Source: Octopus bimaculoides | Lineage: Eukaryota | DNA length: 64,000 nucleotides | Direction: 5' to 3' | Assembly: GCF_001194135.2 (NCBI RefSeq) | Contig: NC_068990.1 | Span: 4,907,603 to 4,971,602 of the forward strand | Shown here: piece after piece, positions 1 to 64,000 of the stretch | Numbering within the stretch: the first letter of the stretch is position 1 | How the letters are laid out: each line of letters opens with the position of its first letter | Program-made: the position numbers and the translations under genes | Notes under the pieces: model-generated | Databases searched by the model: none | The model's input: only the letters and a program-made list of their open reading frames with translations | Told to the model about the DNA's origin: nothing

Positions 1-960
1 CATACATTACATGAACACAAGTCAATTAATTAAGCTGCTAAATTGATAAAACTGCTGGCCATGAGTCTAAACCTGACCACAACAATTGTTTGGGGTTCTT
101 GGAAAAGACAACTTAATTTACTCAGAAAATAAATAATAATGAAATTTTAAGAGATAATAAAAATGGACTCTAACAAATATAGCTGACCACAAACCAGTTG
201 CTAAGAAATATATTAAAATTTGCAGACATGGCTTATAATTGCACTCGATAGTTACTAATCAAAGCAAACTAATAATGTTACTGGAATTCAATTTAGTTTC
301 CTGTATTATTTCAACAAAGAATTAAGGAAATTTCATAACATCAAAGAAATCAAGAACTACATGACTGAACATTTTTTGCTTTTGCATTCTACTGTAGCAT
401 TGTTTCCAGCATTTCTAGTGTTATGAGGCATTATTGATATAAGCATTCACTACTATCATTTCAACAGCTATAAATGTAAACATTTACTACATAACATGAT
501 ATGTCCTCTATTATCGAAAAGACTACTGAGCGAATAGCTTCTGCTGTGATATGTGGCCTAACTGTGATAGCATTGTCCTTCCAGGTGAACTTAATATAAA
601 AATAAAAGAAAAAAAGGCAAATAAAGGCCAAGTTGATGAAAAAGCAGAAGTAAAGTATAATGATAAATATTATGTTGATGCTACTTTAAACATGTTTACA
701 CTGTAGACTGAAATTTCGAGAAGTGAGTATTATCTAGTATAGAGAGAGAGAGAGAGTCTATAAATTCAGTGATCATTTCGAAGGCAATCTAATGGAAATA
801 GATAACTGAGATTGAAAATCTTGCGAAGCATAAAGATGTAGACAATGTCAAATATAAAGTCATACAGAAAGTTTGAAGCATTTCTAAACTGATGAAGAGG
901 TTAATGGTTTATCAACTGAACCATTTCTAGTCAGCAACATTTAGTTTATAGACAGATCAA

Positions 961-980
961 TTATATATATATATATATAT

Positions 981-1041
<61 letters not shown>

Positions 1042-1058
1042 CATACATACATACATAT
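961..1058. repeat. (TA)n/(TACA)n microsatellite
   Basis: Long TA run followed by TACA units, seen directly. Confidence 0.95.
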
Positions 1059-2773
1059 AATCTATCACATATTTATAAAGTACAAAATAATGATCTTAAA
1101 TGTATTTCAAGTGACATGTAAATAAAACACTTCAAAAATTGCTCTTTAACAAAATACAAACATTACATATATTCATATAGACACCACACATACATACAAT
1201 AAAGTATTATGTCCGTATATGTTGATAACCACTAAAATATTTTGTCCAAAAGTTGTGTAATAAAAGGGAAGAAAAGTAGAGTTCAAGTAAATAAGTGATG
1301 ACACGCATCAGCAAAACTAAAACTAAAGTACTCATGACACGATTATGTTTGTGAACCAAGATGAGAGGTGAGTTTAGTTGTCAAGGCCAAATCCTTCTAA
1401 GAAAAACAGAGGGAAATTCTGCCCCGAACATCAGATTTCCCTCTTTTCATAGCACACAATGTTCTCTTACACAGAATTCATAAAACTTCAGATGAAAACC
1501 TGTGTATAGGTTCAAAATGTTTTATACAACAAATATAAGTGTTATTTATGTTAATTTTGTATAAAGTTTGAAAGAGCCTCTTGAATAACATTTATATGTA
1601 ATGGAGACATCTGCTAACAAGTAAATTCAATGCCCATTAACATATTTCTATTATTAAAAATGACGACAGATAGATCTGGATATTTACTTACTTCTGGTTC
1701 CAAATCACAAATAGTTACCACAAAATATCAGTCTTTGATTACATTGACAAAATGTCTCATAAGAGAGTTTATTTATAAATTTTAAAATAATAGTTAGCAT
1801 GGTTCTAGATGTACTAATCAATGTTAGTTCGTGGGAGTTTTCTATGAGATAACTAATTGTAATTAACGGGATATAAGTGTTCAAATTAAAATGTATATTT
1901 AAACAGTTATTTCAAAAACAAGAATAAATGTTCATCATTAGATTATTTACTTGTACATTCATTTAACAGTAATCGAGCTGAGCTTTATTGCGAAGAATAA
2001 TATTGATGAAGATTTAGAAGATTTAAATAGCTATTATTGCAGCAAAATTTAAGTGAAAATTAAGGTAATTTTATTATAATAAATTATTTATAAATGTATC
2101 CTTTAGTCAAATTATGTTATACATATGTATAATTTAGAAATTTAAAAAAGTTAACAAATAAAATAAGGCAATTTAGAAATTTAAAACTATTTTATAAAAC
2201 ATTATTAACTGTGAATCTGAATGCTTTGCATGTTTTAGTGGAAGCAATTCATTTATAATTTTCTTGAAGGAAATATTAACATACTTTTCAATAACTGGTT
2301 AAAATGTTATGCATAAACTAATAATTACCGTATATAAATATGAAGTTTCCAATTGATTAACAAATGATACTAACATATTTTACGATTTCTGATTTTGATA
2401 CTAAAGCATCATCATGCTTCAGTCTTAACACAAATAGAACAGAGATTTAGACTTAACATAGTTCCAAGAAAAAAAATTAGATGAGATAATTTGTTTTACA
2501 CTATTGGCAGTAATTTTTTGCTGCTGGATCTAATTCAAGTGAGAGCAAAGAGAAAAATTATATAGCGATGCTTTAGATAGAACTGGAGTGAATTCATCCT
2601 CATGGAAAAAACTGCAACAAGCACTTCAGGACATCTCAGAAGAAAAAAAAATTTTTAATCCTTTCAATTGAGAAAGGAAAAACTTATGGAGCCATCTGCT
2701 GCACTGATCAAAGGTTCAACCAAAACATAGGCTAAAATTGTTAGACATACCAGCAGTGCACTACAGCAAAATT

Positions 2774-2814
<41 letters not shown>

Positions 2815-2884
2815 TGTTTAGAAAAACCTTATTCCGGAAAAGAAGCACACTTTAAGAAGTAGAGCAGTCTCTCTCTCTCTCTCT

Positions 2885-3218
2885 NNNNNNNNNNNNNNNN
2901 NNNNNNNNNNNNNNNNNNNNNNNNNNNNNNNNNNNNNNNNNNNNNNNNNNNNNNNNNNNNNNNNNNNNNNNNNNNNNNNNNNNNNNNNNNNNNNNNNNNN
3001 NNNNNNNNNNNNNNNNNNNNNNNNNNNNNNNNNNNNNNNNNNNNNNNNNNNNNNNNNNNNNNNNNNNNNNNNNNNNNNNNNNNNNNNNNNNNNNNNNNNN
3101 NNNNNNNNNNNNNNNNNNNNNNNNNNNNNNNNNNNNNNNNNNNNNNNNNNNNNNNNNNNNNNNNNNNNNNNNNNNNNNNNNNNNNNNNNNNNNNNNNNNN
3201 NNNNNNNNNNNNNNNNNN
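2885..3218. other. Assembly gap (N run)
   Basis: N run flanked by (CT)n on the left and a minisatellite on the right. Confidence 1.
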
Positions 3219-3531
3219 TTCTTGCTATGTTCTCATGATGTCTCTTGTCTAATGGACAATCCTTGCTGTATTGTCATGACATCTCTTGTCCAATGGACAA
3301 TCCTTGCAATATTGTCATGATGTTTCTTGTCCAATGGACAATTCTTGCTATGTTCTCATGATGTCTCTTGTCTAATGGACAATCCTTGCTGTATTGTCAT
3401 GACATCTCTTGTCCAATGGACAATCCTTGCTATATTGTCATGATGTTTCTTGTCCAATGGATAATTCTTGCTATATTGTCATGATGTCTCTTGTGCAATG
3501 GACAACCCTTGCTATATTGTCACGACGTCTT
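3219..3531 (+). repeat. 41-bp minisatellite, about 7.6 copies visible, truncated by the gap
   Basis: Units start at 3219, 3260, 3301, 3342, 3383, 3424, 3465 and 3506. Consensus TCCTTGCTATATTGTCATGATGTCTCTTGTCCAATGGACAA. Confidence 0.97.
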
Positions 3532-3558
3532 ATTTATTATTATTATTATTATTATCAT

Positions 3559-3605
<47 letters not shown>

Positions 3606-3621
3606 TCATTATTATTATTAT
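3531..3621. repeat. (TTA)n(GTA)n compound microsatellite
   Basis: Seen directly. Confidence 0.95.
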
Positions 3622-5310
3622 TTTACATTAAAACCTATTAATGAATAAGTACTAATAGGTACTGATTATGTTAGAAATGAAAGAACTGAAGACAAGAAAT
3701 TTGGGAAATAAAATTAGTCTCCAGAAAATCAAACGTGATAACTGTGCCATAGACAGAATGTGAAGTATTGTTATTGAACTTCCTGATATGAAGGGTGAAC
3801 ATTTCAATGAATAAGTCAAATGTCAGTTTGAAATACAATTCATAAAAGCTCTCCAGTATGTATTAGTAAGATGCTAGTTACTTTATTGTATCTACAAATA
3901 AGTAGTCATTTCTGAAGGATTGGAAAAATCTTTTCTGTGTCGTTTCTTAAGATAATATGGCTAAACTCTGTATGGTAAATGGGTTTTTAAATCTAAAGGT
4001 TATCAAAACTTTTTGTTGATGCCTAAGCAACATTGTTGAACTTTAAATATAATCATAAAGAAAAAAAACATTGGCTTCCACAAATATAAATAGTAGTGAC
4101 TAATAGTAGTGACCACCACTCTCAAATTCTACAAATTTGAATCCTCTGTGCTATTACTGATATTAACCAGAATATGTGGCAATCATTTAACTATTCTATT
4201 CCATTAAAAAATACTATATTGATTTGTCTTAGCAATATATGACTGGTTGTTATATTGCACAAAATATGTAATTCCTTAACTAGTATCATTATCTAAACTT
4301 ATGGCTACTACATTTGCTGTCTCACAACTTCTCAAAATGAAGATACTGCTTAGTCATTCATTGAGATTTACTTGTGACATTTGTATAGAAAGATGTGAAT
4401 AAAGGCTTTGAATTTCAAACATGCTGTTCATGAAGCAGAATGAAATCTTACATGTCAAGATAGAGTAGAAGCTGAAGTGAGTCCAATATAAAATTAAAAG
4501 AATCTTAAAAGTATATTTCAATATTATTTCAGTCTAATGGCTATTACTTTGAAATTATGTGAATGAAACAGAACAGATATATGCTATAAATATCTATATA
4601 GATATACAATGTCAGGCCTTGTAGATATAATCATTAATTTCCTTTGTTACTGCTTAATGATAAAGGAAGTGCACTACTCATGACTCTGTATCTTTCAGGG
4701 TCTCCAAGATGGTAGGGTGAAGTGTGACAGTTACCCTCAAATGAAAGATATGGCCAAAATACTTTCAACAGAAAGAATTTTACAAAAGTTACCCAGGAGT
4801 TTGTATAAAACTAAGTAATGGGTCAAGCCTACTAACCTAAATTCAGAATAGAAAGAAACAGAGGATATGCTACAAGGCATCTCATTGGATGGATTAGCAA
4901 TTCTGTCAATCCGCCACACTGGACTTGCACTTATTTTACTGACCCTGAAAGGATAAAAGACAAACTCAGAGTGCAGATGACTGAAATAAATATTGCAAGG
5001 CATTTCCTAATTGCTATATAGATAGGAGTTAGTCATGTCTTGGCTACTTCTAAGATACTTTGATGTTATCTCTGAAAGTTAGCAACGCTGACAAAATACA
5101 AAAAGTTGGTAATTAAAAACATTCTTCATGTAAATAATTGGTTGCTTATCTGTAGGAAAGAAATGACCTATTATCAAAGGTGTTACAGCATTATCTACCC
5201 TATTGTATTTTGCAGGCAGCAAATATGAGATTATATCATGCATTGTATCCCTCATTGGTGTGATTTGATGGAGATTTTGTTGTCATTTCTAGTGGAAGAT
5301 ATTGTGATAG

Positions 5311-5355
<45 letters not shown>

Positions 5356-6630
5356 AAAGAATACAAATATGCATTTTTCATGTTTAAGAAGCTAAAGCAC
5401 ATCGGAATTATTAAAACAAGCAAAGTAAATTGGATAATTGTAAATGCCAAAATAACGTCTACAATATGGCTAACTCAAAACAGGCATTTGTAGCACAATA
5501 CTCAGAGAAGATGACAGCATAATTGTCAATGTAACTATTCTATCAATAACTGAATATTTAAACTAAGCAGATGCTATAGACATTATTCAATGAAAGATAA
5601 AATAAACTTTTACGGTGATTGGTGATTAATATTTCAATCATACATCTGTAAAGTGGCTAACCTGTTTAGCAATTTACAGTATGGCTCATTAGGTTATCAC
5701 TTTTAGTTTTACCTACCACATTTAAGTTCATGCTGAAGCCCTGATTAATATCATTTAAAATCTCCATAAATATAAACGTTTGTAATTATAATAATATAAT
5801 CATTTCTTTAAAATAATGAGTTACAAAAAAACTGAAATATTTACTTGAAGACAAGGTAAGAAGTTTATAAAGTTTCAAAGGAATCAAGAATATTAATGGA
5901 AGAAACTGTACATCAATACAAATAACATAATCACTGGCAAAGGATTAAATCCAAAGTTATCAAAAGCTCTTGTAATGATAAAAGTGGAAAAGTCTGAAAT
6001 TAAATCTGTAAAAACATGATGTAAATATGTGTAATGAACATTATGTATACCAGGAGAAACAGTACACTCCTGGTTGTCTTCTAGTTTATGTAATACATAT
6101 AGGATTTCAACTTTTTTGGTATATATAAGATTACATTACTCCATGTTCGCTTTCCTAATTTACAGTGACAAAGTATGCTCTGCGAGAAATTAGTTGACTA
6201 ATTTTAGCAGAGGAAAGCTTTCCAGTATTGGATCAAAATAAACTTAACTGTTATTAAGCCTCAAATCAGCTTTGAATAAATAAGAATACCATGAAAAGCA
6301 TTCCAATTCTGACAGTCCCTACTATTTCAATATCAGGAAGTGCAATGTCCAATATACTCTTCATTTAAGACTGTAGTATATGAACTGAGAAAGCCTTGTT
6401 CACCTAACATGGGGGAAAATATTGTTAAAATTATTAGCCAATGATAATACGAGCAAATTAGATGATACACATGACTGCCAATAAACAACTCTTTCTCCTA
6501 TGCTTACATTTTCATTCTGAAAGAGATGCTTGGTGCAGCATACAGTGTGAAGAAGCAGTTGTTATCAAGGGAACATGTGTTGGGGTGGTAGTAAAGGCTG
6601 TTAGTGTTGCAGGTATACACATACATATAC

Positions 6631-6664
<34 letters not shown>

Positions 6665-6689
6665 ATACATACAGGCATACAAACATGCA

Positions 6690-7010
6690 TATATCACCAT
6701 TGTCCCTGCTTTCACGGGTTGGATAGTTTGACCAGAGCTAGCTAGCTGGGGAGCTTCACCAAACTCCAATCTGATTTGGCAGGGTTTCTACAGCTGGATG
6801 CCCTTCCTAATGCCAACCACATTACCAAGTGGACTGGCTGCTTTTACATGGCACCACACAAGTGCTTTTATGTGGTGTTACACGGGCACTTTTGTGTGGC
6901 ATCACAAGGGCACTTTTATGTGACACTGCATGGATGCTTTTGCATGGCACCGCACGATGCTTTTATGTGGTACTGCATGGGCACTTTCATGTGGCTCTGC
7001 CATGAGTGCT
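6690..7010 (-). mobile_element. RTE-tail SINE-like element with an internal 24-bp tandem repeat
   Basis: TTTCTACAGCTGGATGCCCTTCCTAATGCCAACCAC is the reverse complement of the RTE 3' tail at 18845-18885. It is followed by seven ~24-bp units (CTTTTATGTGGCAC...) at 6841-7009. Confidence 0.8.
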
Positions 7011-7399
7011 TTACATTACCAGAGGAACTGGTCTTAACACTTCTGTTGTGGGGTATAGGTCTTCTTGAGTACAGCAAGGTGCCAGACATCTAGGTCATTT
7101 GTCATCTCACATTTTAATGTCCACTTTTCTATATTTGCATCTTTCAGATGGTGTTTATTGCCGTGGATTTTCTATAGCTGAATGTCCTTCTTATCACCAA
7201 TCCTCACCTGTTTCCAGGCAAGGCAATATTTCCCTATGACCAGACATGTTTTGGCAGAATATTGATACATAATGATGCACATAGAGTTCCAAACAGTGGT
7301 TATATATCATGCAATGTAAATTCAAATCACACAATACAATAACAACATATATATCATGGATGGTCCTATAATTAGATGATGTATGAGGGTTCAGCAATT

Positions 7400-7634
7400 T
7401 CTTGCCAAACGACCACACATGATTTGTTTACAGTGTACACATAAGCTCACTCCTTCCATCAAATCAACATTACCTGTACAGGTACACTGTGTGCCACATA
7501 TCATGATGAAATAATCGCAGAACAACACAAAATGAAATGCTTTGCACAAGAACACAATTCAATGCCCGGCCTGGGAATTGAACCCACAATCTCACAATCA
7601 TTAGTGCAACACACTATCCACTAAGACATGCACC

Positions 7635-7638
<4 letters not shown>
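7400..7638 (-). mobile_element. tRNA-derived SINE (5' part)
   Basis: The reverse complement has an A-box-like TCTTAGTGGATAG and a B-box-like GGTTCAATTCC. Similar to 9113-9312 and 62175-62415. Confidence 0.75.
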
Positions 7639-7678
<40 letters not shown>

Positions 7679-8609
7679 TGTATGTATAAAGCCTGTATCT
7701 GGAACCTGCAAGCCCATTATATTAAAGTTTATCTCAGATTGCATGGCATTTGACATCATGTGTCTTTGCATTGACTCCCTTTCATGGGCAACTGTAATAG
7801 AATTGTGTGGCACACAAAGAAAAGATATGCTACTGCAGTAGTTTAATTATGTAAAATTGTGAAAGAAAAGTACATTATTTGTAAACAAGTATAGTTGGCC
7901 TTAGAATACTGCTCCAATACATCTCATGAAAAAAAAAAGCAGACGCTAAAATAATGATGATATGATAATAATGAGAAAAAGGATATCTTCATAATTTCCC
8001 AATAAAATTAAAATCTGAAATCAATATTTCAGCAATTACGTTTAGGTAATCATGACGTCTAAGTTGTATTATTTTAACTACTTATAAAATTTGGAGAAAT
8101 CAAGTAGGTCCATATAACATATAACTAAATACATTGCATAAAATCTTTTGGTAATGAGAGGGAAAAAATGCATAGAGTAGTGTATGATTTATGATAAAAA
8201 ACATTAAATCTTAATTCTATCTTTTCTAATCTAATAAAAGTTATATTGGATGTGATATTTCTGAAAGATGTTTGCATATCATATTTCACCAGAATATTTA
8301 TTTTCTTTCAATGATATTTTTCCCCTTTTTTCTCTTTTGACTTGAATAAAAACTAGACTGTTTTTGTGATTATTTACATGTCATGAAATCTTTTGAAATT
8401 CTCTCCTTAATTAAATCAATGCAATCCCTCTCTGTTCTTCTTGAGCACTCAAGTATACTTTGTTTTTTTAGTTATATTCATTGTTATATGTTCACATCCT
8501 GCTGCAGCTACTAAAATATTTACCTATGCTATACTGATCTCAGTTTGTTGGCGTGCATTCCCACTTCAATAGATTGTTAAAATGTTCCAGTGTAAGAAGT
8601 AATATTCTC

Positions 8610-9100
8610 ATCTACTACATATGTGGAAAATCGGTGTGTGTTTGTTTGTGGCCTTGTTAGCTAACTGTTCCTACATCGTTTTATTGATTTTGATGAAACT
8701 TGACATGTGAGTAGAATTCGTGTCTGGAAACCTTGTGACATACTTAGATTGTTGAAAAAAATCGATAATACAACCCCTGGAAGGGACATTTATATCTATC
8801 TCATATAACTAATTTTTTTTAGCACCCAAGGGAAATAACCCAAAGCACCTGCACAATATTTTTTTAAACACTCAAGGAAAATAACCTATTTCATTGTTTA
8901 TGTTCGATTACTTTGAATATTTTTTTTTTTGTGTGTCCAATTTCTAATTTTTGCAGACAATATTACTTTTATACTTTATTTGACATGTGAGTAGAACTCA
9001 TGTCTGGAAACCTCATGACATACTTAGATTGTTGAAAAATACCGATAATAGGGCCCTTCCAATGGATCCTTCTATCTACTACATATCACTAATATTTTAT
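8610..9100 (+). mobile_element. Non-autonomous element, possibly Helitron/Helentron-associated, with a partial ~280-bp tandem duplication
   Basis: Direct repeats at 8700-8770 and 8980-9050. ATCTACTACATAT occurs at 8610 and 9074. The GATTTTGATGAAACTTG motif recalls DINE/HINE-type elements; the class call is inference. Confidence 0.45.
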
Positions 9101-9112
9101 TTAAACAATCCA

Positions 9113-9312
9113 GGGTGCAATGACCCAGTGGTTAGGGTAGCGGACTCGCAATTGTAGGACCGCAGTTTCAATTCCCAGACCGAGTGTTGTAAGTGTTTAT
9201 TGAGCGAAAACACCTAAAGGTCCACGAGGCTCCGGCAGGGGGTGGTGGCGAACCCTGCTGTACTCTTTCACCACAACTTTCTCTCTTTCTTCCTGTTTCT
9301 GTTGTACCTGTA
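9113..9312 (+). mobile_element. tRNA-derived SINE (head plus body, ending at a gap)
   Basis: A box TGACCCAGTGGTTAGG and B-box-like GTTTCAATTCCC, followed by a non-tRNA body. Confidence 0.85.
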
Positions 9313-9322
9313 NNNNNNNNNN
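9313..9322. other. Assembly gap (10 N)
   Basis: N run. Confidence 1.
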
Positions 9323-9363
<41 letters not shown>

Positions 9364-10388
9364 CATTTATTTTTTATTTGCTTCAGTCATTAGACTACAC
9401 CCATGCTGGGGCACCACCTGTTACATTATTTTTTGCTTTTGATATATTTACTATGTTTTGACCATACTATTTTGCTTAGATAGTTTGACTTATTTCTCAA
9501 TTTCATTGTTGGTTCTACCTTCTCACAAATCGCTTCTAAACATCTTATTCTTCAATTGCTTTCACTTTGTTTTTATTATCCAATACTACATACCAATTTG
9601 TTTTACTACAACAATTAAATCATTTCCTTCTCTCACCTGATGCATAAATTGGTATTTGTAACAGACGTAAAGGCATTTCCAAACCTGCGTTATTGTCATA
9701 GCAATCAATTATTAAATATATAAGAACAGTGCATGAAATATAGTGAATAATAAACTACTGGCATGTAACAATATTTGTTTTCAATGATATGCTATTTGAC
9801 AGAATATATTTATATATTACAAACAGCCAACACTGTATGCAGTTGACAAATGTAAACATCATATCTTTGTATACAATCTCTTCAAGGCTACAAATAGAGG
9901 TGTCAAGAAAACCAGTTTCAGTGATGGGATTTCAGAAGCAATTGAGTAGCCTATTTTACTCTCCATTTAACACTGACAATAAACTCACTATTAAGATGGG
10001 GTTTAAGTAAATTAGATAGACCAATTTACACATATAATGCAGTCTTGACAGCGAGATTGATTGTTAAAATAATGTTGTACAGTTTGTGTCAAGGCTATAC
10101 AATACTACATCTAGTTTTTAGGCAACACTATGATAAAAAGATATAAACACAATGTCAATTTGTAATACTTTAGAAAGAAAAAAAGCTGTCCACATGATTC
10201 ATTTCTGCATTCCAAGCTCATCAGCAACTGAGTACTCCCTTTAACTGACCCCAGAAATATTGCTTTTAAGCCTATATTCTTTAACAAAAGTTAATGATTC
10301 CTCACTCCCAGCAGGCTTAAGCAGTGTGGGATTTCAAGCACAAATGTTTGAGCTTCCTTGCTATTGCTTTTTAGATGTATACCAGTTA

Positions 10389-10423
<35 letters not shown>

Positions 10424-10543
10424 ACAAGTCATTGTAAATTCATCAGTAGCATCTCTGAACAATGACATACATACAAACACACATATATAAAGTAGTTTGA
10501 AGAAATGCAAATCGATACTTAAAAAATATATGTATATATATAT

Positions 10544-10570
10544 CTGTTGAAGAGCGTAGCTCGAAACGTC
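10544..10570 (+). ncRNA. Minimal hammerhead ribozyme core (Penelope type, one core substitution)
   Basis: CUGUUGA, then stem II GAGC/GCUC, GAAA, palindromic ACGU and the GUC cleavage triplet. The 5' strand of stem I is replaced by (TA)n. Confidence 0.55.
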
Positions 10571-11330
10571 AAAGACTTTCCGTATTCCCGAGCGTCATAC
10601 TAATACATCCTTTTGTTATTTACACCACCTGTCCTTGTCTGTTGTTGTTTTTTCGTATATTCTCCCATATGTATATATATATGTGCATCCATTTACAAGT
10701 TTTATCTTTATAATTCCGATGTGCACTCTACCCCTCGCTATTCTTTCTATGTATCTCCCTCTCTTGTTCTTCTTCCTTTCTGTTTTTCCTCCCACCCTTT
10801 CCCTATTCTTCTCCTCTTCCCTTCACCATTTCCTCTCTCTCTCTCTCTCACTCTTCCTCCTTGACTCTCTCATTGTTCACAAGTGACCAACAGCTATCCA
10901 TCTCTCTTTCTTCCACTTCCTTCTTAAAGACAAGACATGCGTTTGCCTGTCTCTTCTCAAAGCTTGTTTATCTAGCATTCACCACTTCACATCGTCTTGG
11001 CTTAACAGCCCTCACCGTTTGTTTTTACTGGTTTGATCTTACTGTCCTGTTCTTGTTACCACTTTAACCCTCCACAAAAAATACTAATTTTTATTTAATT
11101 TGCTTTGCAGGAAGGACTGTTTTAACAAAGTCGTGTCTTGTTCCTACCTTTGAAATGTGGAGTAGATAAAACAGGGGACAACTGATGAAGGGAATGTTTT
11201 TTTATGTTGCTTGTGTCGTTTTTCTATTTGTTTCTTTTGTTGTTCAAAAAAAGTTTGTTTTTTATGTTTCTGTTTTTATGTCCTCATTTCTCATTTTGTT
11301 GACATTTTTTTTGATGTCCTGTACCCATAT
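10544..11330 (+). mobile_element. Penelope-like terminal-repeat fragments
   Basis: Begins with the hammerhead-like CTGTTGA-A-GAGC-GTA-GCTC-GAAACGTC. A second CTGATGA lies at 11184-11190, with pyrimidine-rich UTR-like sequence between them. Confidence 0.55.
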
Positions 11331-12559
11331 ATGCATGTATATATACATAGATATGTAGGTATGTACATATATGTATATATATATACATATATATACATGT
11401 GTGTGCATATATTTATATATTTTTAATATCATTACTATTATTATTCTATATATATATATATATATATATTTGAAAGTCTATGAGGATTATTTAATACAGT
11501 TTTTGAGTGTAAAGGTGATTTTTAAAAAAATCATTTTTCTAAGAAATGTTATGAAATCTTTTATGAGGATATTACTAACCTTTTTGGGAAAGAGAGAAAG
11601 GTAGACAGACAGACAGACAGACAGACAGATAGACAAACAGAAAGATTGATATTATAATATTATGAATCAAATATATTCATATTAATATTAATATTTACGT
11701 TCCTGAAATGGATTTTCCATTTTGTATTCAAACAATTCTAAATACAGTATTAAAGATAATATAAATTCTAATCTTTAATTCAAACTGTGCATGCACACCC
11801 ACCCACCCAAACCCACATCTGTAAATCAACCTTGGCCACTACAATTATCAACATCAGTACAACCCCCCTCAGCACCAAACCCAATACAACCCTTACCATT
11901 CACAATAATCCACCATGTCCTAAATGATCAAAAGCAACAGCAACAGTAGCATGGAGAAGAGAGCCAAAGCCTAACTGAGATTATAGACAATGAGAGGTGA
12001 CAATGTGGTACCTTAACACATTTCAGAAGTTGAATGAAAATGTCCTTGATCATAGGTCAATGAGGATTGACTTGAGACGAAACAGCAGCAACAATACAAT
12101 TCGGAAAAACAATATGACCTCTGCCAGCACCACCACTATCTCCACCATGATCAGCACCACTCTCAACCCACCAACGTAAGTATAAATCAGCTGGCAACAA
12201 TAATAATGTCTAGCTGCATAATGCTGCATGTCAACACAACAGTGTGTGTGAGAGAGAGTGAAAGAGAGAGAGAGAGAGAGAAAGCTAGTAGGGTGTGGAA
12301 TTTTTATAACTTCAGTCAGAGATGCCAGAAGCAAAGTGCCCATGAATGTGGTAGCCTTTCAACTAACTGCAATCATTCAGTGCTTTCTCCCATATCACTT
12401 CTTCACCCTTCCATCTTATTTCCATTGTTATATACATAGGAATAAGATACCAATCTTTTGCTCTCTCAAAATAGTTCTTTCCTTGGTGTTATTTTACTTT
12501 TATGATGTATTTGTTATGGATAATTGTTAATTGCTGCTGCTGTTGGGTTTATCTACAAT

Positions 12560-13235
12560 TCGAAATGAGGCACTGGTGGAGCTTTTAAAATGGCTTTATA
12601 TAGGAGAAAAAATCAGCTACATTACTAAATCATTGAATCTTGGTATGTCTACAGTGGGAAAATATGTGCCAACAGAGACAAAGTTAAGTCTAGTGTTCTA
12701 GAAGTTACTTCCTTAACTGCTTGAACCATGTTTTTTTTTATGGATTTAATGTGATGCTTAAAATTGATTGCTTCTTAAGTGTTGGATCAAAGATCTGACT
12801 CACTGTTTCCATTCACAAGAAGCCAATAATCTGTATGAAAATTTACATAAAAAGGAATTTGCAAAACATTTTCTGGCTTGCAAAAGCTGGATCTAAAGAT
12901 TTAAGAAGTGCTTGAATGTGCACAACATAAAAGACTGGAGCTGCTAGTGCTGATACAGAAGTTAATACTAATTATCTTAAGCAGCTGAAAAAATGATTGC
13001 TGATGAGAATATACACTGTTGATGAAACTACTTTTCTGGAAGCACCATGCCTGCTAGAAGTATTATTTCTTAAAAGGAAACTCAACTCCAGAATTTAAAA
13101 CTTCAAAAAATTGTCTGCATCTTCTGGGAGGAAATATTGGTGATGATATGAAATTAAAACCAAATATTTGTTTATCATTCCAAAAATGTAAGGGCTTTCA
13201 AGGAGCACAAAGTTTAATCTAATTTGAAATTCAAA
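12560..13235 (+). mobile_element. Tigger/pogo (TIGD1-like) transposase relic
   Basis: Frameshifted translation gives GEKISYITKSLNLGMSTV (HTH), FLACKSWI*RFKK..NVHNIK..GAASAD, VDETT.FWK.MPARS and LGGN.GDDMKLKP..VYHSKNVRAF. These match pogo/CENP-B DDE_1 motifs. Confidence 0.88.
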
Positions 13236-15797
13236 TACAATGAACTCTTTTGAAGTTGAACTCTTTGAATTTCAAATCAAAGGGCGTTTTTTTGAAGTGT
13301 GGTTTACACACACACACACACAAACACTTGAAGATTGTAGTAATGTGAAACTCAAGTTGAGCCATACTTTCAGTTTCACTTTCACTAAAATAGATATGCA
13401 CACAAAGTGTGTGTGTGTGTGTGTGTGTGTGTGTATTATGATTTCACTTAGGCACAAAAATACCAATAACCAGTAGTTAGATCTCAATACACTTATACTT
13501 TAGAGTAGAATGTCAGGAAAATACGAAGCGAAATATCAATTAATGAATGACAACAGAACAGGAGATACATAATCATTTTTATTAGCTTACAGTTATTTCT
13601 GCTATAAGAAGCAGCGCACTCAGAGCTGAGTGCTTATGCAACAGTCCATAACTTCCTTGAGACAATACATTCAAACAGGATGCCTATTCAGAAATATACA
13701 GATGTGTGTGTTCCTTTATATAGACACATACGTATGCACATATACAAACACATATGTGCATGCACATACATGTGGCACACACACACACACATACAAGAAA
13801 AAATATATTAAGAGAGTATAAATAATTATATGTTTGAAGAGTGAAGTAGATATAACTTATTATTATTAACAGCTATTAGTTAAGATTTCCATATCATTAA
13901 TATCCTATTGTGGTATACTTTTTTGATAGCTGACAAGTTAAATTCAAGATTACATTACTAATTTTTATTAATAGAACTATTGATAGTATTGAAATTTTAC
14001 TTACTTAGTATCCAGATATTTAAATGCTTACAAACAATAATTATAGTCATAAACATACATACACTACATGGATTTTTATCCTTAATATATTTTATTTCTC
14101 AACTGCAAACTGGAATGAAGTAATTTTAGCATTTCAGAATATTTTTGATGGTATATTTTTCTTTGGTGCATTTGATATTGAATTTTTCAATATTTTTTAA
14201 ATCTTATATTGTCAGAACTTTTGCAAAGTCATTAGTGAAATTGTGTAGAAGAGATGATTGTAAGAGAAAATGATGATGATAATTATGATGAAGTTGAAGT
14301 AGCATGCTCTGTCATTTAACAGAATATATGTCTAAAATTAATGAGCAAATCTCTCTGGTAAAAATATCAGATTAATTCAAGTTTACAAAACCATTTTTTG
14401 GAGACAGTTTTAAAAGTTTATATTTATTTTTGAAGATAAAAACTTCCTCACAGCTGTCAACTAATATTTCCATAGTTCATTATCATCAATATCCTGTTGT
14501 GTGTGTGTGTGTGTGTGAGTAAGTGTGTGTGTGTGTGTGTGTATTTTTAATGGCTAGCAAGATAAGTTTATGATTGGGTTGGTAATTTTTTATAATAGAT
14601 CTATTTTTAAGTTGTCTGCAAAGCAAATTTGAAAGCTAAATTAAAAATTTTAAGTAAAGGTTAATAGGTCAGAGATTTCAGCTTAGAAAAAGCCAAGAGA
14701 GAAATTAATTGTGCGATAATTGTTTCAAATCTAATAAATGTTTTATTCTGCAATATCTATTAGAATAAAAGCCTCATGAGTAAATTTTGGTTGAGAGAAA
14801 CTAAAAGAAGGTTGTCACATACATACACATATATATATATACATGTATAGTGTATACATGACTGTATGCTTATATTTGGACACTGTGAAAGCCACAAACT
14901 ATGAGCCAATTGCTCACTCACTTTGGGTGGGCCCGGGAACAGGTGGTGCAAGGGGTGCAAGCGCACTTAGAATCAAATTTTTGCCCTTACTTACTCTTCT
15001 CAGGTTTAGAAAACAGTGCATAAGAAAACTAATCTGTAAAAATTATTTGGGAGTTAGGCTTGTTCTCAAAGAACAAAGGACAGAAATAAACAAAAAACAC
15101 AAGACCTTATTTATAAAAAAATTTGGGCCTGATTTTACATCCCCTATGCAAATTTTGTTCCCAAGCCAATGTGTTTGTGCCTTCAAAGATGTTTGAAATG
15201 AATGATTATTTATATGAAAAACTTGAGGATTAGTGAGAGGCCATGCATCTATCTGTAACACAAACGTCTCTATAACATATTCTTTTAACCAGTTCTAAGG
15301 TGGAAAAAATGGATGTAAAATGCAAGCAATTGAAAGAAGTATCTTCAGCTATATTTAGGATTTATATGACTGAACTGAAATTTTTCTTGTCAGTATAGAA
15401 AATGATGTTGAATCTATAACATAGTGAATAAATGAGAGTCATTTATTATTAATATTACTCTCTATCTAACAAATTGCAGTAAAAATATCTAAATATTTTA
15501 TGTAATATTCCAGTGACCCACAGAATCCATTATAAAATAATCTTCTGCTTTAGTACATTCAAAATTGCATTAAAATATTGATACAAACAGATTTATGCTT
15601 GAGATATTCTACTCATTAATTGTCGTAAATGCAAATTTTTCATAATATAAATAAATAATGGATCTATACATTAGTCTCTCTCTCTCTCTCTCCCTCCCCC
15701 TCACTCTCTCTCTCTCCCTCTCTTTCCCCCTCTCCCCCTCTCTCTCTCTCTCACACACACACACATACAAATAGACGAGAGCATGCATTACTGTAAA

Positions 15798-16622
15798 TAC
15801 AACAGTCAGCTAAAAAGTTCATAGACTGGTCTAGATACTCTCGTGGAATGTGACCATAGTCCACCTCGTAGTCCGTAAACTTCTATCAGTGTCGCCACTC
15901 TTGGATCTCATTGGTAAAGAAACTTTCATCCTGTTGGCGTTTCTACTGCACGGATTGTCTCTTTGTCTCTGTCTTAAGTGATGAACTGAACACTCACCCT
16001 GGGGGAGGAAATGTTTAAGGAAACCAGTTGGATCTGCCTTAAACAATGTCAGGTTTTCTTGTGATGTGATGAGCTTGGTGCACTTTTGATCAGGTGTCAG
16101 AAAATGTGGCACCCACCAAGTAAAAACCTTTGTTATGCCAAGTTCATTGTGCAGAATGATCTCAATTGCTTCATGGGATATGCTAATAGATTTGGCTACT
16201 GGATTTAGTCAACTGTCTCTCATCCATCACTATGTGATGAACACACTCAAGGCGATGGCAGTTTCAGGACGTTCAGACCTTGCATCATCATCCCCTTCGA
16301 TATTCAGTTTCCCACTTTTGCACTGTTTTTAAAACTGGTCATCTGCTAATGTAGCTACCATGTCAGCATAAATGTCCTTGGGGGCTAAACTCTTTTTCTG
16401 CAGGCACTCTATAACACCACAATGTCAAATTTTGTCCAGTTTCAAGAGAAGTTGCCACTAGTTACTTTTGAAGTCTTCTTTGAACAGTCAGATGCTAGTT
16501 TACCTGGAAAGAAACAATACAATTATTAATAAGATGAGCTGAAATTAAGGCATGCAAGATTTCACAACTCTAGCATCACTCCTTCGTAGTCAAATAATGA
16601 ACTTTGCAGCCCACTCTTGCAA
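15798..16622 (-). mobile_element. Mariner element, internally deleted, both TIRs present
   Basis: Minus strand reads WVPHFLTPDQKCTKLITSQENL (WVPHEL motif), then jumps to the C-terminal QDESFFTNEIQ..DY. Terminal inverted repeats at 15798-15828 and 16591-16621 match at 21/31 positions by eye. Confidence 0.9.
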
Positions 16623-16885
16623 GTGATAACCTTGAACTCAGGGCTCCATCAGGTTACACAGGATGTTAGCTGTCAACAGTTATCACTGTCTGTCTGTCTA
16701 TATATATATATAATTATACATATATATATATATATAGTATATTGCCACTTAAGTGTGGCTGACCCCTAGGGGTGGATGTTACTGTTGCTTTTAGCCCCAG
16801 GAGGACATCTCCTCCAGCTGGCTTATCGACACACGACTGTGTCCTGTTTGCCAAGGGAGTTATCCCTCTCACCTCTTAGAGAATT

Positions 16886-16922
<37 letters not shown>

Positions 16923-17063
16923 CTCTTAAAAAATAGAGCTCAAAATCGATGCATTGAAAATACTTTATTGCAGCAACAATTATAATAGCAGTAACAACAA
17001 TAAGCCAAACCTATGCACATTTCAATAGAGTATCCAGGATAAATAAACCACATCATAAAATGT

Positions 17064-17468
17064 NNNNNNNNNNNNNNNNNNNNNNNNNNNNNNNNNNNNN
17101 NNNNNNNNNNNNNNNNNNNNNNNNNNNNNNNNNNNNNNNNNNNNNNNNNNNNNNNNNNNNNNNNNNNNNNNNNNNNNNNNNNNNNNNNNNNNNNNNNNNN
17201 NNNNNNNNNNNNNNNNNNNNNNNNNNNNNNNNNNNNNNNNNNNNNNNNNNNNNNNNNNNNNNNNNNNNNNNNNNNNNNNNNNNNNNNNNNNNNNNNNNNN
17301 NNNNNNNNNNNNNNNNNNNNNNNNNNNNNNNNNNNNNNNNNNNNNNNNNNNNNNNNNNNNNNNNNNNNNNNNNNNNNNNNNNNNNNNNNNNNNNNNNNNN
17401 NNNNNNNNNNNNNNNNNNNNNNNNNNNNNNNNNNNNNNNNNNNNNNNNNNNNNNNNNNNNNNNNNNNN
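17064..17468. other. Assembly gap
   Basis: N run. It generates spurious X-filled ORFs. Confidence 1.
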
Positions 17469-17831
17469 TATATATATATATACAAAAACTCACCTGTGAG
17501 GTTTTTGCTAAGACTGTTAACAGATACTATATAATTTATAAAATTTTGTTTTATAAAAAAATATATATCTAATATATATATATATATATATATGCATGAG
17601 TGTGTATATATGTGTGTATACATATATATATATATTGATGTTTTGCTTAAGCATAGCAATACTATAATAATAACCTAGCATTAGAACTCAATATACTTCA
17701 GAAAAAAAAAAACATCAGTCAAATACAGAGTGGTAACAAATAGTTGAATGGTTGAATGTCACTCTGCAGCTTCAAACATGAAGTGGAGTTTTATTTGGGA
17801 AAACATTTGCATTTATATGTATATATAAAGA

Positions 17832-19005
17832 TGTACCCGGTGCAAGCTATGGACACATAAGAGGTGCAGCAACATCAAAGGCAGGTTAACTAGCAAGTTA
17901 GTTTTTGCTTGTGGCAGATGTTCAGGTGCAATAAAGACTGCAAACAAACAGGAAACAACTTCTATCTCATTCCAGGGTGAAAAACTAGAGGTAGTCGATA
18001 GCTTCCGCTATCTGGGCGACCAAGTTAGTAGTGGGGGTGGGTGCGCTGAAAGTGTAGCTGCTAGAATAAGAATAGCCTGGGCAAAGTTTAGAGAGCTCTT
18101 ACCCCTGCTGGCGACAAAGGGACTCTCACTCAGAGTAAAAGGCAGACTGTATGACGCATGCGTACGAACAACCATGCTACATGGCAGTGAAACATGGGCT
18201 GTAACTGCTGAGGACATNNNNNNNNNNNNNNNNNNNNNNNNNNNNNNNNNNNNNNNNNNNNNNNNNNNNNNNNNNNNNNNNNNNNNNNNNNNNNNNNNNN
18301 NNNNNNNNNNNNNNNNNNNNNNNNNNNNNNNNNNNNNNNNNNNNNNNNNNNNNNNNNNNNNNNNNNNNNNNNNNNNNNNNNNNNNNNNNNNNNNNNNNNN
18401 NNNNNNNNNNNNNNNNNNNNNNNNNNNNNNNNNNNNNNNNNNNNNNNNNNNNNNNNNNNNNNNNNNNNNNNNNNNNNNNNNNNNNNNNNNNNNNNNNNNN
18501 NNNNNNNNNNNNNNNNNNNNNNNNNNNNNNNNNNNNNNNNNNNNNNNNNNNNNNNNNNNNNNNNNNNNNNNNNNNNNNNNNNNNNNNNNNNNNNNNNNNN
18601 NNNNNNNNNNNNNNNNNNNNNNNNNNNNNNNNNNNNNNNNNNNNNNNNNNNNNNNNNNNNNNNNNNNNNNNNNNNNNNNNNNNNNNNNNNNNNNNNNNNN
18701 NNNNNNNNNNNNNNNNNNNNNNNNNNNNNNNNNNNNNNNNNNNNNNNNNNNNNNNNNNNNNNNNNNNNNGGCACATAAAAGACACCATTTCGAGCGTGGC
18801 CGTTCTCGTGCGGGTGACACGTAAAAGCACCCACTACACTCTCTGAGTGGTTGGCGTTAGGAAGGGCATCCAGCTGTAGAAACTCTGCCAAATCAGACTG
18901 GAGCCTGGTGTTGCCATCCGGTTTCACCAGTCCTCAGTCAAATCGTCCAACCCATGCTAGCATGGAAAGCGGACGTTAAACGATGATGATGATGATGATG
19001 ATGAT
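17832..19005 (+). mobile_element. 5'-truncated RTE-clade LINE, young, with an internal gap at 18218-18769
   Basis: An open frame at 17832-18217 reads CTRCKLWTHKRCSNIKGRL..CGRC..LEVVDSFRYLGDQ..RIRIAWAKFRELLPLL..YDACVRTTMLHGSETWAVT. The 3' tail ends in (GAT)8. Confidence 0.93.
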
Positions 19006-19599
19006 ATATATATATATATATATATGTACGCACACACACACACACAAAAAGCATTACCAATGATATTGATAGTGTTGGTACAAACATAGACTTATGTTTG
19101 AGATATTTTGCTCATAAATTGTCATCAAGGCAAATTTATCATAATTTAAATAAGTACTAGATCTTTCTGCTTTCTCTCTCTCTCTCTCTCTTACACACAC
19201 ACATACAACACATACACAAACAGACACACACACACACAGAAACATGAATGTAGTATTGGCAACGTTTTTCTGGTGTATACATAAATGTGTTTTCCCAAAT
19301 AAAACTTCACGTCATGTTTGAAACTCTGTACTATGAGTAACATAATTATTTATTCCTTTGTCATTCTAATTTCTTATACACACACACATCAAATAATATT
19401 GAGAGAAGCAGCATTACTTGCTTGCTTTTGCACTGTAAGTCCTTGTGAGAGGTTCTCCCATAGTAAATAGCACAGTATTCACTGTTGTAATACAACGTCC
19501 ACTTTAAGTGGAAGATAAATATTACCCATACATACATGCATACATACATACATACAAACAAATAAACAATATTGAACATGCATACAAAAATTATGTATT

Positions 19600-19830
19600 T
19601 TGTTAGTTCATTGGTAGGCTGCGAGAATATATTCTCTTCTTGTGCCTGGTGTTAAAACACCTGGAAGTCATAAACAAGTACAGACATTGATGTTTCATGA
19701 TTTTGGGGACTTGTCAATACCATGTTCCTGAAAAGAGGCCTGATGCAAGCTAAAACACTGTCTATGACTATATGCAAAATGGTGTAAGAACCATCTGTTG
19801 TTATGTCTCAATGTTTCATATCACAGGAAA
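19600..19830 (+). mobile_element. Decayed Penelope-like terminal fragment with a degenerate hammerhead-like core
   Basis: CTGAAAAG-AGGCC-TGATGCA-AGCT-AAAAC-ACT-GTC at 19728-19762 follows the CUGANGA/stem II/GAAAC/GUC layout with several substitutions. Confidence 0.35.
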
Positions 19831-21108
19831 AAAATATGATCCATTTGTATGACTTTTCTCTCTTCTTGTTTTCTTTTTCTTTTAAATAATATATTTTTAA
19901 TAATATTATTTTGTTTGTAATCAATGATATGGTAAAGTGAAAAGCTTCTGTTGACACTCAACAGTTTCTCTAGAAAATTCTTATTCTATTCTTTTAAGAT
20001 TAGTCAGTAAGTACTGATTCCTGTTTTCTGGGAGAAGAATAACTTATATATAAAAATAGAATTCAACAGTACAAACATGCCAACAATGCATTCATATTTC
20101 TAATACATGAAGGGAAGAAAAATAAAATTTTACTTTCACATCTTTCATATATTCCTTCTCCTATGAAGGAAACATAATTGTAGACTTCTTGAAACATTTC
20201 TAATTATGGACACCAAAGTCAGTAGGCAGAGAAAATGCATATTTATTAATTATAATGCCAACAATATTAGAATTATTATAGAGAATTTATTGCAGAGTCA
20301 AATTATCATTTCTAATTATAGATTTAACACACAGTATGTCAAGCAAATAAACATGTGTTCTTAATCTCACCTTTTATGTGTGTGCTTACATGTATTTTTG
20401 TGTATATATGAAACAAAACTTTTGAACAGGTACACTTTCCTTCAAAGATTCACATACATAGAAGGTTACAGGTGGTGCACCTTTCTATAATTATTTATTA
20501 GTGAAATTATAAACCAACAATAAAAAACATGATTGAACTTCATAAGCTACCCATTATTTTCATATTGTTCTATCATTAATACTCCTTTAATAATGAAATT
20601 AATAGATTCATATAAAATTTATCATTAAGATCTTTAAAATTATTACTCATTAATTTGAGAAGAAAATTCCATATTACATTTGGAAACAAATATTTTGAAA
20701 TTCGTTTCAGGAATTAATGCATTTCTTGACATAATTACATGTTACAGATAATGATTTAAAACATCAATTCAACTGCAATTTCATTCTTTGAAATCAATCA
20801 TATTGAAAAGATATTAAGTCTATCATATTTGTGACACTACATGAATCCTGTTTTTTTCCCATGGTATTTCAACAATAACGAGAAACATTGATTTCAATAT
20901 AAAGATATATGGAAAAAAATGGAGCTAAGAAGGACCTGCTATTTGAACTCAAGTGTTCTGATTATATAGATGTAAATAAGGAGGGCGCAAAGACTCATAT
21001 TTTATAGCAAGAAAATAATAATTCAAGGCTTTATACTTTGAGAAACTATATAAACTTTTTTTTAAATGTTATCAAATATAACAAAACATTATTGATACCT
21101 TGCTCACA

Positions 21109-21144
<36 letters not shown>

Positions 21145-21559
21145 TAAGTGCGCGCACACACACACACACAAATACAAATTACTACAACCAGTATTATGCA
21201 AATGACCAGGGCCAAAAATGTTCAGAAAGCATTTCTTGCATATAAAGCCTATGTCTCTTGGTTTGGAATGTATCAGATAATGATGTTTCATGGTGGTAGT
21301 TTAATAAGACCAAATCATGTCCGTAGCTGTTACCATTCCTGAGAACAAAAATCAGATTTTCATCTAAGCATTGACATTTTCTTTGACGTTAATTCTTAAT
21401 TTCTGGGAATTGTCTTTCCTTCTTTTTTTCTTTTGAGAGAGAGAGAGAGAGAGAGAGAGTAAGAATTGGAGCCAGTTTAACCTAATACACAATATACTTC
21501 ATAATGTCAAATTCCGTTATGAGGCCTTTATTTGAGAGTCTTGGGATAAAAGTATAGAG

Positions 21560-22450
21560 AAATTATTGGAAAATCAAATATTACATACTGGAATACATAA
21601 AAATATTCAATTTACAATGGAATATAGTTAAGTGAAATGACTACTTTTTTGATATTTTAGTATTGAGAATCAACAATCCAGCTGAGACAGACGAATGTTG
21701 CAAAACTATAAATGCAAAACAAAATCTAGTCTTTACTTTGTGGCACCTGAAGCACACTAGGACAAAATATTCCGTTTAATTTAGTCAAAAGATGTGCACA
21801 ATTGTGTCCAATATGAATTTTCATGATATATGACTTTAAGAATAAAGATATAGATAGACATCATCCACCATCCTCAAATGATGGGACGCAATGTGCCCGG
21901 ACAATTGTTGTTCAAATCCTAAGACAAGCAAAACAAAATAACATACGTCAATTGAAAATGTTGCCGTAAGTGTGTACTCACAATCCTAGAAACCATAAAA
22001 CCTAAAATTTTATTCTTCAAAATATACTGATACTGAAAAAAAGTTCCACAATGAATTAGTTTTTCAAACATACTACTATAAAATTTAAAATAAACCCCGA
22101 AAACAAAACAACCTAAATCATTGAAGAGAATACTAACAAATACCAGATTATATATGCAATGACAACAGAACCAACAGTTAAAAATGTGGATGTACCGACT
22201 GTAGAATATGTTTTAACTTGTTCTGAGGATCAGAATTTCACATTGAATAAGGACAATCTCGCAAAGAAATGGATGATTTTACTTGCATATTTGGAAACCT
22301 AATTGTGCAATTGCATATTCAGGATTTGGAGAGAATTATGGAATAAACTGAAAAGCTTCGATTGATACCACATGGAGAGCAAATTCAATTTCCTAGCTAA
22401 AAAACAAATATGGCTTAGTTGAAATACAGATACATGTTCTGGGAGTTGTC
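21560..22450 (+). mobile_element. Penelope-like RT C-terminus plus GIY-YIG endonuclease relic
   Basis: Broken translation IQFTMEYS..FFDILVLR.....ETD resembles IKFTME..LPFLDI. Near 22280-22350, TCIFGNLI..AIAYSGFGENY.G resembles the GIY-YIG motif. Confidence 0.72.
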
Positions 22451-24466
22451 AACCAAGTTTTAAAATTTCCTACATACCTGTACAGAGAAAGGACATTTCA
22501 TGAACAGTTGATCAATAAGCAGTTCACATTCATGGAAAAATATTGACTACCATTAAATAGATATATATATAACAAATCAATGAGTTAACATTTAATTAAT
22601 TTATATTTATATAAATTATATAAATAATTCATCTACCACCTCTTCTGGTACTGTTAATTATTCATTTATCATATCCCTTGTTACTATCAACAACATCTAG
22701 TTATAAAATTATGAAATTACAACAGCATCATTAATTACAAAGCCATAACTCTATCTTTAAAGAAGTTAAATCAGTTGTGTAGATTTACGTTATCCCTTCT
22801 ATGAATATGGCAGTGGTAATTAAAGCTACTGTGGATATAACTTCGTTGGGCTTCAAGTAAGGACTATAAGGACCTGAAACTAGATTACATGTGATATCTA
22901 AATATACTAATTTCAAGTGTGTTAATTAAATCCTTTCTGAGCCTTTCTGACTGGTGCCAATTCTTGTTATGGGTTAAAAGTAAACTGTCATCTTTGTGTA
23001 AGCCTAATTCAATGAAATCAAATTTAATTTGTTGAGTGTCTGAATAAAGCTCTTATCACTCCATTACCACCTTAGAAATTTACATAGAAACATCTGTAAG
23101 TGAATTTCAAGGATATCTTCTGATTAAGAGATGTTTAATCATACAGCTGAATCATATAATGACTCTTTAAGCTGAGGTGGCTTTATTGATGAGATGCAAT
23201 ACATATCCAGACAAAGAATGTTAAAAACTAACAACTGTAGGAGGAAGTTTTAACTTACTTTCCAGTCTGAAGGTTAATTCTAATATTGCCTAATCCTTTT
23301 CTAAATTCAATTCGTAATCAATTGCTTTGTGATGTTAGACAGAAAAAACTATACATCCTCACCAACTCATATCTACATAAAGATAAACGCATACCTATAA
23401 CACACACATACTGTTGTACCAACGACAATATGGAAAAGTGACTGTCAAGAGATAATGATACACACTCAGTATAACCAATACATACACACATAAACGTTCT
23501 TAGAATTATACATTTAAGCCCAGACACACTTATGAATATGAACCAGGAAACAAATATGAACATGCAAATTGATGTTCTTAGTCATGTATATTTATCTTGA
23601 TAGGCAAACATAATGATAAATATATAAGAAACCATTGGAAAAACACGTTTACATATGTACCTACATAGTTATTTACGATACACTAATACATGCCTGCATA
23701 AAATCAAATGAAAAATATAAAGATATTCTCATATCAAGAAGCATATAGCTAAAAAATATGCATACAAACACAAGATGCAGCTACATGTTGCTTATATAAA
23801 AATGCAGGTATACCTGGATAGTACAAAGTATTATCTATAGATCTATGTAATGTGTTACATAGATCTGTGTAATGGCTTATGGATGTGTTTTTTTATATTT
23901 ATATCTTATAATGGTACAGATAGTATTGTCACAGATGATGTTCAGGTTTGATGAGGTGCAAAAGACATTGGAGTGACATATGTAGAACTGGTATGGATGA
24001 GTCAGATATAGTTTATGGTACATTTTGTACACAATAAGAGACCTATGTAAATGCTCAACCTACTTACTATAGCAACCAAACTTCCTTAATATATTTTTTG
24101 CTTTTGGTTTCGAAATACAAAAATATTAAGCTTTAGAAACATATTCTTATTAGCCCTCTACTGTATCATATAGCCTCCATGACATTTCATAAACTGCAAT
24201 TAGCCATTGTACAACAAAAAGATAGCTTCATGTTTGCTTAATTTCAGTATAGGATGGTGGCATAACAAGCAAGAGGTGTCAACAATCTTTACTAAACAGA
24301 ATCTTAGAATGCAACAAAAAACATTACTCACAATCACAAAATGCTATGAGGTTGTTAGTAAAGTTAACAATTGATGACATAAGACAACAATAAATTGTGA
24401 AATAATTTCTTCAAAATATTTCCTCATAATATTGCATATAATATAGTTGCCTCAACAATCAGCGTT

Positions 24467-24770
24467 ATCATTGTTTAACGTCTGTCTTCCATGTATGCAT
24501 GGGTAGAATGGTTGACAGATGGCCAGGTAGAAGATTACACCTGGCTACTGTGTCTGTTTTGGCAGGGTTTTTATGGCTGGATGCCGTTCCGAACACCAAT
24601 CGCTCCACAGAGTGGACTGAGTGCTTTTTATGTGGCACCGGCACAGGCGAGGTCAGTTTTGGCATGATTTTTACAGCTGGATGCCCTTCCAAATGCCAAA
24701 CACTTTACAATGTAGACTGGATGTACATAAATCATGGCACCAGCACTGGCAGGGGGGTCACCAAGTAACT
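24467..24770 (-). mobile_element. RTE-tail SINE-like element
   Basis: Reverse complement of the RTE tail, with motifs GGCTGGATGCCGTTCCGAACACCAATCGCTCC and ACAGCTGGATGCCCTTCC (the tail core appears twice). Confidence 0.75.
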
Positions 24771-24829
24771 TGTAAGACAAAGAATTTTTGAGAATGGAGG
24801 GGGAATTGAAGAGGGGATCATGGGTCAGA

Positions 24830-25260
24830 TGAAAGGTTAGAGTGTGATAGAGAGACAGAGAGGCAGAAACAAGTGTCTTGCTATAGAGGAGGGGGCATTA
24901 GAGGTGGAGATCCTGAGTCAGATGATGAAAGGTTAGAGTGTGACAGGGAAAGAGGGGGGTAGAAACAGGTATTTTGCTGTAGAGGAGGTATATGGTTACC
25001 TGGAGAGAGTGAGAGAGAGAAGAGAAAGAGAGGGAGAGGAAGAGAGAGAGGGAGTGAGAGGAAGAGAGAGGGGGGGAGAGAGATACAAGAAAGAGGACAG
25101 AAACAGGTGCGCTGATGTAAAGGAGATAATTAGCCAGAGGGAAAAGCAAGGGAAGGAGAGACAAAGATCGAGAATGAGGGGAGAAACAAGTGTGCTGCTG
25201 TAGAGGAGATACATGGCTACCCGGCCGGAGGGAAGAGTAAGAGGGAACAATCTGATACAA
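24830..25260. repeat. Purine-rich degenerate repeat
   Basis: An AGAAACA(A/G)GTG..TGCTGTAGAGGAG-like motif recurs four times. GATGAAAGGTTAGAGTGTGA occurs twice. Confidence 0.65.
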
Positions 25261-25377
25261 AATCTAAAACAGAAATTTATCGATCATATTGACAGAGTCA
25301 TTCTTGCAATATTTTTAGAATAAAAATAAATATTTTCTAAGCCTTGATAGATTCTTGAGATCTGGTAATTAGCTCTA

Positions 25378-25822
25378 GTTTTATTGAATGAAGCCTATAA
25401 ATTGAATGTCAGTCTATCCCAGACGATATGATACTCACTCTTCAAACCTAAGTGCACTGAAGCAATGAAGAATAAAGCATTTTTACTCAGATACACATTG
25501 AAATATTTGCAGCTGATGTGAACTCACTATTTCTGAGCAGTTAACCTGATGCATTTCTAAAATCAAAATCCAATAAAGTAACTTACTTGATATTGTTATA
25601 TGTTCTATTGTAAAAGCATCCTGCCAGGTCTACATCAATGTGATACAAAATATACAAAAGAAAAGCAACAACTATGAACAACTTATGAAAGGTTTTATTG
25701 TATGAAGGATTGAATGTCAATCTGTCCAAAATATAATTCCCAGATGATATGGGACTTTTTTCCAAACGTTAGATCCACTGAGGCAATAAACTAAAGCATT
25801 TTCAACTAGATACACATTGAAT
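25378..25822 (+). repeat. Diverged local direct duplication, arms ~25378-25503 and ~25691-25822
   Basis: Shared ATTGAATGTCA, CCCAGA(C/T)GATATG, CACTGA(A/G)GCAAT, TAAAGCATTTT and AGATACACATTGAA, about 310 bp apart. Confidence 0.75.
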
Positions 25823-28759
25823 TAACGTATCTAAAAGACACATACAAATTTATATATTTATTATCAGAGTTCCAATCTATGTGCCTACTACCCCATAGCA
25901 AAAGATGAATGAACTTGAATGCTCTGAGAGTGATTACTACTCCAAGATACACAAAGTTCAAATAAACATTGGAGTTGTAAAGATGAGGGTCTCAAAGACC
26001 TTCATGAAACTTAGGAGCAATGTATATCCTTCATTTAAATTTCTGTTCTATAACATGGCTCCATAATCTATAACATCTATGCTAAAAGATGACCAATTTT
26101 AGATTGTATAAATCAAGCCTAGTAAAAAAAGTGTGTATGATGCACAGATTCAAACTCATATATGCATGTAGGCATCTGTAATATTACTCACAGGATTACA
26201 CAATATATTAATCTGTTCAATATCTTTTAGTCTGTAATTAAAAGGTTTTCAAGATATCCTTTACTCCGCTCCACCCCACTTCCAAACACACACACACACA
26301 CCTTTCATTTTGTGAAACTCTTCATTGAAAAATCAAGATCACATTTCAAAAAAAGACTCATTATCAAAATAGCTTGCATTTTCTGTAAGGTCAATATTTT
26401 CAATAAAAGTGTATTTGTATGTGTTTGTTTACAGATGTAAACAAAAAAATGAATAGAATTTAAGTGAAATATAGTTAGAAACTCTGTATCAACATGCAGA
26501 GTTGTACATCACTATGTAGAAATTGAATATAAAGGCATTCAATAGAATGTGAGATATTAGATTAAATACCATGCTTTAGTGAGGAGCTTTATCCCAAAGA
26601 GAGTGAGAGAGAGAGGTGGGGGGAGACTTGTGTATTTTTCTGGAAATATACCATTTCAGACAATTCAGTTTTAAGATTTGTAGAGCATTCAGCCACATCC
26701 TTGCAAAGACTGTTTTATAACAAATTACTTTCTTTCTTAATCATTGTGTTCTTTATAGTGCAATGTTTAACTTGAATTCTGTGAAAGGTAAAGAGAGAGA
26801 AAAATAACATTAACATGATTAGAAACAATCCTTTCATTCAGAAATTCTCTTGAAAGACATTTTTTGAGAAATAATATAACAGTTTCCATGGCTAGAAATC
26901 AATACTAATGATCAATCCCACTTCCTAACAAATGTTATATTTCGTTGATTTTTCTTATTCAAAACTCAATTGATATTTTACCTTTTTTATTGCTTTTGTT
27001 GAAGAAATAATTTATGTGTGGTTATTTTTCATACAATGACATTTTTACACTATCTTTTTACTTTTTGTTGTAGTTGTTTATAGAGGAACTGAAAGAATCA
27101 GTAGTAATATTTTAAAAAATCATTTCCTTCATTTTATCAACTAATTCAATGAATACAAATGCTGCAGAACTGTTTTCAACAATAGACATGTATAAAATAA
27201 AGTGCAATAAAATAATAACAGATTGAGTTATCATTCAGACTGGAAATATCATTAAGATGATATTCAAGTTGGTATAAGTGTTTCTCCATTGCAGGGGAAC
27301 TTGAGTTATCAATCGTTGGGCTAGTGTAAACCTGAACTGAAGTAGAGAAAGCACAAGGAATGCTTAAGCAATGCACTCATAGAATACACTAAAATATGAT
27401 GAGCTAATGTAGAGGCCCAATGTAGTCACTTGATTTGCTTAAAACAGCAAACAAATCAAAACTCAAAATATTAAAACTGGAATATTTTGTCTGAGATATA
27501 CACTAAAACATGGTGGTGAAAGCTAGAATGGCTTTCATAATAGTTCTACTTGACATGGCAAACATTAGGTTCAACAAAAACAACAACCAAAATAAGAACC
27601 AGTAAGGATGTCGCTGTATGGTTCTCAACTTGCTAAAAATAGCAACCAAATATCATTTAAGCTATATACATCTTTTAATAAAGAAGAATGTATAGAGGAT
27701 AATGTAGTCAAAGACAATATACTGGAAAAGAAGAGGGGTAAGATGGTCATTGCTAAAATTCTTTTTATTAATGATTTGGTGGGTCAGAGCCAACCTGGGA
27801 CCAAACCACAACAACCAAAATACTCAGTTGCATATCATTTACTGGAGGAGAGGATAAGAGGACTTTTCAATAAATCAACTCAATTTTTTTCTTAAATATT
27901 TATCTTCACTCTTCTTATTGCTGTTATGTTTGGTTTAATAATTTATTGACACCAAACAACAACTTAATAACTTATTGAAACTGAAAAAATTAATATAAGT
28001 ATGAAACATTGATTTCTTCCTTCAGCATAGCTCTGAATGTTGTAATGGATAGAAAAGCAAATTGAATTAATCTCAGTACTTGCTAGTATCTACTACAAAG
28101 TAATGAAGGACAAAGTCAATTATAGTGAGATGTGATTTCAGAATGTTGACAGATGGGGCTTCTGCCAAATATCTATCAAATATGGGAATAAAGTACTAAT
28201 TATAGATTATGTTTATATCAATATATATGTGTGTATAGTATTAAACTGTATGAACTGTATCAGTTATCTATTTAATTAATTGGGTTTTATGAAGGAAGGT
28301 GTTACTCTCCAATTACTGGTCTAAAAATACAATTGTAAACTGTTATAAGGACAAATGAGAATCACTGGTAAAAGTTACATTGGCTGCACACTAATATATT
28401 TAGATATGAAAGTCTTTATACATTAGTATGATACATAAATGTAGCGAAATTAATACAGAATTGGGTTAGTTTGAATAAGATGACCTTTAGATATCAAATT
28501 ATTTCACTTGAAGTGAAGATGAGATCTTAGCCAAGAACAAATAGCCATGTTTTACATTCATTTGATATTGAAAGACCTTTAACAGGGCTACTCATCCTAT
28601 TCTGTGTTAATGTGTTGTTATGTTGTAGTAACTGTCCAGTAAGCCAGTCTGAGATGCCTTTCAATCCCCTCAATATTTCTTCTGCCTGTAATTTCTGATT
28701 GTAATCAAATTTAAAGAGGCATGAACTTTTCACTTTTCTTAAAGCAGACACCTTTGCAA

Positions 28760-29850
28760 TTCATTAAGCTTTGTAAGTTTAAATGGCCAAATCTACTGGG
28801 TATTGAGTAAACCAGTACAGCTTCTATACAAACAGACTCACTTGCAGCCAACTCTCTTATGTTACCCACCGGAGGGGTCTTGCCTTAGAGAAATTTGATA
28901 AAAGCAATACTGTTGCTCTAAATATCAGCAAAGCTTGCAACCATGTTTTACATGTAAATCACCTATTGAAATTATCCACCTATAGAATATAACCTTGTCA
29001 CATAGTTTTGAAGCAGTTTTTTCTGATCAGATCACATCATCATGATGTGTGCTGATACAGCTATTTATGCTTCACTTTCAATCAACTCTGATGTTTGATC
29101 TTGATCTTCACACTCTTCGATGTGTACAACATTGACATACTTGCTGCCATGTCCAATAATACACACTTTTATGCAGATGATACAATCGTGCATTTATTTA
29201 GGCACTATGCTCCAAATTTGCATGGATTCCATGAATAGAGACCTAAAAAGCAGTCTCCAAAAGACTCATGCCAACCTCATCCCTTTTCGCAACAAAAAGA
29301 GTAAGAACAAAAAACATCGTTAAATAACAAACCTTCAAATGTTAATCTGTGTCATCACTGAGGATGTCTCCTAGGGAAAGTATGTCCTTAACAAAGAACT
29401 GAATTCCAACAACAGCTCCTTTTCTTCAAGGCCAGGACATATTTCAGTGCCCAACAATTGCTGACACTATAAATATATTGGTCTTCCTTGCTATGGTGAT
29501 GCAGAGCCTGATCTCATCATGAATTTGAAAGCAGGTTTGCAACATCATATTACTTCAAATATCCACCACCAGTTGAATATCTTACTCAACTCTGAAGGAT
29601 CCTACGATATTATATTTGCATCTGTTATTATGTGCGCATATCAAAATATAACAGTTACTACTGACCGTTTCACAAAAGTATTTCAGTGCTGGATGGAAAA
29701 TCAATGGATTGCACTCAAACATTGAAGCTGTGCTGTGACTAAAATGTAGCTCAGTCAGTCTAGCTATAAACTTTGATTTGAAATCAGTTTATGCACCCAT
29801 CTCTCTGGAAAGTTATTGCAGTCTATACATTGCTTGCCACAGCATCACAG
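28760..29850 (+). mobile_element. CR1/L2-group LINE reverse-transcriptase relic
   Basis: TVALNISKACNHV resembles VALDISKAFDRV. FYADDT lies at 29167-29184. MDSMNRDL..ANLIPF follows. Many stops and frameshifts. Confidence 0.82.
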
Positions 29851-31925
29851 TATGATTAATGAGAATGAGGATGATGTCTTATTGTTCCTTTCTATTAAAG
29901 TATACCAGTAACTATTTATATAAACATGTATTTACATACAAAACTAAAGCATTTTTCATTCAAGTGATTCCTTATGTATATAAAAAAAGGTAAACATTTT
30001 CTTTAGATCTCTTTCAAAGTTTGGAAAATTGTATTAATTTTGAAAAATGGTGAATTATAAAAATTTTATCAACAATTTTTTTTACTGTTAAGTACTTGTT
30101 TTTAGATAAAGAAGCAAATACATACTGAAAATATATAACTGAAGCCCGAAAGGGGGGGGGGGCACATATGAAAATATTTAATCCATTCTGTGTTTGCAAT
30201 TTTATATTGTTCCAGTATATTAGAAAAGTTAGGAGCTTCTCCCAAAATATATATTCTGACAACTTTTACTTGAAACTTTGGAATCTATTTTCTGAACTAT
30301 AAAAATAATGACAAGTACTTATATATCTTATACCAATAAAATGTTTTAATGCCACAATTTCTTACATTGAATCATTTTTTTAAGGATCCTTTTAAGAAAT
30401 TTTTCTAGCTGCATGTTTTGCAATAAATTCTTCTCAAAAATCAAAATGTATTATAACTTTATTCCTTGTAAAACTAAGAGTATATCTGATTTAGGATGAA
30501 AACTTATTCTTGCAATGAAGATTGTTTTCAGCTAAGCTTAAGTTAATGAGACTATGATATAATCAGAAACTGAATTCTCAGAATTTGAAGTTTTCTTCAA
30601 ATCTCTTTATATACTCTCAGTTATACACCTTATAATGTATAATGAAATGAAACTAATCTCTGCAACAGAGCTATGTGCATTTAATCTAAAAAATAGATTT
30701 CCTCATACACAGTGAAGTGTAATGCAAATTTAATTCCAATTGCATTATGTTAAAGCAGTCTGGAGAAGTTTTAGGAAATATCTTACAAAGAGAGATGCTA
30801 CAATACTAGCCTCAAAGAAAAGATGACAAAAAGCCAGTATAGATGTTACAAGGGACTTTTCTAATACACGTCAGTATAGGGAAATAAACATTAAGCATTG
30901 ATAAAGAGGATGATGGTGGTAAACAGAATCCTTTGTATATAACAGGTTGTCTAAAAAAGGAATATGTCTAAATCTTGTATTACAAAAGTAAAATATGTTG
31001 GATTTCAGGAATGTCAAAGTCTAAATCAGTAAATTGCTTAGATACTAACATGTGATCACACACTTTTATTAACATGGGTTATAAAGCAAAACAATTTTAA
31101 TGGCAGGCCTAATTATGCTTCTGCACAATAGATTAAATATTTTATGTATTCTAATGTATTAGATCATTTAGGGCACTCACTTTATGTTACTTCTGGAATA
31201 TGAAACAAAGCAATAGTTACAACCATTTCCAAATAGGGTGTGATTTGAGGGAGATTAAGCTGCCGGTTCTAACAAGTCAAGGAAGCCTCTAAGCAAATCC
31301 CGGCTTACTGCAGTCGAATAATTTTACTTTTTGTCTAGCTATAATGAAAATGTACCAGGTATATTTAATTAAATTTTCTCTGGTGTGGAACTGATACTTA
31401 TCCCTTTTACTTATGAGAGATAAATAACAAAGGCAGACGTGAGAATGACTCAAAGTCCATGGAGCAGGGTTCGAAATTAGATGCATCAACTGATGAATGT
31501 TGACCATAGTTTTACTATTATTTCAGTACAAAGAACACTGAGTTGCCTGGTTATTGAGTGCATAGAAACAGTTCTTTTGTTTGTTAAATTAAATGTTATA
31601 ACAAATTGTAAAAGTCTTTACATAATTCTTTTAGTGTCTAATTAGATTTGCATATACATTATCTAAAACGTAATATTTAACAGACTGATAGATACAGAAT
31701 AATACCTGAAATATTTTATAAATATAAAATTCAAATGTGACACAATTAAAGAAAACATTATTATTTAAATTTCATGATATTTTGAAGATATGATTTTTAA
31801 TTCTTAACATTCTGTTGGTAATTTTCGAAGTCAAATATTGAGTCCTGTAAAAATTTAGAAGAAAATACTTAAAACCTTGAAAGGATTAATTTATTTAAAT
31901 GCAAACAAGATATTTATATATTTCC

Positions 31926-32098
31926 AAAAGCACCCACTACACTCTCGGAGTGGTTGGCGTTAGGAAGGGCATCCAGCTGTAGAAACTCTGCCAAATCAGA
32001 TTGGAGCCTGGTGTAGCCATCTGGTTTGCCAGTCCTCAGTCAAATCGTCCAACCCATGCTAGCATGGAAAGCAGATGTTAAACGATGATGATGATGAT
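31926..32098 (+). mobile_element. Isolated RTE 3'-tail copy
   Basis: Near-identical to the tail at 18824-19005 and ends in (GAT)n. Confidence 0.9.
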
Positions 32099-32137
32099 CA
32101 TCATCATAAAAGTAGGTTATTAATACAGAAAAAATTA

Positions 32138-32350
32138 AGGTGGTGAGCTGGAAGAATCATTAGCATGCCTGGTGAAATTCTTAGTGGCATTTCATCTTTT
32201 ATGTACTGAGTTCAAATTCAGCTAAGGTTGGCTTAACTTGTCACCCTTTCAGGATTGATAAAATAAGTACCAGTTGAGCACTAAGGTAAATGTAATTCAC
32301 TTACCCCTTCCCTTGTACTTGCTGATTTTGTGCCAAAATTTGAAATCATT
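32138..32350 (+). mobile_element. tRNA-derived SINE, second family
   Basis: Head AAGGTGGTGAGCTGG, B-box-like GAGTTCAAATTC, and central CCTTTCAGGATTGATAAAATAAGTACCAG. Paralogous to 49895-50113 and 58925-59140. Confidence 0.8.
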
Positions 32351-32889
32351 ATTACAGGAAAGATTTAGTTTTTCTTTTTACTGTATATATCTTTACAAAA
32401 AGTAATACTGTGTAGGTGTGAATGTTAAATCCTCATATGATAATAACTAGACAAATAAAACAAGATAAACTCAAAGAAAGCAATGCGAAGATATTAATAA
32501 TATAATTGGTACAGCTGAGGGGTATCTACTACACATACACACACACACACACATATTTGGCCATATAAGACTTCTTGTTTCAGTGGGAGAAGGGCTGATC
32601 AGTCCAAAGTCTTATACAAATCAAAACACAAATATGAATCTCAAACAAAAAGTCTTTTCATCAATTGACAGCATACAGAACAAATATCATATGAAACTCG
32701 AAAAAACATTCTTTCAATTATTCAGTCCAACATTTTGCCAACAGACATTAGCATACTTTTGCTTAATATTTAATATTGCTACAATACTTAGTCACATTTG
32801 GTCTATCATTATTTGTCTGAAGCTACAAAAGAAGTACTCCATAGAAACATGATGCAGCTGAAATGATTGTCAAGATACCAGTAATTTAT

Positions 32890-33245
32890 TTAACCCTTTC
32901 GTTACCATATTTCTAACCAAATTACACCCCTTATGTGTTTCAATTAATTTCTAACATAATCATAAATTTAGGCTGGTTTCATTAAACAACTCTAACTTTT
33001 TTTATTTATCAACATATTAATGTGATTTTTGGAAGATAAATTAACGAAAGGTTCTCAACCAATTCTATACCAAAATTTTTGTCACAAAGTGACTTTAATT
33101 ACAGGTAAATACAGGTAAATTCAACAAAATATAAAATTATTTAAATTTTTGTTCAAACATCGCTATAGAAAATGGGTTATTAGCTAATATTCAATTGGGT
33201 ATACAACAAAATATTATTATAGAAGAGTTGTGCACATTACTGGAT
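32890..33245 (+). mobile_element. Left end of a putative piggyBac-type non-autonomous element, running into a gap
   Basis: TTAA followed by CCCTTTCGTTACC. The partner TIR is not visible. Confidence 0.45.
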
Positions 33246-33958
33246 NNNNNNNNNNNNNNNNNNNNNNNNNNNNNNNNNNNNNNNNNNNNNNNNNNNNNNN
33301 NNNNNNNNNNNNNNNNNNNNNNNNNNNNNNNNNNNNNNNNNNNNNNNNNNNNNNNNNNNNNNNNNNNNNNNNNNNNNNNNNNNNNNNNNNNNNNNNNNNN
33401 NNNNNNNNNNNNNNNNNNNNNNNNNNNNNNNNNNNNNNNNNNNNNNNNNNNNNNNNNNNNNNNNNNNNNNNNNNNNNNNNNNNNNNNNNNNNNNNNNNNN
33501 NNNNNNNNNNNNNNNNNNNNNNNNNNNNNNNNNNNNNNNNNNNNNNNNNNNNNNNNNNNNNNNNNNNNNNNNNNNNNNNNNNNNNNNNNNNNNNNNNNNN
33601 NNNNNNNNNNNNNNNNNNNNNNNNNNNNNNNNNNNNNNNNNNNNNNNNNNNNNNNNNNNNNNNNNNNNNNNNNNNNNNNNNNNNNNNNNNNNNNNNNNNN
33701 NNNNNNNNNNNNNNNNNNNNNNNNNNNNNNNNNNNNNNNNNNNNNNNNNNNNNNNNNNNNNNNNNNNNNNNNNNNNNNNNNNNNNNNNNNNNNNNNNNNN
33801 NNNNNNNNNNNNNNNNNNNNNNNNNNNNNNNNNNNNNNNNNNNNNNNNNNNNNNNNNNNNNNNNNNNNNNNNNNNNNNNNNNNNNNNNNNNNNNNNNNNN
33901 NNNNNNNNNNNNNNNNNNNNNNNNNNNNNNNNNNNNNNNNNNNNNNNNNNNNNNNNNN
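33246..33958. other. Assembly gap
   Basis: N run. Confidence 1.
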
Positions 33959-34274
33959 GAATTCTGACTCGCTGCTTGACAATAAAATTCGTATCCATTT
34001 TTTTGTCAGGATTACAAATTTTGAAAACACAACAGGAACAAATTTGGAAAAAAATCTCCCAAAATTCACAAAATTAAAAAAACACGTTGATCGTCGTACA
34101 AAACTATTGCTGAACCGTTTACACAAATAATCACGTGTTTTCACGAATGTTCTAACGAGATTTGCTCGGATATTCTCATTTCAATATGAATAGGTGATTA
34201 CGGGCGGTTTTGGGCGGCATGGTCACATGAACCAAAATTTTTTTCGGGCGGCTTTGGGCGGTTTGGTAATCCTG
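33959..34274. mobile_element. CpG-rich end of a probable young DNA transposon (CAG-type terminus, hAT-like by inference)
   Basis: The terminus reads CAGGATTACCAAACCGCCC on the minus strand. Two subterminal repeats CGGGCGG(T/C)TTTGGGCGG lie at 34201 and 34245. Confidence 0.5.
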
Positions 34275-36493
34275 ACTGATATTACTATAGAGTTCAGAGT
34301 GAGTATGTTTGGCTATCCCCTGAAATCATACACTCAGTGCTACATCAAAGACAAAATATCCTTCTTGGAAAGTTCTGGGATCTTCTGCAATGAATGAACA
34401 TAGAATGGAATGTAACAAGAAAGTTAACCCAAAGAAATAAGAGCATTAGCTTAATCTCGCTACTCCTGCAGAAAAAAAAAGTGGGGGGAACAAATTCAAG
34501 TAAATTGTCCATAAAGAATTTTGGTAGACTTTTTAACAGAAATTAATTTACTGTCATTGCTAATTTGTTGATCTCTTTTGCTTTCTTTGTACAATATTTT
34601 TCTCTTGCTTTGCTCAAATATTCACTAGTGTATCATTCAAATTTGGAAGACAGTTGTCTCCAATTCCCACTTACTCTTATATTCCTATATTTATATATTT
34701 TTTATTACAACTGACTGATCAATGGTCATGTGAAATTCTGAATAACTATTTGTGAAGATTTTTTTGACATTAATAAAAGCATATTATTCTATCTTTGATA
34801 TTCAAACACTAATTATTTCCACTTTGTTTTTCATTTATGCCTTTACTCATGCATGGTTATATAAGTCAATGGGGGTCAACTGAATCCCAAATATATACAG
34901 ACTAGAATATGGAGGCAACACACACGAGAAAAGTAAAATTATTCACTGTAAAAATACTCAAAGGAAACCAAAAGCAATGGGAAAAATCTTTATGTCAAAA
35001 TATAATTTCAAATATTTGAAAACAACTAATGAAAGTTATGCTTCTTCATAATTTTTTTGTGTCATAATTTCTTTGTGTGGAATGTTATAAGAACCTCAAA
35101 ATTAGCTTTGAGAATTTAATTAAGTGCTGCATGTGAATTAAAATACCCTAAGGGGGTTTTATAGCATTTAATTCTATTTAAAATTATTACAATAATTAAA
35201 ATTAAACTATTCATTGCAGTGTTCTTTATAAGAAGTGTTCTTTAAGAGAGAGTAGGGAACAAAATTACAAAGAAACAATCTTAATATTACAAGCTATATT
35301 GATGAAGGAAATTGCATATGAAAGATGTTAGTAAATTGTTTTCGTACATCCGTCCATACTGGTTACATTGTTTCTTTGAAGTAGAAAAAGTAGTATAAAA
35401 AGAAGAATAAAAAGAGCCATAAAAGCATAATATCTTCTTTTGAAGAATAACATATCTGAAAGTGCTTTTTGTTTGACATATTAAATAGTTGCACTTTGTA
35501 ATAGCAATATTATACCCAAAAGAAATTTATATAGTTCAAGATGGGAAACCAAATGCAATATTTTCTCGTAAATATGCAGCCTCTATTTTTATGTTAGATA
35601 TCTATTTATTCTCTACATGTTTATTTCATTACTATTCTCTTTAGAAACGCATACATTTCATCATTTTCTAGGGAATGGCATTAGGAGGTAAATAATAAAT
35701 AAATTATGGCCAACCAAAAAATATAAAAATATATATTCTGGAAATGTAAACACCTTTTAATAAACTAAGAATAAAAATAGACATTATTTTTTAATGGGAT
35801 GCTATCCATGTAGGAAGTCATTGTATTCGGAATAATGTTAACTTAACGGAAGCTGACAGCCTGGAATAATGAAAAATTAGTTTTTCATTTATTTGTTTCA
35901 TTATTAGATTGAAAAACTTTTGTAAAGGATTCACGTACTTCCCCATGCTTGCTATTAATTTTCTATATAAACAATTACAATTTTCTTTCAAACTTTAAAA
36001 TGCAGTCCAGATACTTTCATTACAAAGATATATCAATCTTAAATTATTAAATCTGATCTTCCCTACTTCACAGTTTAAATTAGTATTTCAAAACATATTT
36101 TGCAAATCTCCTTATTTTAACAAATGACATGACCATGGCATCTAACATCAGTAATAATATTGTTTTTATGTTTTGTTTTTTTTAAATGTTGATGGCACTT
36201 TATATATAATTTGAGGAGTAGGCTGTTGCACACAAGATATCACATGCAGTCAACAATAAGATAATAACTAGACTTTGGTTCCATTGACATGGAAAACTGA
36301 TACAATTGGTAAACACTGGTCATAAGCTGAGTACTAAAGTAGTTTCTCCTGACACAAATCACTATAAATTGAACTATTCATTTTATAAAGGCTATAGTTG
36401 TTTACAATAGTAAGTTACTGTTCCAACTCTGCAGTAGTGTAGTGGACTAAGTGAAGTATTATGACTATATATATCTGTCTGTCTACCTGCCTC

Positions 36494-36566
<73 letters not shown>

Positions 36567-36589
36567 TGTCAATGTATCATATATCCCAA

Positions 36590-37447
36590 AAAGAAGCACA
36601 CTCCAAAGTACAGAGCAGTAAAGTATTAAAGTAATAAAGTTAATGTCTGGTCATAGAGTGAGCAATGGTTTGTGGACGACTCATCAGCCTCTAGTCTGAA
36701 GTCAAAATTAACTCTTCACCTCTGGGACGTAGAAAGCCGTTATGGTGATTGGTCAATTTGTCATCAGAGAATAAAAAGTTTGGTGTTAGTGAGAACGGGT
36801 TATCTCCCATAGACCAGCTATTTCTGAACCTGGAGAGGGAAAATAAGGGATCCATCTCTTGGGCTGTTATTGGATTGTAAGGAATTTTCCAGGTTTAGTC
36901 AGTGAACAGGGAATCCCATGCTTGCAGTAGGTAGTGATTGAAATGGAGGCATGGTGTGAAGATTTCTTGGTGAGCATTCAGTGACCAAGGTCTCAGGGAC
37001 TCTTTGAGTACCCTAGCTCACTCAGCTATGAAAAGCTTGCAGCATACGCTTGTGCAACTACAGGTCCTCTATTAGGGTTCCAGAAAGATGATTTGTCTCA
37101 TCACTGGCCAGCAATGTGTGGCACCTCAAAGATGAAGGGGCCCCATATGATATCAAGTGGAAGATTTTAAAACAGCCTGGACTCTACATCAGCGAGAGCA
37201 TACAACTAGGCCCAGAAGAGTCCTTATGACCCAATAACAGCCCAAGGGATAGATCCCTCACTCCTCTCTCCAGGAGCTGGAGCTTTTCTTCTTTGATGAC
37301 CAATGACCATAACCATTTTCTACCTCCCAGAGGTGAAGTGTTAGTTTTGTCTTCAAACTAGAAACTAATGAGTTGTCCACCATGCCTTCATGGATACGAA
37401 ACCAATGGTCACTATGACCAGACATTAATTTTATTACTTTAATAATA
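36590..37447. mobile_element. Penelope-like element with inverted terminal repeats flanking a GIY-YIG C-terminal remnant
   Basis: Arms ~36620-36900 and ~37200-37447 are diverged inverted copies. The plus-strand core reads WHLKDEGAPYDIKWKILKQ. Confidence 0.85.
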
Positions 37448-37454
37448 TATGCTT

Positions 37455-37662
37455 GTCGCCAGTACCGCCTGACTGGCCCTCATGCCGGTGGCACATAAAA
37501 GCACCCACTACACTCTCGGAGTGGTTGGCGTTAGGAAGGGCATCCAGCTGTAGAAACTCTGCCAGATCAGATTGGAGCCTGGTACAGCCATCTGGCTTGC
37601 CAGTCCTCAGTCAAACCGTCAAACCGTCAAACCCATGCCAGCATGGCTAGTGGACGTTAAAC
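37455..37662 (+). mobile_element. RTE 3'-tail copy
   Basis: Same tail as 18824-18980, including the upstream GCCAGTACCGCCTGACTGGC unit. Confidence 0.88.
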
Positions 37663-37678
37663 AAAACAAACGATATAT

Positions 37679-37714
<36 letters not shown>

Positions 37715-38494
37715 GAGTATATATACATACATATATATATTATATATGTATCTATAATACAGTACTTGACAAAGACATAGGTGAGGGACCCAGTTGTGCA
37801 CATAGAGTGCAAGCATGTGCTATCACAACCTCAGTTGTGTGCACAGACATTATACTGTTTTGAACTTCAGTCATCCCATGCTAGCATAGCCAGGTAGTGT
37901 CTTCTCAAACACTGTTTTCTGAAATGATTAAAACAATATTAGACTGAGCTAATGTTGTTTTGATCCTCATTTCACAAGTATTTAGAATGAACCTTTTTAA
38001 TACTCACTGAATTAATTATATTAACACTAACTTAACATTGATGTCTACAGTCTGATCAATGTCTAGTAATATTCTAATAACATATGTGAAGCATTCAAAT
38101 ATCCAAATAAAATATAATCCTTATATCTGTTTTTTTTCTTTTTTATATATACCCTTTTATACTTTCCTTTAATATAAGTTATGACATTAATACTGTATCA
38201 AATTTTAACTTTAAAACAATTCCTTTAAATAAATTCATAATTTCTAATTCACATCTCATGCTACTTGATATAATATATGGTGCTTCTGTCAGTCGAGGTT
38301 GACTGGATAAGATCTTTTTGTGGAAGACAAGCAGAAGCCCATACATACAGTTTTCCCTCTTTCATCTATACCAATGCTTATTGGAATAAAGACCATCAAC
38401 TTGGGACAAATATATTTTGGCAACAGTGTCATCATAGGTGTTGCTGTCAGAGCATCAAGAGCCAGAAAAAACACTGCAAGGCATCTTGCTTGAC

Positions 38495-38655
38495 CCTTTA
38501 ATAGTTCTGATATCCACTACAATGGACTGGTGTCAACTACGAAAAAATTAAAGGCAAAGCTGACTTTGGTGTGATCTGAACTCAGAATGCAGAGAGTTGT
38601 AACAAATTCTATGAGCCATTCTATCCAGCTATAAGTTTCGCTAGTTAACTGCCTT
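38495..38655 (-). mobile_element. Decayed SINE fragment of the 32138 family
   Basis: AAAGGCAAAGCTGACTTTGGTGTGATCTGAACTCAGAATG is the reverse complement of that family's head and core. Confidence 0.55.
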
Positions 38656-39479
38656 TGATATACAACAAGTGCATTATATATTCAAAGATACATTTACCAT
38701 TATTTTCTATGAATAACCATGGCAGACCTATAACATTGCAGTGAATGTACTCTGTGCTGAGCCTAAGAAATATTTTGTTGTTTAGCAGCAATATTTATTC
38801 TATTAGTTGTTATTATGCATGATAAACATACTTCTGTTAGTGAGAATAGTCAGAAATGACAACTGTAGTAAGAATCCCTTTCTTTCATTATGATCCCATT
38901 GCATGTATCAAAATAGTTGCAATTGCATTGCAATCTGTCTATCACTGAAACTGTTCTTACATAAATGTACATAAAAATTGAAGTGCATATGAAACATATG
39001 TACTTAATATTGCTCTCAATAATCAATAACCCTTGTCATATTTTATTTCAAATATTACTGGAACGGATTTGCTGTCTATACATAAATGAATGTGTCCGGC
39101 CAAGTTATTTAAATGATGACATGATGTTATTCTGCATCTCTTTGATGTGTTTTCATAAGTTTTCTATTTATTTGGTATTCCAGAAACGCACAATAGATCC
39201 TACTCTGCAGATTTATTCTTTTTTAACTGAACCAAAATGCAACATATAACAATATATCACATTTGTTTTCTTTCCGTTTTAGTTTCATCAATGTAGAAAG
39301 GGACATATTTTTGCTACCTAATTACAAGTAAATGGATATTGAATAGCTTCAAATTATTTTATACAATGTTTCTAGCATGTCAGAGGCACTAGGCATAGTT
39401 TTGTTAATAAGGCTCTCTAAACGCTTTAAGAAAAGGAGCAGATATTTTGCTATATGCTGACATTTTATTCACAATCAAC

Positions 39480-40100
39480 CAAATATTTTTTATGAGGCAA
39501 AATTAAAGACAAACTATTCTATCATAATGAGTAAGAATGAAATATGCTTATAAATCACACGGATGATATTTCTTGGGAAAGAAGTAAGGATGATGGATTG
39601 AAAGACTGAAGTAATTAATATGAAATTTTGTTAGTGAAAATAAAATGGAAAGAAGTTTCTAATATAATGCAATTCACAAAATTAAAAAAATCTGTATAAA
39701 ATGGTTTACAGATATAGATTAGAGATGTAATATTAGCAAAAAACAGAGAGTTATCTGTATCTGGTTTTAGTAGAAACATGCAATAAACAGCAAGTTTGTA
39801 TTAGCATAATCCTTATGAATTCATTAAAAGAAGGCAGGACAGAGAGGTCATAGCTGATAGGTCAAGTGACCACATACAAGCTTGTATGAATAGCAGACTT
39901 ATTGAACTTGGTAGCTGATTGCAAGAATTATCATATTAAAAATAGTCGTCTTTTTTGTGATTTATTGGTGGCTTTCAAAGAGGTGTTAGCCTTTCTTGCA
40001 AAGATACTGAAGATCAAGCATTCTAAAAGACAAATGTATAGAAGAATTCTTACTTGAGTAGAAATCATTTTGGCAACAAATTAGAATGCATGGTTGATAA
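39480..40100 (+). mobile_element. Very decayed LINE RT-like remnant
   Basis: Only weak motif echoes (SDHIQA resembling TxDHI; an F.DF.K.F-like stretch). Clade is unassignable. Confidence 0.3.
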
Positions 40101-40339
40101 AACAACAAAGGAGCCTTTTGTGTTGTGGAAAACAAAAATAGCTCTTATCTTCCTATGAGACTCATTGAAACCATGACAGAATTGCATCCATGATTTTTGT
40201 TACTAGAGTTCTGGATGAGTTCTTTGACTGGTATGAGCCTAAAGATTGTGACCATGTTGGGGGCACATCCTTCAAGTATCTCATTTTATAGAACTACAAT
40301 ACAATATTGTCCATTAATTTACATACCTCAGCTCTACCA

Positions 40340-40860
40340 TCATAGATAATCTCTCTTTGGATACAGAGGTTGACAAGGTGTGGAAGGAACCTCCAGCTCT
40401 TGCCCATCTCATATCTCAACAGTTGTGACAAAGATAGCAGCTTATTGTGTCTATGTTATAAACACACTGTTGAATGGCAATGAAACATTGATTATGTGTG
40501 CCAGATAGAGGAGATTGAACACCTTCCAGCTGAGAAGTATTTATTCAATCATGAACATCTAATATGACAGATTGCTCAATACAGTAGTCTTATTTTATGA
40601 TGGACTTCTCAGTATGTTCACTCTGTTTAGGCAGTCAAGACTACACTGCTTGGGTTATACCCTCCATCTCAAAGAGTATCACCAACAGCTAACTGGCATC
40701 TAAGAAGAAACACATTAGGCATTCACAAGTCTACTAGAAGAGTATCTGCATGAGAGACATAGAAAGTGCTCAATAGCTCAATACCACTACAGAACCCTGC
40801 AGATGCTGAAGTGTGATGGAGAGGTATCCTAAACTGGTACCTTAAGGCTAGACAAGAGAA
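40340..40860 (+). mobile_element. Old RTE (BovB-like) LINE C-terminal relic
   Basis: DTEVDK.., INTLLNGNETL (resembling TLLYGSETW), RRLNTFQLRSI.., GLLSMFTLFRQSRLHCLG (resembling RRLRWLGH). Confidence 0.7.
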
Positions 40861-42358
40861 GCTGATGGAAATTCCAGCAAAGTTGGCATGCAAAGTAGAA
40901 TGTATCTCAGCCAGCAGACCAGTGGTCACATATATAACCTCTGCAAAACTATCATTTCCACATTCATTTTCTCAATGACATGTAGTGCTAATCCAACCAA
41001 ACAAAAACATAGAACAAGAATTCAACTTATGGTCAGTTATGACAGAAGGGTGCATACACATGTTCATTTGTTTTTACCTTGCTACCATACAGCAGACAGG
41101 GATGTAGCTAAGGCATGATTTTACAGTCAGCTGCTTTTCCTGTTGCTATCCTTTGCATGTTTTTCAAGTAAGAGATTTTTTATTCTACAGCTTTTTTGAA
41201 AGCACACACACAAACATGCGTGCACATGTGTGTATGTGCATGTGTGTGACTGTATTCCGTATAGTTACCTTCTTCCAATTCAACTCACAAGGACATGGAA
41301 GAAGGTACCTGTCCAAAGTTCCATGAAGTAGGATTGAACACAAAATCGCATGATTTGGGGGTTGTAATTTAATCAATAATAGCTTTGTGTTTGGGTGTGA
41401 TTTTTTTCTTTTGTTAGAGGATCTATATTGCAAAATATGGTGGTTTGTTTTTAATGAGCTTCTTATTTTACCACTAGTGTATAAAATATCTGTGATGATA
41501 TTTTGTCTTTATTATTGTCACGAAATTCATAACTACACAGTCTATTGGAAATGTAACTGAATGAAAGAATGTCTCCATTATTTTCTTGGTTTCAGTATCA
41601 TTCAGTATAAAACACATCTTTTGCCAGAGGTAGTCTTTGTACAATCTTTGGCAGATGTCTGAACCAAATTTAGGCTGTAGATGAGGTTTTGCATATTTAG
41701 TTATAGATTGCATGATGCTAACAAGGCAGTTCTCAGATCAACAGCTGAAAGTTAAGTAGAGATTAAAAAACAAAATTCCAGAGTTGAGATATGGAAAAGC
41801 AGCAGTGCCAAAATAGACAGAAAACAAACTAATAGTTTCATGTTGTAGAGACACAATAATTTGGCAGATTTATATAACATGCCACATGTATCCATGCAAT
41901 GCTTCAAGCTCAGTGCATGCCATTAGTCTTGTTTCATAAAGCCAGGGCACTGGTCTATGAGAAAAACAAGAAGAAAAATGAGTAAAAAGCTGATGCAAAA
42001 AGTGGAATGAGGAGAATGAAAAAAAAGGTAAGAACAGCATCCCCTTTGTCTGAAAAAAATCATTATTAATCTAGCTGGTGTTATAGTCAAACCTTTCTGC
42101 TGCAACTTTCATGAACTTCTCTTCCCATTTTATTTCATAGCATCCTGGTTTCCAAATAGGACAACTGGTATGCACTGAGCTTGAAGCACTGCTTGGAGAC
42201 ACATGGCATGTTATGTAAATCTGTCAAATTATTCTCTCTGTGGTATGAAACTATTAGTGGTTCTTTTCAAAATTCTGTGCATATTAAATGATATTTATCT
42301 CTGGCTGGATGAAGCACTGGAGTACTTTTTGCTGACCTATCTGTAACAGACCAGTAAA

Positions 42359-42413
<55 letters not shown>

Positions 42414-42593
42414 CACACATATATGTATTCATACATACAGTGCTGCTTTAAGGCATGGGCACCCTGAGCAGTTTCCCAGAAGCTCTCATGAGTTTAGGGG
42501 TGCAGTTCTGTAGCATGTTATCAATAAATATATACTATAAGGTGCAGTGCATTGATTTGCCCAGGTGCCTATAATGCTGTTAAGACAGCTGTG

Positions 42594-42636
<43 letters not shown>

Positions 42637-42921
42637 AAGTAGAAGTCATTACAAACTGCAAAAGTTTCAGGAAATCAAGTGTGAAAGAAACAAGAGGAGC
42701 AGAAGTGAGAGGGTGAAAGTTTTGTTTTTTCTTTCAAGATGTTATTGATGCAAGTTACAGGTTTGCAATAATCTTGGTTAGAATGAATATTTAAAGAAAC
42801 AATTGATGAACCTGAATGTTTCTGAGGAGTTAGGATTAGATCAATATATTGAGGTTGCCATGAATACAGAGTTTCTAGAAGATCATAGATTCTCTTTCAG
42901 GATTAGAGAATATAGTAACAA

Positions 42922-42959
<38 letters not shown>

Positions 42960-42960
42960 C

Positions 42961-43337
42961 AGCATAATAGTATCAATACCAACAGATGACAGCATTTCTC
43001 TAAAACAAACAGAGAAACTTTCAAAATACAAAGATCTGGAAATAGAGGTAACGCGAATGTGGAGCTTAAAAGCAGAAACAGTTCCTATCATAGTAGGCAT
43101 ATTAGGCATAATAAAAAAGCATTCAGACAAATACATAACCAAAACACCAGGGCTCTTACAAGTGTATATAACATACAGAAAATAGCACTAATAAGTACCA
43201 CACACATCCTATGAAAAGCACTTTCAATACAGTGAGAATAAGAACACAACAACAAACCACAGTACATACCAAAGGCACACAGAGCTGTGCCTTTGGTAGT
43301 GCAGTGAAAATACGTAATAAAAATAAGAATACTTAAG
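42961..43337 (+). mobile_element. R4/Dong-like non-LTR element, 3' end (copy A)
   Basis: IVSIPTDDSISLKQTEKLSKYKDLEIEVTRMWSLKAETVPIIVGILG..IQKIALISTTHIL is a restriction-like endonuclease C-terminus. It is flanked by (AAT)n on both sides. Confidence 0.88.
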
Positions 43338-43379
43338 AATAATAATAATAATAGCAATAATAATAATAATAATAGATTG

Positions 43380-44815
43380 TTGAGTGAATGAGAGAAAGGG
43401 AAGTAGAAGTGACAAATGAATTGCTAGGTAACATGAAAATATGCAGGGGCATTTTCCAAGGAGACTTACTTTGCCCATTAATTTTCGTTGTTGCACTAAT
43501 CCCTATGACAAATATACTGAGGAAGTCCTGGCCTGCCTATGAGTTTACCAAAACCAAGATAAGAATAAACCACTTACTTTACGAGGATGACCTCAAGATA
43601 TATGTACAAAAAATGGGACAGACCTGGATTATCAAATCCAAAGAGTGTGAATATTCAGTAAAGACATTGGATCGCAGTTTGGGGTAAAATGCACAATAAA
43701 GGCACAATACTACAATGAAGAGAGGCCAGAAAGTAAAGGCTGATGACATACAATTATCACAAGACAGCATCATTCGATTATTATGCAGTAATCAGGGATA
43801 CAAATACCTTGGGGTACAATAAGATAATGGAAAGAGAAATGAGAGAGAAAGTTACTAAGGAAGTCAAAAGGGGAATTAGGAAGGTACTTCAGACAAAAAT
43901 AAGTGGATGAAAAATCATTAAATCCATAAATATATGGGAAATTCCAGCATTGAGATACTTTGCTCCATTTCTGAAATGGAGAAAAATCAAGCTGCAGAAC
44001 TTAGATAGGAGAACCAGAAAGCTGCTAATGATGCATAACACATTCCATCCTAAAAGTAATACCGACTGACTCTATCTGCCAAGATGGGAAGGTGATACAG
44101 GATTACTAGACACTGAAGAGACTGCTAGAACTGCAATACTGGGTCTGAAAAATTATGCTGTGTAGAGAAAAGAAAGAATACTTTCAGCAGCCAGAGATAC
44201 CCAAAATGTGACTGAAACAGTAGAATTTAAACAGAAAAGAAAGAAGAACAGAATGAACAAATGAAAAGAAATGGAACTGCAAGGCCAATTCATGCAACAA
44301 ACCAAAAATGTTGGAAGTGAAGCCTACTGGCTTTGGTTGACAGACAGGAATTTGAAATGAAAAACAAACATTAATTATAGCTGTTCATGAACAAGCCCTT
44401 AGAACAAATCTGTTAAAGGCAAAGATTGACAAAACTCAGTCAGACATTAAATAAAAAAATCTGCAAGAAAGGAGTGAGTGGAACATACTAGCACAAAAGG
44501 TGTACTGATGCAGACATAACTAAGCAAACAAAGGAGTGCATTGAGATGTTACTCGAGTATGTGGCTTCAAAACAACAGAAACTGATGTGAACATGAACCT
44601 GAGGCTGTGATAGAAAATGAGAATTACAAGATCTTATGGGACTTCACCATAGAAACTGACTATAGGTGCAGGAGTGGCTGTGTGGTAAGTAGTTTGCTTA
44701 CCAACCGCATGGTTCCGAGTTCAGTGCTACTGCATAGCACCTTGGGCAAGTGTTTTTTACTATAGCCTCAGGCCGACCAAAGCCTTGTGAGTGAATTTGG
44801 TAGAAAGAAGCATGT

Positions 44816-44869
<54 letters not shown>

Positions 44870-45450
44870 TGTGTTTGTGTGTCTGCATTTGTTCCCCTCC
44901 ACCATCGCTTGACAACCAATGTCGGTGTGTTTACATCCACAAAACTTAGCAGTTCAGCAAAACACACCAATAGAATGAGTACTAGTCTTACAAAGAATAA
45001 GTCCTGGGGTCAATTTGTTTGACTAAAGGCGATGCTCCAGCATGGCCGTAGTCAAATGACTGAAATAAATAAAAGAAAAGAATACTATTGAGGCAGGATT
45101 AAAGAGGATGAAATAAACAAATGTGCAAGACTATAAATTTTCCAATACCCTATTATAGCAGGGTCAATACCAAAGAAATACCAAATTCTAGCCAGAGAGC
45201 TGAAAAGATCGGAAGACCAAGACAACAATTAACAACAATTATTCTTGTCGTAAAAAGTGTCCTTGGCTCAGTACCCAAAATGCTACCTAAAAGACTGAAT
45301 AAAATTGAAATTGAAACATATTGACAACCTGCACAAAAGTACCATCCTATATTCTGTAAGAATCCTAAGAAAAATTCTTGAGATTTGAGAAGAGTTGTTG
45401 ACACCAGGCCTCAAGATAAAATACCTGCTAAGTAAATTAGCAGGCACTAG
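43380..45450 (+). mobile_element. R4/Dong-like element (copy B): decayed RT plus RLE, interrupted by a SINE
   Basis: RGIFQGDLLCPLIFVVALIP..INHLLYEDDLKIY (43445-43600), then HPKSN..LYLPR.EG..GLL and NYKILWDFTIETD. After the SINE it continues with EKYQILAREL..LGSVPK. Confidence 0.9.
44664..45083 (+). mobile_element. Full-length tRNA-derived SINE with internal (TA)n/(TG)n, inserted in R4 copy B
   Basis: Head GGTGCAGGAGTGGCTGTGTGGTAAG and an A-rich end. Target duplication ACTAT at 44659-44663 and 45084-45088. Confidence 0.9.
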
Positions 45451-45483
45451 AGTAGTAGTAGTAGTTGTAGTAGTAGCAACAGC

Positions 45484-45515
<32 letters not shown>

Positions 45516-45553
45516 CAGCAGCAGCAGTAGTAGTAGTAGTAATAATAATAATC
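45451..45553. repeat. Compound (GTA)n/(GCA)n/(ATA)n microsatellite
   Basis: Seen directly. It separates R4 copies B and C. Confidence 0.95.
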
Positions 45554-45554
45554 A

Positions 45555-46215
45555 ATTACTGAAATATGTAATCTTGACAGAAAAATATGAAAATTATCGA
45601 CAATGCATAGAATGCACCACCCTAAGGCAGATATAGAATGATTTTACCTGCCAAGAAAAGAGGGTGGCTGTGGACTTTTACAACTGGAATTAATGAAGAT
45701 TGCCACAATTGGCCTAAACACCTACCTGAAAATCTCTGATGACTGAATATTAAAACGTGTTTTAAAGCATGAAAACAAGAAAGCATCATACTCAGACCAG
45801 ATGTCGGAAACCAGACGTTGTCATGGTGAATAAAAAAGAAAGAACAAGCATAATAATCGAAATAGCATGTCCTGGTGACGACAGGATCAAAGAGAAAGAC
45901 GAAAAACTGAACGACTACGACAATTTGAAGTGGGAAATACGGTGGTTGTGGTCAATGGGGAGAGAAGACGTGGTATCAATAGTAACGGATGCACTTGGAA
46001 GTATCGGCACTCAACTACCAATATGGCTCAAAAAGATTGGTACATATGTAAAGGTAGAACATCTACAAAAGTCAGCATTGCTTGGAACTGCAAGCATTCT
46101 TTGCGGGGTTCTCGAAGCATGACCAGTAAATAAGTTCCACCTAATCTGCTGGCTGTGGCAGCTGACACTTTCCATCACACCCAGCAAAATAAGCTGTGAG
46201 TTTTCATTAAATAAT
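45555..46215 (+). mobile_element. R4/Dong-like element (copy C), internally deleted or chimeric
   Basis: MHRMHHPKADIE*FYLPRKEGGCGLLQLE is fused near 45793 to RKPDVVMVNKKERTSIIIEIACP..LQKSALLGTASIL (PD..E-x-A RLE motif). Confidence 0.9.
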
Positions 46216-47584
46216 AACAACCACAACAAATAAATAAATATAAAATTGATTTACCTTACATATTTTTACTGGCAGCAAGTGAAAGCATGTCAAACATATC
46301 AATTGCATATCTTTTATATAAAGAATCATACTAATGCTTAATAGATGGAATCCATGAAGGCAATAAGTTATCAAATTCAATACATTATTCAGACCACATA
46401 ATGTGGTAGCAGTTGTGGTGATTTTAGCATTCTAAACAATACCACAAAGATAACCAATCTAACACATTTGGGGGTAATACAAATCCAAAATGCCAAATAT
46501 AGGCTGTGAATATGTATTCAAGTTTACTACTTGTAGTTGCCTTATCATCCTCAAGTGATGTAAAGATAATTTTGCATAAGGAGAATTAAAATGTTAAACT
46601 GTCGTATGGTTTATCAACTGTCTCATCTTGCATTATCTTCTCCATAGGGCTGTGAGGCAGCTTCTTTACCTTTGGATACAATTTTTCTTCATTTTCAGTT
46701 ATCAGGAAATATTTTGAATTGCTAATGAAATGATACAATTCTTTTGCATTCTGCTTTTAGTGTTATGTAGGGTGATAATGCAAACGGCTTCTGTTTTACT
46801 CTATGATACATAAATGCAGTTAGATGATAACCTTTCAGTTGACAATGGGTTACACTAAGCCAAGTATATGCTGAAGTAAAGCAAATGAAAAGCTAGTTTA
46901 TAACTAGCTTTTCATAATAGTCACTTATTGATAATGAAAATCTTTCCACATAGAAAGTAAGAAATGAATACTGCTTTGTTATTTTCTCACACAACTTCAT
47001 TCTAGAATTTGAATTCACTGATGGAATCAAATTGATATTACAATGAACAAAATAATCTTCAAAAATATTCAACAAAGACTTGAATAAAAATAATGTAATT
47101 TCAAAACTGTTCAAAAGAATTTCTAAATTTTATGTTCAAATGTTTATGAACAAACATCTTATGAATCAAATAACATTTCAAATTTCATGTTTCACCTTGT
47201 AAAAAGAAATTATATACATGCATCTGACATCTAGAAGTAAGTGTGTGTATTGTATGTGTTTGTGTGTATGTGTACGTGTGTGCACGTGTGTATGTGTACG
47301 TGTGTGCATGTGTGTGTGCATGCATGTGTGAGTACATATATATGTTTGTGTGCATGTAAGTGTGTGTATGAATGTATGTGTGTGTTCCATATTTGTGGCT
47401 AGATTTAATATGGGAAACATTATTTTCCCTAATTCTTGACCCTTTGAAAATGAAGCTTACTGCTAACGGAAAGTACAGAAAGAATAAGGCTGTTATTTAA
47501 ATTTTAAAAATATGTTTCTTGCTTTCAATAAACAAAGAATGATATATATAAACTTGAAGAAATCGATCCTATATATATAATGGT

Positions 47585-48050
47585 GTGTCTTACAGGAGGT
47601 AGAATCTCCTCATCTACGATGCATTGGCCTTCTCCAATCTCCTCTATGAAGCAGAAGTGTTGCCCCTCTTGAAGACCCTGGCAAAGAGGATTGACGGCTT
47701 TGATAGCAAAGCTCTGAGAACCATAGAGAATATCAGATAGTACTATCACGTTTTCAACAAAGAACTGTTTGTGCACACAAGTCAGGCTGCAGCTTCCTAC
47801 TTCATTGCTATCAGTTGCATGTCATCTGTCTCCTACTAGATCATCCTACCAGGGCTTTACTGTTATTTGACATAGCAACTGCAGGCTGGAAGAGGTCTTG
47901 TGGCATTCCCTACACCAAATAGCTGGATGTGATTGCAGAAGATCTCCAGAAGCTCAATGTCACCTTGGAGGATGGTCAGCTCTATGCATGATGATATCTC
48001 TGGGACCTCTAGCCTGGGATGACCCCAGCCTCAGCTAGCAAGAGCATGAA
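47585..48050 (+). mobile_element. RTE-X-like LINE C-terminal relic
   Basis: LLYEAEVLPL.., RIDGFDSKALRTIENI, HPTRALL.., GWKRSCGIPYTK*LDVIAEDL (resembling RPRGRPRTRW.D). Confidence 0.75.
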
Positions 48051-48792
48051 GAAAACAAGCAAATGATAATATGTTCTTGAATTAATTTTACTTGTTGTTA
48101 CTTTGTATCCCTTAACAACAAAGATAACTTTTCTTGCCTTTCATTGATAACAGATGCCATTCCTTCTTACAGAAAAGATTTATCCAGCTGTAAACATCTA
48201 TTTAATGGAAATCTTTACATTTATTTTAGTATGGAAAAGAAAAAAAATGTAAATCAATTAAATAATTTAGCAACATGAATTATAAACAGTTCCCTTTTTT
48301 GAAGAAATGCTGGAGCAAATTTCAGATGCATTTAAATGCTTATATAAATGGTAAATCACTGCCAATAGTGAATGGATGACTAAAATATACACGAAAAATA
48401 TGTAATTTGCCTCAGTATATCAGTTTTTAGGAATTGGTAATTTGAAGAACTTATCAGTGATTGCTATTGCAAATGAATTCACATACACTATGTTTGGTTT
48501 CATATAAAAATGATTTATTGTTCACATAAGGTAAAATATATTCACTATATACTCAATAACAACAGGATTTGCCACAAAACCAAGCATAGCAATATCTAAC
48601 AAACAAAACAATTATCAGAAAGGAATACACATTCTAAACTTTAACATTGAATTACTGTGAGTAATACATAAAAATATCTTAACTTCTGCTGATCAACAAT
48701 TATGTTGTATAAACTGACTTCATATGTGATATCACACAAAGAATACATAACTCTAGGTTATAATAGCTATTTCACACAAAAAGGTACCTTAC

Positions 48793-48833
48793 CTATAATG
48801 AAATGACTTCACAGAATGAAGGTTGCATCTAAG
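48793..48833 (-). other. Candidate 41-nt micro-exon
   Basis: TTTCTCTTCAG| acceptor and AG|GTAAGG donor, with one open frame (LRCNLHSVKSFHY). Signals only, no homology. Confidence 0.2.
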
Positions 48834-49894
48834 CTGAAGAGAAATTCTGAACTCTGCAATTCTTTATAAGAGATTTATATTCTATCAGTGAGAATATAAT
48901 TAAAACGAACTGAAGTCTGAATGTATATGTGAAACCCATTAAGTCTAGGAGCCACTACAACAGATATAGCCTCTTGCCTAGTATCTAGTGAATACTGTAT
49001 ATCATCTTGTTGAAAGATAAATTCTCAATGATCATTAACTGTTTTTGAATTTTCAGAATGTTTTTAGGTAAAGTAGTTTAATAACAAGTATATATGTGCT
49101 TATGTTTACTGGAATTGCATTAAAAAATATGAAGAAAAATGCACTATTCTAAAACTTCAAAGAAATTTTTATGATATCTAAAATAATGAACTTGAATCCT
49201 ATTGTCAGAACTCTAAGCTTTTCAATGATGCAAAGGGTTGCATCATAGACTGTTGACTACTGAACAATCCATCTTTATCAAGAATGATATAGTTATAGAT
49301 ATAAGAGACATATGTAAGTAAAAGGTCTGATTGATAGCAAAAATAACTCACCATGATACCCTGTATAAGTCAAAGAAGCTATTCTCAATTCTGTTTTTCT
49401 TAAAGAATGAAGAATATATCATGTATTTTATTTATGTAGAGATCTCAACTCTCAGGTACCAAATAAATACTCAAAGTGAAAACATACATCTATGGTTTTT
49501 TTTTAGTAAAGATTTTTTTTGTTTTTATACAGACATGCTTCTTGGTTAAATCGATCAGTTCTAGTGAGACAAGATGCACAAAAAAAATTTCAGGCAATCA
49601 TATTCAGATTAAAATTGCTTTTGATTTAAAATATTTTGCATCAAATACAAATTCAGAATTTACTAAAACCAAATTATTTATTTAAACTTTGCACACATAA
49701 CTTTTGAAAACAGTTTATAAAAATATTAAATATTTAAATTAAATTCAGGTTTATATTTAATGAAACAGAATCAAACAGTGAGTTTTGATTCTCTGTTTTA
49801 TAAGTAATTTTCCTACACTAGTTAAATATGTAGAAATAGTTTTTTCAAATATTAGAGAATTAAGTAAAAGCACTACGTTACTGAATTTTGAATG

Positions 49895-50113
49895 AAATTT
49901 TTTCTTCTATAGGCACAAAACCTGAAATTTTGAAGGAGGGGACAGTTGGTTACATCAACCCCAATACTTGATCAATACTCTTTTTTATCAACTTTGAAAG
50001 GATGGAAAGTAAAATAGACCATGGTGGTATTTGAACCCAGAACATAAAGCTGGGAGAAATGCTATCAAGCATTTTGTCGGGTGTACTAATGATTCTGTCA
50101 GCTCACTGCCTTA
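49895..50113 (-). mobile_element. tRNA-derived SINE of the 32138 family
   Basis: Reverse complement of the head, the B box (TTTGAACCCAGAAC) and the core (TTTATCAACTTTGAAAGGATG). Confidence 0.78.
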
Positions 50114-51199
50114 ATTTTGAATAAAATATTTGGAAAGCCATTGGTATATTACTTTTTAAGTGGACTATTAAGTATAAACAAATAAATCCATCCATAAAAT
50201 GCCATTTTCGTGTAAGATGTCATCATCAGAAAATTCATGTGAATTGTAGCACATTTAGAGACTCACTCAGAATCTTGCCTCAACATTAAGGTTACAGATA
50301 ATTCATTTGTAGATTATTCTTCTGATTGTGTGATTTCATAGATCTGAAGGTCCCTTAACCAGGCTGAGCTAACCATTTCACCAAGTGTTGTTATGGCTGT
50401 TTGAACTCTCTGGATAATAGCCAAAGTCACTCTGACATCTCATCTGACTAGCATGGTATTACGTGCAGCAGTAATTCTTTCTTCCTCTTCCCTCCCTCCT
50501 CTCTATTGCCCAGTAGAAGTAAAAATTTAAATATTTTTAGAATTTTAGAAAGTGGCAGCACAGTGTAATTGAAATTTTGAATTAAATATTATAAAGCCAT
50601 TGGTGCATTAATTCTTAAATGCACTGTTTATTATAAACAAATAATCCATCCACAAAATTAGATTTTGGTGTAACGCTCCCTCATTATAATTCCTATGTAT
50701 TCTAGTCTGTCTAAGGGATTCATTAAAAACCTCACTGCAATGTTTAGGTTGCAGATAAACCATTTGTGCATCCCTATTTGCATATCTAAGAAATGAAGCA
50801 TTTTGCAAGGTAATTGAAGAAAGTCAGAGGTTAATATTTTGAAGTTAAATTACATTGAGCTTCCAGTATTAGTAGCTAGAGTAGCAGCAAGTATAACTAG
50901 ACAACTGGGTCAAAAATTAGACTTTCTTTGATTTGGTATATTCTGAGTCTCAATAGGTTAAAAGCAAATAGAATTTCTAACTGAAGTTTATTAAAATAAA
51001 ATCAATCGTCTTGTAACCTTCAGCAGATTATTAGGTCATTAATAAAGATTTTGCCAATATGTAGTGTGTAAAGGGCAAGCCAATAAGGAGAACTGTATTC
51101 TTTCTAGACAATTGATAAAATCTGGAAAGAGCTAAAAATCAACCAAAATAACTGGTTATCACTGGTGTGAAGAATGAGTAAACTGAAGTGGCTCAAGTG

Positions 51200-51700
51200 A
51201 AAAGTATACGTGTCATAAACTTGCATTACCAAAAGTTTGTTATTCACACTTGTAGTATGTCATATTTTGACATACTCATGTCATAGTATCTTTAATTAAT
51301 TTATTAACATATAATTGTCTTCTTTGGTAGATATATTGTTTTAAGTTGTTAACAGTCTTTTGCTTGTAATGTGATTGGTCTGGAGAAAATGAAAAAAGCA
51401 AAGTAATATTTACTAAGATAGAACCAATGAAAAAAGAAGTTGTGACTTCTATTCCCAAAAGCAATATCGCTGTCACTTGTGTTGCAACCAATTTCATTGG
51501 AGAATAAAAAGAAACAAAAAGAAGGTTACTGGCCTGAATTACCATGAAAATAGCAACAGCAATAACAGAATATTTCAAAAGGTCTATGTGGTCTAGGGAA
51601 AGTAGTAATAATGATGAATACATCAACAATAGCAGAGAGCAACTACATTTTGTTAACACATATAGCAGCAATGTCAGTGACTTGAAAACAAAAGTGAAAA
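51200..51700 (+). mobile_element. Possible Penelope GIY-YIG relic
   Basis: KVIFTKIEPMKKEVVTSIPKSNIAVTCVATNFIGE*KETKRRLLA*I..TAITEY follows the KSNVVY.FTC..YIG.T.RRL..RI layout. Confidence 0.5.
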
Positions 51701-52854
51701 TACAAGCTTTTGAAAAACATAAATTGCTGTGAAAACTTATCGGAATGCAATCAGCAAAAATTGCTCATTTTTTTGTTTGAGAATAATGAAATATTGATTT
51801 CTAATATAACTACAAACCTTAGAGTCATCAAAGAGAAGTAATGAAGGAACTTGAGTTCAGGACAGAACATGAAACAGTGATGTGATAACATATTGACAGA
51901 AAGCAACAGTTTCTCAACAAAATAGAATCTAGCTTCATTATAGTGAAGATATACTTCCCAGGTACACAGTGAGTAATACTTGAGCTAAACTATAAAGCCC
52001 TTTCTTTTAATAAAAATTTCTTATAACAATTTATAGAATTCTGGGGAAAGCTCTTAAAAAGTTATATAAATCACAGATAATATCCACTTATTCTAAAGGT
52101 CAAGAAATTAATAGTAATTAATTTTTATGAATGCAAAAGTAAATTAGTTTGATTATCATTTGAATAATCATTTTAATTGTTACTTTTTTCCTAAAAATAC
52201 CTTCAGAAAGGCAAACCTTGCTAACCCCACATTTTGAAGTCCAGCAGAGTGATCAACTCTGGAATATTATGGAAAAGATATATAAGTCTTTCTTTGGATA
52301 GAATCCATAAATTGAAGTACATTTTATGAATCTTTCAGTCTTGAAAGATTTTTAACGATAAAATATTTACTTGTCTCTGAAACTAAGTGAAGAATAGTAA
52401 TATTTGCAAATTTAAAAACTTCTAACAAATTGTTTAGCCTTTTTCTAATCTAATAAACTTTCAGATTTCAAGAATAATGTTTCTCCTGTTTATTTTAGAA
52501 AATATATTCATTGGTATATAGTCTATTGATACATGACAAAAACTTTGGGTAGATGAAGTAAAGTTTCATTAAAGTTGTAAGAAAGTCTTAAAAGGATCTA
52601 AAATATTTTGATTTATGATTGAGCATGCAGAAACAATCTATGAAGTGACATCAAGGTCATTAATATTTTATGAGATTCAAACAGATGGAATGTGTTTCAG
52701 GTAATTCTAATAGAATTCAATTAGTTATATGTTCTATTTCATTAGTTCCAAGTTTAGGAAACAAATTCAAATTAACAAATAATTATACATAAAATGACTT
52801 ACTTTTCATTAACATTTTATCAATAGCTCTCACATTAAGATACCTAATCCTTGA

Positions 52855-53520
52855 CGATTGCGCTGGTATGGACATGTGGTGAGAATGGAGGAGGATAGCT
52901 GCGTGAAAAAGTGCCACACCCTAACAGTTGAGGGAACCCGTGGAAGAGGTAGGCCCAGGAAGACCTGGGCTGAGGTGGTGAGGCAAGACCTTCGTACATT
53001 GGGCCTCACCGAGGCGATGACTACGGACCGAGACCTTTGGAAATGGGCTGTGCGTGAGAAGACCCGGCAAGCCAAGTAAGATCGTTGCCAGTGCCCCTGG
53101 ACTGGTTCTTGTGCGGGTGGCACATGAGATGCACCATTTTGAGCGTGGCCGTTGCCAGTACCGCCTGACTGGCTCCTGTAGGATTTTCGAGCGAGATCGT
53201 TGCCAGTGCCCCTGGACTGGCTTNNNNNNNNNNNNNNNNNNNNNNNNNNNNNNNNNNNNNNNNNNNNNNNNNNNNNGGCTTGTGCGGGTGGCACATAAAA
53301 GACACCATTTCGAGCGTGGCCGTTTTCGTGCGGGTGACACGTAAAAGCACCCACTACACTCTCTGAGTGGTTGGCGTTAGGAAGGGCATCCAGCTGTAGA
53401 AACTCTGCCAAATCAGACTGGAGCCTGGTGTTGCCATCCGGTTTCACCAGTCCTCAGTCAAATCGTCCAACCCATGCTAGCATGGAAAGCGGACGTTAAA
53501 CGATGATGATGATGATGATG
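52855..53520 (+). mobile_element. 5'-truncated young RTE LINE (ORF2 C-terminus plus 3' UTR)
   Basis: Intact frame RLRWYGHVVRMEEDSCVKKCHTLTVEGTRGRGRPRKTW..AK* ends at 53079. The 3' UTR has tandem units, a gap at 53224-53276, and a (GAT)n tail. Confidence 0.95.
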
Positions 53521-53627
53521 AATGTTTTATTAATTCTAGTTTTTGGGGATTTTTTTTGCCTTTTTTGTTTTTTAATAAACGCATACAAACATTATGCACT
53601 TATTAAATTTTAGTAGAAATTTAGAAT

Positions 53628-54549
53628 TACAGGGTGTTCTAACTAAATTTGACAATTTTTTTTTTAGGAACAGCTTGATGTATTGGTGAACAGTCAACGG
53701 CATTGGACAGCATCATGATTAAAGTTGTCATTCAGAAATAGTTAGCTGATATGGAGAATTGGAAGCCATCTAAATATTGGAGAAGAGTTACCTATATCAA
53801 GAAAATTTGAGCTGGGTGCCAAAATGTTGACATGACTGCTCAATGCTCTGTAAATACTGTAACAGCTGTAAGACATAATGTGGACAGTTGTAGAGACATT
53901 ATGTAAGACATTATGTGGACAGAGACTACGAAGCCATGGCCAGCAGCAATGGCCACAGCAAGTGTGCTGACTGTATTAAAATTCCTGAAGTCATCCAGCA
54001 ACTTCAGGAACAGAGCCTTAAACTCAACTCAGATGGTTATGTAAAGCTGCTGGAGATTGTGGTCAAACCGTTGCTGGAGAAGGCTGCTAATGCAAGGCAA
54101 TATGTGTGGTAGTAGGATTCAGCTCCTTACCATACTTCCAGAAAGAGTCAGAAATGGTTGTCAGAGAATTTCTATGACTTCATCAGCCCCAATTTCTGGC
54201 CTCCTAATTCCCTTGGTTATAATCTTATGAACTATTATGCATGGGGCATGGTTGAGAAATACACCAACCTCTCTGCCTGTAACACCAAGGCTGAGCTGGC
54301 AGCCAAGATCAAGGAAGTGTTCAAAGATCTTCCCAGGGACACAGAGAGAGTAATGCTTGCATCAGCTTCTGTAGCTGACTAGCTGACTTGAAGCCATGGT
54401 GGAAGCTGAGGGTAGCTACTTTGAGTAAACTGTTATCTTCCACTCATAGTTGATAGTCTTTTTCTTTTAAATACTTTTGTTTTGGGATGGGATGTTGTGT
54501 TTTCTTTTCCTTTTACACAAACTCTCAAATCTGTCCTGAGCACCTTGTA
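53628..54549 (+). mobile_element. Tc1/mariner DD37D (maT-type) element, internally deleted
   Basis: TA-bounded TIRs match at 17/26 positions. YVW**DSAPYHTS..WPPNSLGYNLMNYYAWG has 37 residues between the second D and the third catalytic position (now N). Confidence 0.88.
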
Positions 54550-54617
54550 TAAATTCTCATAATTCTATTCCAAATAATGTATTATCATAATATTATTGTC
54601 TATTCTTTATTTTAAAG

Positions 54618-54738
54618 GCCAAAGATGAAACACATAATGGACCAGGATACAGGGAGTTTAAACTCGGTACGTAAAGAACCAAAAAAGAGTGAGCGCTTGT
54701 ATAAGGAAAATAAACATGATAGACCAGATTCATCACCA
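54618..54738 (+). other. Candidate 121-nt exon
   Basis: TTCTTTATTTTAAAG| acceptor and CCA|GTAGGT donor, with open frame PKMKHIMDQDTGSLNSVRKEPKKSERLYKENKHDRPDSSP. Unrecognised. Confidence 0.2.
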
Positions 54739-55655
54739 GTAGGTTACATTTGTCTGTTATGAATTTGGTGCATTTATCAATCCTGTTCTATAGAGAACTT
54801 GAAAGGAAGAAAGAAACCAGGAAGAGAGAGAGAGAAGACAAACACTAGTATTACCAGCTGGCTACTTAAATCTAGGACCAATAACTTAAAACTAGGACCC
54901 AATAAGTTATGCCTGTAGGCATTATACCATTTAACCATTTTACGTCCATCGGTATATTTTCAAAATGCAAGAAAAAATAGGTTGAAATATTGTTTGGATT
55001 GCTATTAATCCTTTTACATTCTCATAAGGATTTCTGCTTTGGCACTAAATCCAGTTTTAAGAAGACTTGATCATAGAAACTAAACACTATAACTAAGTAA
55101 TAAAGATTATCTAAAAGGAAGGTAATACTAATATAGCATCAAACTGCATGAGAATTTTAAGTATAAGAAAATACTTAATAAAAGTTGTGTTAAGATATGC
55201 ATAATCAAATACTAATAGTTTTATTAAATTCCTTTTTACTTAATAAACATATAGACTGTGTTTGTGTCATCATACTATCCATACAAGCCCCTCTAATAAG
55301 CATTATCTAGGTTATCACCTAATTGTCTAATTCATGTGTGAAACCAATTGGTTAAATCAGCTGGAATGGATTTACAGTACTGTATGGTATAAAGATTAAC
55401 ACACACACACACACACACACATATATACATATATACACACACACACACACACACAGATTAATTGATTTATAGATCAATATATGCATACATATACTTACAC
55501 TGACAGACGGATCTACGTGTACATTTTCTTTTATTGCTCTCATTTTTTCTTTCCCTCCCCTACATGTTTTCCTTGTCTATCTTATGTTTTGAGAAAGCAC
55601 TTAACATCAAAGACATTTCCCCTTTCTTAATCATTCACTGTTCTTATTTTTATCA

Positions 55656-55695
55656 GACACACGCGCGCACACACACACATACACACGCACGCGCA

Positions 55696-55736
<41 letters not shown>

Positions 55737-55745
55737 GTGTGCACA
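55656..55745. repeat. (CA)n/(CG)n alternating purine-pyrimidine tract
   Basis: Seen directly. Confidence 0.9.
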
Positions 55746-56469
55746 CAATTTATAATAGGGATAATGAGTCAACAAATGACTAAAGTTGATATTAAAATTG
55801 GTCAGAAGTTTTAGGTTGAAATTCTTCATGTTGTTTTTTTGGGGGGGGTTTTCTTTGCATTCTGAGAAAAACATTTTGCTATTTAAGAAAGAGTGTGGCT
55901 AATTATGGAAAAGAGGCACCAGTTTATTCTAGACGGCCTTGTTTGATGCAATCCACTATTAAACATAATTGATAGAGAATTCATGTCTGACCAAATTTGC
56001 AATGACATTCAATTTATATTAGATTAGAATTATTGAACTAAAATAGAAGTCAAAATAATTGAGATTATTCTTTTAATTAATGCCAAAAATAATATTTTGA
56101 AGTAAAACAAAATATGACAGACACTTCGGAAATGAGTAATTGATTGTTACACTTTTCTTTTCAAATATGCTACAAAATACACATTAATTAATTAGCTCTC
56201 TTACTATAATGATATTTGCATATGTTTATTTGCATAGGTCTTATTCTTTAATTAAATAGTGTGACAGTATTTTTCAATATTATTAAGAGTCTGTTGAGTA
56301 AATTCTTGAAAATCACATTCAATAGCAGATAATGCATGCACCATTTGTTAAATAAAATATATGAATAAGGACTAGCTGATGATAACATTCTTAGATTACT
56401 GGCTTAACAAAATTATATTTATCTGAAAGATAACTTGGAAATATATTGCAATCTGAAGATTAGGAAAAT

Positions 56470-56838
56470 GTTTATTCATGTCATTCAGGTGCAGGCATGG
56501 TTGTATGGTAAAAAAAAGTTTTGGGTTCAGTCCTACTGCATGGCTTCTTGGGAAAGTTTTCCACTTGAGCCTTGGGTCAATCAGAGCCTTGTGAGAGTAT
56601 ATGGTAGGCCTATCATGTGTGTGTCTCTGTTTCTTTGTCTTGATATCATGTAATAGTTGTGAGAGTCATCATCAAGTGGTGTCATTCATTTCCAGCCTTT
56701 CAGAAAAATATACCTGGCTGAAAGGAAATATTACTTTACTGGAAGCAGAGGTGAGTTCGTGACATGAAGGGCATCCAGTCATAGAAATTCTGACTCATGC
56801 AAGCATAGAAAAGTGAATATTAAAGCGATGATGATGAT
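56470..56838 (+). mobile_element. SINE with a tRNA-like head and an RTE-derived 3' tail
   Basis: The head resembles 44664. The end GAAGGGCATCCAGTCATAGAAA..AGCATAGAAAAGTG..TAAAGCGATGATGATGAT resembles the RTE tail. Confidence 0.72.
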
Positions 56839-58077
56839 TTACTGAAATAGGTTTCTTCCCCTAAGAGTAACCTTAGAGACTAGTTCTATACTTTATATAA
56901 ATACTATATTTAAATATAACTAAATCTTCATGATTTTTCTTCGCTTTTATCCTGCTGCTTTGATTCATATGTAAAACCAAGCTATTGGCATCTTTTGAAG
57001 TCACACTGGCACCTTATACAATTGGTGAGGATAATGGCAATTTCAGTTGTCCAACAAAGGGACATTATGGACAATCTTTTAGAAGTGTGGAGCTATAAAA
57101 AATGGTTAAGAACACCTACTGTGTTTTAAACTTCCGTAATTTCAATGTAATTATTGAAGCAATTCATTTATATGTTTGTAAAGATAGTTATTTGTAGTTT
57201 AGATTTATATAAGATGCATCTCTTTCTTTCTCACTCTCTCTATCATTCTCCCTCTCATTCTCTCTCATGATGAATTCTTAAACAAATCAATTTTACGCTG
57301 TTAATTGAATTCCTGCATGAAGGAAATGCCTCCATAATCATTCACTTAGAATGGCCGAATTCACTATTCTTCTCCATTCCTTCTCTTGTGAATGATAATT
57401 GCATAAATGATATTAATCCTACACAACAGAAGTACTTCATTCATAGTAATACACACAGAGATTGCATAATAAGATTGTATAAGTAAAGTGAAATAAAAAG
57501 TAGATTTATAACTTATAAACTAGAAAGTGATAAAACTATAAATTGTGTCCAACATTTTTAACACAAGCAGCATAAAGAATAGATACTAAATTATTATGCC
57601 AATCATATTTATAAAAATGTTATATCAAAATTTGAAAATGGATTTGTAACATTTTGTTTGAAGAGGGAAAAAAGAAAGAAATACTCAACTGAATCAAGCC
57701 AAGTATCATACTGATACGTACTTCGAAGACCCAGGAAAAATTCTTTTCAAAAATTGACCCAATAGAATTTGAAACTGAATGTTATAATGATATATTATAA
57801 AATTGATTTAAAAAAAAACATAAAGTATCAGATAAGTGTAATATTTTAATTAGTATAAAATTTCTCTCTTTAACATTTCATAGCAATGAATACTTATTAA
57901 TGACTTCAAATTATCTTCTGGTATTATTTAAGAATGTATTTGGCATTTCCTAGTGCAATATATTTATACATACATACACATAAATATATGTTCTCAGTAA
58001 AAATTTAGCGACACAACAGACTGTAAAAGGGCAAGACAAATGAAAAAATACTAAATAAAAAAAAAATTTAAAAAAAA

Positions 58078-58300
58078 CGATTAACCTACGTACCATGGTT
58101 TCACCTGTTAAAATTTACATAAGTAAATATCTGCAGGATTGTCAGCGTAGTCTGTCGATTTGCGATGTAATTTCCAGAACTAGACACAGGACGTCCAACC
58201 GAAAGGGAGCACGTGTAGAGGTCTACAAATTACATTCAGTGTATCCTTTCAAATGTCTTCAATCTGGCGCGCTAAGTCCGGAAATAATTCTGCAGTTAAT
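58078..58300. promoter_or_regulatory. CpG-retaining patch, candidate promoter or first exon
   Basis: 11 CpG in about 203 bp, an E-box CACGTG and GCGCGC. No TE hallmark recognised. Confidence 0.3.
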
Positions 58301-58431
58301 AAATTTTTGCAGCTAATTTACTGGTTTGAGAACATTATTGTATAAAAATTTATTTATGAAGCTAGAAATTGATATTAATCAATTTGAACCAGTGGTCTAG
58401 CATATTAAAAAAAAATCCGAAGATTAAAATT

Positions 58432-58627
58432 ATATTACATACAAAAATAAGAGGAATGACCAGCAAAAGTGGACTCCTATATGCTAGAAATAGATGCCGA
58501 ATCATCTAACCACGAAAAGTTTTACTGAGAACATATATCTTTTTCGTGGTTAGATGATTCGGCATCTATTTCTAGCATATAAGAGTCCACTTTTGCTGGT
58601 CATTCCTCTTATTTTTGTATGTAATAT
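58432..58627. repeat. 87-bp-arm palindrome with 1 mismatch and a 22-nt spacer
   Basis: 58432-58518 is the reverse complement of 58541-58627 except C58477/A58582. Confidence 0.97.
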
Positions 58628-58642
58628 GCTTAGAGAAGAATA

Positions 58643-58855
58643 TACAAGGCAGTACTGAAAAGTTCCTGGTTTTGGGTAAAAGAAAGGATCAGTTAATTAT
58701 GATTTTATTCAACATATTCCTCTCTCTGATTCACACACTTATTGCAGCGGTCCTTTAGTTTTTCTAAGCCCTGTAAAAGAACTTGGAAGGTTGGGCCTCT
58801 AACCAGGCCTTTCGCTACACTCTTAAAACCAGGAACTTTTCAGTCCCCTCTTGTA
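58643..58855. mobile_element. Mariner-type MITE (~210 bp)
   Basis: TIRs TACAAG-GCAGT/AGGGG-ACTGAAAAGTTCCTGGTTTT at both ends, TA-bounded, with no coding capacity. Confidence 0.92.
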
Positions 58856-58924
58856 TATTCACATGCCTATACTTATACGCATATTTAAAGACTGTGTAAA
58901 TACATGTATTAATATATAACACAC

Positions 58925-59140
58925 TTATGGGCAGTAGATTGTTAGAATTGTTAGGGCACCAAATAAAAAGATTTACAGCTTTTAGTTACAAAATTTTATG
59001 TTCTGCATTCAAATCCTGCCATAGTCAACTTTGACTTTCATTCTTCCAGATTAGTAAAATAAAGTACCATTCAAGGGTACTTTATTTTACTAGCAATTGT
59101 ATCCATCCCCCAAATTTAAGGCTTATGCCTATATTAGAAA
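58925..59140 (+). mobile_element. Decayed SINE of the 32138 family
   Basis: TTCAAATCCTGCCATAGTCAACTTTGACTTTCAT..TAAAATAAAGTACC..CCCCCAAATTT..GCCTATATTAGAAA. Confidence 0.72.
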
Positions 59141-60073
59141 TCTGATTCTAAATAAAGTATTTAGCTTCCTTCTGGAGAAATTTCAGTAATCCATTCCACC
59201 ATAGATTGTAAAAATTGGCAAATTTCAACACTGCTGCAATTATCAGAATTCCTAAATTTAAAGAGAGAGCAAAGTTGAAAACTATTAACTGTAAAATGTG
59301 TAGATGGTTCTAAATAATTAATTAAATCCTGCCATGGATAATTTAAGTATGTAAGTCTGGAGAAATTTCAGAAATTCTTGATTATCTGAAAGAGTATAAA
59401 ATTCTGAAATTTGAAGTGGTAACAAGGTTAAAAACTATTGACTCTAAATATGCAAATAATCTTAATTAAAGAAAGACCCAACTGTATAGGTGGAGGATTT
59501 GGGAAATTTCAGAAAATCTACTCGATCTGAAATTCATGGAATGCTGCTGATATCCCAAATTTTATGCAAGAATAAAGTTTAAATCTATCAATTCTAGAAT
59601 ATGCAAATGGATTTTAAATAAAGAATTAATGTATACCCCAGCTGATTTATTTGTGTAATACTGGAGATAATACAGAAAATTGAGCTTATCTGAAAATCTT
59701 GCAATTATTAACAAGATTGCTTACAACAGACTTCATAAATTTGAAGAGACAACAAATGATTGCAGCAATTAAAGGCAAAAATTTAGTATTTTAAAATGTG
59801 CAAATGGTCATAAATTAAGAATTAATGCTTTCAAAGTTCAACAGGTGAGGAATCACCGGAGTTTTTAAATTTAAAAATTACTAATTCCAAAATGTGCAGA
59901 TGACCTTAAATAAAGAATTCAAAATTTCCTTGGTTGATCTATATATTTGTTATGAAATTTCATCAATTCTGCACTAAGAGAAAAATGATGATTATCAGAA
60001 TTCCTAAATTTGAAGCAAAGCATGTTTGAAAATTATCAAATCAAAACTTTGATTAAATCAAATCTTTGCCAAG

Positions 60074-60930
60074 CTAGCATGTGGTAAAAAGCTTGCTTTC
60101 CAACCACATGGTTCTGGATTCAGTCCAACTGTGTGGTACCTTAGGCAAATGTCTTCTACTATAGCATTGGGCCAACCAAAGCCTTGTGAGTGGATATGGT
60201 AGACAGAAACTGGAAGCAGCTGTCTTTTTTTTTTTTTTAGTCGAATAAATCAACCCCCAGGACTTGTTCTTTGTGGGCCTTGTGCTTATTCTGTCGGTCT
60301 CTTTTGTTGAACCCCTAAGTTGTGGGGATGTAAACACAGCAACATCGGTTGTCAGGCGATGGTGGCGGGGACAAACACAGACACGCAAACACACACACAC
60401 ATATATATGTCAGTGGCATGTTAAAAGCACCATTCGAGTGTGATCATGGCCAGTGCCACCTGACTGGCTCCTGTGCTGGTGACATATAAAAAGCAACATT
60501 CAACCAGCTGACTGGCCCCATACCAGTGGCATGTAAAAAGCACCAACTACACACTCGGAGTGGTTGGCGTTAGGAAAGTCACTCAGCTGTAGATTGGAGC
60601 CTGGTGCAGTCTTTTGGCTTGCCAGCCCTCAGTCAAACTGTCCAACCCATGCCAGCATGGAAAGCGGACGTTAAACTATGATGATTATGATGAGGATGTA
60701 TACATTTATGCATGTCTTTGTGTCTGTGTTTGTCCCCTCCACCATCCCTTGAAAACCAATGTTGATGAATTTAGATTCCCATAACTTAGCAGTTTGGCAA
60801 AAGAGACTGATAGAACAAGCTTACAAAGATTAAGTCCTGGGGTTGATTTCTTCGACTAAAAAAAACTTTAAAGGTGGTGCTCCTGCATGTCCTCAGTCAA
60901 ATGATTGAAACGAGTGAAAGAATAAAGGAA
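60074..60930 (+). mobile_element. Nested SINE cluster inside the array
   Basis: Plus-strand SINE head at 60074-60225 and its tail at 60700-60930. Between them lie a minus-strand SINE 3' half (60240-60405) and an RTE-tail copy (60410-60698). Confidence 0.82.
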
Positions 60931-62174
60931 TAAACTCATTCAGGGGAGATGAGGGATTTCTGAAATACTACCCTGTGATGAAATTTGAAATAAAAAGTTG
61001 AAAATCATCATTTATAAAACAAGCTACTGGTCCCAGATAAAAGCTTTAAGGTTATCTGAGATAATTTTAAATTGTATCATGAGGGCAATTTCAATAATAT
61101 TTGTTACCCCTTGGGTAATTTATATCTGTATGACTGAAGAAAGTTCAGAGATTCTACCATATCTTGTTGTTGAGGAAGAAACATGTTCACAACAGTTCTT
61201 TTCTTTTTTTTTTTACAGAAAATAATCAGAAATGGTTATTGTGAAGAGAAAATTATATTTGATGAATTCTGCTACGACCATTTCAAATGGAATCTAATAA
61301 CTTATTTCTATAGAATATAATGCAACTTCCTCTTGAAATTAAAGTATTTCTTGTTTGTCTAAAACTCATTAAAAATTTCCAAATTTTAACAGATCAGAAG
61401 TCTTCAGAATTTCCAAAGCTGAAACAGCAATAATGTCGAAGAGTCATTAATTGTAAAATGTGCTGATCATCCTAAATAAAGAATCAACACTTAACCTGGA
61501 TGATTGAACTCATGAAGACTTGAGAGTTTAAAGAAATGTTCTTCTATCTCATGAAAATATGTTCATTAGAACATCCAAAATTGAACTAACAAAGAAATCT
61601 ATCAATTTCCAAATGTGCAGGTTACTGAACATGAAGGATTAAAGTTTATCCTGTACTTATTTAAAACTAGAAATATTTCCAATATTTTACACTGTCTAAA
61701 AATCCTATAAGTCTCAACAGGACTGCTATTATCAGAATGCCTAAATTATTAGTAATGACACAGTTGAAAATTATTCTAAAATGTGAAGATAGTTGCATAC
61801 AAAGAATGTAAATCTGAAAAAGTCCCAGAATTTCTACTCTATCTGAAAGTCACAAATAATAGCAAATTTCAACACAAGTGCAGTCATATGAATTCCCAAA
61901 TTCAAAAATATATTATAAATAGAAATTTCTAAAATGTACTGGTGGCCTTAAATGAAGAACTGATTACCTAATTTACATTTGTAAAATTGGAAAAATTCAG
62001 AAATTCTAGGCTTCAGGAAATTCATCAATATCTCTAGTACTGTTATCTTCAGAACTTCGAAATAATAAATCTGAAATTCATCAATTCTAAAATCTGTAAA
62101 CAATGATAAATAAAGACTTAAAATTGTTTTGCAACTGGCTTAAATGTACAAAATAGAAAAAAAGATTGATAATT

Positions 62175-62415
62175 GACAAGTCCCTTAACCCATGAGGGCT
62201 GTTGGGGCACTTCAACCATGCAGTGTATCAAAGGTGAGAAAGTCTGGCAGAGCCCATCCTTCTCCAGGCTAAACTCATTTCTACAGCTGAGTGGACTGGA
62301 GCAATATGAAATGAAGTGTTTGGCTCAAGAACACAATGGAACACCTGATCCAGTAATTGAAACTACAATCTTACGGTCATGAATTCAACACCTTAACCAC
62401 TAAGCAATGCAACTT
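62175..62415 (-). mobile_element. tRNA-derived SINE inserted in the array
   Basis: Reverse complement of a tRNA-like head (..AATTGAAACTACAATC..CCTTAACCACTAAGC). The body CTACAGCTGAGTGGACTGGAGCAA is shared with this SINE group. Confidence 0.78.
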
Positions 62416-63854
62416 CACTAAAAAAAAACAAAAAAACTGCTAATTGCTAATTCTAAAATATGCTGACCATGCTAAGTAAAGAACTAAAGTTAACCCAACA
62501 AATTTTAAATGGTAAGACAAAAGCAATTGCAATATCTTTAGCTTGCATGAAAATCATAAACATTTTAAGATTTTAACAGACCAGTAGTTACCAAAATTTC
62601 CAAATTTGAAGCAGCAATAAACTCAAACAAATTATGTCTAAAATGTGCAGATCATGCTAAATAAAGTGTTAAAGCTTGCTTCAGCATACTGAAATTAGTA
62701 AGACTATAGAAACTATAGAAATTCTCTGAGAAATCATGAAAATTTGAAAATTTCAATGGATCCTCATTCATCTAAATTCTCAAAATTAAACTGAAATTTA
62801 TCAATTCTAAAATGTGCAGATGGCCCCAAAGAAAGAATAAAATCCTGTCATGGGTAATTTAAATGAGTAGAGAGAGTTCACAAAATCCTTTTTTCTATAA
62901 AACTCATGAAAAAGTTCAAATTTCAACACAACAGCAGTTATCATTGCAGAATTCCCAAGTTTGATGTAAAATAAAAGTTAGAAACTATCAATGCTAAAAT
63001 GTGCAGATGGTTCTAAAAGACTTAAAGTTTGCCTTAAGTAATTTATATCTGTATGACTGAAGAAAGTTCAGAGATTCTACCATATCTTAAAAACATAGAA
63101 TTTTCAGTAGTCACTATCATTAAAATTAAAAGAAGCAATAAAGTTGAAAATAATCAATTCTACTGGAGAAATTACAAGAAATTAGTCCTAGCTGAAAATC
63201 TAGGAAATTTGCAACTTTTGAGAGTTTCACTGTCATCGAAATTCCCCAATGTGAAGTAATATCAAAATTTACCACCACCAATTCTTAAATGTGCAAATGT
63301 TCCTAACTAAAGAATTAAAGCTAAGCTTCCCCTTAATGTATGCAAGAGTGTCAGGTGGGGGAAATCAGGAAAATATCAACAAGAAAGCTGCCAAGAGAAT
63401 TCCCACATTTTAATTAGAAATAAAGTTGAAAATTTTTAAAAGTGTAGATAGTCCCCAAGAATTGAAGTCTGCTTCATCTGATTTAAATGTAAAAGTATAG
63501 ATATTTTAAAAACTCTCCTTCACCTGAATAATCATGAAAATTTCCACATATCAACAAGTTAGCAATAACGAAGTCCAACATTTTCAATAATGAAATGTGC
63601 AGAGCATCCTAAGTTGTGAATTAGAACTTATTCTGTCTCATTTAAACTAGTGACAGTGACAAAGTTTTAGAAATTTTGCCATGTCCACATTTATTGATGT
63701 TATTTCAAATTTGAATTAATGATGATGTTGAAAATTATGAATTCAGAAATGTGAATATAAGTAAAGAATTTAAGCTTATCAGACTGATTTAGCTGTGTAA
63801 CACTGGGAATATTTTGTAAAATCTACGCCATAAAAATCTGAAAAATTATCAATT

Positions 63855-64000
63855 TTAACCCTTTGTCTGTTCTGTGTATCACATGATACATAGGACATAT
63901 TCCCTTTGCATCCATACATCACATTTAATATATATTTCTAATTTAGTTCAACCACCAGAATAACTTTGGAATATGAAAAAAAAGCTTTATATGACTCAAA
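63855..64000 (+). mobile_element. Possible TTAA-CCC (piggyBac-type) element start, running off the window
   Basis: TTAACCCTTTG sits exactly where the array stops. The partner end is not visible. Confidence 0.35.

Follow-up and report, generated by a model that had tools for sequence, protein, structure and literature searches.

The window analysed here, a single 64-kb stretch of octopus DNA, contains a 196-bp palindrome made of two 87-nt arms that are 99% complementary and lie 22 nt apart. The palindrome and the elements around it are listed below in window coordinates.

57982 to 58006, plus strand: upstream donor (or partner) of the loop, in which TTT at 58004-58006 may have been the priming microhomology for AAA at 58516-58518.
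58009 to 58279, unstranded: CpG-retaining patch that begins 3 nt past the upstream donor and has 12 CpG positions (o/e ~1.2 at a GC content of 37%).
58396 to 58407, plus strand: outer block TCTAGCATATTA, mirrored by 58622-58634 with one 1-nt indel.
58408 to 58431, plus strand: 24-nt block present on the left side only, between the ATATTA direct repeats at 58402-58407 and 58432-58437.
58432 to 58518, plus strand: left arm, the presumed template, with 2 CpGs.
58519 to 58540, plus strand: 22-nt spacer with its core at 58520-58538; G58519 and C58539 can pair.
58541 to 58627, plus strand: right arm, the presumed copy, which matches the left arm in reverse complement at 86 of 87 positions (A58582, where G is expected).
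58628 to 58634, plus strand: GCTTAGA, the outer end of the copied block and the reverse complement of TCTAGC (58396-58401) with one additional T.
58638 to 58860, unstranded: 223-bp panhandle unit with 36-nt terminal inverted repeats that are 89% complementary.

An earlier sequence-only reading of this DNA had described two arms differing at one base and had noted that this pair would be a G-U wobble in a minus-strand transcript. Both statements hold. The sole mismatch across the 87 nt, C58477 versus A58582, is a C·A pair on the plus strand and a G·U pair in a minus-strand transcript, and the minus-strand RNA accordingly folded into an unbroken stem (-156.3 kcal/mol, z = -23). The plus-strand DNA fold contained one mismatch (-101 kcal/mol, z = -24). 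The right arm has kept both CpGs and carries one additional T in the T-run beside the loop; allowing for this 1-nt homopolymer indel (A4 versus T5) brings G58519/C58539 into the palindrome and leaves exactly the 19-mer 58520-58538 as the loop. The outer boundaries were sharp in a gapped alignment of the flanks, which showed no inverted similarity outside the arms (score 11 against a null mean of 12.4). Since this alignment did not rise above the null, a decayed remnant of an older, larger palindrome was rejected.

The loop does match local sequence, as had been claimed. Read in reverse complement, its core at 58520-58538 is identical to 57984-58002, for which the analytic chance expectation within 1 kb on either side is ~3e-7; the longest loop match in 3000 Markov simulations was 15 nt. 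Over its entire 22 nt, the spacer aligns to the minus strand of 57982-58003 with 2 mismatches (0.01 expected), and this is its only other match within the window. The homology continues into the arm, with 23 of 25 nt shared between 57982-58006 and 58516-58540. The 19-mer may have been copied in the same event as the arm or inserted later at the centre of the palindrome, or it may be older, having formed one half of a 23/25-nt inverted repeat that was already there.

A further mirror had been described past the right arm, skipping ~24 nt bounded by ATATTA, and it is present, with ATATTA at 58402 and 58432. AGCATATTA occurs at 58399 and its reverse complement at 58622. The mirrored TAATATGCT at the outer junction grows to 12 nt when one 1-nt indel is admitted, such that TCTAGCATATTA (58396-58407) pairs with TCTAAGCATATTA (reverse complement of 58622-58634). 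Evaluated post hoc and per 300 nt, the probability of this mirror was ~0.0013 in the 12-nt indel form and 0.005 as an exact 9-mer, a range of ~0.001-0.005. The intervening block at 58408-58431 had no second match anywhere in the 64-kb window, hence no templated origin was found for it there; it was either skipped in copying, later deleted from the right arm, or later inserted on the left.

A rival reading is a palindromic MITE, a group to which human MADE1/mir-548 belongs, or a foldback-type transposable element. The palindrome would then be a single copy of ~186-239 bp, almost wholly two terminal inverted repeats around a short loop, inserted at a TA in an AT-rich site, and the near-identity of the arms would reflect the family consensus and not the age of a local duplication. 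Palindromic MITEs typically have this size and architecture, the presence of terminal inverted repeats being trivial in a unit that consists entirely of two inverted arms, and the genome is rich in transposable elements. In O. vulgaris, Tc1-Mariner and MITE families are reported to have been recently active (PMC13282606), and approximately palindromic repeats that form dsRNA are known, for example a Harbinger repeat of the frog (PMC5625713). The ends of the unit (ATAT/TA and TA/ATAT) are also compatible with a TA target-site duplication, but the TA/ATAT sequence is uninformative: being self-complementary, it could equally be a TA duplication or a continuation of the palindrome.

Against a MITE, the exact 19-nt reverse complement shared by the loop and DNA 520 bp upstream is left without explanation. 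An element arriving from elsewhere would not account for a loop and a 12-nt outer block copied from nearby upstream DNA. The upstream site cannot serve as a second copy of the element, as the flanks of 57984-58002, by inspection and by window search, are unlike the arms. No further copy of the arm was found in the 64-kb window, nor of the loop apart from the donor at 57982-58003. Exact scans for an arm 24-mer (metagenome and prokaryote collections) and for a 26-mer from the CpG patch (metagenome and viral collections) returned 0 matches, which says little since these collections contain no animal genomes. We regard a MITE as unlikely.

The region between donor and loop is distinctive in its CpG content. 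The sequence-only reading had pointed to a CpG-retaining patch near the palindrome, and our counts bear this out: the unit 57984-58540 contains 15 CpGs at an o/e of 1.06, compared to 0.27 and 0.16 in its flanks (Fisher p = 2e-5). Other CpG-rich patches in the window coincide with young transposable-element copies. The patch at 58009-58279 had no match among Rfam or Pfam families and no real homologue among proteins, and the ORF within it (58059-58313) had no Pfam match. The sole HMMER match in an exhaustive search of 1.84 billion representatives, P0007, was rejected as a spurious translated tandem repeat whose E-value was inflated by eight weak repeats, each of 11/34 identity.

These CpG data bear on a simpler history, in which a single fold-back took place at the end of a pre-existing unit, 57982-58540, bounded by inverted repeats. 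The unit would be young and CpG-rich, for example a TIR-bounded non-autonomous element, and the loop would be its native right terminus. A break at this terminus would fold on AG/CT and copy 58518 to 58396, and as only the right arm would then be new, no templated filler step would be needed. The pre-event allele would have read ...CGAAAAGTTTTACTGAGAACATATATCT directly followed by GAAGAATATAC, that is, ...CCACGAAAAGTTTTACTGAGAACATATATCT followed by GAAGAAT. Consistent with this, the loop homology is 23/25 nt and runs into the arm, the CpG-rich unit starts exactly at the left repeat (first CpG at 58009, the preceding one at 57724), and the other CpG-rich patches are, as noted, young element copies. 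Fold-back loops in yeast are likewise native sequence between two inverted microhomologies (PMC11724301), and fewer switches are required than in a multi-step model. On the other hand, the closure of the palindrome exactly on both edges of the 19-mer (G58519/C58539) would have to be a coincidence, a target-site duplication could not be demonstrated, the putative termini do not recur in the window, and CpG density drops well before the right end of the unit. We consider a single fold-back unlikely.

The reading we prefer, as probable though by no means secure, is that the palindrome is a genuine, evolutionarily young local inverted duplication produced by iterative snap-back (template-switch) synthesis at a double-strand break or stalled fork. 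Three upstream pieces of the same strand, each copied in reverse complement, can account for the whole right-hand block, 58520-58634, with microhomologies of 2-6 nt at the joins. All three are reverse complements of nearby sequence on the same chromosome (arm 86/87, loop 19/19, outer block 12/13 with one indel), and chance falls far short of explaining the arms, the exact 19-mer or the 12-nt outer mirror. The pieces share strand, side and inverted orientation, which is what a single 3' end snapping back repeatedly would give. At the junctions are AAA/TTT (58516-58518 and 58004-58006), AG/CT (58518-58519 and 58539-58540, a 2-nt microhomology in which CT is the reverse complement of AG) and ATATTA (58402 and 58432); those of 2-3 nt are A/T-rich and each is expected by chance. 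The 23/25-nt loop homology that runs into the arm counts against a multi-step history insofar as it suits an older, pre-existing inverted repeat equally well.

Under iterative snap-back, a plus-strand 3' end, ...CGAAAAG (58519), would fold back on its own resected strand with AAA paired to TTT at 58004-58006, and the first round of synthesis would copy ~19-21 nt (57982/4-58002) to give the future loop. The end would then dissociate and snap back anew, CT on AG (58518-58519), copying 58518 to 58432. Synthesis would jump between the two ATATTA repeats, copy 58407 to 58396, and the new strand would join the other break end at ~58635, directly beside the inverted-repeat unit at 58638-58860. The outcome would be a 115-nt insertion (58520-58634) that turned unique DNA into a hairpin with an 87-nt stem and a loop of 19-22 nt, and the allele before the event would have had ...CCACGAAAAG joined directly to GAAGAATATAC (...CGAAAAG joined to GAAGAAT...). 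The order of steps, their belonging to a single event, the polymerase, the position of the break, the polarity and the pre-event sequence are what we infer from the arrangement of the copies. A circular or tandem intermediate, with 58519 joined to 57984 and the template for arm plus loop contiguous, was set aside as less economical than snap-back.

Over ~140 nt, copy and template differ by two +1 T slippages and one or two substitutions, which would fit low-fidelity synthesis or a short age. All four arm CpGs have been kept in a genome with a CpG o/e of 0.26. Taken together, the few differences and the kept CpGs fit a recent origin of the palindrome, as the earlier reading had claimed. The central proposal of the sequence-only reading, a multi-step template switch and not a MITE, fared less evenly: the local inverted copies (loop and 12-nt outer block) and the lack of any second arm copy in 64 kb support it, while the single multi-step event is putative, a MITE family elsewhere in the genome is only unlikely, and Pol theta, MMBIR and a replicative switch are all candidates for the machinery.

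Palindromes are hard to sequence and assemble, and the window is a gapped scaffold of short-read style with 6 N runs of 10-713 nt. One possibility is an assembly or library artefact, either an in-vitro fold-back chimera or an error of gap closing or graph traversal. However, the palindrome lies within a gap-free stretch of at least 10.7 kb, 5.1 kb from the nearest N run (53224-53276), and is internal to it, with unique sequence beyond. One substitution and one indel separate the arms, which therefore do not stem from mere reuse of the same k-mers, and no assembler's k or overlap length is anywhere near as short as the junction overlaps of 2-6 nt. A chimera made in vitro would also need to dominate the coverage at the locus. 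We consider an artefact very unlikely.

GCTTAGA ends at 58634, 3 nt short of the panhandle unit at 58638-58860. This unit, for which neither a clear target-site duplication nor a further copy in the 64-kb window was seen, may be a MITE-like element or a marker of the break site. The window has 7 short palindromes whose arms reach at least 14 nt, compared to ~0.4 in Markov controls, which counts in favour of the snap-back reading. Its transposable elements include a SINE family, LINE reverse-transcriptase fragments and a DDE-like fragment. Of two protein searches, one gave no match and the other only reverse-transcriptase relatives of 46-69% identity, one of them in GCA_024449705.1, and exact-protein look-ups for three window ORFs gave nothing on record. 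No tRNAs were found in the window.

The fold is extremely stable on either strand, and it could be asked whether the locus is a functional hairpin-RNA gene (hpRNA/endo-siRNA, miRNA-like precursor or selected ADAR target) kept by selection. The sole arm difference is G·U-compatible on the minus strand, the CpG-retaining and possibly unmethylated patch ~150 bp upstream could serve as a promoter, and hairpins born by template switching became miRNAs in primates (PMC10710096). However, no Rfam family was reached: the whole 64-kb window had no match at gathering score, and a permissive search of 57000-60000 gave only generic sub-threshold miRNA hairpins, the best being MIR159 with 39.6 bits against a gathering score of 74. 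A perfect 87-bp stem is far from the ~35-bp imperfect miRNA design (PMC10710096), and one G·U-compatible change is no evidence of covariation. The arm shows no coding signal. Preservation by selection seems highly improbable. A Parvovirus-like or Helitron-like terminal hairpin was also considered; it was dropped because no coding sequence accompanies the palindrome and the loop has a local origin.

It could be speculated that the hairpin has a role as an siRNA source or ADAR substrate. Transcription of the locus, if it occurs, would turn the hairpin into a long dsRNA. We see only a slim chance that this is a newborn hairpin-RNA locus, made in one mutational step, whose near-perfect 87-bp dsRNA is expressed from the adjacent promoter-like CpG-retaining patch and is already an endo-siRNA source or hyper-edited ADAR substrate; were it so, the locus would be a natural snapshot of the de novo birth of a hairpin gene by multi-step snap-back in a heavily RNA-editing lineage. 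Octopus is reported to have an unusual number of loci that form long, near-perfect dsRNA (PMC5625713), so one further locus would be unremarkable. As such loci are reported to be abundant there and the mechanisms are established, the palindrome opens no new question. Should it be confirmed as a single-copy derived allele, it would be a nucleotide-resolution germline example of multi-step snap-back synthesis, with three templated pieces, every junction readable and polymerase-type errors in the copy. It would show how unique DNA can give rise at once to long perfect hairpins, from which small-RNA genes and ADAR substrates may be built, and would supply a non-vertebrate data point for the literature on template-switch mutation and hairpin birth.

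Several known systems give comparable structures. Palindromic MITEs and approximately palindromic repeats, such as those derived from Harbinger in the frog (PMC5625713), share the size (~80-250 bp), the two inverted arms and the AT-rich ends, and when transcribed yield long dsRNA that is hyper-edited or processed to small RNAs. The palindrome differs from them in having no other copy in 64 kb, a loop taken from neighbouring DNA and no unambiguous target-site duplication.

At yeast breaks, fold-back inversions of 2 to ~150 bp arise beside the break and two fragments of one locus are often combined as inverted insertions (PMC11724301). In those products the loop is native and the break is induced, whereas here the loop is an inverted copy of more distant DNA and the event was fixed in the germline of an animal.

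Snap-back SD-MMEJ also yields such products (PMC5728401). In SD-MMEJ and polymerase-theta end joining (PMC2943611, PMC5728401, PMC4912351) a 3' end folds on its own strand at inverted primer repeats of 1-4 nt, and the likeness extends to short, error-prone synthesis, repeated dissociation and re-annealing, and inverted filler from flanking DNA. The primer repeats of SD-MMEJ, however, usually lie within ~30 bp of the break and the inserts are short, typically below 30 nt (PMC5728401), while here the first snap-back spans ~515 nt and the insertion is 115 nt (~115-140 nt of synthesis in all), which weighs against the preferred reading. The palindrome resembles the products of this mechanism and is not filed as a canonical SD-MMEJ product.

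Template-switch mutations, as described by Löytynoja and co-workers (PMC10710096, PMC8794818), likewise consist of the reverse complement of adjacent sequence, pair perfectly at once and create perfect hairpins (PMC10710096). They can arise without a prior repeat, and comparison of two in-window paralogues revealed a second, smaller, textbook replacement of this kind at 59076-59092, 430 bp from the palindrome, an independent event that favours the snap-back reading. Those described are mostly tens of nt (examples of 28 and up to 83 nt, stems of 30-55 nt), with one switch, one return and often a replacement in place. The palindrome, in contrast, has a copy of 87-124 nt, a net insertion, a second donor ~520 nt away and a 30-nt skip. 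Its features fit iterative snap-back or template-switch synthesis of the type known from SD-MMEJ/Pol-theta-type repair, fold-back inversion or template-switch mutation. Nothing points to a function, and the palindrome is a clean example of an already known kind of mutation.

The repeat finder returned the two arms of the palindrome at 58432-58518 and 58541-58627, each of 87 nt, 99% complementary and 22 nt apart. As the sequence-only reading had described, they differ at a single base, C58477 vs. A58582, which is a C·A pair on the plus strand and a G·U pair in a minus-strand transcript. The wobble and near-perfect stem that it foresaw were reproduced by folding: the minus-strand RNA formed a stem without a break (-156.3 kcal/mol; z = -23, 200 dinucleotide shuffles) and the plus-strand DNA a fold with one internal mismatch (-101 kcal/mol; z = -24). 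When a 1-nt homopolymer indel was allowed (A4 at 58515-58518 vs. T5 at 58540-58544), G58519 also paired with C58539, which leaves exactly a 19-mer as the unpaired loop. Past the outer blocks, the short mirrored segments outside the arms, the flanks had no inverted similarity (alignment score 11 vs. null mean 12.4), so the outer ends of the palindrome are sharp. No other inverted repeat of the window is both long and near-perfect. Short palindromes (arms ≥14 nt) were in excess there (7 vs. ~0.4 in Markov controls).

The inverted copy that had been claimed was found: the loop core at 58520-58538 (TTTTACTGAGAACATATAT) and the reverse complement of 57984-58002 agree at 19 of 19 positions. The full 22-nt spacer matched one other place in 64 kb (57982-58003, minus strand, 2 mismatches; 0.01 expected). 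By analytic estimate the 19-mer is expected by chance ~3e-7 times within 1 kb on each side, and the longest loop match in 3000 Markov simulations was 15 nt. One explanation is a palindromic MITE or foldback element, with which the architecture, the AT-rich TA ends and the abundance of transposable elements in this genome agree. However, it leaves the identity of the loop with neighboring DNA unexplained, and no second copy of an arm was found within the 64-kb window; we consider it rather unlikely. If 57982-58540 was already a unit with inverted repeats at its ends, one fold-back there would accommodate the extension of the loop homology to 23/25 and the coincidence of a CpG patch with the left repeat, but the palindrome closes exactly at the edges of the 19-mer, and this origin, too, seems rather unlikely.

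Beyond the right arm, the mirrored TAATATGCT and the ATATTA-bounded skip noted earlier were both recovered. AGCATATTA occurs at 58399 with its reverse complement at 58622, and ATATTA lies at 58402 and 58432. One 1-nt indel lengthens the mirror, so that TCTAGCATATTA (58396-58407) aligns with the reverse complement of 58622-58634 (TCTAAGCATATTA). Its simulated probability per 300 nt, a post hoc value but not a trivial one, is ~0.0013 after this extension and 0.005 if only the exact 9-mer is counted. Three upstream pieces of the plus strand, each copied as its reverse complement, thus account for the whole right-hand block (58520-58634, plus strand), a presumed insertion of 115 nt.

Segments and junctions of the right-hand block
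58520-58538: reverse complement of 57984-58002, 19/19
58541-58627: reverse complement of 58432-58518, 86/87
58622-58634: reverse complement of 58396-58407, 12 nt plus one extra T
Junction: AAA at 58516-58518, able to pair with TTT at 58004-58006
Junction: CT at 58539-58540, reverse complement of AG at 58518-58519
Junction at the skip: ATATTA, 6-nt direct repeat

The common TAATAT/ATATTA made possible a 30-nt skip in the copy, which differs from its template by one G-to-A change, by a +1 T slippage in each of two places and, at the margins of the loop copy, by 1-2 mismatches. Both the slippages and the substitutions are compatible with synthesis of low fidelity.

The block can be explained most economically by iterative snap-back synthesis, in which a single 3' end, at a stalled fork or a break, folds onto its own strand. 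The plus-strand end ...CGAAAAG (58519) would fold back on its resected strand so that its AAA paired with TTT ~515 nt upstream, then copy 19-21 nt and dissociate. A second snap-back on AG/CT would turn the new 19-mer into the loop while the adjacent 87 nt were copied; during this synthesis the end may have slipped between the ATATTA repeats and copied 12 further nt. It would then have been joined to the other break end beside an inverted-repeat unit. The model predicts identical strand, side and orientation for all three pieces, in agreement with those observed. The three-piece block thus fits the multi-step template switch of the sequence-only reading; an ordinary MITE, which that reading dismissed, is still a rival, if a rather unlikely one.

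Unit beside the proposed join
58638-58860: inverted-repeat unit, 223 bp; 36-nt terminal arms 89% complementary, 151-nt interior

This unit folds as a panhandle (z = -4.9). It begins 3-10 bp rightward of the palindrome block, and the copied block ends 3 nt short of it. Neither a clear target-site duplication nor another copy in the window was found. Its possible identities are a MITE-like element and an older inverted duplication, and its position might mark where the break occurred.

The CpG-retaining patch reported next to the palindrome is real: unit 57984-58540 holds 15 CpGs (o/e 1.06; flanks 0.27 and 0.16, p = 2e-5), mostly within 58009-58279, where o/e is ~1.2 and the onset lies 3 nt past the upstream 19-mer region. 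The patch could owe its CpGs to recent insertion or to absence of methylation. Since other CpG-rich 271-bp stretches of this sequence coincide with young transposable-element copies, recent insertion may be the explanation here too, and not promoter function. The patch matched no RNA family, Pfam family or real protein homologue, and an 85-codon stop-free frame inside it (58059-58313) had neither a Pfam match nor a real homologue.

A second palindrome, 430 bp from the main one, lies at 59052-59092 (20-nt arms, 1-nt spacer) within a decayed SINE-like copy with paralogues at 49895-50060 (minus strand) and 32188-32340 (plus strand). At 59076-59092 the paralogues read TATTGGGGTTGATGTAA and CACTAAGGTAAATGTAA and the local copy GGTACTTTATTTTACTA, 17 nt that are the exact reverse complement of the adjoining 59052-59068, with length as in the paralogues. 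Judged from this alignment, it is a textbook in-place template-switch replacement, independent of the main palindrome, and it shows that such a process has acted in this stretch.

Several other repeats were observed.

Other repeats in the window
6757-6855, 18770-19025, 24658-24720, 31926-32108, 37479-37704, 53290-53525, 60508-60709: SINE-like (GAT)n copies
43388-43684, 45766-46119, 54116-54379, 15834-16208: decayed transposable-element coding fragments

The seven SINE-like copies (~230 bp, (GAT)n tail) are 80-99.6% identical, and their consensus presumably resembles abundant octopus repeats. One decayed fragment is a weak reverse-transcriptase piece (RVT_1, E = 4e-4; relatives 46-69% identical in public assemblies) and one a DDE_3-like transposase piece (E = 0.017); the remaining two are ORFs without a family match. 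Several direct-repeat families at 59171-59598 (AATTCCTAAATTTAAAG..., GAAATTTCAGAAATTC..., spacings 141-185 nt) may be the decayed remains of a tandem array (unit ~150 bp); Tandem Repeats Finder scored no array there. At 60231-60408 and 60696-60865, where the GC content of the window is highest, a ~170-bp repeat occurs as an inverted pair (77-80% identity) with 287 nt between the copies. The pair, which has a relative at 44681-45027, could form dsRNA of the ordinary two-copy kind. The N gap 2885-3218 is immediately followed by a tandem array at 3219-3530 (period ~41 nt or a multiple; self-matches up to 94.7% identical at offsets of 41-246 nt).

With 31.6% GC, a CpG o/e of 0.26 and six N gaps, the window is consistent with a scaffolded short-read assembly from an animal genome that is AT-rich and depleted of CpG. 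The near-identical SINE copies at 18770-19001 and 53290-53521 each adjoin an N gap, which suggests that the assembly breaks at young repeats. An assembly or in-vitro artefact is unlikely for the hairpin: the nearest gap is 5.1 kb away, the arms are non-identical, the 2-6 nt junction homologies are below what graph or overlap mis-joins need, and an in-vitro chimera would need to outnumber true reads.

Arm divergence is 1/87 (95% CI 0.03-6.4%). Scaled by the octopus transposable-element clock, in which JC 0.09 is about 25 My (PMC13282606), this gives ~1.6 My (0.04-8.9 My), if the difference is a later mutation and not a copying error, the clock applies and there was no arm-to-arm conversion. A hairpin-RNA gene under selection is highly improbable, as there is no family match and the design is non-canonical. 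A putative ADAR or siRNA role of the hairpin, were it transcribed, is reasonable in principle: hyper-editing follows long near-perfect dsRNA, and the density of such loci in octopus is unusually high (PMC5625713). That density also makes one more hairpin unremarkable.

Each ingredient of the proposed mechanism has been described. Snap-back synthesis-dependent MMEJ (SD-MMEJ) uses 1-4-nt primer repeats in repeated cycles (PMC5728401; PMC2943611), fold-back inversions of 2-150 bp occur at breaks together with complex two-fragment inverted insertions (PMC11724301), and template-switch mutations can produce perfect hairpins (PMC10710096). In canonical SD-MMEJ, however, the template lies within 30 bp and inserts are short, whereas here the template is 515 nt off and the insert 115 nt; because of this departure in scale we liken the locus to snap-back or template-switch repair without classing it as a canonical product of Pol theta. 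It belongs to a known kind, inverted duplication via template switching or fold-back, of which its multiple donors, long range and long synthesis make it a good specimen and not a new category.
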